From NCBI GenBank assembly GCA_005882635.1, contig VBFG01000048.1, positions 15,913-79,912 on the forward strand: a stretch of DNA of 64,000 bases, read 5' to 3'. Shown piece by piece: positions 1 through 64,000 of this stretch. Positions within the stretch are counted from its first letter, which is position 1; the number at the start of each line of letters is the position of its first letter. Position numbers and translations under genes: made by a program. The stretch comes from Chloroflexota bacterium. GTDB lineage: Bacteria > Chloroflexota > Limnocylindria > Limnocylindrales > CSP1-4. The notes under the pieces are model-generated. The model was given only the letters and a program-made list of their open reading frames with translations, was not told the DNA's origin and did no database searches.

Positions 1-69
1 TGGAAGGCGCTGGCCGAGCGTGGGGTCGAGGCGTGGCCGGGCGCGGCACGCGTGCCTGCCGAGGCCTGA
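1..69 (+). CDS. 3' end of an upstream CDS (partial, unidentified)
   Basis: Open frame from base 1 (WKALAERGVEAWPGAARVPAEA) ends at TGA 67-69, 17 bp before the SDR start. Confidence 0.5.
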   Translation, partial: WKALAERGVEAWPGAARVPAEA

Positions 70-86
70 GCGCGAGGGAGGCCGAC

Positions 87-788
87 ATGTCGAACGGCGG
101 AGCGGTGGTGGTCGTCGGCGGGACGAGGGCGATCGGGCTGGAGCTCGTCCGCCACTACGCGGCGCTTGGCGACGAGGTGCTCCTCAGCGGCCAATCGCAG
201 GACAACGTCACAGCGGCGGTGGCCGCGGTCGATGGCAAGGTCCGCGGTGTCGCGTTCGACCTCGCCCGGCCGGAATCGATCGCGCCGGCGCTTGCGGAGG
301 CCGGACCCGTCCGGCGGCTGGCCCTCGTCGCGATCGACCGCGACCAGAACTCCGTCCGCGACTATGACCTCGCCAAGGCGCTCCGGCTCGTGACGCTCAA
401 GCTCGTTGGCTACACCGAGGTCGTCCACACTCTGGCCGACCGGCTGACGGATGACGCGTCGATCGTCCTCTTCGGCGGGATGGCCAAGGAGCGGCCGTAT
501 CCCGGCTCGACGACGGTCACGACGGTCAACAGCGGGGTCGTCGGCCTGACCCGGACGCTCGTCGAGGAGCTCCGCCCGAAGCGGGTCAACTCCATCCACC
601 CGGGCGTCGTCGGCAACAGCCCGTACTGGTCGGAGAAGCCGGTCGCGATCGAGAAGTACACATCAGAGACCCCGCTCGGCCGGCTGGCGACCATGGCCGA
701 GATCGTCGACGCCACGGTCTTCCTGCTCGAGAACACGGCCGTCAACGGAGTCGACCTGATCGTCGATGGCGGCTGGCACTGCCGCTAG
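87..788 (+). CDS. SDR family oxidoreductase
   Basis: ATG at 87 after GAGGGAG; N-terminal VVVGGTRAIG Rossmann motif; RVNSIHPG and NGVDLIVDGG SDR signatures. Confidence 0.85.
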   Translation: MSNGGAVVVVGGTRAIGLELVRHYAALGDEVLLSGQSQDNVTAAVAAVDGKVRGVAFDLARPESIAPALAEAGPVRRLALVAIDRDQNSVRDYDLAKALRLVTLKLVGYTEVVHTLADRLTDDASIVLFGGMAKERPYPGSTTVTTVNSGVVGLTRTLVEELRPKRVNSIHPGVVGNSPYWSEKPVAIEKYTSETPLGRLATMAEIVDATVFLLENTAVNGVDLIVDGGWHCR

Positions 789-825
789 GCGCCAAGGCGC
801 CCGAATCTGGCGCTCGGCAGCCGAT

Positions 826-834
826 TGGTATGAT
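826..834 (+). promoter_or_regulatory. extended -10 promoter element for tRNA-Arg
   Basis: TGG-TATGAT, with TATGAT at 829-834, ending 9 nt before the tRNA. Confidence 0.6.
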
Positions 835-843
835 CCGGGCCGT

Positions 844-920
844 CCGCCCGTAGCTCAGTGGATCAGAGCGACTGACTTCGGATCAGTAGGTCGGGGGTTC
901 GAATCCCTCCGGGCGGGCCA
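844..920 (+). tRNA. tRNA-Arg (anticodon TCG)
   Basis: Cloverleaf: acceptor CCGCCCG/CGGGCGG, D arm GCTC..GAGC, anticodon stem ACTGA/TCAGT with loop CT-TCG-GA, T loop TTCGAAT, encoded CCA. Confidence 0.95.
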
Positions 921-993
921 GCAGATCCGACGTGAACCCGACCCCGGAGGCCGCCGCGGGTCGATCGTTTCCCGAGAACGTCGGCCGTTGGCG

Positions 994-1440
994 TCAGTCG
1001 CCGCCTGAGTCGCTACCGTCCTGCTCGCCCGAGTCGCCGCCGTCATGCTGGCCGTCGCTTGACTCGCTCGAGTCGCCCGGATCCTCGTTCTCGCCCTGGT
1101 CGTCATTGTCGGCTTGCTCGTTCTCGCCCTGGTCGTTCTCGTTCGCCTGGTTGGCCGGCTCCGGCTGTTCGATCGCCTCGGGCGCCTCCGCGTCGGGCGC
1201 CTCCGCCTCGGGCGTCTCGGCCTCGTCGGTCTCGTCGATCTCGGGAGCGTCGTTGTCGAGGACGCCACCCTCTTCGGCATCGGGGCTGTCGGTTGCGTCG
1301 AGCTCGGCCCGGAGGAGCGCTGACGCCGGACCGGACAGGCCCGGCAGATGGTGGGCCAGGGCTTGGCCCGCCCCGACGGCCGCGAGCATGCCGGCGACGA
1401 TGAGAGCCGCCACCCGGCGGCGCGAGACGCGAGAGGCCAT
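994..1440 (-). CDS. secreted acidic low-complexity protein
   Basis: AGGAGAAG SD before the ATG; signal peptide MASRVSRRRVAALIVAGMLAAVGAGQALA; mature part is D/E/N/Q-rich with EAP and DQGENE repeats. Confidence 0.7.
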   Translation of the reverse strand: MASRVSRRRVAALIVAGMLAAVGAGQALAHHLPGLSGPASALLRAELDATDSPDAEEGGVLDNDAPEIDETDEAETPEAEAPDAEAPEAIEQPEPANQANENDQGENEQADNDDQGENEDPGDSSESSDGQHDGGDSGEQDGSDSGGD

Positions 1441-1851
1441 CGATCTTCTCCTATGTGCGCCGACGTGTCCGGGCGCCTTCACTGAGTCCAACGATCGAGC
1501 CTGGGGTTTTGGTATGGGTCTGACGAGATGGTACCGGGGCGTCCGGCGAACTGCCCATGTGCGCGTCTGCACCGCGCCCCAGGTCTGACGGCGGGCTGTC
1601 GCATCGGAGACATGACGGGTGTCAACGATGGTTTTTGGAACGACCCGACGACGCTGCCACGATGGAATCCGACGACCCGGCTTGCATGACCATCGTTCCC
1701 CCGGCGGTGTAGGGCAGCCGGGTCGTCGGCTGTCCTCGGGCCCACCCAACGCGATGCTGCCGATTCCGAGACGCCGGCGAGACGGTCATTAAGTAGTGTC
1801 CCGTCGGATCGCCGCCCAGGGCGATCGTCGCAGTGGCGAAGGAGCCTCGAC

Positions 1852-2703
1852 GTGGCCGGCGGAATCGTGACCTTCCAGGCGCAGAACCCCGCGATCAGCG
1901 GCGACAAGAGCACGCACGTCAACGCCAAGGGCAAGACCGTCCTGTCGGGCTGGTCGAACTGCACGGCGTTCGTCGCGGCCATGGGTGCCCAGTTCGACTC
2001 GGGCGTCCATCTCACCGGGACCCAGGTCCGGAAGGAGAGCAACGAGCCCGTCCCCGACCGGTTCTCGCCCGGTCTCAACCTGGGTCAGGTCGCGACCGTC
2101 CTCAGGACCCACGGTGTCGTGATGGAGGTCGAACGGAAGATCCCGTTCGACGAGGTCGACACCCTCCGCGAGGCGGGGCATGCGATCGCCCTGCAGCTGA
2201 TCTACAGCCCGATCCAGCACACCGTCTTCAGCGGCGACCCGAAGTTCGGCGACGGCCACATCGTCCTTTGGATGCCGGACGGCCAGGTCTACGACCCACT
2301 CGACGACGGCCGCCGTGCGGGCATCGCCAGGGCGCCCGTCCGGATCCCGACGCCGCTCCTCCGCGAGGCCGCCGGGCTGCTGGCCGGCGGCGGCAAGGCG
2401 TTCGCCGGCGTGTTCCGGACCCGGCATCCGGTCGGCGCGAAGCCGTCGGCGACGCTCGCCTTCGACGCGAAGCCGCCCCAGCACGACGAGTTCCGGGTCG
2501 TCGTGGCCGTCGCCCTCATCCGGTCGACGCCGGGCGGCGTGCCCGGCAAGCAGAACGTCGTCGACCGCAAGCGGCGCGGGGCGCTCGTCACGGTGTTCGG
2601 TACGACAAGCCGTGGCCAGAAGGTCGGCGGGAGCCGCGTCTGGCACCAGGTCGATCGCGCCGGCCATCGGTTCATGCACAGCTCGGTCATTGACCCGGCG
2701 TAG
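1852..2703 (+). CDS. C39-like (papain-fold) cysteine peptidase with C-terminal SH3b-like domain; possible cell-wall hydrolase
   Basis: AAGGAG SD; Q...SNC, GHIV and YDP give a Cys-His-Asp order; C-terminal RSTPG...GQKVGGSRVWHQV...FMHSS resembles bacterial SH3. Confidence 0.6.
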   Translation: MAGGIVTFQAQNPAISGDKSTHVNAKGKTVLSGWSNCTAFVAAMGAQFDSGVHLTGTQVRKESNEPVPDRFSPGLNLGQVATVLRTHGVVMEVERKIPFDEVDTLREAGHAIALQLIYSPIQHTVFSGDPKFGDGHIVLWMPDGQVYDPLDDGRRAGIARAPVRIPTPLLREAAGLLAGGGKAFAGVFRTRHPVGAKPSATLAFDAKPPQHDEFRVVVAVALIRSTPGGVPGKQNVVDRKRRGALVTVFGTTSRGQKVGGSRVWHQVDRAGHRFMHSSVIDPA

Positions 2704-2717
2704 TGGAGGAGAACGCG

Positions 2718-2906
2718 ATGGGCACGAACATCAGCGACATCGACACATCCCCAAACGGCCAGGACGACCTGCTCCTGCCGGTGGTCGACGACCCGGACGT
2801 CGACGGCACCGACGACGAGTCCGACGAGGAGATCGTCGCCGACTCGCCGAAGAACGACGCACCGGAGTCGGAGGACGACGAGGCCGAGATCCCGGTCCCC
2901 GCCTAG
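2718..2906 (+). CDS. small highly acidic protein (62 aa)
   Basis: GGAGGAG SD just after the upstream stop; GC-rich codon usage; strong hairpin follows. Confidence 0.65.
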   Translation: MGTNISDIDTSPNGQDDLLLPVVDDPDVDGTDDESDEEIVADSPKNDAPESEDDEAEIPVPA

Positions 2907-2923
2907 CCAGGGTCGATCGAGGG

Positions 2924-2959
2924 TCGGCGGGCCGGCGCTACAAGGCGCCGGCCCGCCGA
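2924..2959 (+). terminator. GC-rich hairpin, probable terminator
   Basis: Perfect 15 bp stem TCGGCGGGCCGGCGC/GCGCCGGCCCGCCGA with a 6 nt loop directly after the acidic ORF. Confidence 0.6.
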
Positions 2960-3123
2960 TTCGCGACCTACAATCCCTGTCGGTCGGCCGATGGGCGGGC
3001 CACTTGCTTCACGCGCGAGCGCCCGGATGCGTCCGGGCACAGAGGCAGGGATCCACCAGGCGATCCGCGGGCGGCCGATCGCCGAGGGCACGCGCCGGCC
3101 GTCGCGGCGCAGGTGAGGGGCAC

Positions 3124-3729
3124 GTGATCCTTCGCGTCGTCAACGGCCGCATCCCGCCCGGCATGCTCGAGTCCGTCCGGGCCGCCCTCGAGCGCGACTA
3201 CGTTCCAGTCGCTCGGAGGCAGCCGGGTCTCGACCGGTTCCTGACCGCGGTCCGACCGACCGAGACGGGCCACCAGATCGCCCTCATGACGGTCTGGACC
3301 GATCTCGAGTCCGCCCTCGCTGCCTATGGCGGGAACCTGACGGCGGTCCGCACGATCGACGGGGTCGGCCACGGCGAGATCCTCGACGACGTCGAGTTCT
3401 ATGAGGTCGAGACCGGCGGGGTGCGCCTGACGGGTGGGACGCCCCGATTCCTGCGGTTGACGGCCGGCACGGTCCGCCGAGGGCTCGATGCCGACATCCA
3501 GCGGGAGCTCCGGTCGCGTCTCAAGGTTCTCGGTCCGGAGGTCGTCGACGCATACGTCGGACGCCGGGTCAAGGGCTCATCGGTCGAGATCGCCTTCGTC
3601 TCGACCTGGACCGACGGCGCCGCCGGACGCCGGCTCGACGAGCCGATCTGGCCGGACATCTCGGCGCAGTACGACGCATTCTCGATCGGGGTCTTCGACG
3701 TGCTGCTGGAAGGCTCCCGGGACCGCTGA
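3124..3729 (+). CDS. hypothetical protein with two ABM-like (dimeric alpha+beta barrel) repeats
   Basis: GTG after GAGGGG; RQPGL...ALMTVWTDLESA and AFVSTW motifs typical of ABM-like domains, occurring twice. Confidence 0.55.
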   Translation: MILRVVNGRIPPGMLESVRAALERDYVPVARRQPGLDRFLTAVRPTETGHQIALMTVWTDLESALAAYGGNLTAVRTIDGVGHGEILDDVEFYEVETGGVRLTGGTPRFLRLTAGTVRRGLDADIQRELRSRLKVLGPEVVDAYVGRRVKGSSVEIAFVSTWTDGAAGRRLDEPIWPDISAQYDAFSIGVFDVLLEGSRDR

Positions 3730-3823
3730 CCGCGGGACTCGGCGTGCATGCCGGCGAGACCCCGTCTTCGTCGACGGGTGTGGCGGCCCGGGCCCGGCCT
3801 CCCCGGCTGCTACGCTCGGCGGC

Positions 3824-5533
3824 GTGACGACGACCGTTCGAACCGCAGCCCAGCTCCTGGTCGAGTGCCTCGCCGCCGAAGAATGTGAGTATGTCTTCTC
3901 CGTCCCCGGTGAGGAGACGATGGACGTCCTCGACGCCCTGGGGGCGGCGGCGCAGGACAAGCGCGACGCGCCACGACACATCACGACGCGCCACGAGCAG
4001 GGCGCGGCCTTCATGGCCGACGTCTACGGCCGCCTGACGGGTCGCGCGGCGGTCGCGATGTCGACGCTCGGCCCGGGCGCGACGAACCTCGTGACCGGCG
4101 TCGCGGACGCCTACCTCGACCGCGCCCCGATGGTCGCGATCACCGGCCAGGCGAGCTCGGACAAGCTCCACAAGGAGGCCCATCAGGTCGTCGACATCGT
4201 CCGGATGGTCGAGCCCGTCACCAAGTGGAACACCCATGTCGAACGGGTCGAGGCGATCCCGGAGATCGTCCGGAAGGCCTTCCGTGTCGCGACCCTCGAG
4301 AAGCCGGGCCCGACTCACATCGAGCTGCCGGAGGACCTCGCCGCCTCGCCCGTCGCCGACGACGCGCGGCCGCTCGTGCCAGGTCGGACCTACTTTCCCG
4401 AGCCGACCGATGAGGCGATCGCGCACGCCGCCGACCTGATCGCCGCCTCCCAGCGGCCGCTCGTCCTGGCCGGCAACGGAGTCCTGCGACGACACGCGGC
4501 TCCCGAGCTCCGGGCGTTCGCCCGCGGGCTCCACGTCCCGGTCGCCGTCACGTTCATGGGCAAGGGTGCGATCGACGATCGATCGCACCTGTCCCTGATG
4601 GCGGTCGGATTGCAGGCTCGGGATCATGTCCTGTCCGGCTTCGACCGGGCGGACCTGGTGATCTGCGTGGGGTACGACCTCGTCGAGTACGCGCCGGGTC
4701 GTTGGAACCCGGACGGGCAGAAGCGGATCGTCCACATCGATACGACGCCGGCCGAGGTCGACGCGCAGTACCGGCCCGAAGTCGAGCTGGTCGGCGACAT
4801 CGACGGGACGCTCCGCCGGCTCCTGGCCGCGGTCCAGCCCCGTGGCATCAGTGGCCGCGACGCCGGGGAACGGCACGCCGCCCGCGAGACCCTGGTCCAT
4901 GCGGATCTCCGAACGGCGCTCCTGGAGGAGCTCGCGACCGGCTCCGCCTCCGACGCCCTGCCGATCACGCCGCAGAAGGCCATCGCCGATCTGCGCGCCG
5001 CGCTCGACCCGGACGACATCGTCGTGTCCGACGTCGGCGCCCACAAGGTCTGGGTCGCCCGCCTCTACCAGGCCTACGAGCCGAACACCGTGATCATCTC
5101 GAACGGGTTCGCCGCGATGGGCATCAGCCTCCCCGGCGCGATCGCGGCGAAGCTCGTCCACCCCGACCGGAAGGTCGTCGCACTGTGCGGCGACGGCGGC
5201 TTCCTGATGAACAGCCAGGAGCTCGAGACGGCGACGCGCATCGGCGCGAACGTCACGGTCGTCGTCTGGCGCGACGACGGCTACGGCCTGATCGACTGGA
5301 AGCAGCGCAATGAATTCGGCCGGCCGTTCGGGGTCGATTTCGGCAACCCGGACTTCGTCGCCTACGCGGAGTCGTTCGGGATCGCCGGGTTCCGGCCGTC
5401 GTCAGCCGCGGAGCTGCTGCCGATGCTCCGGCGGGCGCTCGACGTCGATGGCCCGACGCTCGTCGAGGTCCCGATCGACTACCGAGAGAACCTCCGCCTG
5501 ACCGAGCAGCTCGGCGCCCTCGCTGGAGCCTAG
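3824..5533 (+). CDS. acetolactate synthase large subunit-like ThDP-dependent enzyme
   Basis: RHEQGAAFMA, TLGPGATN and GDGGFLMN ThDP-binding motifs; GTG start 7 nt after TACGCT. Confidence 0.9.
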   Translation: MTTTVRTAAQLLVECLAAEECEYVFSVPGEETMDVLDALGAAAQDKRDAPRHITTRHEQGAAFMADVYGRLTGRAAVAMSTLGPGATNLVTGVADAYLDRAPMVAITGQASSDKLHKEAHQVVDIVRMVEPVTKWNTHVERVEAIPEIVRKAFRVATLEKPGPTHIELPEDLAASPVADDARPLVPGRTYFPEPTDEAIAHAADLIAASQRPLVLAGNGVLRRHAAPELRAFARGLHVPVAVTFMGKGAIDDRSHLSLMAVGLQARDHVLSGFDRADLVICVGYDLVEYAPGRWNPDGQKRIVHIDTTPAEVDAQYRPEVELVGDIDGTLRRLLAAVQPRGISGRDAGERHAARETLVHADLRTALLEELATGSASDALPITPQKAIADLRAALDPDDIVVSDVGAHKVWVARLYQAYEPNTVIISNGFAAMGISLPGAIAAKLVHPDRKVVALCGDGGFLMNSQELETATRIGANVTVVVWRDDGYGLIDWKQRNEFGRPFGVDFGNPDFVAYAESFGIAGFRPSSAAELLPMLRRALDVDGPTLVEVPIDYRENLRLTEQLGALAGA

Positions 5534-6381
5534 CTCGGCGCGCTCGCCGGAACCTGGGTCGCCTCGGGTTCGATGTAGCCGTCGTACTCCACGACCGTCC
5601 GATAGCCGAGCCGCTTGTAGATCGGAAAGCCCATCGGGCTGGACTGGAGGATGGCGACCCTGCATCCAGCCGCCCGGGCGTCGGCGGCGATCCGGGCGGT
5701 CATGACCTCGCCGTACCCCCGCTTCCGGGCGCTGTCGACCGTCGCGATGTTGTAGACACCGATCGCCGGCCCGGTCCGGACGCCCAGGCCGGTCGTCACC
5801 GGTGCGCCTTCGGCGTAGCCGACATAGACGGTCCGGTCGGGCCGCTGCCACAAGTCGGGCGCAATGATCGCCCGGAGGATCTCCTCCGGCAGGCCGAACC
5901 CTGCCGCCGCGGTGACGATGTGGTCCTCGAGTCCGGAGGCGTCAGCGACGGCCCGGACCTCGAAGCCACCGATCCGTCGCGGCGCGCCCTCCGGGATCGG
6001 ATCGAGCGCCATTCCAGGCAGCGGCGCGTGGTCGGTCGGGAGAGCCAGGCCGAGGTCGGACATCAGGCCGACGAACCGGTCATCGGCGCCACGCCGAAGA
6101 TTGACGACGAAGCGCTCGTGGCGACCCCGCTGCACCGCGACGGCGGCAGCAATCCCGTCGGCGGTCGCTGATGCGTCGCCGATCAAGACCTCGTTGAACA
6201 GGCGGACGGGCAGGCCGCTCGCGAGCAGGACGACCCCGTGTTCTCGTCGGATCAGGGACCCCGGCACGGCCGAGTCCACTTCCGTGAGCGCCGCGATGAA
6301 GTTCTCGTGTTCGACTTCGGCGATGGTTGCGGCGTTCACCGCCCGGACACTAGCAAATCGGTCCCACTCAAGGCCCGGCAC
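5530..6381 (-). CDS. GNAT family N-acetyltransferase
   Basis: GVYNIATVDSARKRGYG acetyl-CoA motif and LQSSPMGFPIYKRLGY; start uncertain. Confidence 0.85.
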   Translation of the reverse strand: MPGLEWDRFASVRAVNAATIAEVEHENFIAALTEVDSAVPGSLIRREHGVVLLASGLPVRLFNEVLIGDASATADGIAAAVAVQRGRHERFVVNLRRGADDRFVGLMSDLGLALPTDHAPLPGMALDPIPEGAPRRIGGFEVRAVADASGLEDHIVTAAAGFGLPEEILRAIIAPDLWQRPDRTVYVGYAEGAPVTTGLGVRTGPAIGVYNIATVDSARKRGYGEVMTARIAADARAAGCRVAILQSSPMGFPIYKRLGYRTVVEYDGYIEPEATQVPASAPS

Positions 6382-6412
6382 CGCGCTTCGAGCGCGCTGC
6401 TAGTCTCCCGCG

Positions 6413-7153
6413 ATGGCGCCGACAACGAGCGTCCGCGGGCTCGCCGGGCGGATGTTCATGATGCCGAGCTACTCGCCCGACGAGCGCGACCTTCGGACGC
6501 TCCGCCTGGCCGGCCTCGACCTGCCCGTCCGGTCGACGGTCGTCGTCGTCGCCGTGATCCTGCTCGTGATCTTCGACTTCCAACGGACGCTCATCCCGGA
6601 TCAGCTGCTCCGCTATGACCGCAACCCGGAGGAGCAGCGGATGCAGGCCTTCAGCCGCCTGTTCCTCTACCTCGTCGTCCCCCTGGCGATCGTGATCCTC
6701 GGCTTCCGCGATCGCCCCGCGCGGTACGGACTTCAAGTCGGGGACTGGCGATGGGGCCTCGGCCTCGCGCTCGCGGGCTGCGTCGTGATGACCCCGATCG
6801 TCCTCGTCCTCGCCGGCCAACCCGACTTCCGGACCTACTACTCCGCGTCGTTCGAGTCGCTGCCCGGCCTCCTGAGCACGAATGTCCTCGACCTGTTCTC
6901 GACCGAGTTCCTCTTCCGCGGCTTCCTGATGCTCGCCCTGGCCCGGGTCTTCGGCCCGGTCGCGCTGGTCGTCGCGCTCTTCCCGTTCACGCTGACCCAC
7001 CTGCTCAAGCCGGAGGCGGAGCTCCTGTCGACCGCGGCCGGCGGCGCGGTCTACGGCTGGCTGACCTGGCGGACCGAGTCGATCCTGTGGGGCGCGGCCG
7101 CCCACGTGTACATCGTCACGCTCGTGATCACCGCGGCCGGCCCGGCGCGCTGA
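6413..7153 (+). CDS. CPBP (CAAX/Abi) family intramembrane glutamic endopeptidase
   Basis: Multiple TM helices; EFLFRG, FTLTH and AAAH motifs. Confidence 0.8.
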   Translation: MAPTTSVRGLAGRMFMMPSYSPDERDLRTLRLAGLDLPVRSTVVVVAVILLVIFDFQRTLIPDQLLRYDRNPEEQRMQAFSRLFLYLVVPLAIVILGFRDRPARYGLQVGDWRWGLGLALAGCVVMTPIVLVLAGQPDFRTYYSASFESLPGLLSTNVLDLFSTEFLFRGFLMLALARVFGPVALVVALFPFTLTHLLKPEAELLSTAAGGAVYGWLTWRTESILWGAAAHVYIVTLVITAAGPAR

Positions 7154-7235
7154 CGATCTCGCGAGCGTTGGACGCGGACATGCGAACGACGCGGCGCTCG
7201 GGTGAGCGCCGCGGCGTCTGTCGCCCGTCGTCCGG

Positions 7236-7883
7236 TCAGTTGCGGCGGTCGGCCCCGGTCGACTCGATCGTGTCGGGGCCGACGAGGACCCACGCGTCCT
7301 GCCAGCTGCCACCGGCCATGTTCCGCTGGATGTTCAGCCAGGCCATGCCCTCGAGCGTCCGGGCGGCCGCGAGAGAGCCCGCGTCGACGGGCCGGAAGCC
7401 GATCGACTCGACGACGTCGAGGATCGTCTGCTTGGCATCGGGGTCATCTGCGGCAACGAACCCGTCCGACGGGATCCCGCCCACGGTCGGCTCGGCCTGG
7501 CGCGAGGCGAACGCGGTGTTGAACGCCTTGACGACCTTGGCCTGCGGAAGCTTCGCCTGGAGCTCTTCCGCGATCGACGTCGGGGTGCCGTCCGGTGATG
7601 GCGTCGGGCGATTCGCGACATCGACGACGACCTTGCCGGCGACGTCCCGGCCGATCTCGGTTGCGATCTTGTCGAGCGCCGTCGCGGGAACCGCGAGGAC
7701 GACGAGATCCGCGGCGCGGACCGCCTCCGCGTTCGAGCTGACGGCACGAGCGCCGGTCCGGGCCGCCGCCTCCGTCGCGTGCTCGGGATGCTCGGCGGAC
7801 ACCGTCACGTCGTGGCCGGCGCGGGTTAATGACGACGCGAGCGCGCGTCCGACATTGCCGGCACCGATGATTGCGATCTGCAT
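7236..7883 (-). CDS. NADPH-dependent F420 reductase-like oxidoreductase
   Basis: IAIIGAGNVG, VVLAVP, VVDVANR and VVKAFNT motifs; GGAGGA SD. Confidence 0.85.
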   Translation of the reverse strand: MQIAIIGAGNVGRALASSLTRAGHDVTVSAEHPEHATEAAARTGARAVSSNAEAVRAADLVVLAVPATALDKIATEIGRDVAGKVVVDVANRPTPSPDGTPTSIAEELQAKLPQAKVVKAFNTAFASRQAEPTVGGIPSDGFVAADDPDAKQTILDVVESIGFRPVDAGSLAAARTLEGMAWLNIQRNMAGGSWQDAWVLVGPDTIESTGADRRN

Positions 7884-7904
7884 GGCTCGATCCTCCGGGA
7901 TCTG

Positions 7905-7980
7905 GCTTGACATGTTTGGTGTCGTCAAGCGATATTTGTTGACAGCACAAGGCTACGGCGCGAGTTCGCCGTTGTCAACA
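7905..7980. promoter_or_regulatory. divergent promoter region with palindromic operator candidates
   Basis: GCTTGAC-N12-GTCAAGC (7905-7930) and TGTTGACA...TGTCAACA (7937-7944 and 7973-7980) between the oxidoreductase and the XRE regulator. Confidence 0.55.
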
Positions 7981-8003
7981 GGAGTTTGAGGAGAGCAAAG
8001 TCG

Positions 8004-8585
8004 ATGGTCATCGAGCAGCCGACGGACGAGGCCGGCCGCCGCGCGCCCGCCGTCGGTCGCCAGGTCCGCCGCTGGCGGACCGACCGAGGCCTGACGCTCG
8101 CCCGTCTCGCTCAGGCGACCGGGCTCAACATCGGTTACCTGTCGCAGATCGAGAACGACAAGGCGTCACCGTCGCTGACCTGCCTGTCGTCGCTGGCAAC
8201 CGCCCTCGACGTGCCGATCGCCTGGTTCCTCGTCGACGAGACGGCCAAGCCGGAGGTCGTCCGGGCCGCGGACCGACGCTGGCGGGAGGTGCCGGACGGC
8301 CGGGCAAGTCGGGTCGATGCTCGGGGCTCGAGCGACATCTCGATCGTCGAGGCGCAGTCGCAGCCGGGGGTGAGCTCCGGCATGCACACCCATTCGGGCG
8401 ACGAGCACCATCTCGTGCTGTCCGGGCGGTTCCGGATGACCCAGGGCGATCACGTCGTGGAGCTCGGACCCGGCGACTACCTCCGCTGGGACGGGCTGAT
8501 TCCGCACGACGCCGAGACGATCGGCAACGAGCCGGGGTCGCTGCTGATCATCCGGCTCACCCGTCATGGCGAGCCGCACGACTGA
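8004..8585 (+). CDS. XRE family HTH-cupin transcriptional regulator (PuuR-like)
   Basis: GLTLARLAQATGLNIGYLSQIENDKASPS HTH; cupin HTHSGDE...PH. Confidence 0.9.
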   Translation: MVIEQPTDEAGRRAPAVGRQVRRWRTDRGLTLARLAQATGLNIGYLSQIENDKASPSLTCLSSLATALDVPIAWFLVDETAKPEVVRAADRRWREVPDGRASRVDARGSSDISIVEAQSQPGVSSGMHTHSGDEHHLVLSGRFRMTQGDHVVELGPGDYLRWDGLIPHDAETIGNEPGSLLIIRLTRHGEPHD

Positions 8586-8602
8586 GGCCGGGCGCGCATG
8601 AG

Positions 8603-8632
8603 AAAACGGCCGGCGGGTTCACCGCCGGCCGT
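8603..8632 (-). terminator. intrinsic terminator between convergent genes
   Basis: 11 bp stem ACGGCCGGCGG/CCGCCGGCCGT followed by a T run on the minus strand. Confidence 0.65.
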
Positions 8633-8655
8633 CTCGACGTCCCTGGACCCGCGGA

Positions 8656-9201
8656 TCAGCTGATGCGGGTCACGACGAACGGGTTCTGGAGCGGGTGGTG
8701 GTTCGCCCGACCGATCCAGATCCGGCTGATTGGCAGCTTGGCCCCGTTGAGTGAGCCACCGAAGGTCAGCCGCCGAGCGCAATCGGTCCGGAAGTTGAGG
8801 CCGTCCACCGCGCCGTAGTTCGTGAACCGGTAGGTCAACGTCAGTCGATCGGCGCTGAGGGCGATGAAGTCGCTGCCCTCGAGTCGGACGGCTCGCGCCG
8901 TCATCGGCGCGCTCGACACGATCCGTCCGCTGAAGACGGCGCGCGTCGTGCCGCGGTGCGTCACGCGGAGATGCCAGCCGTAGGCGTCGTGCCAGATGTA
9001 GTCGCCCGCCGCCGCACCGGCGTGCCAGAGAGTCGGCACGCCCTGGACGGCGGCCGGCCAGTGACCGTCGGTGCAGGCCGTCGTCGTCGTCACCGTCGTC
9101 GAGCCGGCCGTCGCGGCGAGCGTCGTCGCCGGTGTAACGAGCACAGCCGTGAGCGTCAGGAGGCCGACCAGGCCACCGAGGAGCGGGCGTCGGATCGTCA
9201 T
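8656..9201 (-). CDS. secreted hypothetical protein
   Basis: Signal peptide MTIRRPLLGGLVGLLTLTAVLVTPATTLA; beta-rich mature region (YIWHDAYGWHLRVT). Confidence 0.7.
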   Translation of the reverse strand: MTIRRPLLGGLVGLLTLTAVLVTPATTLAATAGSTTVTTTTACTDGHWPAAVQGVPTLWHAGAAAGDYIWHDAYGWHLRVTHRGTTRAVFSGRIVSSAPMTARAVRLEGSDFIALSADRLTLTYRFTNYGAVDGLNFRTDCARRLTFGGSLNGAKLPISRIWIGRANHHPLQNPFVVTRIS

Positions 9202-9373
9202 CGCGAGGTCTCCATGGCGAGGTTTGGTCTCGCGCACCGTCCTGTTCCGACGTACGAGCGTCTTCCTCACGACGTCAGCAGAAGGTAAGACGGCGCTCGC
9301 GACGATCGGTATCCTTCTGCCGTTCCTCCCAGGCGGACCCCACTCCGTCGATCAGACACGTCAGGTGGTGCCC

Positions 9374-10543
9374 ATGAAGGTCGGCGTCGCCAAGGAGACC
9401 GCGCCGGGCGAACGGCGCGTCGCCCTGGTACCCGAAGGGCTCGGCAAGCTTACGGCCGCCGGGCTCGAGATCCTCGTCGAACGCGGCGCCGGTGATGGCG
9501 CGGCGATCCCCGACTCGGCCTACGCCGAAGCGGGGGCGACCGTCGTCTCGACCGTCGACCTGTACAGGCAGTCGGACGTGATCCTCCGCGTCCAGAAGCC
9601 GTCCGACTCGGAGGTCAAGGTCATGCGCAAGGGCCAGGCCGTCCTCGGCCTGCTCCAGCCGCTGATCGATCCGAAGACAGCCGCAGCCCTCGCCGAACAG
9701 GGGGTCACCGCGATCAGCCTCGACGCGATCCCGAGGACGCTCAGCCGGGCCCAGTCGATGGATGCGCTCAGCTCCCAGGCGAACGTCGGCGGCTACAAGG
9801 CGGTCCTGATCGCGGCCAACGAGTACGGCCGCTATTTCCCGCTCCTGACGACCGCCGCCGGCACGGCCAAGCCGGCGAACGTCCTGATCCTCGGAATCGG
9901 CGTCGCCGGGCTCCAGGCGATCGGCACGGCCCGCCGGCTCGGCGCGGTGGTCAAGGCCTACGACGTCCGACCGGAAACCCGCGAGCAGGCGGAAAGCCTC
10001 GGCGCGCAGTTCGTCAAGCTCAAGACCACGATCGACGCGACCGGCGCCGGAGGCTATGCCCGGGAGCTGACGCCCGAGGAGCGCGCCGCCCAGCAGGCAG
10101 AGCTCAACGAGGTCATCGGCGGCATGGACATCGTCATCACGACGGCCCAGGTGCCGGGCCGCAAGCCGCCGGTCCTCGTAACGGCCGAGGCGGTCGCCCA
10201 GATGAAGCCGGGCTCGATCATCGTCGACATGGCGGCATCCGCCCTCGGCGGGAACTGCGAGCTGTCGCGGGCCGGGAAGACGATCACGACCGACAACGGG
10301 GTCACGATCGTCTCGCCCGACAACCTGCCGGCGACGATGCCGGCCGGCGCGTCGGCCTTCTACGCGCGGAACATCTCATCCCTGCTGCTCGGGATGGTCA
10401 AGAACGGCCAGCTCGACCTCGACTTCGACGACGAGGTGACGAAGGCGACGGTCATCTCGAAGGACGGCGAGGTCATCGCCGAGCCGGTCAAGAAGCTGCT
10501 CGAGCCCGCGACCGCGGCGAGCATCCCCGGAGGCGCCGCGTGA
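9374..10543 (+). CDS. pntAA: NAD(P) transhydrogenase alpha subunit part 1 (dI)
   Basis: MKVGVAKETAPGERRVAL, RAQSMDALSSQANVGGYKA, GIGVAGLQAI. Confidence 0.95.
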   Translation: MKVGVAKETAPGERRVALVPEGLGKLTAAGLEILVERGAGDGAAIPDSAYAEAGATVVSTVDLYRQSDVILRVQKPSDSEVKVMRKGQAVLGLLQPLIDPKTAAALAEQGVTAISLDAIPRTLSRAQSMDALSSQANVGGYKAVLIAANEYGRYFPLLTTAAGTAKPANVLILGIGVAGLQAIGTARRLGAVVKAYDVRPETREQAESLGAQFVKLKTTIDATGAGGYARELTPEERAAQQAELNEVIGGMDIVITTAQVPGRKPPVLVTAEAVAQMKPGSIIVDMAASALGGNCELSRAGKTITTDNGVTIVSPDNLPATMPAGASAFYARNISSLLLGMVKNGQLDLDFDDEVTKATVISKDGEVIAEPVKKLLEPATAASIPGGAA

Positions 10544-10869
10544 GCCCGACAGAGATCAGCGCGTTCCTCGCGAACTTCACGGTCTTCACTCTCGCCATCC
10601 TGTGCGGTTTCGCCGTCATCTCGAAGGTTCCGGCAACCCTCCACACGCCGTTGATGTCGGGGGCGAACTCGATCCATGGGATCGTCCTGGTCGGCTCGAT
10701 GTTCATCGCCGTCAACGCGACGGACCCGCTCAGCCAGCTCCTGTCGCTGGTGGCGGTGGCATTCGCGACGATGAACGTCGTCGGCGGCTACGTCGTCACC
10801 GACCGGATGCTCCAGATGTTCAAGCGCAAGCCGGTCGCGGCACCGAAGGCCGACAAGACGGAGGCCTGA
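10540..10869 (+). CDS. pntAB: NAD(P) transhydrogenase alpha subunit part 2
   Basis: KVPATLHTPLMSGANSIHG and NVVGGYVVTDRMLQMF. Confidence 0.95.
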   Translation: MSPTEISAFLANFTVFTLAILCGFAVISKVPATLHTPLMSGANSIHGIVLVGSMFIAVNATDPLSQLLSLVAVAFATMNVVGGYVVTDRMLQMFKRKPVAAPKADKTEA

Positions 10870-10873
10870 GGCG

Positions 10874-12298
10874 ATGATCGACATCAACGCCCTCGATCCG
10901 CTCGTCCGGCTCGCCTGGCTCGTCGGGGCCGTGGCGTTCGTGCTGGGCCTGATCCGGATGAACTCGCCGGCGACGGCGCGGAACGGCAACCTCGTCTCGG
11001 CCGGCGGGATGGCGGTCGCGATCGTCGCGACCGCCGTCTATCTGCTCCTGCGGCCGAACGACTCGACCGGCAACAACCTCCTGATCGGGTGGCTGATCAT
11101 CGTCGTCGGCATCGCGATTGGCGGCGGGCTCGGCCTCTACTCGGCGCGGACCGTGAAGATGACCGCGATGCCCCAGCTGGTGTCGCTGTTCAATGCAATG
11201 GGCGGCGGCGCGGCGGCCCTGATCGCGATCGACGGCTATCTCCGGATCTCGGCCGCGCCGGGCCTCCAGGAGAACGTCGCGACCGTCCTCGACATCGTCA
11301 TCGGCTCGATCACGTTCACCGGCTCGCTGATCGCCTCGGGCAAGCTGATGGGCCGGATCCCGGGCAAGCCGATCCAGGTGCCGGGCGGCCAGCTCGTGAC
11401 CGCGGCCCTGGCGATCGTCGTCGTCGTCGGGGCGATCTTCCTCTGGCTCGGCAACTACAGCCTCGTCCTGATGTTCCTCATCCTCGCCGCGTCGCTCACG
11501 TTCGGCGTGACGATGACCCTGCCGATCGGCGGAGCGGACATGCCGGTCGTCATCTCGCTCCTCAACTCGTTCACGGGCACGGCCGTCGCGATGGCCGGGT
11601 TCGTGCTGGAGAACCCCGTCCTGATCATCGCCGGTGCCCTCGTCGGTGCGTCCGGCGCGATCCTGACCAAGCTCATGGCCGACGCGATGAACCGCTCGGT
11701 CATCAACATCATGATCGGCGGGTTCGGCGGCGGCGACTCCGTCGCCGGCGCGGTCGGGGCGGAGGGCGCGTCGGTCCGTGAGCTCGGCGTCGACGACGCC
11801 GCGATCCAGCTGGCGTACGCCCAGCACGTGATCGTCGTCCCGGGCTACGGGCTCGCCGTCGCCCAGGCCCAGCACGCCGTCCGCGAGCTGGCGGAGCTCC
11901 TCGAGGAGCGCGGCGTCGACGTGAAGTACGCCATCCACCCGGTCGCCGGGCGGATGCCCGGCCACATGAACGTCCTCCTCGCCGAGGCGAACGTGCCCTA
12001 CCCCCAACTCAAGGAGATGGACGACATCAACCCGGAGTTCGAGCGGGCCGACGTCGCCCTGGTCGTCGGGGCGAACGACGTCACGAACCCGGCCGCTCGA
12101 CGCACCGGCACGCCGGTGTCAGGAATGCCGATCCTCGACGTCGACCGTGCCAAGTCGATCGTCGTCATCAAGCGGTCGATGGGCAAGGGCTACGCCGGCA
12201 TCGACAACGAGCTCTACACGAACCCCAAGACCGGGATGCTCTTCGCCGACGCGAAGGAAGGCCTGGCCTCGCTGGTCGCCGCGGTCAAGGCGCTCTGA
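10874..12298 (+). CDS. pntB: NAD(P) transhydrogenase beta subunit
   Basis: MTAMPQLV, IGGADMPVVISLLNS, VPGYGLAVAQAQ, HPVAGRMPGHMNVLLAEA. Confidence 0.97.
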   Translation: MIDINALDPLVRLAWLVGAVAFVLGLIRMNSPATARNGNLVSAGGMAVAIVATAVYLLLRPNDSTGNNLLIGWLIIVVGIAIGGGLGLYSARTVKMTAMPQLVSLFNAMGGGAAALIAIDGYLRISAAPGLQENVATVLDIVIGSITFTGSLIASGKLMGRIPGKPIQVPGGQLVTAALAIVVVVGAIFLWLGNYSLVLMFLILAASLTFGVTMTLPIGGADMPVVISLLNSFTGTAVAMAGFVLENPVLIIAGALVGASGAILTKLMADAMNRSVINIMIGGFGGGDSVAGAVGAEGASVRELGVDDAAIQLAYAQHVIVVPGYGLAVAQAQHAVRELAELLEERGVDVKYAIHPVAGRMPGHMNVLLAEANVPYPQLKEMDDINPEFERADVALVVGANDVTNPAARRTGTPVSGMPILDVDRAKSIVVIKRSMGKGYAGIDNELYTNPKTGMLFADAKEGLASLVAAVKAL

Positions 12299-12326
12299 CG
12301 CCCACGCCGGGTTCGGCCGGCGGCGG

Positions 12327-13025
12327 TCAGTCCCCGCCCGTCGTGGTCTCCATCAGCTCGACGTCGGGAATCTTGGTGATCGCCCCGATCACGTCCTGGC
12401 TCCGGGCACTGGGTGGAAGGCGCACCGTCAGCTCGACCTCATAGCGACCCTTGCCGATCCGCTGGCTGTTGATGCCGGCCATCTCGACCCGCCGGTCCGC
12501 GAGGAGCCGGGACACGTCTCCGAGGGCCTCGAGCCGACCGACCTCGAGACGCAGGCGAATGAGCTGTGCTCCGGGCCGATGGATCCGCGCGACCAACGCG
12601 TTGAGGGGCCACAACGAGAAGACGGTGATGAACGTGCCGACGCCGGCGATCAGCCATTCGCCGGCACCCGCCGCCATCCCGATCGCCGCGGTCGTCCACA
12701 GGCTGGCCGCGGTCGTGAGGCCGCGGATCGACGTCCCGTACTTGAGGATCGCCCCGGCGCCGAGGAAGCCGATCCCGGACACGACCTGGGCAGCGATCCG
12801 GGTCGGATCGACGGTGGGTGCGACGCCGTTCGCGGTGATCCCCTCGAACCCGTAGATCGACAGGACGGTGAAGATCGCCGTCCCGAGCGACACCAGGAGA
12901 TGCGTCCGCATCCCCGCCGGATGCTCGTGGATCTCGCGCTCGAGGCCGATCGCGGCGCCGAGGATCGCGGCAATCAGCATCCGGACGGCCAGGTCGGCCT
13001 GGAGGACGAAGTCGAACGGCGGCAT
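12327..13025 (-). CDS. MgtC/SapB family protein with C-terminal ACT-like domain
   Basis: IGLERE...AGMRTHLLV, DPTRIAAQVVSGIGFLGAG, GLTTAASLW. Confidence 0.92.
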   Translation of the reverse strand: MPPFDFVLQADLAVRMLIAAILGAAIGLEREIHEHPAGMRTHLLVSLGTAIFTVLSIYGFEGITANGVAPTVDPTRIAAQVVSGIGFLGAGAILKYGTSIRGLTTAASLWTTAAIGMAAGAGEWLIAGVGTFITVFSLWPLNALVARIHRPGAQLIRLRLEVGRLEALGDVSRLLADRRVEMAGINSQRIGKGRYEVELTVRLPPSARSQDVIGAITKIPDVELMETTTGGD

Positions 13026-13087
13026 GAACGAACGGCCTCCGGCTCGGACGGGGACTGTCGAGAGAAGTCTAGGGGCCCGCGGACCGC

Positions 13088-13579
13088 TCAGTCGTGGTGG
13101 TGCGGCTCCTCGGGCTGGCTGACGTCGGCGACCCGGGCTCCGAGCGCCGCGATCAGGTCCGCCGGGGCCAGGTGGAGGTTGATCCCGAAGCCGCCGCCGC
13201 CGACGGAGACGACCGGCTCGCCGACGATCGCCGCGTCGGCGACGACCGGCCACGCCCGAGTCGACCCGAACGGCGTGATCGTGTACCGCTCGTAGCCGGT
13301 CATCGCCTTCGCCTCGTCGGCATCCGGCAGGGTCATCCGGCGGACGCCGAGCAGCTCTCGCAGCTTCGGCCAGTCGAACCGGCGGCCGGCCGGGACGAGC
13401 ACGAAGAGGTAGTCGCCCTCGCCGCGCCGGACGACGATCGTTCGGAGGAGTTGGTGCGTCTCGATCCCCTGGAACCGGGCCGACTCCTCCGCGCTCGAGG
13501 CGCGTTCGGTCCGGACGACGCGATGCGGGACACCGGCCGCGGCGATCGCCTCGATGGCCGGGGTCGTCGGGTCAGCCAT
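13088..13579 (-). CDS. YbaK/EbsC family aminoacyl-tRNA deacylase
   Basis: SAEESA, TIVVR, TGYERYTITPFG and SVGGGGFG match the YbaK/ProX fold. Confidence 0.85.
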   Translation of the reverse strand: MADPTTPAIEAIAAAGVPHRVVRTERASSAEESARFQGIETHQLLRTIVVRRGEGDYLFVLVPAGRRFDWPKLRELLGVRRMTLPDADEAKAMTGYERYTITPFGSTRAWPVVADAAIVGEPVVSVGGGGFGINLHLAPADLIAALGARVADVSQPEEPHHHD

Positions 13580-14375
13580 CCGCCTCACTGTCTGGATCGA
13601 CGAGCTCCAGCCGGATGCGCTTGTTGATCCGGCCTTTCGACTCGTAGCCGGTCACCCGGATCGAGCCGACCTCGGACGTGTTCGAGACGTGGGTCCCGCC
13701 GTCGGCCTGCAGGTCGAGGCCGACGATCTCGATCGTCCGGATCTCTTCGATCCCCGCGGGCAGGAGGTTGATCTTCGTCCGGATCAGGTCCGGGATCGCG
13801 AACGCCTCCGCGCGGGGCAGGACGCTGACCCGAACATCACGCTTGGCCGCGAGCTCGGCGTTGACGCTCGCCTCGATCTCCGCCACGAGATCGCCGCTCA
13901 TCCGCTCGAACTCGAAGTCCATCCGGCCGCTGCCCGGCACCATGTTGCCGCCGGTGACCTTGGCGCCGTGGTCCCGCCAGACGACCCCGCACAGGGCGTG
14001 GAGGGCGGTGTGCGTCCGCATCAGCGCGTAGCGCCGCGGCCAGTCGAGGTCGACCGTCAGGAGGTCTCCGCGCGCGGGCGGCGGCGTCCCTTCCGGCTCG
14101 AGCTCATGGACGATGTCGCCGCCCGACTTCCTCGCGCCGCGGACGGTCCAGGCCTGTCCATCGGCCGCCCGGAGGAGCATCCCGCGGTCCGCCGGCTGGC
14201 CGCCACCGCCCGGATAGAAGATCGTCCGGTCGAGGACGACGAGCGGGGCCTCCCCGCTGGCGTCGACGTCCGCAACCCGGGCCTCGACGGTTCGAGCGTA
14301 CGCGTCCCGATACGCGATCTGGTTGCGGACGTCCACCCGGTCCTCCGGACCGATCGACGAGGCCGGCCGAGTCAT
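13572..14375 (-). CDS. alaX: free-standing alanyl-tRNA editing protein (AlaX)
   Basis: LDRTIFYPGGGGQPADRG, MRTHTALH, QADGGTHV, SKGRINKRI. Confidence 0.92.
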   Translation of the reverse strand: MTRPASSIGPEDRVDVRNQIAYRDAYARTVEARVADVDASGEAPLVVLDRTIFYPGGGGQPADRGMLLRAADGQAWTVRGARKSGGDIVHELEPEGTPPPARGDLLTVDLDWPRRYALMRTHTALHALCGVVWRDHGAKVTGGNMVPGSGRMDFEFERMSGDLVAEIEASVNAELAAKRDVRVSVLPRAEAFAIPDLIRTKINLLPAGIEEIRTIEIVGLDLQADGGTHVSNTSEVGSIRVTGYESKGRINKRIRLELVDPDSEADG

Positions 14376-14380
14376 CTGGC

Positions 14381-14920
14381 CTACCTGACCGTGAGCGTGC
14401 CCTTCATCGTCGTCGGGTGGACCTGGCACATGTAGGCGTAGGTGCCCGCGGTCAGAGCGGGGACCTGGTACTGCCGCTGCCCGGGTCCCGTGAAGAATGA
14501 CGTGTCGCCGGTCACCTGGACGTTCGAGCCGTCCGGGTTGTGGAGGATCAGGTTGTGCGGAGCCTGGTTGTCCTGGTTGTCGAACGTGAGGGTGAACGGC
14601 GTGCCGGCCGCGGCGTCCAGCGTCGTCTGCTGGAACCCGGCCGTGGCCGCCCCGACCGGAGCCGTCACGACGAGGTTGGCGCCGCCGGACGGCGCCGGGC
14701 CACCGCTCGTCGATGGCGCCGGCGAGGAGGCCGCCGAAGGAGCCGCTGACGGGGCTGCCGATGCGGCACCCGAGGCGGCGGGCGATCCGGACGGGGCGCC
14801 CGATCCGGCGGGTGAGGCCGAGGGAGCCGGCGCATAGGTCCAGCCAGGTGTTGCTCCCGACGAACAGGCAACGAGCGCGGCGGCGAGGATCAGCAGGGCG
14901 AGGAGGGACAGACGGCGCAT
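14381..14920 (-). CDS. cupredoxin-domain lipoprotein
   Basis: Lipobox LVAC; Ser/Ala/Pro linker; PHN and YMCQVHPTTMKG type-1 copper ligands. Confidence 0.85.
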   Translation of the reverse strand: MRRLSLLALLILAAALVACSSGATPGWTYAPAPSASPAGSGAPSGSPAASGAASAAPSAAPSAASSPAPSTSGGPAPSGGANLVVTAPVGAATAGFQQTTLDAAAGTPFTLTFDNQDNQAPHNLILHNPDGSNVQVTGDTSFFTGPGQRQYQVPALTAGTYAYMCQVHPTTMKGTLTVR

Positions 14921-15015
14921 GGCGGCGGGTGACCTCGGGTGTTCGCGGGATGGTGGGCGCGGGCGGGAACGGCCCGCACGGCGACCCACCAGGGCAGGCC
15001 GCGTCGAACGCGAAT

Positions 15016-18000
15016 CTACCGCCCGGACGTCGTTCCTGCCGCCGTTGCGTTCGTCAGGCCCAGCCGGATGGCCACGGCCGCAGCCTCGACGCGGCCGGAG
15101 ACGCGCAGCTTGGCGAGGATATTGCCGACGTGGACCCCGACCGTCTTCTGGCTGATGAACAGGCGCTCGCCGATCTCCCGGTTCGTCCGGCCCTCGGCGA
15201 TCAGGGCCAGGACCTCACGTTCGCGACGCGACAGGCCGAACGTGTCGGGTCGCGCGGCGGGTGCCTCGCCGACGATGCCGCGCATCAGCGACGATCGACC
15301 ACCGTCCGGTTCGCCGGTACCGTCCGTTCGGCGCGGCTCCCCCGTGTCCTGGTCGGGCGAGGGTCCGGGGCCCACGGCGACGAGGACCGGCGCCTCCTGG
15401 CCGTTCCCGGCGGCGCTCGCCTGGGCCGCCTCAGCCGTCGCCGCGGTCTCGTCGCCACTCAGCTTGATCATTGCCCGTCCGGCGAGCTCGCGGATCTCAC
15501 GCAGCAGGGGGCGGGCGGCGAGCTCCGTGGCGATCCGCGCCGCGTCGTCCAGCGCCGGGCGGGCGCGGGCCCGTGCCGAGCGGCCCTCGCCGGAGCCGAG
15601 GATCGCTTCGGCCTGGTGCCAGCGGGCCTTGGCCAGCTCGTATGGGTTGGCAAGGGCCGCCCAGGCAGCCGACAGGCGCTCCCAGGTACGCGGGTCGTCG
15701 CGACCCTCCAGCCGGTCCCGGTGAGCCGCCGCCTGGGCCAGCCACGCATCCGCCTCGCGACGCGACCCGATCGTCGCCCGGACGCCGGATCGGTCGACAG
15801 CCGCCCGGGCCGTGGAGACAACGTCGCGTGACCTCGACCGGATCGCGGCCAGGGCGGCGAGATCGCGTCGCGCGCCCGCGTCGGCGGCCGCCGTCGAGTC
15901 GACTTCGGCGACCGTCGCCGCCATCTTCGCGATCAGGCTCCAGTCGCCGCTGTCCTTGACGAGCGCCCAGCCCCGGCCGGCGGCGCGGCCGGCGTCGGCG
16001 TGATCGCCCTGCCACAAGGCGAGTGAGGCCGCGGCGCGGTAGATGCGCACGGCGTACTGGGCGTCGCTGACCGTCTCCAGTCCGACGATCATCTCGCCGA
16101 GGCGTCGACGGGCGGCCTCGCCGGCGTTCGTCTCGATCTCGACGATCGCCAGGCTGTCGATCGGGCGGCCGATCGCTCCGGGCGGGTTCCACTCGAGCGC
16201 CGTCGCGCTCATCGCGCTCGACTCTGGCCAGCGTCCGAGGAGGTAGAGAGAGTCGGAGGCGTTCGCCCGGAGGAAGTTGCCGTAGACCGCCTCCAGCCCG
16301 GCCCGCCGCGACGCCTCGATCCCCTCGAAGGCAACCTCGACGGCCTCGCCGCGCCGGCCGACGAGGTCGAGAACAGTCGTCAGGTTGGCGTAGACGCGGA
16401 ACAGCTCGTCGAGGTCACCGCTCTCCTCCGCCCGCGTCCGCGCCTCGCGGAGGAGGGCGACGCCCGCCTCGGGCTCGTCGCCCCAGCCGAGGCCGACACC
16501 GAGAGTCGTCGTGGCGTGGAGCACCACTCCATCCCCGGCCGGGCCGAGGGCCCTCGCGATCTCGATCGCCTCGTTCGCCAGCTGCTCGGCTCGGTCGAAG
16601 GACCCGTCGATCATCAGGCCCTGGGCGAGGGCCGCGATGACGGTCGCCCTCTCGAGGCTCGGCTGGGCCGGGACGAGGTCGACGGCTCGCTCGAACGCAG
16701 CGAGGGACCCGGCCCGATCGCCGGCGGCTCGTCGATACCGGCCGAGCCGCTCGTGAATCATCCCGAGCTCGAGGCGGTCCCGGCGCTCGTCGAAGCGATT
16801 GACGAGCGCGTCCACGTAGGCGACGGCACGGGCTGGTCGACCAGCCGCGAAGGCGGCCTCCGCGGCCCGCAGATGAAGCGTCGTCGCGATGTCGTCGCTC
16901 TGGGTGGGCGCGGTCTTGGGCCGCGGCGCAGGCGTGGTTCCGGCGTCCGCGGCAGTCCTCGGCTCGAGCAGGGAGAGGGCCAGCTCGATCGCCGCCAGGG
17001 CGTCCTCCGGAGCGTGGGCCGCTTCGGCACCGCCGGCGGCGTCGACGGCGGAGGCGAAGGCTCGATCCGTGACGTGAGCCTCGAGCCAGTGGTTGGCGGC
17101 CTCGCCGGGATGCGCGACGAGGCCGGTGGCGAGCGCCAGATGATGGCGGCGGCGAACCCGCGGGAGCAGGTCGGCCGACGCGGCGCGCCGGATGTGCTCG
17201 TGGCGGAACGCGATCCCATCCGGCTCGTCGACGAGGATCCCGTGCTCGATCGCCTCGTCGAGACCGGCGCTGAGGTCGGGGTCCAGGGCGCCCTCGCCGC
17301 GCCGCGGCCGCGTCGACGAGCGGGGTGGCAGGCGGTCCGCCGTCAGCTCGAAGGCGGCGGCGGTCTCCGCCAGCTCGTCCCGAGCCACCGGCCGGCCCGA
17401 CGGCGCGAGCAGGCGGATCACTCGCCGCGCTTCGGGGCCGCGCCGTGCCAGGCGGGCGATCACCAGGTCGTCGAACGAGCCGGTGAGGCTCGCGTCGGAA
17501 ACTTCCCGGCGGGCAGCGAGGAGCTCTTCGGCGACGAGGGGTAGGCCGCGTGACCGGTCGGCGACGAGGACGAGGGCGGAGCCGGTCGGGCGTTCGCCTT
17601 CGATGGCCTGGACGAGGTCCGCGAGCTCCGACCGGTCGAACGGCTCGATCCGGATCCGAGCCGGCCCCGACGCGCCAGCGGCAGACAGGTCGGCGAGGGT
17701 CGCGCTGAGCGGGTGGTCGCGGGTCAGCTCGTCGCTGGCATACGTCCCGACGAACGTGACGCGATGGTGGCGCCGGACGCGGGACAGGAACGTGACGAGG
17801 GCGCGCGTCCCGGCGTCCGCGTCGTGGAGATCCTCCAGGATCAGGAACACCGGCTGACGCTCGGACAGCCGGCCGATGACGCCGAGGATCGCCTCGAGGA
17901 CCCGACCCTGGCGGCGCTCCGGGGCGGTGATCGTCGGACGGTCGGGCAGGGCGCCGGCGACGCCGAGCCTGGCCTGGATGTCGGGGAACAGGTGGACGAC

Positions 18001-18324
18001 GTCTTCGACGACAGGACCGACCAGCCCGACGAGCGCGTCGTCGGGCGTCTCGCGGAGCACCGGCCGCAGGGCGCGGACGATCGGACCATAGGGCTCGTCG
18101 GCTCCGGGTCGGAAGGCACGCCCGCGGACGACCGCGAAGGGCTCCGACAAGGCGCCGACGCGGCGGGCGACCTCGTCGAGGAACCGCGTGACGCCGACGC
18201 CGCCCGGGCCGTCCAGCAGGACCGCCGTCGACTCGCCGCCCGCCGCTGCCTCCAGGGCAGGCGCCAGCCGGATGAATGCCGCGTCGCGCCCCACGAATCG
18301 CGCGCCGTCCCTCGTGGCGGGCAT
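15016..18324 (-). CDS. large ATP-binding LuxR (LAL/AAA-TPR-HTH) transcriptional regulator
   Basis: FVGR start, LILEDLHDAD Walker B, GLPL, TPR-like helices, C-terminal LSRREREVLALIAEGRTNREIG LuxR HTH; Walker A is degenerate. Confidence 0.88.
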   Translation of the reverse strand: MPATRDGARFVGRDAAFIRLAPALEAAAGGESTAVLLDGPGGVGVTRFLDEVARRVGALSEPFAVVRGRAFRPGADEPYGPIVRALRPVLRETPDDALVGLVGPVVEDVVHLFPDIQARLGVAGALPDRPTITAPERRQGRVLEAILGVIGRLSERQPVFLILEDLHDADAGTRALVTFLSRVRRHHRVTFVGTYASDELTRDHPLSATLADLSAAGASGPARIRIEPFDRSELADLVQAIEGERPTGSALVLVADRSRGLPLVAEELLAARREVSDASLTGSFDDLVIARLARRGPEARRVIRLLAPSGRPVARDELAETAAAFELTADRLPPRSSTRPRRGEGALDPDLSAGLDEAIEHGILVDEPDGIAFRHEHIRRAASADLLPRVRRRHHLALATGLVAHPGEAANHWLEAHVTDRAFASAVDAAGGAEAAHAPEDALAAIELALSLLEPRTAADAGTTPAPRPKTAPTQSDDIATTLHLRAAEAAFAAGRPARAVAYVDALVNRFDERRDRLELGMIHERLGRYRRAAGDRAGSLAAFERAVDLVPAQPSLERATVIAALAQGLMIDGSFDRAEQLANEAIEIARALGPAGDGVVLHATTTLGVGLGWGDEPEAGVALLREARTRAEESGDLDELFRVYANLTTVLDLVGRRGEAVEVAFEGIEASRRAGLEAVYGNFLRANASDSLYLLGRWPESSAMSATALEWNPPGAIGRPIDSLAIVEIETNAGEAARRRLGEMIVGLETVSDAQYAVRIYRAAASLALWQGDHADAGRAAGRGWALVKDSGDWSLIAKMAATVAEVDSTAAADAGARRDLAALAAIRSRSRDVVSTARAAVDRSGVRATIGSRREADAWLAQAAAHRDRLEGRDDPRTWERLSAAWAALANPYELAKARWHQAEAILGSGEGRSARARARPALDDAARIATELAARPLLREIRELAGRAMIKLSGDETAATAEAAQASAAGNGQEAPVLVAVGPGPSPDQDTGEPRRTDGTGEPDGGRSSLMRGIVGEAPAARPDTFGLSRREREVLALIAEGRTNREIGERLFISQKTVGVHVGNILAKLRVSGRVEAAAVAIRLGLTNATAAGTTSGR

Positions 18325-18470
18325 GACCCATTCTAGGGGCCCGGCGGAGCCAAGAGCCACCCGGTGCGGCCGGCAGCCGAAGGCTCCGTTGCGCCGGCGG
18401 GAACAATCCGGTGCTCCGGTGCCCCGCCCCACGCTGCTCGACTGCGTCCGTCGGCGTGGAAAGGCCGCGT

Positions 18471-19937
18471 CTACGCCCGGGCGCGGGAGTTGAGGTAGGC
18501 GGTCAACACATCGTCGTCGACGTCGGGCGCGGCGGCCTGCTGCGGGGCACCTTCGCTCACGATCTCGCCGAGCGTCATCTTGTGCAGCCAGCCCTGGCGA
18601 CCGTCCGGGCACAGGACGAGCCAGTACGCCCCGGATCGCTCGAGGAGCTGGACCTCGTCTCCCTGGTCGAGCTGGCCGATGTCGGTCGAGCGAAGCTCGT
18701 CCGGCGCGTCGAGGAGGCGGACGACCCGGTAGCGGATCGCCCGTCGCTCGTGGCCGTCGACGGCGTTGACGGCGCCGTTGGTGAAGCTCATCCGCGCCGT
18801 CGACGCCACGGACCTCGTCGGATCGGCCTTGCGCGCCTCGATCAGCGATGGTCGCCGCCAGCGTGGCATCCCCGCCTCCCTGTCGACGGGTCCCGGTCCG
18901 GCCGGTCCGCGGACGACGCCGACGACCTCGCCGCCGGGCACGGCGCCGTGGCCATGTGCCGCCCGGGCCTGCAGGACCTCGTCCGGAGCCGGAGGCTCTT
19001 CGTCGCGACGCTTCTTGCCGAAGATCGCGAAGGCGAAGGCCATTGCGGTCGCCGTCGTGGTCCCGACGAGCATCGGCAGGATCGTGGTCGACGACGACGG
19101 GCGGACGCCGAGAGTGTCGAGCGCATTCGCCAGGTCACCCCAGGTCGGGCCGCCGCCCCCCGCGGAATCGCTGCCGTTCGTGGTGCCGGTCCCGTTCCCG
19201 CCGCCGCCCGAGCCCGCGTTCCCCCCGGATCCGCCGGTGGCATCAGCGCCCGGGCCCGGTCCACCGACGGCACCGCCGTCGTGGCTCGAGCCGTCAGACG
19301 ATCCGCTGGTGGTCCCGCCGCCGGGGGCGCCGCCGGCGCTCGGGTCGGTGGGGTAGGGCGTGGCCGGGACGGTCGTCGGCTCGCCGGCAGGCGTCGGCGT
19401 CGGCGTTGTGGCGGGAGCCGTGGTGGGCGCCGGCGTGGGCTTCGCCGTGGGCGCCGGTGTCGGTGACGGCTTCGGGGTGGGCTTCGCGGTGGGGCTCGGC
19501 GTCGGGGTCGGGCTCGGCGGCGCGGTGATCGTCACCGTGCCGCCGTCGATCTGGTCGCTGAACTTCCGGGTATCGGCCGCCTCGAACGAGACGTGATGCC
19601 TCCCGACCGGGAGCCTGCTCGACCAGCGGAGGGTGACGCCGGTCTTCCACGTCGTGCCGCCGCCGCTCATCCGGTGCCGCGTCCCGTCGATGATGACGTA
19701 CACGTGGTCGGGCGCCGACCCTTCGCGGTTCCGATAACGGACCTGGAACTTGATCGTGGTCGACGTGGTGCCCGAGCGCGGGGAAACGCTCGCGTTGTCG
19801 AGCTTGGTCGGTCCCTCGATCGCCAGGACCGGGACGACGAAGGCGAGCACGATCAAGACCGCGGCCCCGAGGGCGGCCAGAGGAGCCGCCGCGGGCCGCC
19901 GGTTGAGGGTTCGACGCTCGATCAGCACGCGATGCAT
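18471..19937 (-). CDS. membrane-anchored protein: Ig-like ectodomain, PT/Gly linker, TM, C-terminal SH3-like domain
   Basis: Hydrophobic N-terminal signal, (PT)n repeats, TM ending FAIFGKKRR, then RLLDAPDE..IGQLDQGDEVQLLERSGAYWLV..GRQGWL (SH3b pattern); start uncertain. Confidence 0.7.
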   Translation of the reverse strand: MHRVLIERRTLNRRPAAAPLAALGAAVLIVLAFVVPVLAIEGPTKLDNASVSPRSGTTSTTIKFQVRYRNREGSAPDHVYVIIDGTRHRMSGGGTTWKTGVTLRWSSRLPVGRHHVSFEAADTRKFSDQIDGGTVTITAPPSPTPTPSPTAKPTPKPSPTPAPTAKPTPAPTTAPATTPTPTPAGEPTTVPATPYPTDPSAGGAPGGGTTSGSSDGSSHDGGAVGGPGPGADATGGSGGNAGSGGGGNGTGTTNGSDSAGGGGPTWGDLANALDTLGVRPSSSTTILPMLVGTTTATAMAFAFAIFGKKRRDEEPPAPDEVLQARAAHGHGAVPGGEVVGVVRGPAGPGPVDREAGMPRWRRPSLIEARKADPTRSVASTARMSFTNGAVNAVDGHERRAIRYRVVRLLDAPDELRSTDIGQLDQGDEVQLLERSGAYWLVLCPDGRQGWLHKMTLGEIVSEGAPQQAAAPDVDDDVLTAYLNSRARA

Positions 19938-20182
19938 TGCCTCCGCGCCGGGCACACGCACCGGCCTCCGGACACCTTGCTGGGCGGTCGAACCGGCCGC
20001 AATGGTACGGGTGTCCCACCCGACGATCGCGGCGAGGGCTGCTCGCGGCCCGTTCGTTGACGAGCCGCACCCGCCGAGGTGCGGTCCGGTGGACTGCGGT
20101 GCGGTCCATGGCTCCCTCGGCGTTGCGGTCCTGCCCCGATGGAGTGATTTCCAGGCCGACGCGCGCCCGCGAGGATTCGGCC

Positions 20183-20932
20183 GTGCAGACGATCGCCTCG
20201 CCTCGTCGTCCCAGGCTGCCGATCGCGGCGGTGCTGGTCGGCACCCTCGTCGGGTTGGCCCTCTTCGGCGGCGGGCTGTTCCTCGGCTGGCTCGTGCTGG
20301 GGACTCCCCTCGTGACCGCCCTCGCACCGGCGACCATCCGTCCGAGCCTCTCCCAGATCGTGCTCGGCGGCATCGTCTGGGGCGTCGCCCTCGTCGCGCC
20401 CGCGTCGTTCACCCTCGTCGGCGCGTGGCGGTTGAGCCGCGTCGTGCGGGCGATCACGGTGAAGCCGGCGGTCCGGGTGCTGACCCAGGCGTCGGCCCAG
20501 CTCGGTGACGAGTACGTCGCCGCCAGCGACATCCGCCTGCCCGAAGGCCGCGTCATCGGCAACCTCGTCCTCGGGCCCTTCGGCCTGGCCGTCCTGACGG
20601 AGCTGCCGTCCCGGCGGGTCCTCCGGCGCACCGGCACGAGCTGGGAGACCCGCGGTCCCGACGGCCGGTGGGTCCACATGGAGAACCCCGTCGAGCGCGC
20701 GTCGCGCGATGCCGAGCGCGTCCGTCGCTGGTTCGGTTCGGCCGACCGGGATTACGTGCTGAAGGTGTTCGCGGCGCTCGTCACGACCGATCCGACCATC
20801 GCCCGGACGCCGACGTGTGCGGTCGTCGCGCCCGAGCAGGTGCCGGCGTGGCTCGGTTCGCTGCCGCCGTCGCGGGCGCTCAACGGCGATCGCCAGGCCC
20901 AGATCGTGGAGCAGATCACGGCCCTGCTGTGA
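20183..20932 (+). CDS. membrane protein with NERD-like (nuclease-related) domain
   Basis: GAGGA SD and GTG; two TM helices, then LGDEY..DIRLP..LVLGPFGLAV...NPVERA, resembling NERD. Confidence 0.6.
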   Translation: MQTIASPRRPRLPIAAVLVGTLVGLALFGGGLFLGWLVLGTPLVTALAPATIRPSLSQIVLGGIVWGVALVAPASFTLVGAWRLSRVVRAITVKPAVRVLTQASAQLGDEYVAASDIRLPEGRVIGNLVLGPFGLAVLTELPSRRVLRRTGTSWETRGPDGRWVHMENPVERASRDAERVRRWFGSADRDYVLKVFAALVTTDPTIARTPTCAVVAPEQVPAWLGSLPPSRALNGDRQAQIVEQITALL

Positions 20933-20980
20933 GCCGGCCGCCCGCGAGGCCGCTGATGCCGCGGCGGAGGTGGCAGGGAG

Positions 20981-21056
20981 TGGTAGGGGAGCCAGGACTC
21001 GAACCTGGAACCAGCGGGATATAAGCCCGCCGCTCTGACCATTGAGCTACTCCCCC
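20981..21056 (-). tRNA. tRNA-Ile (anticodon TAT)
   Basis: 76 nt cloverleaf: GGGGGAG TA GCTC AATGGTCA GAGC G GCGGG CT-TAT-AT CCCGC TGGTT CCAGG TTCGAGT CCTGG CTCCCCT A CCA. Confidence 0.93.
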
Positions 21057-21062
21057 GGGCGG

Positions 21063-21091
21063 ATGCTACTGCCGACGCGCCGCGGCGTCAC
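21063..21091 (-). promoter_or_regulatory. sigma70-type promoter for tRNA-Ile(TAT)
   Basis: Minus strand GTGACG-N17-TAGCAT, followed by GC-rich CCGCCC and then tRNA base 1. Confidence 0.6.
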
Positions 21092-21103
21092 GGGGGGAAA
21101 AGG

Positions 21104-21412
21104 CTAGTTGTCGATCTGGCCCAGGACCCGCCCGGCGAGCGCTCGGAGGCTCAGCGGCCGGGGATTGAGCGAAAGCTCGGCGTCGTCGCTCGTGGGCAGG
21201 CGATCGCTTCGGTTGAGACTGCCGCCGGCGCGATAGTAGCGAGCCGGCAGGCTCTCGAGGAGCTCCCGCTCCTCGGCCGTCTGGATCGCCTCGATCGGCA
21301 GGTCGTCGGGGTCGAACGGGCGCGGTGACTCCATCACGATCGGAGCCGGCCGCGCGTAGGCCGGAGCCCCGTACAGCTTTGGCAGCGCGATGTGCTGTTC
21401 GTCCAACGCCAC
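21104..21412 (-). CDS. hypothetical protein
   Basis: GAGGA SD 8 nt before GTG; ALPKLYGAPAYARP..PFDPDDLPIEA with good codon bias. Confidence 0.65.
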   Translation of the reverse strand: MALDEQHIALPKLYGAPAYARPAPIVMESPRPFDPDDLPIEAIQTAEERELLESLPARYYRAGGSLNRSDRLPTSDDAELSLNPRPLSLRALAGRVLGQIDN

Positions 21413-21586
21413 CCGATGAGTCCTCGTTGCCTCCGTCGGATACCCGACGAAGCGGATGATATCCAGCCGAGAGTACCTTGGAATGGTACGGATGGGCCAT
21501 ATCAGTTGCGAGGGGTTCGAGGCGGAAGTGGTGCCGCTGTGCACAACGGGACCTTTGGCTGGCGTCCCCCGATTTCCCGCCGGATC

Positions 21587-22021
21587 TCAGCCGATCAGCG
21601 GCTCCAGGATCTGCACGACGACGACCAGCACGAGGTAGCTGATCGGGACCGCGGCGAAGAAGCCGAGCGCTGCGCTCCAGACCGACCGGGTCGTGCGGTC
21701 GCCCGATCCGCGCGGCTGGGGGACGACAACCCAGGTCACGACGCTGCCGACGATCAGGACGACGACGACGTCGGCGACGAGGTACAGGGTCCGGAGGTCG
21801 CCGCCCGGGAGTGCCATGCCACGCCGGATCGCGACGTCGTAGACGAGGTAGCCCAGGCCGAGGACGATCGCCACGACGAGGCTGGCGAGCACGGCCCGGA
21901 CGACCGGCCGCGGGGCGTTCCGGAACTGGCGCCAGCGGACCTCGAGCCACGACCGCCGGCGGACGTCAGGCCGGCGAACGTCAGGCCGGTGGACGTCGGG
22001 CAGCCGGCTTGGAGCGCTCAC
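21587..22021 (-). CDS. hypothetical membrane protein (3 TM)
   Basis: GTG overlaps the upstream stop; three hydrophobic helices. Confidence 0.7.
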   Translation of the reverse strand: MSAPSRLPDVHRPDVRRPDVRRRSWLEVRWRQFRNAPRPVVRAVLASLVVAIVLGLGYLVYDVAIRRGMALPGGDLRTLYLVADVVVVLIVGSVVTWVVVPQPRGSGDRTTRSVWSAALGFFAAVPISYLVLVVVVQILEPLIG

Positions 22022-23259
22022 GACGCCCCCTGGCCGATGATCGTCAGGCGAGGCCGCTGCGGCAGCGTCGCCGGGGTGTGCGACGCCAGGAGCTCGACGG
22101 CCGTCGCCACGCGCTCGATCTCGTCGGCCGTCGTGAAGAAGCCGACGCTCAGGCGGATGGCGTCGAGCGCCGGGATCGTCCGGGCGATCGCGAACGTCCG
22201 CCCGGCGATCTCGTCCAGTGCCGCCTCGGCGTCCCAGCCCCCGATCCGGAAGGTGACGAGCGTCGCCATGCGGTCGGGCGGCGTGAGGATGTCGACGCCG
22301 TCGATCGCCGCCAGGCGATCGACGGCGGCCCGCGCCATCGACTGGCCACGCTCGTGGATCCACGGCAATCCGACGTACATCGACAGCCAGCCGCAGCTCC
22401 GGGCGAGTCCGGTGACGGCGGGTCGGTAATGGCCGGCCTCCTCGAATCGACGAGCGTTGGGCCACGGGACGGCCGCATCGTTGTCGATCCGCTCGTACGT
22501 GAACCAGCTCGCGGTGGACACCCGCGACGAACCCGTGATCCCAGCGGCGGCCCACAGTGCGCCGGTTCCTTCCGGCCCGAGGAGCCACTTCTGGCCGGGA
22601 ATGGCGTAGAAGTCGACGCCGAGATCGGCGACGTTGACCGGGATGGCTCCGGCTGCCTGGGCGCCGTCGACCGCGATGACGGCGCCCCGATCGTGGGCCA
22701 GCGCCGCGATCCGCTCGATCGGCATCCGCGCGCCGCTCGTCCACAGGACGTGGGAGAGGGCGACCAGTCTCGTCCCGGGTCGGATCGCCGCGTCGAACGC
22801 CGCCACGATCGCGTCGTCGTCCCCGCCGAGGCCGACGTCGACGACGATCAGCTCGCAGCCGCTGCGGGCCGCAGCGGCGTGGACCGGACCGAGCCCGCCG
22901 GGATGTTCGGCCTGCGTCGTGACGATCCGATCGGTCGGCTGGACGTCGCGCGACCACACCGCCGCATTCATCCCGCCCGAGGTCGAGTGGGTGATCGCGA
23001 TCTCGTCGACCTCGGCGCCGACGACGGCGGCCACCGCTCCCCTCGCCTCGGCGAGGCGCTCCAGGAAGCCTTCCCAGTAGTCGGTCGACGAGCGGCCGAT
23101 GCGGAGCTCGTAGTCGACGATCTCGGCCATGGCCGCGGCGGTCTCGGCCGGCAGCGGACCGACCGACCCGGTGTTCAGGTAGATGCCCGCGTCGAGCGCC
23201 GGCAGGGCCACCCGGATCGCCGCCACCTTCTCGTCGTCGGGCAGGAACGGCGCGACCAC
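22018..23259 (-). CDS. class V PLP aminotransferase-fold C-S lyase (cystine lyase/EgtE/CefD-like)
   Basis: YLNTGSVGP, EH, SHV, VDGAQAAG, PGQKWLLGP (PLP Lys), IRLS; lacks the RxGxHC persulfide Cys of SufS-type desulfurases. Confidence 0.85.
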   Translation of the reverse strand: MVAPFLPDDEKVAAIRVALPALDAGIYLNTGSVGPLPAETAAAMAEIVDYELRIGRSSTDYWEGFLERLAEARGAVAAVVGAEVDEIAITHSTSGGMNAAVWSRDVQPTDRIVTTQAEHPGGLGPVHAAAARSGCELIVVDVGLGGDDDAIVAAFDAAIRPGTRLVALSHVLWTSGARMPIERIAALAHDRGAVIAVDGAQAAGAIPVNVADLGVDFYAIPGQKWLLGPEGTGALWAAAGITGSSRVSTASWFTYERIDNDAAVPWPNARRFEEAGHYRPAVTGLARSCGWLSMYVGLPWIHERGQSMARAAVDRLAAIDGVDILTPPDRMATLVTFRIGGWDAEAALDEIAGRTFAIARTIPALDAIRLSVGFFTTADEIERVATAVELLASHTPATLPQRPRLTIIGQGAS

Positions 23260-23277
23260 GCCCGTATCATATCGGCG

Positions 23278-24165
23278 ATGTCGTCGCCTCCCGCCGGTCG
23301 CAGGCTGCAGCGGACGCGCACGCCCGGCGGGCTGGCTCGGCCCGAGCTGCTCGCATCGACCGACTGGCTCGCCGACCAGCTCGGACGGCCGGAGGTCCGG
23401 ATCCTCGACGTCCGCTGGCGGCCCGACGGCTCCGGTCACCAGGTCTGGTCGACCGGACACATCCCGGGCGCGGTGTTCGTCGATTGGCGAGCCGATCTCA
23501 CCGACACGGGCGAGAGCGGCGACACGTTGCTCCTCGCCGGCCCCGAGCAGGTCGCCCGGACGCTCGCGTTGGGAGGGGTCGGCGACGGGGCCACGGTGGT
23601 GGTCTACGACGACACGGTGTCCCTGTTCGCGGCGCGCGTCTGGTGGAGCCTGCGGGTCTACGGCCTCGAGTCGGTCCGCGTCCTCGACGGCGGTTTTCCC
23701 GCGTGGCAGGAGGAGGGCCGGGCGATCTCGAACGCGGTCGCGCCGCCGCCGCCGGCGCATTTCACGCCGCGGGCGCAGCCGCGAATGCGGCTCACGACGG
23801 CCGACGTCCGCGCTCTCCTCTCCTCCCCCGACGTCATGCTGCTCGATGCGCGCGCGCCGGCCGAGTACCGGGGTCACGAGGGCACGACCAAGCGGCTCGG
23901 ACACATCCCGGGCGCGGTGAACGTGCCGGTCGGCGCGATGACGCGGCCGGGCAGCCAGCACTTCCGGGTCGGCGACGAGCTGCGGGACATCCTGTTCCGG
24001 GCGAACGTCGCCCGCGGGCGGCGGATGGTCTGTTACGACGGCTCGGGGATCGCGGCGGCGAAGCTGGCGTTCGCCCTGACGCTCCTCGGCCACGATGACG
24101 TCGCCGTGTATGACGGCGGCTGGGCCGAGTGGGGCAACCGCCTGGATCTGCCGGTCGATCGGTAG
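23278..24165 (+). CDS. tandem-domain rhodanese/sulfurtransferase (SseA-like), catalytic Cys replaced
   Basis: GHIPGA twice, VVYDD, AARVWW, LDGG, YDGGWAEW; active loop reads YDGSG rather than YCGSG. Confidence 0.85.
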   Translation: MSSPPAGRRLQRTRTPGGLARPELLASTDWLADQLGRPEVRILDVRWRPDGSGHQVWSTGHIPGAVFVDWRADLTDTGESGDTLLLAGPEQVARTLALGGVGDGATVVVYDDTVSLFAARVWWSLRVYGLESVRVLDGGFPAWQEEGRAISNAVAPPPPAHFTPRAQPRMRLTTADVRALLSSPDVMLLDARAPAEYRGHEGTTKRLGHIPGAVNVPVGAMTRPGSQHFRVGDELRDILFRANVARGRRMVCYDGSGIAAAKLAFALTLLGHDDVAVYDGGWAEWGNRLDLPVDR

Positions 24166-24437
24166 CGATCCGTCACGCCGGTCCCGCGAGGGCCTTCCGC
24201 CGGCTGATATCACCACCGTTGTTACAGCTGGGAGTGGCGGCCGGTCAAGCCGGATTCGACGGGCCCGGTCGTCGGGATTCGTGCACCGTCACGCTCGATT
24301 CCTGCGCGCGCCGCCCAGCCGACAGGGGCTTAGCGCCGTTCTTGCCCCTCCGGTATCGATGGCGCTGATATTCCCGAGAGCAAGGGGGGTGCCAGCGCTT
24401 GAGCAGCGACCGCGCGAGCCACGCGCGAGGGCGGGGA

Positions 24438-25091
24438 TCAGCCGGACGCGCCATCCTCGGGCCGAATGGCTCCGCCGGACGGGTCGCCGACCGACGTGCC
24501 GGCCGCGCCCACCGCACCCGCCGCACCCGCCGCGCCCGCCGCGCCCGCGCCCCCAGAGCGGTCGATGCCGGCCCACGGGTCGACCTCGCGGTGCGGCGCG
24601 AGGATCTGCGCCCGGTGGTGATTGATCGCGACCATCGGCGCGCTCTGGCGCGCCTCGCCGATCGAGTCCGACCAGAACGTCGCGTCCGTCACCGGGATGA
24701 ACCGCCCGGTGAGCTCGCCCAGGGCCTCGCCGAGTCCGCGCTCCGGCAGGACGTGGACCCGCCCGATCACGCGGAACGGCGGGATCGAGATCATTGCCTG
24801 CTCGGAGACCTTCGGGGTGCGGAGGTCAGGGCGCGTCTCGACCTCGCTGTCGGCGACGGCGAAGAGGACCGCCGCGAGGTTGACCTGGGCGAACTCGCTC
24901 CTGGTCGCGACCGATCGCGAGCCGTACTCGTCGACCAATGCGTCCGACAGGACGAGGAAATCCTCATCGGCGTGGTTGAGGATGTCCGACAGCCGCGACT
25001 GGCGGCTCCGGATGTTGCCCTTGATCACGAAGCTGTCGGTGTAGAGCGTGAGCGGGACCAAGGTCGCCTCGGCCCCGAGAAGGTCGAACAT
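24438..25091 (-). CDS. hypothetical protein with two repeated small beta domains (DUF6812-like)
   Basis: IKGNIRSRQSRLSDILN..FLVLSDA and VIGRVHV..FIPVTDA internal duplication; TATCCT 7 nt before the ATG. Confidence 0.6.
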   Translation of the reverse strand: MFDLLGAEATLVPLTLYTDSFVIKGNIRSRQSRLSDILNHADEDFLVLSDALVDEYGSRSVATRSEFAQVNLAAVLFAVADSEVETRPDLRTPKVSEQAMISIPPFRVIGRVHVLPERGLGEALGELTGRFIPVTDATFWSDSIGEARQSAPMVAINHHRAQILAPHREVDPWAGIDRSGGAGAAGAAGAAGAVGAAGTSVGDPSGGAIRPEDGASG

Positions 25092-25157
25092 GGCCGACAG
25101 GATACGCTCGGCCGATCCCTCGGGGCTCCCCGATTCGGATCGGCCGCCGCGGCGGGA

Positions 25158-26939
25158 CTACTTCCTGGCGCCTGCCGTCACCAACTGTTCGGCCCCGTGC
25201 TGGAGGCCTTCGTAGAGGGCCTCGACCGTCTCGAGCGTGTCGATCTCGTCGGGCGACTTGTCGGGCCGCAGGTTGGCGATCCGCGGGAACCGCAGCGAGA
25301 ACCCCGACTGGTGGCGACGGGAGCGGACGATCACGTCGAACGCGACCTCGACGACGACCGTCGGCTCCACCTGGCGGTAGCGGCCGTAGCGGGCGATCGT
25401 GTGGTCCTCGAACCAGCGGGTCATCTCGGCGATCTCGGCGTCGGTCAGTCCGCTGTACGCCTTGCCGATCGTGACCAGCCGCTCGTTCTCGGTGTCGCGC
25501 ACCGCGAACGTGTAATCGCTGAGGACGCCGTGCCGCTTGCCGTGGCCGACCTCGACGCCGACGACCACGCAGTCGATGGTCGCCAGGGCCTTCTTCATCT
25601 TCAGCCAGCCGAGTCCACGCCGGCCCGGTGAGTAGATCGACCGCGGGTCCTTGACCATGAGCCCCTCGTTGCGCCGCTCGCGGGCACCGCGGAAGGCGTC
25701 CTCCAGTCCATCGATCGAGGTCACGCTGACGAGGTGGCTCAGGGCGAACACCCCGCCGTCGTCGGCGAGGGGCAGGCGGAGGCGCTCGAGGCGGCGGCGG
25801 CGATCCTCCAGCGGCTCGCGCAGGAGTGCGTCGACGGCCTCCGTCGGCGACGGCGTGGCTCCGTTGGCGGACGGCCCGACCGACCCGTTGGCGGAGCCGT
25901 TCGATGCCACGATCACCGGGTCGCCGGGATCCGCCCGGCCGAGCCCGAGGGCGTCGAAGGCCACGTAGATCACAGGCACCTCGGCGCGGATCTCCTCGGA
26001 CGGTGACTTCCGGCCGAGGCGCGCCTGGAGGGCGATGAACGGGAGGACCGTGCCGTCGCGATAGGCCAGGATCTCGCCGTCGAGGATCCCGTCCCAGCCA
26101 AGGGACCGCGCGCCCTCGATGATCTCGGGGAACTGGTTGCCGATCTCGTGGAGGTCACGCGAGTAGAGCCGGACCTCCGTCCCGTGGCGATGGAGCTGGG
26201 CCCGGATTCCGTCGTACTTGTCCTCGACCCAGACGGGCACGCCGAGGCGCCTGACGATCACGGCGGCGTCCTCGGCCGGCGACGCGAGCATGAACTTGAT
26301 CGGGTGGAACAGGGCCAGGCTGGCGTCCTCGAGGCAGCCGTCGCGGGCCAGCTCGGCGGTCCGGCCGATGTCGCCGGTCAGCATCCCGGCCCACTTGACG
26401 TCGTCGAGCGGCTGGTCGAACGCCCTGGCGAGCGCCGCCTCGACCAGGCCCTCGCGGAGACCGATCCGGAGCTCCCCCGACAGCACCTTGACGACGTACT
26501 TCGCGGTCAGCGGATCCGCCCGAGCGAGCAGGTCGCGGAGGATCCCGCTCTTGGCGGCCGGGCCCGACGCGGCCTCGATCGCCGCGTACGCGGCGGCGAC
26601 CTCCGGCAGCGACGGCGACCGGGCGGGATCCGGCGAATGGCCGGCGAGCGTGAGGACGTCCGCGACCGCTCGACCGAGGTCCGAGGAGCGGTCGTAGGCC
26701 TCGGCGAGGGCGGTCCTCGGGACGCGAGCAAGGTCCGTGACGGTCGTCGCGATCGCCGACCAACCGAGCCCTGCGGCGCGCTGGTCGGCCTCGGCGAACG
26801 GCCGCCCGGTCAGGAAGACGACCGCGACCGGGAGCTCCTCGGCGGTGAGTCCCGCGAGGTAGTCGGCGAGCAGCGCCGTCTTCTCGGAGGTCCGGGTCGT
26901 AGCGGCGACGCGCTCGGCGACCTCGCTCCAGCGACGCAT
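25158..26939 (-). CDS. ATP-dependent DNA ligase (LigB/archaeal-type)
   Basis: EDKYDGIRAQ adenylation motif, LDGEI, FD, EGLMVK, WLKMK, LRFPR. Confidence 0.95.
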   Translation of the reverse strand: MRRWSEVAERVAATTRTSEKTALLADYLAGLTAEELPVAVVFLTGRPFAEADQRAAGLGWSAIATTVTDLARVPRTALAEAYDRSSDLGRAVADVLTLAGHSPDPARSPSLPEVAAAYAAIEAASGPAAKSGILRDLLARADPLTAKYVVKVLSGELRIGLREGLVEAALARAFDQPLDDVKWAGMLTGDIGRTAELARDGCLEDASLALFHPIKFMLASPAEDAAVIVRRLGVPVWVEDKYDGIRAQLHRHGTEVRLYSRDLHEIGNQFPEIIEGARSLGWDGILDGEILAYRDGTVLPFIALQARLGRKSPSEEIRAEVPVIYVAFDALGLGRADPGDPVIVASNGSANGSVGPSANGATPSPTEAVDALLREPLEDRRRRLERLRLPLADDGGVFALSHLVSVTSIDGLEDAFRGARERRNEGLMVKDPRSIYSPGRRGLGWLKMKKALATIDCVVVGVEVGHGKRHGVLSDYTFAVRDTENERLVTIGKAYSGLTDAEIAEMTRWFEDHTIARYGRYRQVEPTVVVEVAFDVIVRSRRHQSGFSLRFPRIANLRPDKSPDEIDTLETVEALYEGLQHGAEQLVTAGARK

Positions 26940-26965
26940 GGCGGCGATGGTATACCGTCCCTCCG

Positions 26966-27655
26966 ATGGGCCCTCGACGCTGGTTTCCCGATGCGCTGAC
27001 GGGCGAGCGCGTGGTCCTCCGACGGCACGTCCCGGAGAACGTCCGAGCGTTCCAGCGGTGGTACGCCGACCCCGACGTCGTCCGCCTGACGCGCTACCAG
27101 GACAGCCCCATGCGACGCGACGAGATCGAGCGGTTCTTCGCCGCCCGCGCTCTCGGCACGGACTCGCTGGCGATGGCGATCCACCTCCGCGACACGGACC
27201 GGCTGATCGGGACGTGCGCACTGTCCCAGCTCGACAGCGACAACGGCTCGGCGCTGTTCCACATCACGATCGGCGAGAAGGATGCGTGGGGCGCCGGGTA
27301 CGGCACCGAGGCCACGAGCCTCATGCTCGACCACGCCTTCCACACGCTCGGCCTGCACCGGATCGCCCTGACCGTCTTCGCCTTCAACGAGCGGGCGGTG
27401 AGGTCCTACCGGTCCGTCGGGTTCGTGGTCGAAGGTCGGGCCCGGGAGGCGATCTGGCGCGAGGGCCGCTGGTGGGACGAGATCGCGATGAGCGTTCTCG
27501 ACTCCGACTGGGCCACCCGGCATCCGCGTCCGGCGCGGGTGCCCGACGTCGACGCGACGGTCGCCCCGGTGGAAGCGCCTGAGCCGCCGGAGCCGACGGT
27601 CCGTCGAGAGCGCCGGGTGGGCGCGGTCGCGGGCTTCCTCGGCCGGCGCCGATGA
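26966..27655 (+). CDS. GNAT family acetyltransferase (RimJ/RimL-like)
   Basis: IGEKDAWGAGYGTEA, LHRIALTVFAFNERA, GFVVEG. Confidence 0.88.
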   Translation: MGPRRWFPDALTGERVVLRRHVPENVRAFQRWYADPDVVRLTRYQDSPMRRDEIERFFAARALGTDSLAMAIHLRDTDRLIGTCALSQLDSDNGSALFHITIGEKDAWGAGYGTEATSLMLDHAFHTLGLHRIALTVFAFNERAVRSYRSVGFVVEGRAREAIWREGRWWDEIAMSVLDSDWATRHPRPARVPDVDATVAPVEAPEPPEPTVRRERRVGAVAGFLGRRR

Positions 27656-27927
27656 CGCCGGGGCCGGCGGCTGCGGCCGCGCGAGCCGACGTCCGCGAGC
27701 TGATCGCCGCCAAGGGCCACGTCGTCGACAACGCCCGGCAGGCGATCGACCGGCTCGATGTGGCCTTCGAGTCCGGCGACCTCCAACGCACGCCCGAGCT
27801 GATGTTGTTCCTGGCCGACCTCGCGCCCGCGCTCGAGCAGGCCGAGGGTCAGAAGCTCGGCGGGAAGAGCGCCGAGGCCGCCCGGTTCATCCTTCGCGCG
27901 ATCGACCGGGAGCTGGATCGGGCGTAG
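27652..27927 (+). CDS. hypothetical helical protein
   Basis: ATGA overlap with the GNAT stop; good codon bias. Confidence 0.65.
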   Translation: MTPGPAAAAARADVRELIAAKGHVVDNARQAIDRLDVAFESGDLQRTPELMLFLADLAPALEQAEGQKLGGKSAEAARFILRAIDRELDRA

Positions 27928-27933
27928 CCGATC

Positions 27934-29067
27934 TCAGGGGGCGATCGACTCGGCCGGCGGAGCCGACGCCGACGCAGCCGGGGTCGGGGTCGCCGTTGGG
28001 TCAGGCGTCGCGGTCGCGGTCGTCGTCGGGTCAGGCATCGCGGTCGCGGTCGTCGTCGGGTCAGGCATCGCGGTCGCGGTTGTCGTCGGGTCAGGCGTCG
28101 CGGCCGGGGTCGCCGTCGGGTCAGGCGTCGCGGTCGCCGTCGGATCTGCGACCGGCGTCGGGTCCGGCGTCGGCGTTGGTGTCGGCGTCGGCGTTGGTGT
28201 CGGCGTCGGTGTCGGCTCCGGCGGCGGCGTGACCGGGGGCAGGCCCGATCGGATCGGCTGGACCAGGACCCAGCGGGCGTACCACTCGGATGCCGTCGAC
28301 CGGATCGAGCTTCGCCGCCAGCCGGGCGTGTACGGATCGTCGAGCGGGCTGTCGACTTCGCGGTAGGACCGGAAGCGATAGGGCAGGCTGCCCTGGAGGA
28401 GGGACAGCCGATTGATGTAGCGGTTCACGAGCCCGTCGGACCGGAGCGGGTCCGACACGAACAGGCCGTTCACCACGAAGGCATCGGATGTGGCCGGGTC
28501 GTCGCCCGTCACGACGTAGCCGGTGACGACCTGGGCGTGGCCGCCGGCCCAGGCCAGGAGGCCGACCGGCATGCGGTAGCGGGCGATGGCCGTCACCGCT
28601 CCCTTGAGCGCGGCATCGAACGAGCCGTACGCCCGATCGTCGTAGACGCGCTTCGCGGGGTCGGTCATGGCGGCGGAACCCCAGCCGTAGTAGTTCATGG
28701 CGTTCCGCCAGCCGTGGGCATCGCTTCCGCGTCGCCCCGCTGCCAGCGTGTCGTGGCTGCGCTCGAACGACAGGATCGATGTCATGTCCCAGGTGACCCG
28801 CGGGTCCGGGTGGTTCTTCGTCCGGAAGAGGTGCCAGCGGAACCCGTCGCCGCCGGTGTCGGCGAGGTCGGTGAAGTTCAGCATCATCATCGCCGCTGCG
28901 GCGGTGCACGCCGTGTAGTACGGATCCTGGTAGAGGAACCCGGCGCTCCGGAACAGGTTGTACCGCCAGACGGTCGCGCCATTCACGGCGGGCGGCAGCA
29001 GCCCGACGAGCAGGAGCAGCATGGAGGCGAACGTGAGCGCGGGTCGGACGCGGCTCAAGCGATCCAT
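27934..29067 (-). CDS. secreted C39-like cysteine peptidase with Pro/Thr-rich tail
   Basis: Signal peptide; YQ...ACTAAA, GGHAQVVTGY and SDP (Cys-His-Asp order); (PT)n and PDPTTTATA repeats. Confidence 0.65.
   Translation of the reverse strand: MDRLSRVRPALTFASMLLLLVGLLPPAVNGATVWRYNLFRSAGFLYQDPYYTACTAAAAMMMLNFTDLADTGGDGFRWHLFRTKNHPDPRVTWDMTSILSFERSHDTLAAGRRGSDAHGWRNAMNYYGWGSAAMTDPAKRVYDDRAYGSFDAALKGAVTAIARYRMPVGLLAWAGGHAQVVTGYVVTGDDPATSDAFVVNGLFVSDPLRSDGLVNRYINRLSLLQGSLPYRFRSYREVDSPLDDPYTPGWRRSSIRSTASEWYARWVLVQPIRSGLPPVTPPPEPTPTPTPTPTPTPTPTPDPTPVADPTATATPDPTATPAATPDPTTTATAMPDPTTTATAMPDPTTTATATPDPTATPTPAASASAPPAESIAP
27998..28141. repeat. 30 bp in-frame tandem repeat (about 5 copies)
   Basis: Unit GGGTCAGGCRTCGCGGTCGCGGTCGTCGTC starting at 27998, 28028, 28058, 28088 and 28118. 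Confidence 0.85.
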
Positions 29068-29534
29068 CCCCTCCAGCGTCGGTGACTGCCGTCACGCGGA
29101 CGTCGACCGACCGCGCCGATCGCGGCCGAGCCGCGAGCATGCGGTGTGCGAGGGCCCGGACCAATCGACCGATCGTACCCACGAGCGCCCTTGACTCTCG
29201 ACCTATGGGATATCAGAGCCGATGCCAGTCGAGGCCGGAGCGGCGGCCGACGGGCGTGAACGCCGCCCTCGCGCCAAGAACGATCTCTGTCGGAGATCGG
29301 AGGATCAGAGGTTCGTCCGAGGGCGGCGCCGCGCCGCGCATCCAGCGCAATGCCTGGACGGCATTGATTCCGGGTCGGCGACCGGTTGGCGTCATCGTCG
29401 CCGCGGCATCCGCCAGCATTGACGACGGTCCGACCAATGAACCGGCCGGATCCAGGTGGCGGCCGTAGAATCGGCGCTGCCCATCCCGGATCGATCTGCG
29501 GCCGTCGTGTCAGGCCGCCGGAGGCCCTGTCCCC

Positions 29535-30485
29535 ATGACCGATGTCACCTTCGGAATCCTTCTCTGGAGCCAGGCCGCGAGCTGGAACGAGATGCTCGAC
29601 GCCGCGAAGCGGGTCGACCGCCTCGGGTATGCCCACCTCTGGACGTGGGACCACCTGTACGCGATCTTCGGCGACCCGTATCAGCCGATCTTCGAGGGCT
29701 GGTCGCTGCTCAACGCCTGGGCGCGCGAGACGGAGCAGACGCGACTCGGGCTGCTCGTCGGGGCGAACACGTTCCGCAATCCGGGCCTCGTCGCCAAGGT
29801 CGCCGCGACCCTCGACCACGCGAGCGACGGCCGGGCGATCCTGGGCATCGGCGGCGCCTGGATGGAGCCCGAGCACCTGGCCCACGGGATCGAGTTCGGA
29901 TCCGGCTTCGGCCAGCGGCTCGACTGGCTCGATGAATCCGTCGGCGCCATGCGAGACCTGCTCGACGGCAAGAAGGTGACCTCGGTCCCGGGCGGCCGCT
30001 ACGCCTTCGACCATCTCCGCCACCAGCCGCGCCCGATCCAGCCTCGTCTGCCGATCATGATCGGCGGGTCCGGAGAGAAGAAGACGCTCCGAACCGTGGC
30101 CAGATACGCCGACATGTGGAACGCGATGGGCCCGCTCGACGTGATGCGGCACAAGGTCGACGTCCTGCGGCAGCACTGCGCGGACGTCGGGCGCGATCCG
30201 TCGGCGATCGAGTTCACCCTCGGCATCAAGGCGACGATCCGCGACAGCGAGGCGGAGGCGGACCGCGTCTGGAAATCCGCCATGGAGCACAACCGGACGC
30301 CGATGTCCCGGGTCGAGGACGACTCCACATTCTGGAACGGGACGGCGCAGCAGCTGGCCGACCGGCTGGCGCCCTACGTCGAGCTCGGCTTCCACACCGT
30401 GATCTCCGAGCAACCCGCGCCATACGACACCGAGACGCTCGACCGCCTGATCGGCGAGGTCAAGCCGCTCGTCGACGCCGGCTGA
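29535..30485 (+). CDS. LLM class (probably F420-dependent) oxidoreductase
   Basis: WTWDHL, FEGW, RNPGLVAK, LDHASDGR, LGIGGAW, PIMIGGSGEKKTL. Confidence 0.9.
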   Translation: MTDVTFGILLWSQAASWNEMLDAAKRVDRLGYAHLWTWDHLYAIFGDPYQPIFEGWSLLNAWARETEQTRLGLLVGANTFRNPGLVAKVAATLDHASDGRAILGIGGAWMEPEHLAHGIEFGSGFGQRLDWLDESVGAMRDLLDGKKVTSVPGGRYAFDHLRHQPRPIQPRLPIMIGGSGEKKTLRTVARYADMWNAMGPLDVMRHKVDVLRQHCADVGRDPSAIEFTLGIKATIRDSEAEADRVWKSAMEHNRTPMSRVEDDSTFWNGTAQQLADRLAPYVELGFHTVISEQPAPYDTETLDRLIGEVKPLVDAG

Positions 30486-30493
30486 CGCAGTCG

Positions 30494-30949
30494 ATGGGCG
30501 GTGGCGCCCAGCGCCGGTCAGTCGGAACGGCCGTCGGCCGCCTGCTGGCGGTGTTCGACCGGCCAGCCGACGCCGACGCGGCAACCCAGGCACTCGCAGC
30601 GGAGGCCGGCATCGACAACGGCCGGATCGATCGCTACGAAGGCGCGGCCGATGCGCCGTTGTTCGACGCGAGCGGTCGCCGGCGTGGCCTGCGCGGGCGC
30701 CTCTACCGGATCATCGAGTTCACCTGGGCCGATCAGGCACCGGACTTCGCCTGGTACGAGGCGGCTCTTCGGGGGGGCCGGACGGTCCTGTCGATCCCGG
30801 TCTCGGGCCAGGGTCACGTCGCCGAGGCGGCCCGGATCGTGACCGCCCACGACGGCCACTTCGTGAACCATTTCGGCTGGTTCGAGACGCAGGAGCTGGC
30901 GCGCTGGCGCGGCCCCGAACCCGACGTGCCCGGCTTCCTCCGCCGTTAG
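30494..30949 (+). CDS. hypothetical protein
   Basis: Follows the LLM gene after 8 bp; LLAVFD...YEAALRGG...GHFVNHFG pattern. Confidence 0.6.
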   Translation: MGGGAQRRSVGTAVGRLLAVFDRPADADAATQALAAEAGIDNGRIDRYEGAADAPLFDASGRRRGLRGRLYRIIEFTWADQAPDFAWYEAALRGGRTVLSIPVSGQGHVAEAARIVTAHDGHFVNHFGWFETQELARWRGPEPDVPGFLRR

Positions 30950-32143
30950 TCAACCGCTGACGGCGGCGAGGATCCCGAGGACTTCGTCCTTCGATGGAAG
31001 CCGGGGGCTGTTCGCGATCGCGGCATCCTCGACGGCGTCTTCCGCGATCATCTCGTGGGCCTCCGGGGCGAACCCCAGCTCGCTGAGCGTCCGCCGCTGG
31101 TTGACGCGCTCGAGGAGGCCTTCGATGGCATCGATCCCCGCCCGGGCGGCCAGGCCCTCGTCGTCGGCCGGACCGGCGGCGCCCATCGCCACCGCGACCA
31201 GGGCGAGCTCGCGGTCGCGGACGCCGAGGTAGGTCTCGAAGACCTCGGGCATCACCGTCGCGAGGGCCGTCCCGTGAGCCAGGCCGCCGCGCGCCCCGAT
31301 GGCATGGCCGATCGCGTGGACGGCCCCGACCCCGGTGCCGCTCTGCTGGCCGACGCCGGCGTAGTGCGCAGCGAGGAGCATCCGACTGCGGGCCTCCAGG
31401 TCCGATCCGTCGTCGACCGCGCGGGGCAGCCACTCCGCGACTGTTCGGATCACGCCAAGGGCGATCGCCTCGGCGAATGGGTTCGGGTTGGCCGACAGCA
31501 GGGACTCCAGCGAGTGGGTCAGCGCGTCGACGCCGGTTGCGGCGGTCGGGCCGGGCGGGAGCTTCAGCGTGAGGACCGGATCCAGGATCGCGACCCTGGG
31601 CAGCACGCTCTCGTGCCCAACGTATCCCTTCCGGCCGGTGGCCGCGTCGGTGATCACGCCGTAGGTGTTGGTCTCCGAGCCCGTCCCGGCGGTCGTCGGG
31701 ACCGCCACGACCGGGAGGCCCGGAGCCACCGTTTCATCGTGGTAGCCAAGTGACATGACAGCACGCTGATTGGTCGCGTGAAGGGCGATCACCTTGGCCG
31801 AGTCCATCGCCGAGCCGCCGCCAAGGCCGACGACCACGAGGCGCGCGGGGTCGACGGAGCCGGACGTGAACGATCGGAGCCGCTCGCTGCCGCGGACGAT
31901 GGCCGCGGTGCCGGGATTGGGTTCGACGCCATCCTCGACCTCGACGCGGATGCCGGCCTTCTGCAGGTGATCGATGACCCGGCCAACGACGCCCGACGCG
32001 ACAACGCCGGAGTCCGTGACGACGAAGGCCGATGTCGCACCCAGCGACGCGACGAGCTCGGGCAGCTCCGAGACGACGCCCACCCCGAACCGAGCCCGGT
32101 CGCGGGCGAGGATCTCCAGCCGGCGCTCCGCATACCCCGCCAT
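30950..32143 (-). CDS. iron-containing alcohol dehydrogenase (GbsB/choline dehydrogenase-like by context)
   Basis: GLGGGSAMDSAK, PTTAGTGSE, DALTHSLE, HAIGH, HG. Confidence 0.9.
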   Translation of the reverse strand: MAGYAERRLEILARDRARFGVGVVSELPELVASLGATSAFVVTDSGVVASGVVGRVIDHLQKAGIRVEVEDGVEPNPGTAAIVRGSERLRSFTSGSVDPARLVVVGLGGGSAMDSAKVIALHATNQRAVMSLGYHDETVAPGLPVVAVPTTAGTGSETNTYGVITDAATGRKGYVGHESVLPRVAILDPVLTLKLPPGPTAATGVDALTHSLESLLSANPNPFAEAIALGVIRTVAEWLPRAVDDGSDLEARSRMLLAAHYAGVGQQSGTGVGAVHAIGHAIGARGGLAHGTALATVMPEVFETYLGVRDRELALVAVAMGAAGPADDEGLAARAGIDAIEGLLERVNQRRTLSELGFAPEAHEMIAEDAVEDAAIANSPRLPSKDEVLGILAAVSG

Positions 32144-32385
32144 CAGGCGATCTCGACCACACGGTCGGCGTTCGTGTCGCGGCGGACCGTGAGCCAGCGA
32201 CGACAGCCGGCCGAATGGAACCAACGCTCGTTCGTGATCCCGGCGGGGTTCTCGAAGACCCAGACCTCGTCGAAGTCGCGGTCGTCCGGATCGATCAGCC
32301 AGTCGGGGGCGGGGCGTCGTTCCCCGCCGAAGGTGAACTCGTCGAGCGGTCGCCGCCCGCAGCGCGGGCAATCGAGCTCGTGCAT
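32143..32385 (-). CDS. soxD: sarcosine oxidase delta subunit
   Basis: CPRCGRR..EF..GE, ENPAG, ERWFHSAGCRRW..RDT zinc-binding pattern. Confidence 0.9.
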   Translation of the reverse strand: MHELDCPRCGRRPLDEFTFGGERRPAPDWLIDPDDRDFDEVWVFENPAGITNERWFHSAGCRRWLTVRRDTNADRVVEIA

Positions 32386-33596
32386 CAGCGCGTCCCCGCC
32401 GACGCCTGGTCGGCCATCGCGAGGTCGTGCCGGAAGCGATCGAGCCCGAAAGGCGCGATCAGGCCAGGCGTCCGCCCGGTCGCGATCAGCTCGGCCATCG
32501 CCTCGCCGCCGGCGGGGATCGCCTTGAAGCCCCATGTCCCCCAGCCGGTCGTGATCAGGAAGCCGTCGACGCCGGTCTCGCCCATGATCGGGCTGAAGTC
32601 GGCCGAGATGTCGCACAGGCCCGCCCACGTCCGCAGGATCCGCATCGAGCGGAGGAACGGCAGGAGCGCGCTGATCTTGTAGGCGTAGCTCCGCAGGGCG
32701 TCGAACGACGAGAGTCGGGAGAACGATGGCTGGCTGTCGAACTCGGCGCCGATCAGCATCTGGCCGCGCTCGGTCTGCGAGACGTAGCAGGCGAGCTCCG
32801 TCGAGGCGACGATCTTGTCCAGTCCCTGCTCGAAGTCATTCGTCACGAACGCGTGGAGGGGGTGCGTCCGGACCGGCAGGCGGATGCGAGCCATCGCGGC
32901 GACCTGGCTGACCCAGCCGCCGACGGCGCTCAGGACCACGCCGGCCCGGATCGGACCTGCGGCCGTCTCGACGCCGACGACGCGGTCGCCGTCGCGGAGC
33001 AGCCCGGTGACCGGCCGATGCTGGATCAGGTGGACGCCGCGAGACGACGCCCCCGACGCGAAGGCCCAGGCGACCCGGTCGTGACGGGCGGTCGCCGCCG
33101 GGACGTGGTGCGACGCGCCGAGGACCGCGTAGCGGCCAGCGCCGGTCAGGTCGACCTGGGGAACGAGGCGCTTGACGTCAGCCGGCCCGAGCAGCTCCGT
33201 GTCGACGCCCATCGCCTGGTTCATCAGGACGCGGCCGCGCTCGGTCCGCATCCCCATCTCCGTGTGGGCGATCCAGACGTGGCCTTTGACCCGATGGAAG
33301 ATCGCGGCGCCGGTCTCCGCTTCGAGTCCGGCGTAGAGCTGCCGCGAGTGGTCGTAGAACCGGATCGCTTCGGGGATCGCGTAGTTCGAGCGGATGATCG
33401 TCGTGTTCCGGCCGGTGTTGCCCGACGCGATGTAGTCGACCTCGACCACGGCGACGTTCGTGATCCCGTGGCGCGTCGCGAGGTAGTAGGCGGTCGACAG
33501 GCCGTGCCCGCCGCCGCCGATGATCACGACGTCGTACGAGTCGCGCGGCTCGTGCCACGCGATCGGCTGGAGCGACGCGATGTGCTCGCTCACCAT
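32385..33596 (-). CDS. soxB: sarcosine oxidase beta subunit
   Basis: IIGGGGHGLSTAYYLA, GNTGRNTTIIRSNY, ARHDRVAW, GWGTWGFKA. Confidence 0.93.
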   Translation of the reverse strand: MVSEHIASLQPIAWHEPRDSYDVVIIGGGGHGLSTAYYLATRHGITNVAVVEVDYIASGNTGRNTTIIRSNYAIPEAIRFYDHSRQLYAGLEAETGAAIFHRVKGHVWIAHTEMGMRTERGRVLMNQAMGVDTELLGPADVKRLVPQVDLTGAGRYAVLGASHHVPAATARHDRVAWAFASGASSRGVHLIQHRPVTGLLRDGDRVVGVETAAGPIRAGVVLSAVGGWVSQVAAMARIRLPVRTHPLHAFVTNDFEQGLDKIVASTELACYVSQTERGQMLIGAEFDSQPSFSRLSSFDALRSYAYKISALLPFLRSMRILRTWAGLCDISADFSPIMGETGVDGFLITTGWGTWGFKAIPAGGEAMAELIATGRTPGLIAPFGLDRFRHDLAMADQASAGTR

Positions 33597-33970
33597 CCGA
33601 GGCGGCTCCGAAGCTCATTGGCGTAGGCGGCCTGGACGACGAGCAGCGTCGGCTCGCCCAGGACGATCCGGGCCGGCACGCCGGCAACCTTGCCCTGCGC
33701 CAGGACCGTGGGCTCTTCCGGCAGCGGCCAGTCGATGTGGTCCACGACGCCATGCCAGTCATCGACGTCGAGCATTGCGACCGAGAAGCCGGCTTCGGGC
33801 TCGACGATCGCATCCGGGTCGTCGATCTCGACGCCGGTGGCGCCGAGCGCGAGCGCCTCGTCCGGGGCGATTCGGAGGACATCGACGTCGTCCCCGTTCC
33901 AGCGGGCACCGTCGAGCGCGCTCGGAGTCGCGACCACCCGCCAGCCCTCGACAGGCTCAAGCGCGGGCAC
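33590..33970 (-). CDS. short sarcosine oxidase gamma-like subunit
   Basis: Overlaps both neighbours; VLRIAPDEAL resembles the SoxG LGPDEW motif; only 126 aa. Confidence 0.55.
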   Translation of the reverse strand: MPALEPVEGWRVVATPSALDGARWNGDDVDVLRIAPDEALALGATGVEIDDPDAIVEPEAGFSVAMLDVDDWHGVVDHIDWPLPEEPTVLAQGKVAGVPARIVLGEPTLLVVQAAYANELRSRLGW

Positions 33971-36167
33971 GATGACCCTCCGGGTCGTAGAACGGCGTCG
34001 GTGTCACGACGGCCTCGCGGCCGTCGATCTCGACCCGATCGGCGAACGGCGTCCGGCGCTGCCAGCCGAGCATCAGCGCCTTGCGGAGGAGGGGCGAGGT
34101 CCAGCTGCCAGTGACGTTGCCGATGATCTCGCCGTTCTCGACTGATCGAATCGGCGAGCCCTCCGTCGGGGCCTCCCCATCCATCGAGAACCCGACCCAC
34201 CTTCGTGAGTCGTCGAGCTTGGCGGTCCGTTCGAGTGACGCTCGCCCGATGAACGCCGGCTTCTCCATCCGGACCGCCCAGTCCATGCCCAGGCGGCGCG
34301 GGGTCGTGTCGAGCTCCGTGTCCATGCCGACGATCACGTGGCCCTTCTCGAGCCGCAGGCCGAAGAGCGCCTGGAGCCCGTGGGGCCGGACGCCGAGGTC
34401 CCGCCCCGCGTCCATGAGCGCCCGCCACAGCGCCACGGAGCCATCGAGCGGGTGGTGCAGCTCGAACGCCGTCTCGCCCGTGAACGACAGCCGCATGACG
34501 TGGCACGGCACCCCGGCGATCTCCGCGCGGATGTGGCCGAGGAACCGCGGGGCGTCCTCCAGGCCGAGCCGCGCGAGCAGCGTCTTCACGAGCGGGCCCG
34601 TGACGTTGATCGCGGCGAGCGACATGGTCCGGTCCATGACGTGGACACGGAGGCCCCATGTCTGGATCCAGTCGCGCAGCCACATCTCCGCATTGGCCGC
34701 GCCGCCCGACGTGAACGTGAGCGTGAACCGGGTCTCTGCGTCGCGGAGGATCATCCCGTCGTCCATCACGTGGCCGCGCTCGTTGAGGAGCAGCGCGTAG
34801 CGCGAGCGGCCGGGCTTGATGTCCGCCACGTGGCAGGGGTAGATCCGCTCCAGCGCCTCGACGACATCCGGCCCGCTGACGACGAGCTTGCCGAGGGTCG
34901 ACACGTCGCCGACGGACACCCCCTCGCGGACCGCCCAGTACTCGGCGACGGCGTCGCCGTAGTGCCACGGCCGCCACCAGCCGCCGAACCGGTCCATCCG
35001 GGCGCCCAGCGTGAGGTGCTCGTCATGGAGCGGAGTCCGCCGGAAGGCATCGATCGCGACGTCGGCGGCGGCCTCGGCCAGGGTGATCTGGCGGGCGGCG
35101 GGTCGGGCCGTGAAGGGCGCCGGCGGCGGTCCGCTCGTCCGGGCGGCGATCCACGACCGGACGTGCGGCAAGCACGCGCCGCCCTGGCACGGCCCGAGGC
35201 CAGCCCAGCTCGCCCGCTTCAGCAGCTCGAGGTCCGTATAGCCCTGGTCCCAGGCGGCCTCTAGATCGTCGACGGTCGTGCCCATGCAAGGGCAGACGAC
35301 GCCGTCCCGCGGCGGCGCCGGGAGGGGCTGGTCCTCGGCCGCGGGGCCGACCGCCGAGACTCCCTCGGCCCTCGACATCCGGGCGAGGACGTCCCGGGGC
35401 GCCCGACCGAGGTCCACCACGGCGGTCTCGCAGGGCGTGGTCGTCTCCGTGGCGTCCATGCCGACAGTCACCACGGCCGAGACGCGACCGGCGTCGCCCT
35501 CGAACCGGAGGAGCTCCCGACCGACGTGGACCACGCGACCGAGGTCCACCCCGGCGGCCTCGAGCCGTTCCGCGGCACCGGCCGTCACGATTCCCCCCAG
35601 GTCGCTTCCGGGGCACGCCGGCTGGATCTCGACCGAGCCCGTCGCGACGACGATCTCGTCCGCCCGGACATGCAGCATCCCGCCGGGATCTCGGGCCACG
35701 ATCGACGGACCGGGATAGATGCCCACGACCTCGCTGCCGTCCCGGGCGTCGAGGAGCAGGACATCGCGGCCTGCGGAGCGCGCCGCTTCCACGGCGGACT
35801 GGCCGCTCGAGCCGCCACCGATCACGGCGACATCGGCCTCGGTTCGGCGAACGGCGATCTTCGAGCCGACCGGCATCAGGGTCAGGTCTCGCCAGTCGAC
35901 CACCGGGAGCTGGGGCTTGCCACCGGCCGGGTGGCGGACGACCACGGTCCCAGGTCGCGCGGCGACCTGGCAGGTCCGGACGTAGGCGACGCCGTCGACC
36001 TCCGCCAGGCAGTTCCCGCAGTCGCCCGCCAGGCAGAGGCAGCCACCGTGACCGGGCACCTCGCCCGTTCGAACGATCGCGACGGCGACGGAATCCCCAT
36101 CCGCGAACTCGATCGGTCGCCCGTCGACGACGATCCGGCCGGCGACCTCGGCCGGTGCGTCGGTCAC
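33957..36167 (-). CDS. sarcosine oxidase alpha-like subunit with 2Fe-2S and BFD-like Cys clusters and GcvT domain
   Basis: CLCLAGDCGNC..C, VIGGG, VVCPC..ELLKR..GPCQGGAC, RRTPLH, DVSTLGK, SFTGE, LRLEKG. Confidence 0.85.
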   Translation of the reverse strand: MTDAPAEVAGRIVVDGRPIEFADGDSVAVAIVRTGEVPGHGGCLCLAGDCGNCLAEVDGVAYVRTCQVAARPGTVVVRHPAGGKPQLPVVDWRDLTLMPVGSKIAVRRTEADVAVIGGGSSGQSAVEAARSAGRDVLLLDARDGSEVVGIYPGPSIVARDPGGMLHVRADEIVVATGSVEIQPACPGSDLGGIVTAGAAERLEAAGVDLGRVVHVGRELLRFEGDAGRVSAVVTVGMDATETTTPCETAVVDLGRAPRDVLARMSRAEGVSAVGPAAEDQPLPAPPRDGVVCPCMGTTVDDLEAAWDQGYTDLELLKRASWAGLGPCQGGACLPHVRSWIAARTSGPPPAPFTARPAARQITLAEAAADVAIDAFRRTPLHDEHLTLGARMDRFGGWWRPWHYGDAVAEYWAVREGVSVGDVSTLGKLVVSGPDVVEALERIYPCHVADIKPGRSRYALLLNERGHVMDDGMILRDAETRFTLTFTSGGAANAEMWLRDWIQTWGLRVHVMDRTMSLAAINVTGPLVKTLLARLGLEDAPRFLGHIRAEIAGVPCHVMRLSFTGETAFELHHPLDGSVALWRALMDAGRDLGVRPHGLQALFGLRLEKGHVIVGMDTELDTTPRRLGMDWAVRMEKPAFIGRASLERTAKLDDSRRWVGFSMDGEAPTEGSPIRSVENGEIIGNVTGSWTSPLLRKALMLGWQRRTPFADRVEIDGREAVVTPTPFYDPEGHRARA

Positions 36168-38632
36168 TGGCGCATCCGGAGGCCCTGCGGGTCGAAGAGC
36201 GGCTCCGGCTGGAGCCGCGCCGGGCGCCGTCGGCCGATGATCTCGATCTCCAGGCCGCTGCCGCCCGGCCCGTCCGGCGTCGACAGCTCCGTCGGCACGT
36301 AGCCCAGCGCGATCGACTCCCCGACGTGGTGGCCGTACCCGCCCGAGGTGACCCAGCCGACGACCTCGTCGTCGTGCCAGATCGGCTCATCGCCGATCAC
36401 GTCGGCCGGCGCGTCCGGGTCGGGCTCGACGACCATCGCGACCAGCCGTCGCTTCGGGCCGTCGGCGGCCATCTCAGCCTCATGGGCGGCCCGGCCGATG
36501 AAGTCGTGATCGAGCCGAAGGTAGCGAGTGATCCCGGCCTCGGCCGGCGTGTAGATCGGCCGGTACTCACGGAACCATGTCCCGTAGCTCTTCTCGAGCC
36601 GCAGGGACATCAGCGCCCGCATCCCGAACAGCCGCAGGCCGTGCGGCTCGCCGGCCGCCACGATCCGGTCGAACAGCTCGCGCTGGTACTCGGGCGCGAC
36701 CCACAGCTCATAGCCGAGGTCACCGGCGTAGTTGATTCGGGCGAGAAGAACGGGCGTCATCCCGAGGTCGACCCGTCGGAACGTCATGAACGGGAACGCC
36801 TCGGTCGACAGGTCGAGGTCCGGCGCGATCGCCGCGAGCACCTCCCGCGACCGCGGGCCCGCGACCGACAGCCCGGTCAGCCCCAGGCCGAGCACCTCGA
36901 ACCGGACCGACCCGTCGCGCGGCAGGTGGTGGCGGAACCAGCGCGAGTGGTGGACCTCGGCGGGCAGCGACCCGAAGAGGTACCACTCATCGGCCTGGTT
37001 GGGCCGGGCGACCGTGAACTCCCCGACGATTCGCCCGGCGTCGTTGAGCATCGCCGTCAGCGTGATGCGGCCGGGCGCCGGCATCCGCGCGGTGAGGAGC
37101 GACGAGAGCCACGCCTCGCCACCCGCCCCGGCCACGCGGTACTTCGCGTAGTTCGAGATCTCCGTCATCCCGACCCGTTGCCGGACGGCCGCCACCTCTC
37201 CGGCGACGCAGTTCCAGGCGTTCGATCGGTGGAACGTGACCTCCTCGATCGGCTCCTTGCCGGCCTCCTGGAACCACACCGCGTGCTCCAGCCCGAACGT
37301 CGCACCCCAGACCGCGTTCGCCGCTGTCAGCCGGTCGTGGATCGGCGTGGTCAGAAGCGGTCGAGCCGCCGGCAGCTCCTCGTTCGGGAACGTGATCCGG
37401 AACCGGCGGCGGTAGTTCTCCTGGACCTTCGCGTTCGTGTAGGCAAGCGTGGCGTAGTCGCCGAACCGGGCGACATCCATCGCCCAGATGTCCATCCCGG
37501 AATCGCCGGCATCGCCCGACGTCATCCATGCCGCCAGCGCCAGCCCGACACCGCCGCCCTGCGACAGCCCGGCCATGACGCCGCAGGCCACCCAGTAGCC
37601 GCGCAGGCCGCGGACCGGCCCGACCAGCGGATTGCCGTCGGGCGCGAACGTGAACGGTCCGTTGACGACGCGGCGGATGCCGATCGTGCCCATCGCCGGG
37701 TAGTGCTTGAACGCGACCGACAGCTCCGGCGTGATCCGGTCCAGCTCCGGCTTCAGGAGCCGTGAGCCGAAGTCCCACGGTGTCTCCCTGGGCGACCACG
37801 GCTTGCAGTCCTGCTCGTAGGTCCCGAGCAGCATGGAGCCGCCTTCCTGGCGGATGTAGATCTCGCCCGAGAAATCGAGCGCCATCGGCATCTCGTGGCC
37901 GGTCCGCTTCACATACTCGGCGACTTCCGGCATGTCCTCGGTCAGGAGGTAGTGGTGCTCCATTGCGAGGACGGGCAGCTCGATGCCGACAAATCGGCCG
38001 ACTTCGCGCGCCCACAGCCCGCCGGCGTTCACGACGTGCTCGGCGTGGATCGGCTCGCCGTTCTCGATATGGACGTCCCAGGTGCCGTCGGGCCGCTGCG
38101 AGAGACCGGTCACCGGCGTGTGCTGGCGGACCTCCGCCCCGGCGAGCTGAGCGCACTTGACGTACGCGCGCGTGACGCCGGTCGGGTCGACGTGGCCCTC
38201 GACGTGGTCGTACAGCGCCCCGACGAAGTACTTCGGGTCGAGGAGCGGGAAGAGGTCCTGGGCTTCCCTGGCCGAGATCATCTCGAGCTGCATGCCGAGA
38301 TAACGGCCTCGCGCGACCGCCATTCGGAGGAAGTCCATCCGGGTCTCGTCGCTGGCGAGCATCAGGCCACCGGGCAGGTGGATCGAGCAGTCCTGGCCCG
38401 ACTCCCTCTCGATCTGCTCGTACAGCTGGATGGTGTACTGCTGGAGCCGGGCGACGTTCGGGTCGCCGTTGAGGGTGTGCATCCCGCCCGCGGCGTGCCA
38501 CGTGGAGCCTGCGGTCAGCTCGCGTCGCTCGAGGAGGAGGACGTCGGTCCAGCCGGCCTTCGTCAGGTGGTACAGCACGCTGGCGCCGACGACGCCCCCA
38601 CCGATGACGACGACCTGGGCAGACGACTTCAC
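36164..38632 (-). CDS. dimethylglycine dehydrogenase-like FAD/GcvT protein
   Basis: VIGGGVVG, AGSTWHAAG (covalent FAD His), GPFTFAPDGNP, LRLEK, TSGGYGH. Confidence 0.92.
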   Translation of the reverse strand: MKSSAQVVVIGGGVVGASVLYHLTKAGWTDVLLLERRELTAGSTWHAAGGMHTLNGDPNVARLQQYTIQLYEQIERESGQDCSIHLPGGLMLASDETRMDFLRMAVARGRYLGMQLEMISAREAQDLFPLLDPKYFVGALYDHVEGHVDPTGVTRAYVKCAQLAGAEVRQHTPVTGLSQRPDGTWDVHIENGEPIHAEHVVNAGGLWAREVGRFVGIELPVLAMEHHYLLTEDMPEVAEYVKRTGHEMPMALDFSGEIYIRQEGGSMLLGTYEQDCKPWSPRETPWDFGSRLLKPELDRITPELSVAFKHYPAMGTIGIRRVVNGPFTFAPDGNPLVGPVRGLRGYWVACGVMAGLSQGGGVGLALAAWMTSGDAGDSGMDIWAMDVARFGDYATLAYTNAKVQENYRRRFRITFPNEELPAARPLLTTPIHDRLTAANAVWGATFGLEHAVWFQEAGKEPIEEVTFHRSNAWNCVAGEVAAVRQRVGMTEISNYAKYRVAGAGGEAWLSSLLTARMPAPGRITLTAMLNDAGRIVGEFTVARPNQADEWYLFGSLPAEVHHSRWFRHHLPRDGSVRFEVLGLGLTGLSVAGPRSREVLAAIAPDLDLSTEAFPFMTFRRVDLGMTPVLLARINYAGDLGYELWVAPEYQRELFDRIVAAGEPHGLRLFGMRALMSLRLEKSYGTWFREYRPIYTPAEAGITRYLRLDHDFIGRAAHEAEMAADGPKRRLVAMVVEPDPDAPADVIGDEPIWHDDEVVGWVTSGGYGHHVGESIALGYVPTELSTPDGPGGSGLEIEIIGRRRPARLQPEPLFDPQGLRMRQ

Positions 38633-38679
38633 GCAGACCCCTCCACGAATCCGGACCCCGAAAGCCTACGCGAGGACGC

Positions 38680-38763
38680 TCAGTGTCCGCCCTGGTCGAT
38701 CAGCTCGCGGATCGAGACGCCGTCGGGCCGATGGCCCGTTCGAAACGCCCTCATCTCTTTCAT
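38680..38763 (-). pseudogene. remnant of a Phd/YefM-type antitoxin C-terminus
   Basis: MKEMRAFRTGHRPDGVSIRELIDQGGH* resembles the IRELIxEGR tail of Phd-family antitoxins; the upstream frame has no Phd N-terminal domain. Confidence 0.4.
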
Positions 38764-38840
38764 CTCGAAGCCACTGGCCTTCCCGGACCCACGTGCGCCA
38801 CCGAGCTCGCAACATGGGGGAGTCTACGCGTGGCTCACGA

Positions 38841-40439
38841 CTAGAAGTCCGTTGGGACCCCGCCCTCTTCGACGCGGCGGGCCACGAAGGCGTCGAGCTC
38901 CTCGCGGATCGCCGGGTCCAGCGGCGGCGGCTCGTACGCCGCGAGCAAGGCCTTCCAGATCCGGTTCGCCTTGCCCGGCGCCTCGGGCGAGCCGGCCTCC
39001 TGCCAGGTCTCGTAGTTCCGCCAGTCGGAGAGCAACGGCCGATGGAATGCGGTGCGGTAGCGGGCCTGGGTGTGCTGGGCGCCGAAGAAATGCCCGCCCG
39101 GGCCGACCTCCTGCATCGCCGAGAAGGCGAGCGCGTCCTCGTCGACCGGCACGGGATCCAGGAAGGCCTCGACCATCCCGAGCAGCTCGGCGTCGAGGAT
39201 CGCCTTCTCGAAGCCGGCGTGGAGGCCGCCCTCCATCCACCCCGCGCCGTGCATCAGCATGTTGACGCCGCCCATGATCGCGCCCCACAGCGAGAAGACC
39301 GACTCGTAGGCGGCCTGGGCATCGACGGCGTTCGCGGCCGACACGTTCGAGGACCGATAGGGGACGTTGTACCGCCGGGCGAGCTGGCCGCCGATCATCG
39401 CGGTTCGCATGTACTCCGGCGTGCCGAACGCCGGCGCCCCCGACTGCATGTCGACGTTCGACGTGAAGCCGCCGTAGATCACCGGCGCGCCCGGCCGAAC
39501 GACCTGCGTAAGGGTGATCCCCGCCAACGCCTCGGCGTTCTGCTCGACCAGGGCCCCGGCGAGCGTCACCGGCGCCATCGCTCCCGCGAGCGTGAACGGC
39601 GTCATCACGATCACCTGGTTCCGCGCCGAGTACTCGAGGATCCCGTGCAGCATCGGCGTGTCGAGCCGGAGCGGCGAGGACGAGTTGATGACCGTGAAGA
39701 TCGACGGCTCGCTGTCGAGCGTCGCCTCGTCGACCCCGCGGACGATCCGGGCCATCTCGAGCGCGTCGAGGTTCCGCTGGCGGCCGAGGCTGTAGGCGTG
39801 GAACGGCTTGTCCGCCAGCGTCACCACGTCGTAGATCGCGTGCAGATGGCGAACCGACGGGTGGATGTCGATCGGCTCGACGGCATAGCCCGCGAAGAAG
39901 TGGACCGAGTTGAGCATCTGGAAGAGGCGGACGAGGTTCTGGTAGTCGGCGCGGTTGCCGATCCGCCGGCCGCGATCGAGATCCGCGACGTTCGGGGCGC
40001 TGCCGACGGTCCCGAACGCGGTCCAGTCGCCGCCCATGATCAGGTCGTGGGCCGGGTTCGGGGCGTGGAGGGTGAAGGTCGACGGCGCGGTCTTGATCCG
40101 CTCCTCGACCATCGTGGGGTCGAAACGGACCCGCTGCGTACCGACCTCGGCGCTCGCGCCGGCCGCCTTCAGCAGATCGCGGGCGCCCTCGTCGAGGAAA
40201 TCCATTCCGATCTCCTCGAGAACACGCAGCGACGCGACGTGGATCGACTCGAGCTCGTCGACCGACAGGACCTCGGTCGGCCGATACGGGATCCGCGGCT
40301 GCTTCCACGGCCGCTGTGGTGGCAACGTGCTCCGCTCATGACCCGCCCGCCCGCCGGACCGGCGGCGCGGTGCGACTTCCCCGGTCGGGGCTTCAGGAGC
40401 GCCGCCCAACCCCGCGCCGAGCTGCTCGTCGTCCGTCAT
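38841..40439 (-). CDS. trimethylamine methyltransferase (MttB) family protein, pyrrolysine-free
   Basis: SLRVLEEIGM, EPIDI, INSSSPLRLD, PFTLAGAMAPVT, VDMQSGAPAFGTPE, HGAGWMEGG, GPGGHFFG; no in-frame TAG. Confidence 0.93.
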   Translation of the reverse strand: MTDDEQLGAGLGGAPEAPTGEVAPRRRSGGRAGHERSTLPPQRPWKQPRIPYRPTEVLSVDELESIHVASLRVLEEIGMDFLDEGARDLLKAAGASAEVGTQRVRFDPTMVEERIKTAPSTFTLHAPNPAHDLIMGGDWTAFGTVGSAPNVADLDRGRRIGNRADYQNLVRLFQMLNSVHFFAGYAVEPIDIHPSVRHLHAIYDVVTLADKPFHAYSLGRQRNLDALEMARIVRGVDEATLDSEPSIFTVINSSSPLRLDTPMLHGILEYSARNQVIVMTPFTLAGAMAPVTLAGALVEQNAEALAGITLTQVVRPGAPVIYGGFTSNVDMQSGAPAFGTPEYMRTAMIGGQLARRYNVPYRSSNVSAANAVDAQAAYESVFSLWGAIMGGVNMLMHGAGWMEGGLHAGFEKAILDAELLGMVEAFLDPVPVDEDALAFSAMQEVGPGGHFFGAQHTQARYRTAFHRPLLSDWRNYETWQEAGSPEAPGKANRIWKALLAAYEPPPLDPAIREELDAFVARRVEEGGVPTDF

Positions 40440-40617
40440 GCCGGAATTCTCGCGGGACGAGCGTATCGGACGGGATTCTGGTCCGAGGTGTCGGACTCGT
40501 TCGTGGGGCGAGACAATCGCGCGGATTGCGCCATGAATCGGCGGGATTCACCCGACCGGCCAGCGAAACGTGTCGAATCCGCTCGCCGGGCGAGAATCGA
40601 TGCTCCAGCGAGTCCCC

Positions 40618-41727
40618 TCACGCTGCCGCGCGCCGGATCGCCGCCTCGTCCAGGACGATCCCGATCCCCGGCCGGTCCGGGACCCGGAGGATCCCATCGG
40701 CGCCTGGCCGGATCGGCTCCGCGAGGAACGCGTCGCGACGCTCCGGGGTCCAGCCGGGCGGGTCGTATGGGAATTCGATGAACGGCCCGCCCCCGACCCC
40801 TGCGGCGACCTGGAGGTTGGCGAGCAGCCCGAGGCCGTTCGTCCAGGTGTGCGGTGTGAACCAGCGGTTCCGCGCCAGCGCCACCTCCGCGATCGTCCGC
40901 GTCCGGAGCATGCCCGCGGCGAGGACGACGTCGGGCTGGTACACGTCGAAGGCGTCGGCGTCGAGGGCGGCCAGGCCCTCAGCGAACGTCCGGGTCATCT
41001 CCCCGCCCGCGATCCGCACGCCAAGACCCGCGGCCCGCAGCGATGCCAGCCCACGCAGGTCCGTCCCGGCCAGCGGCTCCTCCAACCACAGGACGTCCAG
41101 CTCCGCCAGCTGCGCGGCGATCCGGCGGGCCGCGTCCACGTCGAGCGACGGCGAGACGTCGCCGGCCATCCGCCAGCCCTGGTTGAGATCGACCATGATC
41201 GCCATCGTGTCCTCGACGGCCTGGCGCGTTGCCGTGACCGCGGCGAGGCCCTCGTCCAGCCGGCGCGGGTCCACCCGGATCTTGAGCGCCCGGAAGCCCT
41301 CCTCGCGGAAACGGAGCGCCGACTCGGCGCGCGCCGCCGGAGGCAGGAGCAGCCCACACGACGCATAGGCCGGGAGCCCGTCTGCCGCGCCGCCGAACAG
41401 CGTCGCCACCGGCAGCCCCGCGACCTGCCCGACGATGTCCCAGAGGGCGACCTCGAGGGGCCAGTAGCGCCCGGCATGGAAGTCGATCGTCTCCAGGGCC
41501 CGCACGTGCCGGGCGACGGCGAGCGGATCCTGACCGACGAACAGGTGCTCGAACGCGGCGAAGCCGTCCATCGTGTCGCCTGACCCGATACCGAGGACGC
41601 CCTCATCGGTCTCCACCCGGACGATCGTGACGGCGAAGCTCGTCCGCGGGACCGGGTCCCAGGCCGCCGGGAACGGCGGATCGAGCGGGATCCTGAGCCG
41701 GTCGGTCCGGATGGCCGTGATGCGCAT
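40618..41727 (-). CDS. mandelate racemase/muconate lactonizing enzyme (enolase superfamily) protein
   Basis: ALWDI, KIR, MVDLNQG, WLEEP, GGE, QPD, PHTW, EFP. Confidence 0.9.
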   Translation of the reverse strand: MRITAIRTDRLRIPLDPPFPAAWDPVPRTSFAVTIVRVETDEGVLGIGSGDTMDGFAAFEHLFVGQDPLAVARHVRALETIDFHAGRYWPLEVALWDIVGQVAGLPVATLFGGAADGLPAYASCGLLLPPAARAESALRFREEGFRALKIRVDPRRLDEGLAAVTATRQAVEDTMAIMVDLNQGWRMAGDVSPSLDVDAARRIAAQLAELDVLWLEEPLAGTDLRGLASLRAAGLGVRIAGGEMTRTFAEGLAALDADAFDVYQPDVVLAAGMLRTRTIAEVALARNRWFTPHTWTNGLGLLANLQVAAGVGGGPFIEFPYDPPGWTPERRDAFLAEPIRPGADGILRVPDRPGIGIVLDEAAIRRAAA

Positions 41728-41825
41728 GTGCCGGCCAGTATTGCGCAGTCGAAGGCCGCGGGCCGGTCGGCGGGTCGGACGCGGACGGGTCCGCGACTGC
41801 CGGTGTGGTCGATCCACCTCGTTCG

Positions 41826-41854
41826 TTGACAGTCTCCAGAGGCGCCAGTACCGT
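41826..41854 (+). promoter_or_regulatory. sigma70-type promoter of the ABC importer operon
   Basis: TTGACA-N17-TACCGT. Confidence 0.7.
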
Positions 41855-41969
41855 TCGGGCGCAGCCGACGGTCGGAGGAGACCACGCAGCGGGCCGCATC
41901 ATCGTGGACGACCGTTGGCCACGTCGATCGATTCGCCGCGTATCGCGGTTGGTCGGAGGAGAGAACGTC

Positions 41970-43688
41970 ATGGACTACCGCCGTCTGGACGATGTCCGTC
42001 GCTCGACCGGCGGGCAGCAGCTCGACGTCGTCGAGCAGTTTGCCCAAGGCCGCATCACGCGGCGCCAGTTCATCAATCGAGCGGTCGTCCTCGGCTTTTC
42101 GATGAGCTCCATCACCGCGGTGATTGCCGCGTGCAGCTCCGGGACGCCGAGCAGTGCCAGCGCGCCGGCTGCCTCCTCGGGCGGCGGGGCGAGCGCCGCG
42201 GCCGGCGCAAGCGGCTCGGCGGCACCCGCCAAGGTCGGCGGGACGATCCGGGTCGCCTGCCAGCGACCGAAAGGGCTGGATCCGATCGGGATGCAGGACC
42301 TGGCGTCCTACGGAGTCGCCGCCCAGTCCTTCGAGTTCCTGTGCACCCTGAATGCAAAGGCCACGGACATTGCGCCGGGCCTGGCGGAGAAGTGGACACC
42401 GAACGCAGACAACACGGTCTGGACGTTCAACCTCCGGAAAGGCGTCACCTGGCAGGACGGAACGCCGTTCACCGCTGCCGATGTCGTCGCCACGATGGAG
42501 CGACTGATCGCCGCCGGCAACGCGGGTCTCAAGGGCGTCATCACGACCGGCTCGGTGGTGGCAACCGACCCGAACACGGTCACGTTCACCCTCGCGGGAG
42601 CCAACGGCAACTTCCCGTACCTGGTGTCGGTGTTCAACGCCCAGTCGCTGATCACGCCGACCGCGTTCGCGACCGGCACGACCCTGGACGCGAAGCCGAA
42701 CGGCACCGGCGCCTGGAAGCTCGACAGCTTCGACGTCTCGTCGGGCGCCAAGTTCTCCCGGAACGACAAGTGGTGGGGCGGGCAGACCCCGCTCGACTCC
42801 ACGGAGTTCACCTTCTTCGACGACACGGCGTCCATGGTCACGGCCTACCAGGGCGGCCAGATCGACGCGCTCGTCCAGTTCGACGTGCTGACGGGCGGGC
42901 CCCTCTTCACCGATCCGAATTTCACCGTCGTGGAGACGCCGACCACGAACCATCGCCAGGTCTGGATGCGCTGCGACAAAGGTCAATTCAAGGACAAGAA
43001 GGTTCGTCAGGCGCTCGCCCTCACATTCGATCGCCCGGCCATGATCGACCAGCTGTTCAAGGGCAAGGCGATCATCGCCAACGATCACGTCATCGCGCCG
43101 TTCTATCCGTACTTCAGCGACACGGTGCCGCAGCGGGTCCAGAACATCGACATGGCGAAGCAGCTGCTGTCGGATGCCGGCGTCTCCAACCTGACGGCCA
43201 CCCTGGAGTACGGTCAGCTGAACGAGATCCCGGATCTCGCCGTCCTGATCAAGAGCCAGGCTGCCCCGGCCGGCATCACGATCACCCCCCACGGTGGGGA
43301 CAACAACAACTTCTACGGGCTCGAGTGGTGCCCGGAGAAGCCCGCCGATCCGCCCTGCTCCGGCGCGGCGGAGCTCGGGATCGTCGACTATGGCCACCGC
43401 GCGACGCCGGACGTGTTCTTGAATTCGGCGTTCAAGACCAAGGGCGTCTGGAACTCGTCGCAGTACTCCTCGGCGGACTTCGATGCCGCGTTCGGGGAAT
43501 TCCAGGCCGCGGTCGGCGTCGATGCTCAGAAGGCCGCGTGCGCCAAGATCGAGAAGATCATGAACGACGACGTCCCGGCCGGCATCGCCTACTTCTACAA
43601 CTACCTCTCCGGCAACTCGACGAAGTTCACCGGCGTCTACACCTGCGCCCTCGGCCAGATGTTCCTCTCGTCGGCCTCTGCCGTTTAG
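41970..43688 (+). CDS. ABC transporter substrate-binding protein, family 5 (Tat lipoprotein)
   Basis: TRRQFI twin-arginine motif plus IAAC lipobox; PGLAEKW, WTFNLRKGVTWQDG, NGTGAW, KVRQAL. Confidence 0.92.
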   Translation: MDYRRLDDVRRSTGGQQLDVVEQFAQGRITRRQFINRAVVLGFSMSSITAVIAACSSGTPSSASAPAASSGGGASAAAGASGSAAPAKVGGTIRVACQRPKGLDPIGMQDLASYGVAAQSFEFLCTLNAKATDIAPGLAEKWTPNADNTVWTFNLRKGVTWQDGTPFTAADVVATMERLIAAGNAGLKGVITTGSVVATDPNTVTFTLAGANGNFPYLVSVFNAQSLITPTAFATGTTLDAKPNGTGAWKLDSFDVSSGAKFSRNDKWWGGQTPLDSTEFTFFDDTASMVTAYQGGQIDALVQFDVLTGGPLFTDPNFTVVETPTTNHRQVWMRCDKGQFKDKKVRQALALTFDRPAMIDQLFKGKAIIANDHVIAPFYPYFSDTVPQRVQNIDMAKQLLSDAGVSNLTATLEYGQLNEIPDLAVLIKSQAAPAGITITPHGGDNNNFYGLEWCPEKPADPPCSGAAELGIVDYGHRATPDVFLNSAFKTKGVWNSSQYSSADFDAAFGEFQAAVGVDAQKAACAKIEKIMNDDVPAGIAYFYNYLSGNSTKFTGVYTCALGQMFLSSASAV

Positions 43689-43766
43689 CGTCAATGGGTG
43701 GGAACGCTCAGCCGACGCGGGCGTTCCCAGCTCGACCTACCGTCTTGGGGGCGGTGACGTAGACAG

Positions 43767-44720
43767 ATGGCCCGCTTCATCGCGCGGCGACTTCTCCTGG
43801 CCCTCGTCACGCTGTGGCTTCTCGCGACCATCGTCTTCATCATCACGAACGTCCTGCCGAACGACGTCGGTCGGACGATCCTGGGCCCGTTCGCGCCCCA
43901 GGAGACGGTCGATGCGCTCAACGAACGGCTTGGGACGAACCGGCCGATCCTGATTCGGTACGTCGACTCCCTGCGAGGGCTTGTCACGCTCGACTTCGGC
44001 GACTCATTCGTTTCGGGGAAGGAGGTCTTCCCACAGGTCATCGGGGCGGTCGGACGATCGGCCAAGCTGGCGGGCCTGGCCCTCCTGATCACGATCCCGA
44101 TCAGCATCGCCGCCGGCCTCTACGCCGCCAGGCGGAGAGACCGACCGGCCGACCGCGCCATCGTCCTGCTCGGGGTCACCCTGTCATCCATCCCGGAGTT
44201 CGTGACCGGGACGATCCTCGTCGTCGTGGTCGGAGTCCAGCTCGGCTGGCTACCCGTCCTCGCGACGGCGCCCGCCACGGCCGACGTCCTGACCCAGATC
44301 CGCTTCCTGCTGATGCCGGCGTTGGCGATGGCGATCGTCTACTTCGGCTACATCGCGCGGATGACTCGGGCCGGGACGATCGAGGTCCTCCAGGCCGACT
44401 ACACCCGGACGGCTCTCATGAAGGGCCTGACGATCGGCCAGACGATGCGTCGCCATGTCCTCCGCAACGCCCTGGTTCCAACCGTCGCGGTGATCGCCGT
44501 CCAGGTCGGCTACCTCTTCGGGGGGATCATCGCCGTCGAGAAGATCTTCAACTACAACGGCATGGGTTCGACGATGCTCTTCGCCGCCCAGCACAAGGAC
44601 CTCCCGATGCTGACGGCCGGCGTGATCGTCATCGGCATCGTCTACATGGTGGCCACCCTGATCGCCGACCTCATCATGGCCTGGATGAACCCACGGATCC
44701 GGCTGGAGGCCGAGCGCTGA
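43767..44720 (+). CDS. ABC transporter permease (DppB-like)
   Basis: LDFGDS, IPEFV, ARMTRA, DYTRTALMKG, HVLRNAL. Confidence 0.92.
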   Translation: MARFIARRLLLALVTLWLLATIVFIITNVLPNDVGRTILGPFAPQETVDALNERLGTNRPILIRYVDSLRGLVTLDFGDSFVSGKEVFPQVIGAVGRSAKLAGLALLITIPISIAAGLYAARRRDRPADRAIVLLGVTLSSIPEFVTGTILVVVVGVQLGWLPVLATAPATADVLTQIRFLLMPALAMAIVYFGYIARMTRAGTIEVLQADYTRTALMKGLTIGQTMRRHVLRNALVPTVAVIAVQVGYLFGGIIAVEKIFNYNGMGSTMLFAAQHKDLPMLTAGVIVIGIVYMVATLIADLIMAWMNPRIRLEAER

Positions 44721-45623
44721 ATGGTCGAGTCGATTGCGCCGAGCCCGCTGCCAGCACCGGTTGCGACGCCGACCACGTCGACGATCTCGGAGCGAGCGCG
44801 GGCTCGCCGGGAGCTCATTCGGGTCCTGGTCAGGCGCCCGTCGTTCCTGATCGGCATCGCCGTCATCGTCGTCTGGGTCGTGTGCGCCATCCTCGGCGAG
44901 CGGATCACTCCGTATGACCCATTCAATGGGTTCTTCGGTGGCCACAAACCGCCCAGCACCGCCCATCTCTTCGGGACCGATCGGCTCGGGCGGGACGTGC
45001 TGTCACGGGTGATGGTCGGATCCCGCGATGTCCTGATCGTCGCCCCGCTCGCGGCCATTCTCGGCGTGACGGTTGGATCGTTTCTCGGCCTCGTGATGGG
45101 GTATTACCGCGGCTTCGTCGACGACGTCCTCAGCCGCATCGTCGAAGCCTTCCTGGCTCTGCCCGTCATCCTCGTGGCGCTGCTGACCCTCGTGGTGCTC
45201 GGGTCGTCCTCGGTCGTCGTCGTGTTCGTGGTCGGGATCCTGTTCGCGCCGATCGTGGCCCGGACGGTCCGTTCCGCCGTCCTGTCCGAACGGCAGCTCG
45301 ACTACGTGACCGCCGCGAAGCTGCGCGGCGAATCGGGGCTGTTCATCCTGTCGCGCGAGATCTTTCCGAACGTCCTGGGACCGACCGTGGTCGAGTTGAC
45401 CGTCCGCTTCGGTTACGCGATCTTCACGGTTGCGACGCTGTCGTTCCTGGGAGTCGGTCTCCAGCCGCCGTCTCCGGACTGGGGCCTCAGCGTCAGCCAG
45501 GAGTACGCGAACATGGTCGCCGGCGTCTGGTGGCCGACGCTCTTCCCGGCGCTGGCGATCGCCAGCACGGTTGTCGCCGTCAACCTGATCGCCGATTCCC
45601 TCCAGTCGGTCCTCAACGAATGA
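44721..45623 (+). CDS. ABC transporter permease (DppC-like)
   Basis: HLFGTDRLGRDVLSR, DYVTAA, LSFLGVGLQPPSPDWG. Confidence 0.92.
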   Translation: MVESIAPSPLPAPVATPTTSTISERARARRELIRVLVRRPSFLIGIAVIVVWVVCAILGERITPYDPFNGFFGGHKPPSTAHLFGTDRLGRDVLSRVMVGSRDVLIVAPLAAILGVTVGSFLGLVMGYYRGFVDDVLSRIVEAFLALPVILVALLTLVVLGSSSVVVVFVVGILFAPIVARTVRSAVLSERQLDYVTAAKLRGESGLFILSREIFPNVLGPTVVELTVRFGYAIFTVATLSFLGVGLQPPSPDWGLSVSQEYANMVAGVWWPTLFPALAIASTVVAVNLIADSLQSVLNE

Positions 45624-47728
45624 ACGCCGCCGCCGTGCCCAGCGTCGCGACCGGAACGAAGGCGGCGCTTCGCGTCGAGGACCTGTCGCTGTCGTACATC
45701 GTCCGGGGGATCCCGCGGCCCGTCCTCCGCGGGGTCACCTTCGAGGTAAAGGCCGGCGAGTCGTACGGGCTCGTCGGCGAGTCCGGCTGCGGCAAGTCGA
45801 CCACGGCCTATGCCGCGGTGCGTTACCTCCCGCGCAACGGCGTCATCACCGGTGGCCGCATCCTCGTGGATGGCGACGACATCACGAAGATGAACGACGA
45901 GCAAGTGCGTCTGTTCCGGATGCGCCACGCGTCGATGGTCTACCAGGACCCGGGGGCGGCCCTCAACCCGACGACCAAGGTCGGCCCGCAGGTCGTCGAG
46001 GCGTTCACGATCCTGGGCCAGGGCAAGCGGCAGGCCGAGGAGAACGCCCTGAAGGCGCTCCGGCGCGTCCAGATCGCCGACCCGGAGCGCGTCGCCCAGC
46101 GGTATCCGCACCAGCTCTCCGGCGGGATGCAACAGCGGGTCGTCATCGCGATCGCGCTCGCCTCTGATCCGAAGCTCCTCGTCCTCGACGAGCCGACGAC
46201 GGGCCTCGACGCCACCGTCGAGGCGAGCGTCCTCGATCTGGTCCGGAATCTCCAGGCCGAGACCAACGCCGCGGTCCTCCTCATCGCCCACAACCTCGGG
46301 GTCATCCGGACGCTGTGCGACCGGGTTGGCGTGATGTACGCGGGCAAGATCGTGGAAGAGGGCGACGCCGCGACGGTGTTCGAGAACCCCCAGCACCCAT
46401 ACACGCTCGGACTGTTGCGGTCCCTCCCACGACGCGGCATCCGGAAGTCGCAGCGACCGCTGTCGACGATCCCGGGCAACCTGCCACAGATCGGGACCCC
46501 GCTCCCCACCTGCGTCTACGTCGATCGCTGCCCGCTCGCAGATGAGCTGTGCCGGACGGTCGAGCCACCGGTGGTCGAGGTCGGCGGAGGGCAGTGGACC
46601 CGCTGTCATCACCGCGATCGTTTGGGTCAGCTTGCCGAACCGCCGCCCGTCGGCGGCCGCGAAGCCACCCTCGGCGAGTTGAACCTGACGCTCTCGAACG
46701 TCTCCAAGACGTTCCACCAGAGCGGCCACGACGTGCCGGCCCTGGTGAAGGTCAGCCTCGACCTCCACGACGGCGAGACGCTCGGTCTCGTCGGCGAATC
46801 CGGCTCGGGGAAGTCGACCCTGGCGAAGACGATCCTCGGGATCGAGAGCCCGGACGCGGGGGCGGACATCGAGCTCGACGAGCGTGCGCTCGCGGCGAAG
46901 GCGGCCAGTCGGCCGACGGCCGACAAGCGGTCGATGCAGATGGTCTTCCAGAACCCCGATTCGGCCCTCAACCGAGGGTGGACCGGCCGCCAGATCCTCG
47001 CCCGGTCCGTCCACAAGCTCACCGGCCTCCGAGGTCGAGCAGTCAACGAGCGGGTGGATCAGCTCGCCGCGGACCTGCGGCTCACCCAGCGCCACCTCGA
47101 TCTCAAGCCGCGCCAGCTGTCGGGTGGGCTCAAGCAGCGGCTGGCGATCGCTCGCGCGTTCGCCGGTGATCCCCGGATCGTCGTGGCCGACGAGCCGACG
47201 AGCGCCCTCGACGTCTCGGTCCAGGCCGCGATCCTCAATCTGTTGTCCGAGCTCCAGCTCCGGAGCAAGACCAGCTACCTGCTGATCTCACACGATCTGG
47301 GTGTGGTTCGCTATCTGGCCGATCGCATCGCGGTGATGTACCTCGGCCGGATCATGGAAGTCGGCAGCTCCGAGAGCGTCTTCAACGGACCGAACCATCC
47401 CTACACCGAGGCGCTGCTCTCGGCTGTGCCGAACGTGGACGCAGAGGATCGGCATCGGATCCTCCTGTCGGGCGAGATCCCGAGCCCCGCCAACCCACCG
47501 ACCGGGTGCGTCTTCAACACGCGCTGTCCGCGGGTCATCCGAGGTCTCTGCGAGGTGGTCGAGCCGCCGCTCGTCGAGGTCGAGCCAGGCCACCTGATGA
47601 GCTGTCACATCCCGGTCGACGAGTTGCGCCGCCTCCAGGCCAAGGCCGAGCGCGAAGATCTCGTCCTCACGACGCCACCGGAGTCGGCCGCAGCCGCCGC
47701 GGCGCAAGGAGTCGACGAGCTCGCCTGA
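45620..47728 (+). CDS. ABC transporter ATP-binding protein (fused DppD/F-like)
   Basis: Two NBDs: GESGCGKS and GESGSGKS, LSGG signatures, C-terminal Cys clusters. Confidence 0.93.
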   Translation: MNAAAVPSVATGTKAALRVEDLSLSYIVRGIPRPVLRGVTFEVKAGESYGLVGESGCGKSTTAYAAVRYLPRNGVITGGRILVDGDDITKMNDEQVRLFRMRHASMVYQDPGAALNPTTKVGPQVVEAFTILGQGKRQAEENALKALRRVQIADPERVAQRYPHQLSGGMQQRVVIAIALASDPKLLVLDEPTTGLDATVEASVLDLVRNLQAETNAAVLLIAHNLGVIRTLCDRVGVMYAGKIVEEGDAATVFENPQHPYTLGLLRSLPRRGIRKSQRPLSTIPGNLPQIGTPLPTCVYVDRCPLADELCRTVEPPVVEVGGGQWTRCHHRDRLGQLAEPPPVGGREATLGELNLTLSNVSKTFHQSGHDVPALVKVSLDLHDGETLGLVGESGSGKSTLAKTILGIESPDAGADIELDERALAAKAASRPTADKRSMQMVFQNPDSALNRGWTGRQILARSVHKLTGLRGRAVNERVDQLAADLRLTQRHLDLKPRQLSGGLKQRLAIARAFAGDPRIVVADEPTSALDVSVQAAILNLLSELQLRSKTSYLLISHDLGVVRYLADRIAVMYLGRIMEVGSSESVFNGPNHPYTEALLSAVPNVDAEDRHRILLSGEIPSPANPPTGCVFNTRCPRVIRGLCEVVEPPLVEVEPGHLMSCHIPVDELRRLQAKAEREDLVLTTPPESAAAAAAQGVDELA

Positions 47729-47750
47729 CGCGGGGGCCGGAGCGCGACCC

Positions 47751-49298
47751 TCAGACGTCGGAATCGGGGAAGCTCGCCTTGCGGCGGCGGAGCCAGTCGA
47801 TGAGGGCTTCGTGGATGCCTTCGTCGAGAGGCGGCTCCTCGTACTCCCGGAGCGTCCGCTTCCAGCGCTCGTTGGCGCGGACGGCCGCATCGCGCGCTCC
47901 CTCCGCCTGCCACTGCTCGAAGCTGTCGTTGTTCGACAGCTCGGAACGCCAGAAGGCGTCCTCGAAGTTTGCGAGCGTGTGGGGCGAACCGAGGAAGTGC
48001 TGGCCTGGGCCGCCGTCGAGCATCGCCTGGAGCGCCAGCCCGTTCTCGGTGAGGTCGACGCCGCCGATGAGCGCCGATGCCATCGAGGCCTGATCGGCGT
48101 CGAGGACGAACTTCTCGTAGCCGATCGTCAGCCCGCCCTCGAGCCAGCCGGCGGTGTGGAGATTGAAGTTCACGCCAGCTTGCATCGTTGCCATGAAGCT
48201 GATCGCGCTCTCGTACGCGGCCTGGTAGTCGGGGACCTTCGAGGCCGTGAAGTTGCCGCCACTTCGGAAGGGGACGCCGAGACGCCGGGCGAGGGCGGCC
48301 ATGACGAAGAGGATCAGCTGCGGCTCGGGGGTCCCGAACGTCGGCGCCCCCGACTGCATCGACATCGACGACGCGAATGATCCGAAGATCACCGGGGCGC
48401 CGGGCCTGACGATCTGGCAGAAGGCCATCCCGGCGAGCGCCTCCGCGAGGGTCTGGGTCGCCGCTGCGGCGACCGTGACCGGCGCCATCGCACCGCCGAG
48501 GATGAACGGGGTGACCAGCACGATCTGGTTGTTCTCGGCATAGACCTTGGCCGAGCCGAGCATGTTGAAGTCCCACGACATCGGCGAGTTCGCGTTCGCC
48601 AGACCCATGATCACGTGGTCGCGCCCGACGACGTCCGGCCCGAACAGGATCTTGACCATGTCGACGCTGTCCTGGGCGCGATCCGGATGGGTGACCGATC
48701 CCATGAACGCCTTGTCCGTGTAGCGGATATGGCTGTAGACCATGTCCAGATGCCGCTTGTTGACCGGCAGATCGACCGGCTCGCACAGCGTCCCGCCGCC
48801 GTGATGGAGCGTGTGGTTCATGTACGTCAGCTTCACGAAGTTGCGGAAGTCCTCGATCGTCGCGTAGCGCCGGCCTTCGTCCAGGTTGTGGATGAACGGC
48901 GACCCATAGCTCGGGACCAGGACCATGTAGGGGTCGCCGATCACCACGTCCCGCTTCGGATTGCGCGCTCGCTGGGTGAAGATCGGTGGTGCCGACGCCT
49001 GGATGATCCGCCGACACATGCCACGTTCGAAGTGGACGCGCGTCCCGGTGACGTCCGCGCCGGCGCCGCGGAAGATGTCGAGGGCCTCCGGGAAGTTGCC
49101 GATCTCGATGCCGACCTGCTCGAGCAGCGTGTCCGCGTTGTGCTCGATGGTCTCGAGGCCTTCGGCGGAGATCACCTCGACCGGCGCCAGCCTCCTGGTG
49201 AGGTACGGCAGGGACTCGGCAGCACGAGCCAACCGGGCTTCCTGACGGGCAGCTCGTCCGCGTCGCAGGGTGTGGTGGTCGGCCTCTTGAGTCGTCAC
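47751..49298 (-). CDS. second MttB-family methyltransferase, pyrrolysine-free
   Basis: CEPVDLP, ANANSPM, PFILGGAMAPVT, SMQSGAPTFGTPE, HTAGWLEGG; no in-frame TAG. Confidence 0.93.
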   Translation of the reverse strand: MTTQEADHHTLRRGRAARQEARLARAAESLPYLTRRLAPVEVISAEGLETIEHNADTLLEQVGIEIGNFPEALDIFRGAGADVTGTRVHFERGMCRRIIQASAPPIFTQRARNPKRDVVIGDPYMVLVPSYGSPFIHNLDEGRRYATIEDFRNFVKLTYMNHTLHHGGGTLCEPVDLPVNKRHLDMVYSHIRYTDKAFMGSVTHPDRAQDSVDMVKILFGPDVVGRDHVIMGLANANSPMSWDFNMLGSAKVYAENNQIVLVTPFILGGAMAPVTVAAAATQTLAEALAGMAFCQIVRPGAPVIFGSFASSMSMQSGAPTFGTPEPQLILFVMAALARRLGVPFRSGGNFTASKVPDYQAAYESAISFMATMQAGVNFNLHTAGWLEGGLTIGYEKFVLDADQASMASALIGGVDLTENGLALQAMLDGGPGQHFLGSPHTLANFEDAFWRSELSNNDSFEQWQAEGARDAAVRANERWKRTLREYEEPPLDEGIHEALIDWLRRRKASFPDSDV

Positions 49299-49350
49299 TC
49301 GATCTCCTCGGCTGCGGACGACACTGGGGCCACTGTACCGATGCGGTCGA

Positions 49351-51864
49351 TCACGCGCGGATCCGCTCACCCTTCGGATCCCAGAGCGGCTCCTTGACGA
49401 CCGTCGCCGGGAGCCGCTCACCGAACCACTCGACGCTGAGCGCCGTTCCCGGCACCGCAAGCTCCGCTGGCAGCATCACGCTCGTCAGATCGCGTCCCAC
49501 GCAGTACCCGTATGCGGCGCTGCGGACGTAACCAACGACGCGATCACGCTCTCGGACGGCCTCCTTGCCGAGGACGACATGCTCCGGCTCGTCGAGGGCG
49601 ACCCATGCCAGCGCCCGCGTCCGACCGGCCGTCCGCTTGCGGGCGAGGGCGTCGCGGCCGACGAAGTCTGGCTTGGCGAGTCTCACGGTAAAGCCGATGC
49701 CCGCCTCGTACGGGTCGTCCTCGGCCGTCATGTCCGTTCCCCAGGCGCGGTAGCCCTTCTCCATCCGGAGGCCGTCGTATGCGGCTCGCCCGCACGGCAC
49801 GAGACCGTATGGCCGGCCAGCCTCCCACAGCACGTCCCACAACCGCAGGCCCACCGCAGCCTCGGCGTACAGCTCCCAGCCGAGCTCGCCGGCGTACGAG
49901 ATCCGCTGGGCGAGGACCGGCACGTCCGCGATCTCGATCTCTCGCGCGGCGAGGTACGGGAATGCGGTATTCGACAGGTCGTCCGGCGAGATGGACTCGA
50001 CCAGATCGCGCGCGCGGGGGCCCCAGACCCCGACGGCGCAGGTGCCCGCGGTGTCCTCGGTGACGTCGACCCGTTCATCCGGCCGACGCGCGCGTCGCAG
50101 GTAGGCGACGTCCTGAGGGCCGTTGCAGCCGAGCTGATAGCGGTCCTCGGCCAGGCGGGTGAAGGTGACGTCACTGCGGACGCCCCCCGACTCATCGCAG
50201 ACGGCCGAGTAGACGACGGTCCCGACGGGGACGGCCAGGTCATTCGTCGCGATCCGCTGGAGGAAGGACTCGGCGTCAGGTCCCTGGACGACCGCCCTCG
50301 TCAGCGACGTCAGGTCGAAGATCCCGACCGCTTCGCGCGTCGCCCGATGCTCGGTCGCCGCGTTCGGTGCCCAGAACCGGCCGGCCCATCCGGACCGGGC
50401 GGCCGCTGGGTCCGGCGGATTCGACGCGAACCACTGCGCGCGCTCCCAGCCTTTGCCCTCGAAGAACTCCGCCCCGAGGGACTCGAGGCGGTCGTGGAAC
50501 GGGGCCACGCGGAGCGGTCGGGCGACGCCGAGCGGCTGGAGCGGATGGACGAGGTCGTACACCTCGTCGTAGTTCCGGGCACCACGGGCCAGGATGTAGC
50601 TCCGCGTCGTCTGGACGGACTCGAACCGGTCGATGTCCATCTCGTGGATGTCCATCCCGGGCTCGCCATGCGTGAGCCAGTCCGCCATGAGGCGACCGAC
50701 GCCGCCGCCGTGGGTCAGCCAGACGGCCTCGGCGATCCAGGCTCCCCTGGTCGAGGGTGATCGGCCGAGGATCGGGAACCCGTCGGGCGTGAACGAGAAC
50801 ATCCCCTGGAGGGTGTAGTCGAGCCGGGTCGCCGCCAGTGCGGGCAGGAGCCGCCGGGCCTCCGACCAGGCGCCCTCGAAGTGCTGCCCCTGCCACGGTC
50901 GGAGGGACGGCATGTCGAGCTCCTCCCCGTGTGGATTCACGCCCGCCGTCCCGGCCGGGGCAGGAGTGCCGTGCCGGCGGATGTCGCGGGGGTCGACGAG
51001 GAGGGGTGTGTGCTCGTACGTGCCGACGCCATACCGGTCGGCGTGCTGCCGGTAGTACATCGCCCGGTCCTGGTCGCGCATCATCGGGTGGGCGACCTCG
51101 CGCGTTTCCCCGGCGAGAGCGTCGATCGGCGTCGTGATCGCGTAGAGGTGCTCGCAGACGGCCAGCGGAACGGGCGTTCGCAGCATCCGCCCGAGGAGCG
51201 GGCCCCAGATCCCGGCGCAGACGATGGTCTGTGGCGTTTCGATGGTTCCGCGATCCGTCTCCACACCGTGGAGTTGGCCGGCCCGGATATCGAACCCGAC
51301 GACGCTTGTCCGCGGAACGAGCGTGACACCCGCTGCCGCGGCCCGATCCAGCAGCGCGCCGACGGCTCGGAGCGGCTTGGCGATCCCGTCGATCGGCACG
51401 TGGTACGCGCCGAGGAACTCGCCGACGTCCAGGAGCGGGAGCAGCGAACGGGTGTCGTCGGGCGAGATGATCCGCGCGCCGGGCACGCCCCACGCCTCGG
51501 CGACACCGAGCTTGCGGCGATGATCGGCCCAGCGCTCAGGCGTCCGCGCGATCTCGATGGTTCCGACCGGGAAGAAGCACGGCTGGTCCGCGGTGCCGAG
51601 CGACGAGAAGAGGTTGACAGTCTCGAGGGCCAACCCGGTCATCGCCCGCGAGTAGCTCGTCGCGAAGACGCCGCCCGGCGCGTGGGTGGTCGAGCCGCCC
51701 GTCGCCGGGATCGGTCCCGCGTCGACCACCACGACGTCGGTCCAACCGCGGTCGACGAGGTGATACGCGACGCTCGCTCCGACGATGCCGGCGCCGATGA
51801 TCACGAGCGAGGCTGACCGCGGGATCGGGACTGGATCAGCCACGGCTGGCGGGGAGCTGACCAT
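49351..51864 (-). CDS. dimethylglycine oxidase-like FAD/GcvT protein
   Basis: IIGAGIVG, GGSTTHAPG, FSFTPDGFP, AEAVWLTHG, SYAGELGWE, LRMEKGY. Confidence 0.9.
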   Translation of the reverse strand: MVSSPPAVADPVPIPRSASLVIIGAGIVGASVAYHLVDRGWTDVVVVDAGPIPATGGSTTHAPGGVFATSYSRAMTGLALETVNLFSSLGTADQPCFFPVGTIEIARTPERWADHRRKLGVAEAWGVPGARIISPDDTRSLLPLLDVGEFLGAYHVPIDGIAKPLRAVGALLDRAAAAGVTLVPRTSVVGFDIRAGQLHGVETDRGTIETPQTIVCAGIWGPLLGRMLRTPVPLAVCEHLYAITTPIDALAGETREVAHPMMRDQDRAMYYRQHADRYGVGTYEHTPLLVDPRDIRRHGTPAPAGTAGVNPHGEELDMPSLRPWQGQHFEGAWSEARRLLPALAATRLDYTLQGMFSFTPDGFPILGRSPSTRGAWIAEAVWLTHGGGVGRLMADWLTHGEPGMDIHEMDIDRFESVQTTRSYILARGARNYDEVYDLVHPLQPLGVARPLRVAPFHDRLESLGAEFFEGKGWERAQWFASNPPDPAAARSGWAGRFWAPNAATEHRATREAVGIFDLTSLTRAVVQGPDAESFLQRIATNDLAVPVGTVVYSAVCDESGGVRSDVTFTRLAEDRYQLGCNGPQDVAYLRRARRPDERVDVTEDTAGTCAVGVWGPRARDLVESISPDDLSNTAFPYLAAREIEIADVPVLAQRISYAGELGWELYAEAAVGLRLWDVLWEAGRPYGLVPCGRAAYDGLRMEKGYRAWGTDMTAEDDPYEAGIGFTVRLAKPDFVGRDALARKRTAGRTRALAWVALDEPEHVVLGKEAVRERDRVVGYVRSAAYGYCVGRDLTSVMLPAELAVPGTALSVEWFGERLPATVVKEPLWDPKGERIRA

Positions 51865-52049
51865 CGGCGACCTCCGGCACCTGGGCGGCAATGGTATCGC
51901 CGTCGGAGCGGCGATCACGGTTGGCGTTGGTGCCGACTCCGGGCTCCGGGCCGCGCTTGACGGACCTCCGTCCGGACGGCAGAGTCCGGCCGGTGGAACT
52001 CCGGCACGTCCCGCGGAGCCACGCCGGCGAATCCGCGCAGAACGGGGCC

Positions 52050-52844
52050 ATGATGTCGATGGAGTCTGAGCGCGCGACTGCGCGGGACCGACCACCGGAA
52101 GAAGCGTCCGAGGACACGTCGTTCGCGCGCGGCCTGCGCGTCCTGCTGACGATCGCCGACCGGGGTGAGATCCGGGCCGACGAGCTCAGCGCCCTCCTCG
52201 ACACCCCGATCTCGACGATCTACCGCTACCTGCGGACCCTGGCCGGCTTCGGCTTCGTCGACCGTCAGGGCGCCGGCTACCGCCTCGGACCGCGGCTGAT
52301 CATCGGGCGCGGCGCGAACGTCACGGCCGAGGAGCTGAGGCGCACCGCGGACCCGGTCCTTCGGCTCCTCGCCGAGGAGACCGGCGAGACCGCCGTCATC
52401 GTCCGCCGGGTCGGCCTGATGGCGGTCTGCCTCCACGAGGTTCCGTCGCGCCACCCGCTGCGGGTCGCGATCGCGCCCGACACGTCGCTCCCGCTCGACA
52501 GCGGCGCATTCGGCAAGGCCCTGCTGGCGTTCGCGCCCCCCGAGATCCTCGACGAGGTGCTCGCGGCCGACACCCGGTCTCCGGGCGCGCCGATCGAGGA
52601 TCGCCTTCGGGCGGATCTGGCCGACATCGTGACGAGCGGGGTGGCCCGCTCGGTCGGCGAGGCGATCGGTAGCTCGGTGGCCATCGCGGTTCCCATATTC
52701 CGAGAAGACGGGATCGTCGCGGCGATCGGCGTCGTCGGCCCCGAGAGCCGCTGTGGGCTCGGCTGGCGGACGCGCGTCGCGCGCCTCCTGCCGGGTGCGG
52801 CGAGCTCCGTCGTCGGGGCGCTCAGCCCGGGACTGTCGGCGTAG
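52050..52844 (+). CDS. IclR family transcriptional regulator
   Basis: RGLRVL..STIYRYLRTL HTH; ETGET, GKALLAF, AIAVPI. Confidence 0.92.
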   Translation: MMSMESERATARDRPPEEASEDTSFARGLRVLLTIADRGEIRADELSALLDTPISTIYRYLRTLAGFGFVDRQGAGYRLGPRLIIGRGANVTAEELRRTADPVLRLLAEETGETAVIVRRVGLMAVCLHEVPSRHPLRVAIAPDTSLPLDSGAFGKALLAFAPPEILDEVLAADTRSPGAPIEDRLRADLADIVTSGVARSVGEAIGSSVAIAVPIFREDGIVAAIGVVGPESRCGLGWRTRVARLLPGAASSVVGALSPGLSA

Positions 52845-52848
52845 GACT

Positions 52849-52909
52849 TTCCGGAATACGGAATAGCCCGATCTCATTATTTGACAATCCTGCGCAAGAA
52901 GCCCATCGT
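52849..52909 (+). promoter_or_regulatory. palindromic operator plus promoter
   Basis: TTCCG-GAATA-CGGAA at 52849-52863; TTGACA-N17-CATCGT at 52881-52909, 8 nt before ATG 52918. Confidence 0.55.
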
Positions 52910-52917
52910 GCCGCGCG

Positions 52918-53445
52918 ATGGACCCGCTGCACGGCCTTCGTCCCGCGGGCGACAGCTACGCGACGATGCCGATCGCGACCGCCTTCAACTGGGACGAGGC
53001 CATGGCCGACCTCGGCGACGGCGAGTGGTATCTCGTCGCCTTCCGGTCGATCCGCAGGCCCGACGCGGACGAGGCGCGGCTCGAGGCGTTCGATGAGCTC
53101 GCCCACCAGGAGGCTGCCGGCGCCCCCGGGTTCATCTACTACTTCAAGGGTCCGAAGGCCGCCGACGATTCGTGTCTCTCGTTCTGCCTGTGGCAGAGTC
53201 GCTCCGACGCCCGGGCGGCCGCCGCACGACCCGCCCACGTCCGCGCCGTGAGCCTGATCGCCGAGATGTACGCTCTGTACGCGCTGGAGTTCCTCCGGGT
53301 TCGCCGCGAAGCGGATGGTCCGATCACCTTCTCGCCGTACGACCCCGGTCACCCGACGCAGCCGGTGACCAGCGAGCCCGTCGACCGGACCCCGCCGAGC
53401 CCGCTCGCACCGCCCCTCGTCCTGCGACCGGCCCCGGCGTCCTGA
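52918..53445 (+). CDS. hypothetical ABM-like barrel protein
   Basis: AFRS, DELAHQEA..GFIYYFKG, CLSFCLWQS..A..H pattern. Confidence 0.6.
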   Translation: MDPLHGLRPAGDSYATMPIATAFNWDEAMADLGDGEWYLVAFRSIRRPDADEARLEAFDELAHQEAAGAPGFIYYFKGPKAADDSCLSFCLWQSRSDARAAAARPAHVRAVSLIAEMYALYALEFLRVRREADGPITFSPYDPGHPTQPVTSEPVDRTPPSPLAPPLVLRPAPAS

Positions 53446-54455
53446 GGGCGCTCGGCCTCGCGCCGGGCATCGGCGTCGCCGTCGCGATCGCCGCGGCGGC
53501 CCGGCTGCTCACGGGCTTCCTGCCTCCGGTCGTGTCGGAGGTCACGGTCGCCATCCTCATCGGTCTCCTCGTCGGGCGCCTGCCATTCGCACGCGACCCG
53601 ACGCTGCGGCCCGGCCTGCGTTTCGCCGGGGAGCGGCTCCTCCGGCTCGGGATCGTGCTGCTGGGCGCGAAGCTCAGCGTCCAGCAGATCGCCGGGATCG
53701 GGCTGCCCGCAGCCGTGATCATCGCGGTGACGATGGCCGCCGCGCTCGCGATCGTCCTGCTCCTGTCGCGGCTCGCTGCGGTCGACGGTCGCCTCGCGGT
53801 CCTGCTCGCCGTCGGGGCGGCCGTCTGCGGCAACTCGGCGGTCGTCGCCACGTCGCCGGTCATCTCGGCCCGGCCGCGCGACACCGCGTACGCCGTCGCC
53901 ACCGTGACCCTCTTCGGGACGATCGCGGTCTTCGCCTACCCGCTGATCGGGCACGCCGCCCACCTCGGGGACGCGGCCTTCGGGCTGTGGTCCGGCATCG
54001 CCATCAACGACACGAGCCAGGTCGTCGCCGCGAGCTCGGCCTACTCGCCCGGGGCGTTCGAGGTCGCGACCGTCGTGAAGCTGATCCGGAATGCGCTGAT
54101 GGCGCCGCTGCTCCTCGCGATCGCGTGGGCCTGGCTGCGCCGCACCGGCGAGGTGGGCGACACGTCCGCCGGGATCCGTCGCGCGGTGCCGCTGTTCGTG
54201 CTGGGGTTCCTCGCCCTCTCCGCGCTGCGCGGCGTCGGCGTAATCGACGCCGGCTTCGCGACGACCCTCGAGTCGATCGCACGGAGCCTGATCCTCGTCG
54301 CCCTCGCCGCGGTCGGACTGAACGTCCGGGTCGAGGAGCTCCGCTCGGTCGGCCCGAAGCCGCTCCTGATCGGGCTCGGCGCTGCAGTCGCCATCGGGGC
54401 GGCCACGATCATGGCGATCACCAGCCTCGGGCTGGCCGACGGACTCGTGACCTAG
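53442..54455 (+). CDS. YeiH/UPF0324 putative sulfate exporter family transporter
   Basis: LLRLGIVLLG, VCGNSA, INDTSQV, VKLIR; start uncertain (possibly CTG coupled to the upstream stop). Confidence 0.88.
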   Translation: MRALGLAPGIGVAVAIAAAARLLTGFLPPVVSEVTVAILIGLLVGRLPFARDPTLRPGLRFAGERLLRLGIVLLGAKLSVQQIAGIGLPAAVIIAVTMAAALAIVLLLSRLAAVDGRLAVLLAVGAAVCGNSAVVATSPVISARPRDTAYAVATVTLFGTIAVFAYPLIGHAAHLGDAAFGLWSGIAINDTSQVVAASSAYSPGAFEVATVVKLIRNALMAPLLLAIAWAWLRRTGEVGDTSAGIRRAVPLFVLGFLALSALRGVGVIDAGFATTLESIARSLILVALAAVGLNVRVEELRSVGPKPLLIGLGAAVAIGAATIMAITSLGLADGLVT

Positions 54456-54461
54456 GCGTCG

Positions 54462-55445
54462 CTACCCGCTGAGCTCCGGTCCAGGGCGCGAGACTTCCCC
54501 GCGCCGCCAGCCGATCCGTGTGAAGGCGATGGCCCCGCCAACCGAGGTGACGACGAGGATCGTCGCGTGGGTGAGCAGTGCGAGCGCGAACGCCGTCTCG
54601 GCCGGGACGCCGATCGCCTTGCCGATCTCGACGGCGGCGAGCTCGAACGTGCCGAGGTTCGACGGGCCGGCGGGCACCGCACTGGCCAGGGCCACCCCGG
54701 AGCCGATGAGGGCCGCCTGGCCGATCGTCAGCTGCAGTCCGATCGACTGGCCGACTGCGGCGAAGGCAAGGATGGAGCATGTCCAGGCGGCGGCGCTGGC
54801 GAGGAGCGCCTCTGCCAGCGTCCGCGGCCGACCGGCGACCTGGAGGCCGCCCTGGAGGCTCCGGGCGAGCTCCCGCACCCGCGGCCAGCGGTCGACGAGC
54901 GCCCGGGCGCGATCCGCACCCGGCAGCCGATGGGCGACGATCCCGAGCGCGAGGACGACGAGGAACAGGCCGGCGACGCCGGCACCGACGTAGACGGCGC
55001 TCGCGACGACCCCGCGGACGCTCAGGACGAGGAGTGCGGCCGACGCGATGGCGACGACCGCCACGAGGTCGACGACGCGCTCGACGACAACCGTGCCCAG
55101 GGCCGAGGCCCGGCTGATCGCCTCCCGATCGCCGAGGTAGTGGCTGCGGACGAGCTCGCCGAGACGCGCCGGCAGGACGTTGTTCGCGAGATAGCCGATC
55201 AACAGGTAGCCGAACATCGGCAGGTAGCGGACGTGGGCGATCGGGCGGAGCAGGCGCTGCCAGCGGAGCGCGCGGAACGAGAGGTCGAGGCTCGACAGGA
55301 GCGCGGCGAACGCGACCCAGCGCAGGTCGGCGGTTCGCAGGACGTCGCCGACCCTGGCCAGGTCGACGCCTCGGAGGACGAGCCAGATGGCGACGACCGA
55401 GATGGCCGCCCCGAGGACAGCCCGCACGGCCGAGCCTCTCCGCAC
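54462..55445 (-). CDS. lysylphosphatidylglycerol synthase TM-domain (flippase-like) protein
   Basis: RALRW, NNVLPARLGELVR, ERVVD, PSNLGTFE. Confidence 0.88.
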   Translation of the reverse strand: MRRGSAVRAVLGAAISVVAIWLVLRGVDLARVGDVLRTADLRWVAFAALLSSLDLSFRALRWQRLLRPIAHVRYLPMFGYLLIGYLANNVLPARLGELVRSHYLGDREAISRASALGTVVVERVVDLVAVVAIASAALLVLSVRGVVASAVYVGAGVAGLFLVVLALGIVAHRLPGADRARALVDRWPRVRELARSLQGGLQVAGRPRTLAEALLASAAAWTCSILAFAAVGQSIGLQLTIGQAALIGSGVALASAVPAGPSNLGTFELAAVEIGKAIGVPAETAFALALLTHATILVVTSVGGAIAFTRIGWRRGEVSRPGPELSG

Positions 55446-55467
55446 GTCGACGATCCCCGGGTCGCTC

Positions 55468-56304
55468 TCAGGCCGCCGGGCGCGGCGGGTCGGGCGTTCG
55501 TGCCGCCTCCGGGGCCCGCGCCGTCAGCTTCGGCGAGCGGCGGACCCCGATCCGGTGGAGCAGGTAGCGCGCCACGACCCGCAGGGTCGATGTGCCGTAG
55601 ACGACGCTGCGCCTGAATCCGACCGAGCTGGCCTCGTCGAAGTACCGCGTCGGAACCGCGATCTCGCCGATCCGCCGGCCCATCCCGGCGGCCACGACCT
55701 GGGCGATCAGCTCCTGGTCGAAGACGAAGTCGTTGCTGTTGAGCTGGTAGGGGATCGTCTCGAGGAGGCGCCGGCTGTACGCCCGCAACCCGGTGTGGTA
55801 CTCGGACAGGCGGAGCCCGAAGGCGAGGTTCTCGACGGTCGTCAGGAAGCGGTTGGAGACGTACTTCCAGCGCGGCATCCCGCCCGCCAGCGGGTCGCCC
55901 AGGAAGCGGCTGCCGAGCATCAGGTGCTTCTCGCCCGACAGGATCGGGGCGATGAGGTCGGGGATCCGGGTCGCGTCGTACTGGTAGTCAGGGTGGAGCA
56001 TCACGACGACGTCGGCGCCCTGCTCCAGCGCCGCCTTGTAGCAGGTCTTCTGGTTGCCGCCGTAGCCCAGGTTCTGCTGGTGGATGATCACGTCGAGCCC
56101 GAGCTGCCGGGCGACGTCGACGGTCTCGTCCTTCGACACGTCGTCGACGAGGATGATCTTGCCGACCAGGTCGTGGGGGATGTCGGCGTACGTCCGCTCA
56201 AGCGTCTTCGCGGCGTTGTAGGCCGGCATCACGACCACCACCTGCGGGTGGCGATCGGGCACGGCGGATCCGGCGCCCGTCGCGGCGTCGATTGGGCGGT
56301 CCAC
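55468..56304 (-). CDS. glycosyltransferase family 2 (polyprenol-phosphate glycosyltransferase-like)
   Basis: VMPAYN, VDDVSKD, NLGYGGNQK, GSRF, HTGLRAY. Confidence 0.9.
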   Translation of the reverse strand: MDRPIDAATGAGSAVPDRHPQVVVVMPAYNAAKTLERTYADIPHDLVGKIILVDDVSKDETVDVARQLGLDVIIHQQNLGYGGNQKTCYKAALEQGADVVVMLHPDYQYDATRIPDLIAPILSGEKHLMLGSRFLGDPLAGGMPRWKYVSNRFLTTVENLAFGLRLSEYHTGLRAYSRRLLETIPYQLNSNDFVFDQELIAQVVAAGMGRRIGEIAVPTRYFDEASSVGFRRSVVYGTSTLRVVARYLLHRIGVRRSPKLTARAPEAARTPDPPRPAA

Positions 56305-56449
56305 GAGGCGACAGCCTACTCGATCACGCCCGCATCGCGGCCGCGCCGCCGGCCGGCCCGTTCGAGGCCCTGACCGGCGTCACCCCATCGACATGGGGCG
56401 CGGCCGCGCCTATGGCACGATGGATCCGACGTCAGCCCACGGAGACAGC

Positions 56450-57052
56450 ATGTTCGAACGCCTCTTCGGCGGGCGGGACCTCGATCCCGAGACCGCCAAG
56501 CGCATCCCGCCCGGCCAGTACAAGACCGACAAGTTCCCGGTCCTCCATTACGGGTCGGTTCCTCGGACCGACCTCGCGACCTGGGACTTCAAGGTCTACG
56601 GCGAGGTCGACAACCCGTTCACGTTGACCTGGGACCAGTACAAGGCCCTGCCCCGCAAGAAGGTGCATACGGACATTCACTGCGTCACCCGCTGGACGAA
56701 GCTCGACACCGACTGGGAGGGCGTCCCGATCCAGGAGATCCTGCGCCTCGCCCAGGTTCGGCCGACGGCGACCCACGTCGTGTCGCACGCCGAGCAGGGC
56801 TACACCGCAAACGTCCCGCTGTCGGTCCTCGATGACGAGGACGTCCTGCTCGCCGACACGTACGACGGCCAGCCGCTCGAGCTCGAGCACGGCTACCCGC
56901 TCCGCCTCTTCGTCCCGAAGAAATACTTCTGGAAGAGCAGCAAGTGGGTCCGCGGGCTGGAGTTTCTCGACCACGACCAGCTCGGCTTCTGGGAGCGCTA
57001 CGGCTACAACAACTCAGCCGATCCCTGGAAGGAAGAGCGCTTCGCCGAGTAG
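56450..57052 (+). CDS. sulfite oxidase-like molybdopterin oxidoreductase (YuiH-like)
   Basis: RIPPGQ, FPVLH, DIHCVTRW, EHGYPLRL, YFWKSSKW, GFWER. Confidence 0.92.
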   Translation: MFERLFGGRDLDPETAKRIPPGQYKTDKFPVLHYGSVPRTDLATWDFKVYGEVDNPFTLTWDQYKALPRKKVHTDIHCVTRWTKLDTDWEGVPIQEILRLAQVRPTATHVVSHAEQGYTANVPLSVLDDEDVLLADTYDGQPLELEHGYPLRLFVPKKYFWKSSKWVRGLEFLDHDQLGFWERYGYNNSADPWKEERFAE

Positions 57053-57064
57053 CACGGGGCCGAG

Positions 57065-58483
57065 ATGTCCGACGCCGTCACGATCGATCCGACCGACGTC
57101 GAGCCGTTCCTCGACGCGAACCGCACGCGGCGGATGGCCTCGTACATCGACTTCGTCCGGATTCCGAGCGTCTCCGCGCTCCCCGAGCACGCCGCCGATT
57201 GTCGGGCGGCCGCCGATTGGCTGAGCCGGGACCTGGTCGCAAGCGGCTTCGAACACGTGACCGTGGGCGAGACCGGCGGGCATCCGGTCGTCTACGGCGA
57301 CTGGCTCCACGCCGACGGCGCTCCCACCGTCATCGCCTACGGGCACTACGACGTGCAGCCGGCGGACCCTCTCGAGCTGTGGGAGTCGCCGCCGTTCGAC
57401 CCGATCCTCCGTGACAACCGGTTGATCGCCAGGGGCGCCGAGGACAACAAGTCCTGCGTCCAGATGCACGTCAGGGCCGCGGAAGCCCTGCTCCAGACTC
57501 GCGGTCGCCTGCCGCTGAATCTCAAGCTCCTCGTCGAAGGTGAGGAGGAGAGCGGATCGGCTCACCTGGACAGCTGGCTCGAAGCTCATCGGGACCTCCT
57601 GCGGGCGGACGTCGCCGTCATCTCCGACACCGACTTCTTCGAGGGCAACCGTCCCGCGCTCTGTCTAGGGGTCCGCGGGCTCCTGCAGGTCCAGATCGAC
57701 GTGACCGGGCCCGATCGCGACCTCCACTCGGGCGCGTACGGCGGGGCCGTCGCCAACCCGATCCAGGCGCTCGCGGCGATCCTCGACGCCCTCAAGGGCG
57801 CCGACGGACGGATCCACATCCCGCGCTTCTACGACGATGTCGTCGACATCAGCCCGGCCGAGCGGGCCGCGCTCGCCGACCTGCCGTTCGACGAGGACGA
57901 GTTCCGGTCGTCCCTGGGAGTCGACGTGCTGACCGGGGAGCCGGGATACACGACGCTCGAACGAAAGACGGCGCGGCCGACCCTGGATGCGAACGGGATC
58001 TGGGGAGGGTTCTCCGGGGTCGGATCCAAGACGATCATCCCGGCCGAGGCTCACGCCAAGGTGAGCTGCCGGCTTGTCCCCGAGCAACGTCCGGACAGGA
58101 TCCTCCAGGAGCTCGGCGACCACGTCCGTCGGATCACGCCACCGGGCGTCCACGTCGAGGTCATCGAGCTCGGATCGGGACTCCCATCGCTGACGCCGAT
58201 CGATCATCCGGCGACGATCGCCGCCGCCCGGTCGATCGAGGCGACCTTCGGCGTGGCGCCACTCTTCTACCGCGCGGGCGGCAGCGTCCCGGTGACGGCC
58301 AGCTTCGGCGATCTCCTGGGGCTGCCGGTCGTCCTGATGGGCTTCGCCCCGCCCGACAGCCAGGCCCACAGCCCGAACGAATGGATGGATCTGGCCAACT
58401 TCGAGACGGGAATCCGGACGATCGCGCGCTACTGGGACGAGCTCGGCCGGCTCCGTCCGGAGGACCTCCGCGTTCCGTCCTGA
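57065..58483 (+). CDS. M20 family dipeptidase
   Basis: YGHYDVQP, ARGAEDNK, EGEEESGS, DLHSG, HSPNE. Confidence 0.92.
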   Translation: MSDAVTIDPTDVEPFLDANRTRRMASYIDFVRIPSVSALPEHAADCRAAADWLSRDLVASGFEHVTVGETGGHPVVYGDWLHADGAPTVIAYGHYDVQPADPLELWESPPFDPILRDNRLIARGAEDNKSCVQMHVRAAEALLQTRGRLPLNLKLLVEGEEESGSAHLDSWLEAHRDLLRADVAVISDTDFFEGNRPALCLGVRGLLQVQIDVTGPDRDLHSGAYGGAVANPIQALAAILDALKGADGRIHIPRFYDDVVDISPAERAALADLPFDEDEFRSSLGVDVLTGEPGYTTLERKTARPTLDANGIWGGFSGVGSKTIIPAEAHAKVSCRLVPEQRPDRILQELGDHVRRITPPGVHVEVIELGSGLPSLTPIDHPATIAAARSIEATFGVAPLFYRAGGSVPVTASFGDLLGLPVVLMGFAPPDSQAHSPNEWMDLANFETGIRTIARYWDELGRLRPEDLRVPS

Positions 58484-58527
58484 CAAAGCGCGGGCCGCGG
58501 CATCCATCCGGGCAGAGACCGGGTTCG

Positions 58528-60648
58528 TCAGACGGCTTCGGCGAGGGCCTCCACGAACTGGCTCTGGTAGAGGTCCGCGTAGGCGCCGCCGCGAGCGAGC
58601 AGCTCGTCGTGGGTGCCCTGCTCGACGATCCGTCCGCGCTGCATGACGAGGATCGTGTCGGCGTCGCGGATCGTGGAGAGCCGGTGGGCGATGACGAAGG
58701 TCGTCCGGCCGCGCATCAGGCGGGCCATCGCCCGCTGGATGAGGACCTCGGTGCGCGTGTCGACCGACGACGTCGCCTCGTCGAGGATCAGGATCGGCGG
58801 GTCGGCCAGGAACGCCCGGGCGATCGTCAGCAGCTGCTTCTCGCCGGCCGAGACGTTCGTCGCGTCGTCGTCGATGACCGTTTCGTAGCCGTCCGGCAGC
58901 GTCCGGACGAAGTGGTCGACGTGGGCCGCCTCGGCCGCCGCGTGGAGCTCCTCGTCGGTCGCGTCGAGCCGCCCGTAGGCGATGTTTTCGCGGACCGTGC
59001 CGTGGAAGAGCCACGTGTCCTGGAGGACCATGCCGAACGCCCGCCGCAGCGCGTCGCGATGGAGGTCACGCGTGTCGATCCCGTCGATCGTGATCCGCCC
59101 GCTCTCCAGCTCGTAGAACCGCATGAGGAGGTTGACGAGGGTCGTCTTGCCGGCACCGGTCGGGCCGACGATCGCGACGGTTCGCCCGGCCGCGACGTTC
59201 AGCGACAGGTCCTCGATCAGCGGCTTGTCGGGCTCGTAGCGGAACGAGATGTCCTCGAACGAGACGGCGCCCTTCGGTTCGCGGAACGCCGGGGCGCCAA
59301 CCGGATCGGCCGACTGCTCCCTCTCGTCGAGCAGCTCGAAGACCCGCTCGGCCGAGGCGACCGCCGACTGGAGGACATTGACGATGCTCGCCGTCTGGAT
59401 GATCGGGAAGGTGAACTGTCGCGAGTACTGGATGAAGGCGACGACGTCGCCGAGGCTCATCTGGCCCGACGCGACCCGGAGGCCGCCGATGACGGCGATC
59501 GCGACGTAGTTCAGGTTCGAGATGAACGTCATTGCCGGCTGGATGATCCCGGAGATGAATTGCGCCCGGGAGCTTGCCTCGTAGAGCCGTCCGTTCTCTT
59601 CGTCGAACCGCTCGACGGCCTCCCGCTGCCGACCGAACGCCTTGACGATCGCGTGCCCGGTGTGCATCTCCTCGACGTGGCCGTTGAGCGCTCCGGTGGA
59701 GGCCCACTGGGCGACGAATTGCTGCTGCGAGCGGCGGACGATGAAGACGGTCACGAACAGCGACGCCGGCACGGCCAGCAGGGAGACGACGGCGAGGATC
59801 GGGCTGATCGTCAACATCATGATCAGGACGCCGACGATCGTGAGCAGAGAGGTGATCAGCTGGGTCAGGCTCTGCTGGAGCGACTGGCCGATGTTGTCGA
59901 TGTCGTTCGTGACCCGACTCAGCAGGTCGCCGCGGGGATGGCTGTCGAAGTAGCGGAGCGGCAGTCGGCCCAGCTTGTGGTCGACGTCCCGGCGGAGGCG
60001 AAGGACCGTGCGCTGGGTGACGCCGGCCATGATGTAGCCCTGGGCCCAGGCGAAGAGCGAGCTGATGACGTAGACCGCGACGAGGAGCGCGAGGATGCCG
60101 CCCAGGGCGCCGAAGTCGATTCCGCTCGGGGACAGGTGGAGCGCCGCGATCATGTCGGCCTGGTCGCCCTTGCCCTGGGTCCGCAGGATCGCGATGAGCT
60201 GCTCCTGAGTCAGGCCGTTCTTCAGGAGCTGACTTCCGAGCGCGCCCTCGAAGATGCGGTTGATGGCGTCGCCCAGGATCCGCGGGCCGATGATCGCGAA
60301 CGACACGCTGATGACCGCGAGCACCAGCACGAATGCAATCCGGGGCGCCTCGGGCTGGAGTTGAGCGAACAGCCGCTGCAGCGAGCCGCGGAAGTCCTTC
60401 GATTTCTGGGGTGGCAGGCCCATGCCCATGCCGAACATCCCCGGACCGCCGCCGGGACGCCCGCCGGGGCCTCCCGGCCGGCCGGGGCCGGCGAAGCCGC
60501 CGGGCCGGCCGAAGCCCGCAGAGCCGCCGCTCGGCTGACCGCCGGGTCCGCCGAATCCAGCGGGCCGGACGCCCGGTCCCGAACCGTTGCCGCCCGGACC
60601 CGACCCGTCGCCGCTCGGCCGTCCGCCCATCGGTCGGTCGCCGCTCAT
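58528..60648 (-). CDS. ABC exporter ATP-binding/permease subunit (Gly/Pro-rich N-terminus)
   Basis: SRVTNDID, GPTGAGKT, SAGEKQ, LDEATS. Confidence 0.93.
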   Translation of the reverse strand: MSGDRPMGGRPSGDGSGPGGNGSGPGVRPAGFGGPGGQPSGGSAGFGRPGGFAGPGRPGGPGGRPGGGPGMFGMGMGLPPQKSKDFRGSLQRLFAQLQPEAPRIAFVLVLAVISVSFAIIGPRILGDAINRIFEGALGSQLLKNGLTQEQLIAILRTQGKGDQADMIAALHLSPSGIDFGALGGILALLVAVYVISSLFAWAQGYIMAGVTQRTVLRLRRDVDHKLGRLPLRYFDSHPRGDLLSRVTNDIDNIGQSLQQSLTQLITSLLTIVGVLIMMLTISPILAVVSLLAVPASLFVTVFIVRRSQQQFVAQWASTGALNGHVEEMHTGHAIVKAFGRQREAVERFDEENGRLYEASSRAQFISGIIQPAMTFISNLNYVAIAVIGGLRVASGQMSLGDVVAFIQYSRQFTFPIIQTASIVNVLQSAVASAERVFELLDEREQSADPVGAPAFREPKGAVSFEDISFRYEPDKPLIEDLSLNVAAGRTVAIVGPTGAGKTTLVNLLMRFYELESGRITIDGIDTRDLHRDALRRAFGMVLQDTWLFHGTVRENIAYGRLDATDEELHAAAEAAHVDHFVRTLPDGYETVIDDDATNVSAGEKQLLTIARAFLADPPILILDEATSSVDTRTEVLIQRAMARLMRGRTTFVIAHRLSTIRDADTILVMQRGRIVEQGTHDELLARGGAYADLYQSQFVEALAEAV

Positions 60649-62387
60649 GCCACGGCCTCCGCCTCGGACAGCTGCGAGTAGACGATCTCCCGATACGTCT
60701 CGTTCGTGTCGAGGAGCTCGCGATGCGTCCCGATCCCGACGACGCGGCCGGCGTCCATCACCACGATCCGATCGGCGTTCAGGATCGTCCCGACGCGCTG
60801 GGCGACGATGATCTTCGTGGCCCGCCGGATGTTGCGGTCGAGGGCGGCCCGCAGGCGCGCGTCCGTCGTGAAGTCGAGCGCGCTGAAGCTGTCGTCGAAG
60901 ACGTAGATCGGCGCGTCCTTCACGATCGCCCGGGCGATGGCGAGGCGCTGCCGCTGGCCGCCGGACACGTTCGTGCCGCCCTGGGTGATCTCGGCGTCCA
61001 GGCCGCCGTCCATTTCCTCGACGAAGTCCCGGGCCTGGGCGATGTCGAGCGCGCGCCAGATCTCGTCCTCGGTCGCGTCGGCCTTCCCGAACCGGACGTT
61101 GCTGCCGACCGTGCCGCTGAACAGGAATGCCTTCTGGGGGACCACCCCGATCTCCGCCCAGAGGTCCTCCCGGGCGAGCGACCGGACGTCGACGCCGTCG
61201 ACGAGGACGGCGCCCTCGGTCGAGTCGTAGAACCGCGGGATCAGGTTGACGACCGTCGTCTTGCCGCTGCCGGTGCTGCCGACGATCGCCGTGGTCTCGC
61301 CCGGCGCCGCCGTGAACGACACGCCGCGCAGGACCGGCTCCTCGGCGCCGGGATAGCGGAACTCGACGTCCCGGAACTCGACGAGGCCCCGCTCCTCCGA
61401 ATGCCGATCGAGCGCGACGGGTGCCTCCGGATCGTGGATCGTGGGTTGCGTGTCGAGGACCTCGCGGATGCGACCAGACGACACCGCCGCGCGGGGGATC
61501 AGGACGAACATGAAGACCGCGGTGAGGACCGCGAACAGGATCTGGAGCAGGTACTGGAGGAAGGCGGTCAGGTTGCCGATCGGCATCGCCCCGGCCTCGA
61601 CCCGCATCGCCCCGAACCACAGGACGGCGACGGTCGACAGGTTGAGGATCCCGGTCATCGTCGGGATCGTGATCGCGAACAGGCGGGTCACTCGGAGCTG
61701 GGTGTCGAAGAGGTCCTCGCTGGCGGTCTCGAACCGCGCCTCCTCGTGGCGCGTCCGCACGAAGGCCCGAATGACGCGGACGCCGGCGAGCGTCTCGCGC
61801 ATCACCTGGTTGATCCGGTCAAGCTTCGCCTGCGTCGCCCGGAACAGGGGGATTGCCCGGCTCATGACGACGGCGATGACGAGCGCCATCAACGGGATGA
61901 CGACGACGAGGAGACCCGACAGCGGGACGTCCGTCCGGAGGGCCATGATGATCCCGCCAACGATCAGGATCGGGGCGGAGATCATGATCGTCAGGGCCAG
62001 GAAGACGAGCTGCTGGACCTGCTGGACGTCGTTCGTGTTGCGGGTGATCAGCGAGGCCGGTCCGAAGTGGTTGACCTCGACCTGGCTGAACGTCTCGACC
62101 TTGGCGAAGATCGAGCTCCGGACGTCGCGGCCGAAGCTCATCGCGATGCGGGAGCTGAGGTACACGGCGGCCACCGCCGCGACACCGAGCAGGGCCGTCA
62201 CGACGAGCATCAGCCCACCGACACGGAGGATGTGGTCGTTGTCGCCCTTGGCGACGCCGTTGTTGATGATGTCGCCGTTCAGGTCGGGCAGGTAGAGGTT
62301 GCCGATCGCCTGCACCAGCAGGAGGCCCATCACGACCAGGAGGGGGCCGCTGTACGGCCGGAGATACGTTCGCAGCAGGCCGATCAC
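60645..62387 (-). CDS. ABC exporter ATP-binding/permease subunit (degenerate NBD partner)
   Basis: SLITRNTNDV, GSTGSGKT, SGGQRQR, FDDSFSALD; heterodimeric TM287/288-like pair. Confidence 0.93.
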   Translation of the reverse strand: MIGLLRTYLRPYSGPLLVVMGLLLVQAIGNLYLPDLNGDIINNGVAKGDNDHILRVGGLMLVVTALLGVAAVAAVYLSSRIAMSFGRDVRSSIFAKVETFSQVEVNHFGPASLITRNTNDVQQVQQLVFLALTIMISAPILIVGGIIMALRTDVPLSGLLVVVIPLMALVIAVVMSRAIPLFRATQAKLDRINQVMRETLAGVRVIRAFVRTRHEEARFETASEDLFDTQLRVTRLFAITIPTMTGILNLSTVAVLWFGAMRVEAGAMPIGNLTAFLQYLLQILFAVLTAVFMFVLIPRAAVSSGRIREVLDTQPTIHDPEAPVALDRHSEERGLVEFRDVEFRYPGAEEPVLRGVSFTAAPGETTAIVGSTGSGKTTVVNLIPRFYDSTEGAVLVDGVDVRSLAREDLWAEIGVVPQKAFLFSGTVGSNVRFGKADATEDEIWRALDIAQARDFVEEMDGGLDAEITQGGTNVSGGQRQRLAIARAIVKDAPIYVFDDSFSALDFTTDARLRAALDRNIRRATKIIVAQRVGTILNADRIVVMDAGRVVGIGTHRELLDTNETYREIVYSQLSEAEAVA

Positions 62388-62971
62388 GCGCGGGGCTCCG
62401 GAGGGGCGTCGGGGCGATCGACGGACGCGTCGGGCGCGGGAGTCGCGGCGGTTGTGGCGGTCGCCGCGTGCTCGGCGTGCATCGCCTCGCGGGCCTTACG
62501 GATGGCGCTCAGACCGACCTGGAGAGCGCCGAGCTCCTCGTCGCTGAGCTTGCCGAGGAGGGCGGCGAGCCGCTCCCGGCGTTGCTCGGTCATCGTCCGG
62601 AAGACGGCGATGCCGGCCTCGGTCGGGACCACCAGGACGACCCGCCGGTCGTCATCGGTGTGGCGCCGCTCGACGATGTTGCGCTCCTCCATCCGGCTGA
62701 CGATGCCGGTGGCGCTGGCGACGGACACGTCGAGCATGTCGGCGAGGCGGGACATCGGGAGGGGGCCGTCGGCCTCGAGGGTCGAGAGGACGTGGAGATG
62801 GATCAGACTCAGCGATCCCTTGAGCCACGACCGGAACGCATTCATCCGATCCCGGGCTGACCACGACGTCATCTCGCCGATGAGGTCGGCGATCAGCGCA
62901 TCCCGGCTTCGCTTGGCGCCGGCCTTCGACCGCGTGGATTCCTTGCGCGCCGGACTGATATTCAATGACAC
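62384..62971 (-). CDS. MarR family transcriptional regulator
   Basis: LPMSRLAD..ASATGIVSRME..VER..DDRRVV..T..G. Confidence 0.9.
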   Translation of the reverse strand: MSLNISPARKESTRSKAGAKRSRDALIADLIGEMTSWSARDRMNAFRSWLKGSLSLIHLHVLSTLEADGPLPMSRLADMLDVSVASATGIVSRMEERNIVERRHTDDDRRVVLVVPTEAGIAVFRTMTEQRRERLAALLGKLSDEELGALQVGLSAIRKAREAMHAEHAATATTAATPAPDASVDRPDAPPEPRA

Positions 62972-63008
62972 ATTGACAATCTATGCGACCCGCAAGGATT
63001 TCGTCAAG
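62962..63008 (-). promoter_or_regulatory. leaderless promoter with palindromic MarR operator candidate
   Basis: Minus strand TTGACG-N18-TAGATT, 6 nt before GTG; palindrome TCAATG-ACA-CATTGA (62962-62976) covers the start codon. Confidence 0.6.
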
Positions 63009-63034
63009 AGGCGTGCCGGCCAGGCCGGGCGGGA

Positions 63035-63799
63035 TCAGCTCCGGCGGGATCCGAGGAGGCGGGCGTCCGGGGCCAGGAGGCGGAGGCGCCGTTCGAGGAA
63101 GAAGATCTCGCGGTCGATCACGCGGAGCAGCGTCCGGAGACGCGCTTCCGTCGTCTCGGCCTCGAGGAGCGCCTGGCGGCGCGGCGACTCGACCTGGAGG
63201 ATCCCGGCGAGCAGGTACGACAGGACCGTCGGGTCGTCCGGGATCATCACTCGACGTTTGCGCGGCTCGTCGTCGCCGGTCTCGGGGTCGCCCGCGTCGG
63301 GCTCGCCGCCCTCACCCTCCGGCTCGTCATCAGCCTCGACCTCGACCCGAACGTCGATCTCGTCGGCCGTCTCGCCCGACCGCGGCTGGAGGAGCTCGAG
63401 GTAGGACACGAAGTGCCGCGTCGCCATCATCGCCAGCCGATGGGCTGCCTCCGGGTCGCCGACATGCTCGTCCAGCACGTCGACCTCCGCGACGAGGTAC
63501 GGCCGGCGACCGCTCAGCACCCGCCGGATCTCGAACCGGCGGGTGCCGACGACGAGGAGGTCGAAGCGGCCGTCCTCGTACTTCCCCGCGTCGCGGATCT
63601 CGGCGATCGTTCCGATGCCGGTGAACGCGATCGCACCCGTCCCGACCTCCCGACCCTCGCGGATCAGCACGATCCCGAACGGAGACGTCGTGTCGATGCA
63701 ATGCCGGACGAGAGCCCGATAGCGGTCCTCGAAGATGTGGAGGGGCAGGGCGATCCCCGGGCAGAGCACCGTGTTCAGCGGGAACAGGGGCAGTTCCAT
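63035..63799 (-). CDS. LON peptidase substrate-binding domain protein
   Basis: LPLFPL, LHIFEDRY, FGIV, DGRFDL..GTRRF, RQALLE. Confidence 0.9.
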   Translation of the reverse strand: MELPLFPLNTVLCPGIALPLHIFEDRYRALVRHCIDTTSPFGIVLIREGREVGTGAIAFTGIGTIAEIRDAGKYEDGRFDLLVVGTRRFEIRRVLSGRRPYLVAEVDVLDEHVGDPEAAHRLAMMATRHFVSYLELLQPRSGETADEIDVRVEVEADDEPEGEGGEPDAGDPETGDDEPRKRRVMIPDDPTVLSYLLAGILQVESPRRQALLEAETTEARLRTLLRVIDREIFFLERRLRLLAPDARLLGSRRS

Positions 63800-63883
63800 C
63801 GCCGCGACATTGTCGCGGGGTTGACTCCGCTCTCGCGTGACGACGCTGCAACGGTTGCATGGATGATGTCGTCGAGGGGTGGC

Positions 63884-64000
63884 ATGGACTGGTATCGCTC
63901 GAAGCGCGCGATCGTGGCCGAGCTCGACGGTGTGGTCGGGCGTCTCGCCGCGGCCGGCGTCTCGCCGGACGCGGTCACGCTGGCCGCCGTACCGGTGGCC
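63884..64000 (+). CDS. CDP-alcohol phosphatidyltransferase family protein (partial, 5' end)
   Basis: GAGGGG SD; MDWYRSK...LAAAGVSPDAVT is typical of this family's N-terminus; runs off the window. Confidence 0.6.
   Translation, partial: MDWYRSKRAIVAELDGVVGRLAAAGVSPDAVTLAAVPVA

What the first reader, a model, noticed from the sequence alone, without database searches (positions are those of the whole stretch)
20981..21056. Intact tRNA-Ile with a UAU anticodon: candidate TilS-independent AUA decoding
Seen: a canonical 76 nt cloverleaf with anticodon TAT, A73 discriminator, U12-A23 pair, encoded CCA and its own GTGACG-N17-TAGCAT promoter. It lies among ordinary chromosomal genes rather than in a tRNA array or phage. 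Its atypical features are G1-U72 and U38. AUA codons exist but are rare, for example ATA at 52695-52697 in the IclR gene. Established: almost all bacteria read AUA with tRNA-Ile2(CAU) modified to lysidine by TilS, and UAU tRNAs are avoided because U34 can wobble on AUG; exceptions such as Mycoplasma mobile are few. Inference: this lineage may have replaced or supplemented the TilS system, with an adapted IleRS and some means of AUA/AUG discrimination.
Basis: partly seen in the sequence, partly recalled or inferred. Interest (0 to 1): 0.78.

Follow-up and report, generated by a model that had tools for sequence, protein, structure and literature searches.

The report
Lysidine-free AUA-reading isoleucine tRNA, order-wide
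This is a real isoleucine tRNA with a UAU anticodon that reads the rare AUA codon in a whole order of soil and freshwater Chloroflexota bacteria which lack the usual lysidine enzyme TilS, a known but supposedly rare arrangement.

Summary
The tRNA is real: window 20981-21056, minus strand, anticodon TAT, Rfam tRNA 73.3 bits. It is not a local oddity.

- **TilS:** no TilS N-domain match at E<=1e-5 in 0 of 72 (family f1) and 0 of 11 (f2) genomes of its order, and none in its own genome. Sister families of the same class have one in 71 of 82, 72 of 83 and 2 of 2.
- **tRNA(UAU):** a tRNA(TAT) pattern shows the reverse, 68/72 and 10/11 against 0/167.
- **CAU tRNAs:** the own genome has only two, an initiator and an elongator Met.
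- **Codon meaning:** AUA is rare, 180 of 805,011 codons. At 17 informative aligned sites it matches Ile/Val/Leu-type residues and never Met.
- **IleRS:** it is the type 2, "eukaryote-like" form, already present in the TilS-bearing sisters.

This is a new lineage for a known solution (Mycoplasma mobile, Bifidobacterium, Neorickettsia). By relatives' record titles it is Candidatus Limnocylindrales. Charging by IleRS, the state of U34 and AUA/AUG discrimination are untested.

This scan met the same tRNA before in another Limnocylindria genome (e1-1491015, TilS untested), and many UAU cases in CPR bacteria.

The parts
20981..21056 (-). tRNA-Ile(UAU), 76 nt, with encoded CCA
   Evidence: ARAGORN. 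Rfam tRNA 73.3 bits. Orthologues in 80 of 80 fetched loci of the order carry TAT. 10 of 20 stem pairs show compensatory changes among 41 distinct sequences.
21021..21023 (-). Anticodon TAT (tRNA positions 34-36)
   Evidence: Sequence. The loop CTTATA is invariant in alignments A1 and A2. DNA contigs of runs X2 and X4 list no difference here.
21063..21068 (-). -10-like hexamer TAGCAT, 6 nt upstream of the tRNA 5' end
   Evidence: Sequence. A TANNNT hexamer lies 6-9 nt upstream in 39 of 39 same-genus loci, 4 of 26 other f1 loci and 0 of 15 f2 loci. It is below the threshold of the consensus scan.
21086..21091 (-).
   Evidence: Present in the sequence but not conserved in relatives' upstream regions. 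It should be treated as doubtful.
21107..21544 (-). Conserved upstream ORF of unknown family, same strand as the tRNA
   Evidence: No Pfam or NCBIfam match. tblastn finds it beside the tRNA in 57 of 80 loci, conserved from about residue 45 on. Contigs from RNA libraries X15 and X16 cover 21103-21446, which is weak evidence.
52695..52697 (+). Example of an in-frame AUA codon (codon 269 of an IclR-family gene, 51891-52844)

Best explanation
The gene encodes the only AUA decoder of this bacterium, an isoleucine tRNA whose UAU anticodon is written in the genome.

**What is shown.** The common ancestor of two sister families lost both TilS and the CAU-anticodon tRNA-Ile2 that TilS modifies. These are f1 (about 3 Mb, 71-73% G+C) and f2 (about 1.1 Mb). 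By relatives' record titles and a 2026 paper they are the CSP1-4 and Limnocylindraceae families of Candidatus Limnocylindrales, Chloroflexota. The lineage has kept tRNA(UAU) ever since. AUA positions behave as isoleucine positions.

**What is inferred.**
- The tRNA is charged by the single type 2 (ARD3-bearing) IleRS. That type already existed before TilS was lost.
- U34 pairs with the A of AUA.
- U34 is either unmodified, as in Mycoplasma mobile and the Bacillus subtilis suppressor, or carries something other than xm5U, because MnmE and MnmG were not found.
- Reading of AUG is held down by the anticodon-loop context (C32 with U38 or C38, instead of the A38 of Ile2(CAU)) and/or by the ribosome.
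- The body of the tRNA most likely descends from tRNA-Ile2(CAU), with a remodelled acceptor stem.
For: 1. **Real tRNA under selection.**
- establish the tRNA.
- There are 41 distinct orthologues with an invariant CTTATA loop.
- 10 of 20 pairs have compensatory changes, with 1 broken cell.

2. **No TilS in the own genome (93.3% complete).**
- TIGR02432 gives 0 hits.
- PF01171 gives four weak hits, E >= 0.007. They are GuaA, LepA, NadE and MnmA.
- An HMM built from six sister-family TilS proteins hits 7 of 7 held-out TilS loci at 366-722 bits. Its best hit in the six-frame translation of the genome is E 0.26.

3. **Clade pattern.**

| Search | f1 | f2 | f3 | f4 | f5 |
|---|---|---|---|---|---|
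| TilS_N at E<=1e-5 | 0/72 | 0/11 | 71/82 | 72/83 | 2/2 |
| tRNA(TAT) pattern | 68/72 | 10/11 | 0/82 | 0/83 | 0/2 |

The reversed-pattern control gave 1 hit in 251 genomes.

4. **CAU tRNAs.**
- The own genome has two. One is an initiator with a C1-A72 mismatch.
- The other is identical to the elongator-type tRNA of a TilS-bearing genome, which in addition has a GGGCCC-acceptor CAU tRNA.
- 38 of 45 f1 genomes give exactly two CAT-pattern hits. 44 of 49 f4 genomes give three or more.

5. **AUA means Ile.** ATA occurs 180 times in 805,011 codons, in 156 of 2100 heuristic genes. There are 17 aligned sites where the partner codon is not ATA:
- Ile(ATC) 8, Leu 3, Val 2, and Thr, Tyr, Ala, Pro 1 each; Met 0.
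- Control: ATG codons align to Met at 70% of 2536 sites.
- Control: ATC codons align to Ile 62%, Val 18%, Leu 10% of 7582 sites.

6. **IleRS.** tRNA-synt_1 + Anticodon_1 + DUF5915, closest to P. megaterium IleRS2 structures. DUF5915 is found in 121 of 121 class genomes. The G34-pocket residues Q, R, K and L are conserved (PMC13752280 passages).

7. **Descent.** Positions 8-65 are 81-86% identical to four of the sister-family GGGCCC-acceptor CAU tRNAs compared (75-79% for three others). The best own tRNA reaches 80%.

8. **Chromosomal.** The flanking genes are shared across f1 genera.
Against: - No experiment shows charging, modification or decoding.
- The acceptor stem GGGGGAG/CUCCCCU lacks the C4-G69 found in the same-genus tRNA-Ile(GAU) and in the sister Ile2(CAU). 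It differs at only one pair from the elongator tRNA-Met, GGCGGAG/CUCCGCU. Identity by acceptor stem is therefore not Ile-like.
- The AUA test rests on only 17 informative sites and on heuristic gene calls.
- All genomes are metagenome-assembled. Four f1 genomes and one f2 genome lack a pattern hit.
- Naming the GGGCCC-type CAU tRNA as Ile2 is inference. It rests on which tRNA is missing in TilS-less genomes and on E. coli TilS determinants that I recall.
- No shared synteny with the sister Ile2(CAU) loci was found within 1.5 kb, so descent rests on sequence similarity alone.
Confidence: 0.82

Rival explanations
1. TilS and tRNA-Ile2(CAU) exist but were not assembled or binned. The UAU tRNA would then be a supplement.
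For: The genome has 222 contigs and is 93.3% complete. The rRNA-operon tRNAs Ile(GAU) and Ala(UGC) are missing from the assembly, so tRNA genes can be lost.
Against: No TilS hit in 0/72 f1 and 0/11 f2 genomes, including assemblies of 2-10 contigs. The same search finds TilS in 145 of 167 sister-family genomes of similar quality. No f1 or f2 genome shows the GGGCCC-type CAU tRNA among the listed CAT-pattern hits.
Confidence: 0.03
2. AUA has been reassigned, for example to Met as in many mitochondria, or the tRNA is charged with another amino acid. The Met-like acceptor stem would fit this.
For: The acceptor stem differs from the elongator tRNA-Met at one base pair only and shares its G1-U72.
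Against: 0 of 17 informative AUA sites align to Met, while ATG codons align to Met at 70% of 2536 sites. 8 of 17 align to ATC. From established knowledge, which I recall, MetRS depends strongly on C34.
Confidence: 0.04
3. The tRNA is a horizontally acquired or phage-derived accessory gene, or a decaying copy with no role.
For: tRNA(UAU) does occur in a 9-tRNA array in another Chloroflexota genome (L241). Two rather different variants, about 76% identical, occur within one genus.
Against: Both variants sit at the same locus with shared flanking genes. The gene is present in 68/72 and 10/11 genomes of the two families. The stems co-vary. The window holds no tRNA array and the genes examined around the tRNA are not phage genes.
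Confidence: 0.03
4. The lineage uses a new, dedicated device for AUA/AUG discrimination or for charging. Candidates are an unknown U34 modification, 2-thiolation by MnmA, or a retuned IleRS anticodon pocket. It would then not be the passive M. mobile-like solution.
For: - Y38 replaces A38 in all 41 distinct tRNA(UAU) sequences of the order.
- The IleRS ARD3 motif is EG-D-ARE in 22 of 23 TilS-less sequences (Glu in the other) and EG-L-ARE in 27 of 28 TilS-bearing sequences (Ala in the other).
- MnmA is present while MnmE and MnmG were not found.
- A class-V aminotransferase/cysteine-desulfurase-like gene lies two genes upstream.
Against: - f1 and f2 form one clade, so each difference is a single event.
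- Other Chloroflexota with tRNA(UAU) and no TilS hit have A38 and W or L at the IleRS position.
- Yeast IleRS, which serves a U-type Ile anticodon, has Leu there.
- The desulfurase-like gene scores far below the SufS and IscS cut-offs.
Confidence: 0.25

Closest known systems
Mycoplasma mobile tRNA-Ile2(UAU) system (Taniguchi et al. 2013, PMC3575796; abstract and passages read)
   Same: No tilS. A genome-encoded UAU anticodon in place of CAU. AUA is read as Ile.
   Different: M. mobile has a type 1 IleRS whose Zn-binding domain carries Arg865 in place of the conserved Trp. This lineage has a type 2 IleRS with no Zn-binding domain. M. mobile is a reduced AT-rich parasite, whereas this is a free-living clade with 64-73% G+C in which AUA is very rare. 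Unmodified U34 and ribosome-level discrimination are shown for M. mobile and unknown here.
Bifidobacterium and Neorickettsia, which lack tilS and have tRNA-Ile(UAU) and a 'eukaryotic-type' IleRS (discussion passages of PMC3575796; introduction of PMC3919564)
   Same: The same combination: a type 2 IleRS, no tilS and a UAU tRNA. This is the closest match in kind.
   Different: A different phylum. Here the TilS-bearing sister families with the same IleRS type are available for comparison. The supplementary table listing those species could not be seen.
Bacillus subtilis tilS-deletion suppressor, tRNA1-Ile G34U (Kohrer et al. 2014, PMC3919564; abstract read)
   Same: A U34 Ile tRNA suffices for AUA. 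In that strain U34 is unmodified and binds AUG only weakly.
   Different: That is a laboratory mutant derived from tRNA-Ile(GAU). This one is a natural, old, order-wide gene whose body resembles Ile2(CAU).
Canonical bacterial TilS / tRNA-Ile2(CAU, lysidine) system
   Same: The same job, a dedicated AUA decoder. The sister families of the same class use it.
   Different: There is no TilS and no Ile2(CAU) here. The acceptor stem has G4-C69 and G5-C68 where the sister Ile2(CAU) has C4-G69 and C5-G68. That those two pairs are TilS determinants in E. coli is recalled, not taken from a call.
Eukaryotic cytoplasmic tRNA-Ile(UAU, pseudouridine-modified) charged by IleRS2 (PMC8007984 passage)
   Same: A UAU-type Ile tRNA served by the same class of IleRS. 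The ARD3 pocket residues are conserved.
   Different: The eukaryotic tRNA is modified at positions 34 and 36. No such information exists here.

Membership tests
TilS-independent AUA decoding by tRNA-Ile(UAU) | Genome-encoded cloverleaf tRNA with anticodon UAU | tested here: met
   conserved in relatives.
TilS-independent AUA decoding by tRNA-Ile(UAU) | No tilS gene | tested here: met
   Own genome. Order: 0/72 and 0/11 at E<=1e-5, and 0 of 61 over the cut-off. This means not found in the genomes searched, all of which are metagenome-assembled.
TilS-independent AUA decoding by tRNA-Ile(UAU) | No tRNA-Ile2 with a CAU anticodon | tested here: met
   The own genome has two CAU tRNAs, an initiator and an elongator type. 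38 of 45 f1 genomes have exactly two CAT-pattern hits. Isotype assignment is by comparison, not by an isotype model.
TilS-independent AUA decoding by tRNA-Ile(UAU) | AUA codons are used and mean isoleucine | tested here: met
   180 ATA codons. At 17 informative aligned sites: Ile 8, Leu 3, Val 2, others 4, Met 0. The sample is small and the test indirect.
TilS-independent AUA decoding by tRNA-Ile(UAU) | IleRS aminoacylates the UAU tRNA | not testable with these tools
   One search gave one strong ileS hit in the own genome, the type 2 enzyme. The weaker hits were not examined. Charging needs a bench assay.
TilS-independent AUA decoding by tRNA-Ile(UAU) | U34 reads AUA without reading AUG | not testable with these tools
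   Only indirect points are available: Y38 in place of A38, and MnmE and MnmG not found.
M. mobile subtype (type 1 IleRS with a basic residue at the E. coli W905 position) | Zn-binding C-terminal domain with Arg or Lys replacing the conserved Trp | tested here: not met
   The IleRS has DUF5915/ARD3 and no Zn-binding domain. It belongs to the Bifidobacterium/Neorickettsia subtype.
Canonical lysidine system | TilS together with a CAU tRNA carrying the Ile2-type acceptor stem | tested here: not met
Phage or mobile-element tRNA | Lies in a tRNA array or between mobile or phage genes, with patchy distribution | tested here: not met

The most novel reading that the evidence does not exclude
The loss of TilS in the ancestor of the CSP1-4 and Limnocylindraceae families came with a coordinated rebuild of the AUA decoder. 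The changes would be A38 to U/C38, a new acceptor stem with G1-U72, and a Leu-to-Asp change beside the wobble-base pocket of IleRS2. Together they would give a way of charging and AUG-avoidance not yet described, possibly with an unknown U34 modification. TilS-bearing sisters with the same IleRS type exist, so each step could be tested by swapping parts.
Probability: 0.25. Interest if true: 0.72.

Novelty: new member of a known kind. Interest (0 to 1): 0.5.

Why it matters
Papers up to October 2026 still call bacterial tRNA-Ile(UAU) 'rare cases' (PMC13752280, passage) and treat TilS as conserved across bacteria (PMC12514573). Here a whole order lacks it. According to PMC13212565 (passages), the families named in that paper reach up to 18% of soil and sediment communities and have colonised fresh water.

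The boundary is clean. The TilS-bearing sister families have the same IleRS type and similar G+C, so this is a natural before-and-after pair. It can be used to ask three things:
- what must change in the tRNA when lysidine is given up
- what must change in the synthetase
- whether the ribosome has to change as well

It also has practical consequences. TilS is unsafe as a universal marker or essential-gene assumption for this group. Annotation pipelines should expect two, not three, CAU tRNAs here.

Tried and rejected
- **Deletion scar.** In f3 and f5, tilS lies next to tRNA-fMet and an elongator-type tRNA-Met. The ORFs of five such loci found nothing but the tRNA itself beside the f1 initiator tRNA. 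No scar was seen.
- **Synteny with Ile2(CAU).** No flanking gene is shared within 1.5 kb between the UAU locus and the sister Ile2(CAU) loci.
- **IleRS Asp1045 as a general signature.** This was rejected. Other Chloroflexota with a UAU tRNA or pattern hit have W, L or R at that position, and yeast IleRS has L.
- **ATA codon at codon 15 of the upstream ORF as a regulatory device.** This was rejected. The codon is not conserved, and conservation starts near residue 45.
- **Neighbouring desulfurase-like gene as a tRNA thiolation partner.** It scores far below the SufS and IscS cut-offs, so nothing supports the idea.
- **Expression.** RNA-library contigs cover the upstream ORF. One contig holds a relative's copy of the tRNA with unlike flanks. 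Contigs cannot show transcription of the tRNA, so this is not used as evidence.
- **Phylum scan.** Most pattern hits outside the order are chance, since the reversed-pattern control gave similar numbers. Only 3 of the 12 loci checked held a UAU tRNA.
- **ARAGORN's 'tRNA-Ile(gat)' on contig C48.** It is an 81-nt call that does not look like a tRNA and was set aside.
- **Extra CAT-pattern hits.** The third hits in G017, G068 and G190 do not resemble the other CAU tRNAs and were not examined further. The third hit in G141 is a second initiator copy.
- **Literature.** Searches found no paper linking Limnocylindria or Chloroflexi with loss of TilS. PMC13212565 has 0 occurrences of 'tRNA' or 'TilS' in its main text.

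Full report
**Observation.**
ARAGORN places a 76-nt tRNA at window 20981-21056 on the minus strand, with anticodon tat. Rfam's tRNA model scores it 73.3 bits, E 6e-16, full length.

The minus-strand sequence shows the following:
- acceptor stem GGGGGAG/CTCCCCT, so G1-U72
- A73 and an encoded CCA
- U12-A23
- anticodon loop CTTATAT, so C32, U34-A35-U36, A37, U38

ATA at 52695-52697 is codon 269 of an IclR-family gene at 51891-52844.

The promoter claim is half right:
- TAGCAT lies 6 nt upstream of the tRNA 5' end. A TANNNT hexamer sits 6-9 nt upstream in 39 of 39 same-genus loci.
- GTGACG is not conserved.
- The consensus scan reports no site.

Contigs of two DNA runs from other studies cover the tRNA with no difference listed at the anticodon.

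**The genome.**
The window is part of a 3.18-Mb, 222-contig assembly with 70.8% G+C, rated 93.3% complete. The closest IleRS loci in public genomes are titled Candidatus Limnocylindrales, Limnocylindria or Chloroflexota MAGs.

The tool's anonymous families fit a 2026 paper on the class Limnocylindria (PMC13212565, passages):
- f1, about 3 Mb, fits CSP1-4
- f2, about 1.1 Mb, fits Limnocylindraceae, the sister of CSP1-4
- f3 and f4 fit the earlier-branching soil families

This mapping is my inference.

**No TilS and no Ile2(CAU).**
In the own genome the TilS N-domain model finds nothing and the C-domain model finds nothing meaningful. The four weak PP-loop matches are GuaA, LepA, NadE and MnmA.

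I built an HMM from six sister-family TilS proteins. It recovers 7 of 7 held-out TilS loci at 366-722 bits. Its best hit in the six-frame translation of the own genome is E 0.26.

ARAGORN finds 55 tRNAs with only two CAU anticodons:
- One is an initiator with the C1-A72 mismatch.
- The other is identical to a tRNA of a TilS-bearing genome (G301). That genome also has a third CAU tRNA with acceptor GGGCCC. G301 is rated 5% contaminated, which is a caveat.

**The clade pattern.**
The class was sampled at 251 genomes.

| Search | f1 | f2 | f3 | f4 | f5 |
|---|---|---|---|---|---|
| TilS_N at E<=1e-5 | 0/72 | 0/11 | 71/82 | 72/83 | 2/2 |
| Pattern for a TAT anticodon loop plus T-loop | 68/72 | 10/11 | 0/82 | 0/83 | 0/2 |

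- The reversed-pattern control for the TAT search gave 1 hit.
- A first sample of 61 genomes gave 0 TilS hits over the cut-off.
- The CAT version of the pattern gives exactly two hits in 38 of 45 f1 genomes, and three or more in 44 of 49 f4 genomes.
- All 80 fetched UAU-tRNA loci of the order carry TAT.
- Among 41 distinct sequences, 10 of 20 stem pairs show compensatory changes and one cell is broken. The CTTATA loop never varies.
- Within f1 the gene keeps its neighbours.

These tallies include a few genomes flagged as unpublished. They are G010; nine f3/f4 genomes (the same draw was searched); and G302, G176 and G142.

**What AUA means.**
A heuristic gene call gave 2100 genes and 805,011 codons. 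ATA occurs 180 times, against 36,651 ATC and 995 ATT, in 156 genes.

I aligned the own proteins with 400-kb samples of three relatives, in both directions. Pairs had to share at least 50% identity and 60% coverage.

| Codon class | Sites | Aligned residues |
|---|---|---|
| ATA, partner codon not ATA | 17 | Ile(ATC) 8, Leu 3, Val 2, Thr 1, Tyr 1, Ala 1, Pro 1, Met 0 |
| ATG control | 2536 | Met 70% |
| ATC control | 7582 | Ile 62%, Val 18%, Leu 10% |

Six further rows were ATA opposite ATA. Some of them are the same site seen from both sides. The sample is small, but it excludes Met and fits Ile.

**The synthetase.**
The ileS search gave one strong hit, on own contig C64, a protein of 1132 aa. 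It has tRNA-synt_1, Anticodon_1 and DUF5915 domains. It is closest to Priestia megaterium IleRS2 structures and resembles MupA and MupB. The weaker hits were not examined. So it is the type 2 enzyme. Taniguchi et al. noted the same type for TilS-less Bifidobacterium and Neorickettsia (PMC3575796, passages).

DUF5915 is found in 121 of 121 class genomes, TilS-bearing ones included. The enzyme type therefore predates the loss.

I mapped positions through the PDB alignments onto the pocket described for G34: Q961, R964, K965 and L969 of the P. megaterium enzyme (PMC13752280, passages). The own enzyme keeps Q1054, R1057, K1058 and L1062.

I then compared 23 TilS-less with 28 TilS-bearing C-terminal regions:
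- Five columns separate the groups.
- One of them is Asp1045, nine residues before the pocket. The TilS-less group has D in 22 and E in 1. The TilS-bearing group has L in 27 and A in 1.
- This is a single clade, so it is a single event.
- Other Chloroflexota with a UAU tRNA or pattern hit have W, L or R there, and yeast IleRS has L.

It is a lead, not a finding.

**Origin of the tRNA.**
- Positions 8-65 are 81-86% identical to four of the sister-family GGGCCC-acceptor CAU tRNAs compared, and 75-79% to three others. The best own tRNA, Thr(UGU), reaches 80% and the own elongator Met 69%.
- The acceptor stem is different. It is GGGGGAG/CUCCCCU, against GGGCCCG/CGGGCCC in the sister Ile2-type tRNA and GGGCGUU/AACGCCC in the same-genus tRNA-Ile(GAU).
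- It is one pair away from the elongator Met stem.
- Position 38 is U in 24 and C in 17 of the 41 distinct sequences. One pattern hit has G. The sister CAU tRNAs have A.

I read this as descent from Ile2(CAU) by a C34-to-U change, followed by release of the acceptor stem from TilS recognition. This is inference.

**Modification enzymes.**
MnmG was not found. MnmE matched only through GTPase domains. MnmA is present at 321 bits. An xm5U34 is therefore unlikely. Unmodified U34, as found in M. mobile (PMC3575796 abstract) and in the B. subtilis suppressor (PMC3919564 abstract), is the simplest expectation.

**Wider phylum.**
In 251 Chloroflexota genomes, most pattern hits outside the order are chance. 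ARAGORN confirmed UAU tRNAs in three loci:
- G399, which has TilS
- G484, with no TilS hit
- a 9-tRNA array in G518

G408 has a pattern hit and no TilS hit. The arrangement may therefore have arisen more than once in the phylum.

**Composition.**
G+C of the sampled DNA is 0.64 (f2), 0.69 (f3), 0.705 (f4) and 0.73 (f1). Rough ATA use per 1000 codons is as follows:

| Group | ATA per 1000 codons |
|---|---|
| f2 | 1.55 |
| f3 | 1.03 |
| f4 | 0.56 |
| f1 | 0.14-0.26 |

The f2 and f4 samples are only about 9000 codons each. AUA rarity is therefore shared with the TilS-bearing sisters and does not by itself explain the loss.

**Known or new.**
The kind is known (PMC3575796; PMC3919564). It is still described as rare (PMC13752280). 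My searches found no paper that reports it for Limnocylindria or Chloroflexota. Supplements could not be opened.

This scan had noted the same tRNA in another Limnocylindria genome without being able to test TilS (e1-1491015). It has also recorded many UAU cases in CPR bacteria, some of which partly failed later checks.

- the TilS test, which places the boundary at the order and not the class
- the assignment of the CAU tRNAs
- the AUA = Ile test
- the IleRS type and its age
- the remodelled acceptor stem and position 38

**Verdict.**
This is a new member of a known kind, of moderate interest.

Noticed in passing
L139-L145 (sister families f3, f5): In TilS-bearing relatives the order tRNA-fMet, elongator-type tRNA-Met, tilS is conserved. 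The tRNA-Met ends about 100 nt before tilS.
   Followed up: partly
window 21057-21068 and same-genus loci: The conserved -10-like hexamer ends only 6-9 nt before the mature 5' end of the tRNA. The primary transcript may therefore start at or next to position 1, leaving almost no leader for RNase P.
   Followed up: partly
L062, L063, L071, L097 versus L005-L034: Two diverged forms of the UAU tRNA, a 76-77 nt form with U38 and a 78-nt form with C38 (about 76% identical), occur within one genus at the same locus. This suggests replacement or conversion of the gene.
   Followed up: partly
G000 contig C64 (L039:871-4266, minus strand): The IleRS has a 46-residue insertion (residues 161-206) relative to P. 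megaterium IleRS2. It scores just under the ileS equivalog cut-off, 615.8 against 621.4 bits. Whether the TilS-bearing sisters share the insertion was not checked.
   Followed up: no
whole genome G000: MnmG and MnmE were not found while MnmA is present. The U34 tRNAs for Lys, Glu and Gln may therefore carry s2U without an xm5 group.
   Followed up: partly
window 21107-21544 (minus strand): A small ORF with no known family is kept directly upstream of the tRNA in 57 of 80 loci. It is conserved only from about residue 45, so the annotated start is probably too early.
   Followed up: partly
L241 (G518) and L245 (G484): One other Chloroflexota genome has a 9-tRNA array that includes tRNA-Ile(UAU) next to tRNA-Ile(GAU). 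Another genome, in family f56, has a UAU tRNA and no TilS hit.
   Followed up: partly
G000 contigs: The genome encodes a tRNA-SeC(UCA). ARAGORN also reports two odd calls with 2- and 4-base anticodons and a false-looking 81-nt 'tRNA-Ile(gat)' on C48. The rRNA-operon tRNAs Ile(GAU) and Ala(UGC) are not assembled.
   Followed up: no
window 22021-24216 (minus strand): A 732-codon open frame has a class-V aminotransferase/cysteine-desulfurase-like domain only in its second half. Strongly conserved alternative frames overlap it at 21590-22426, so the gene boundaries here are unclear.
   Followed up: partly
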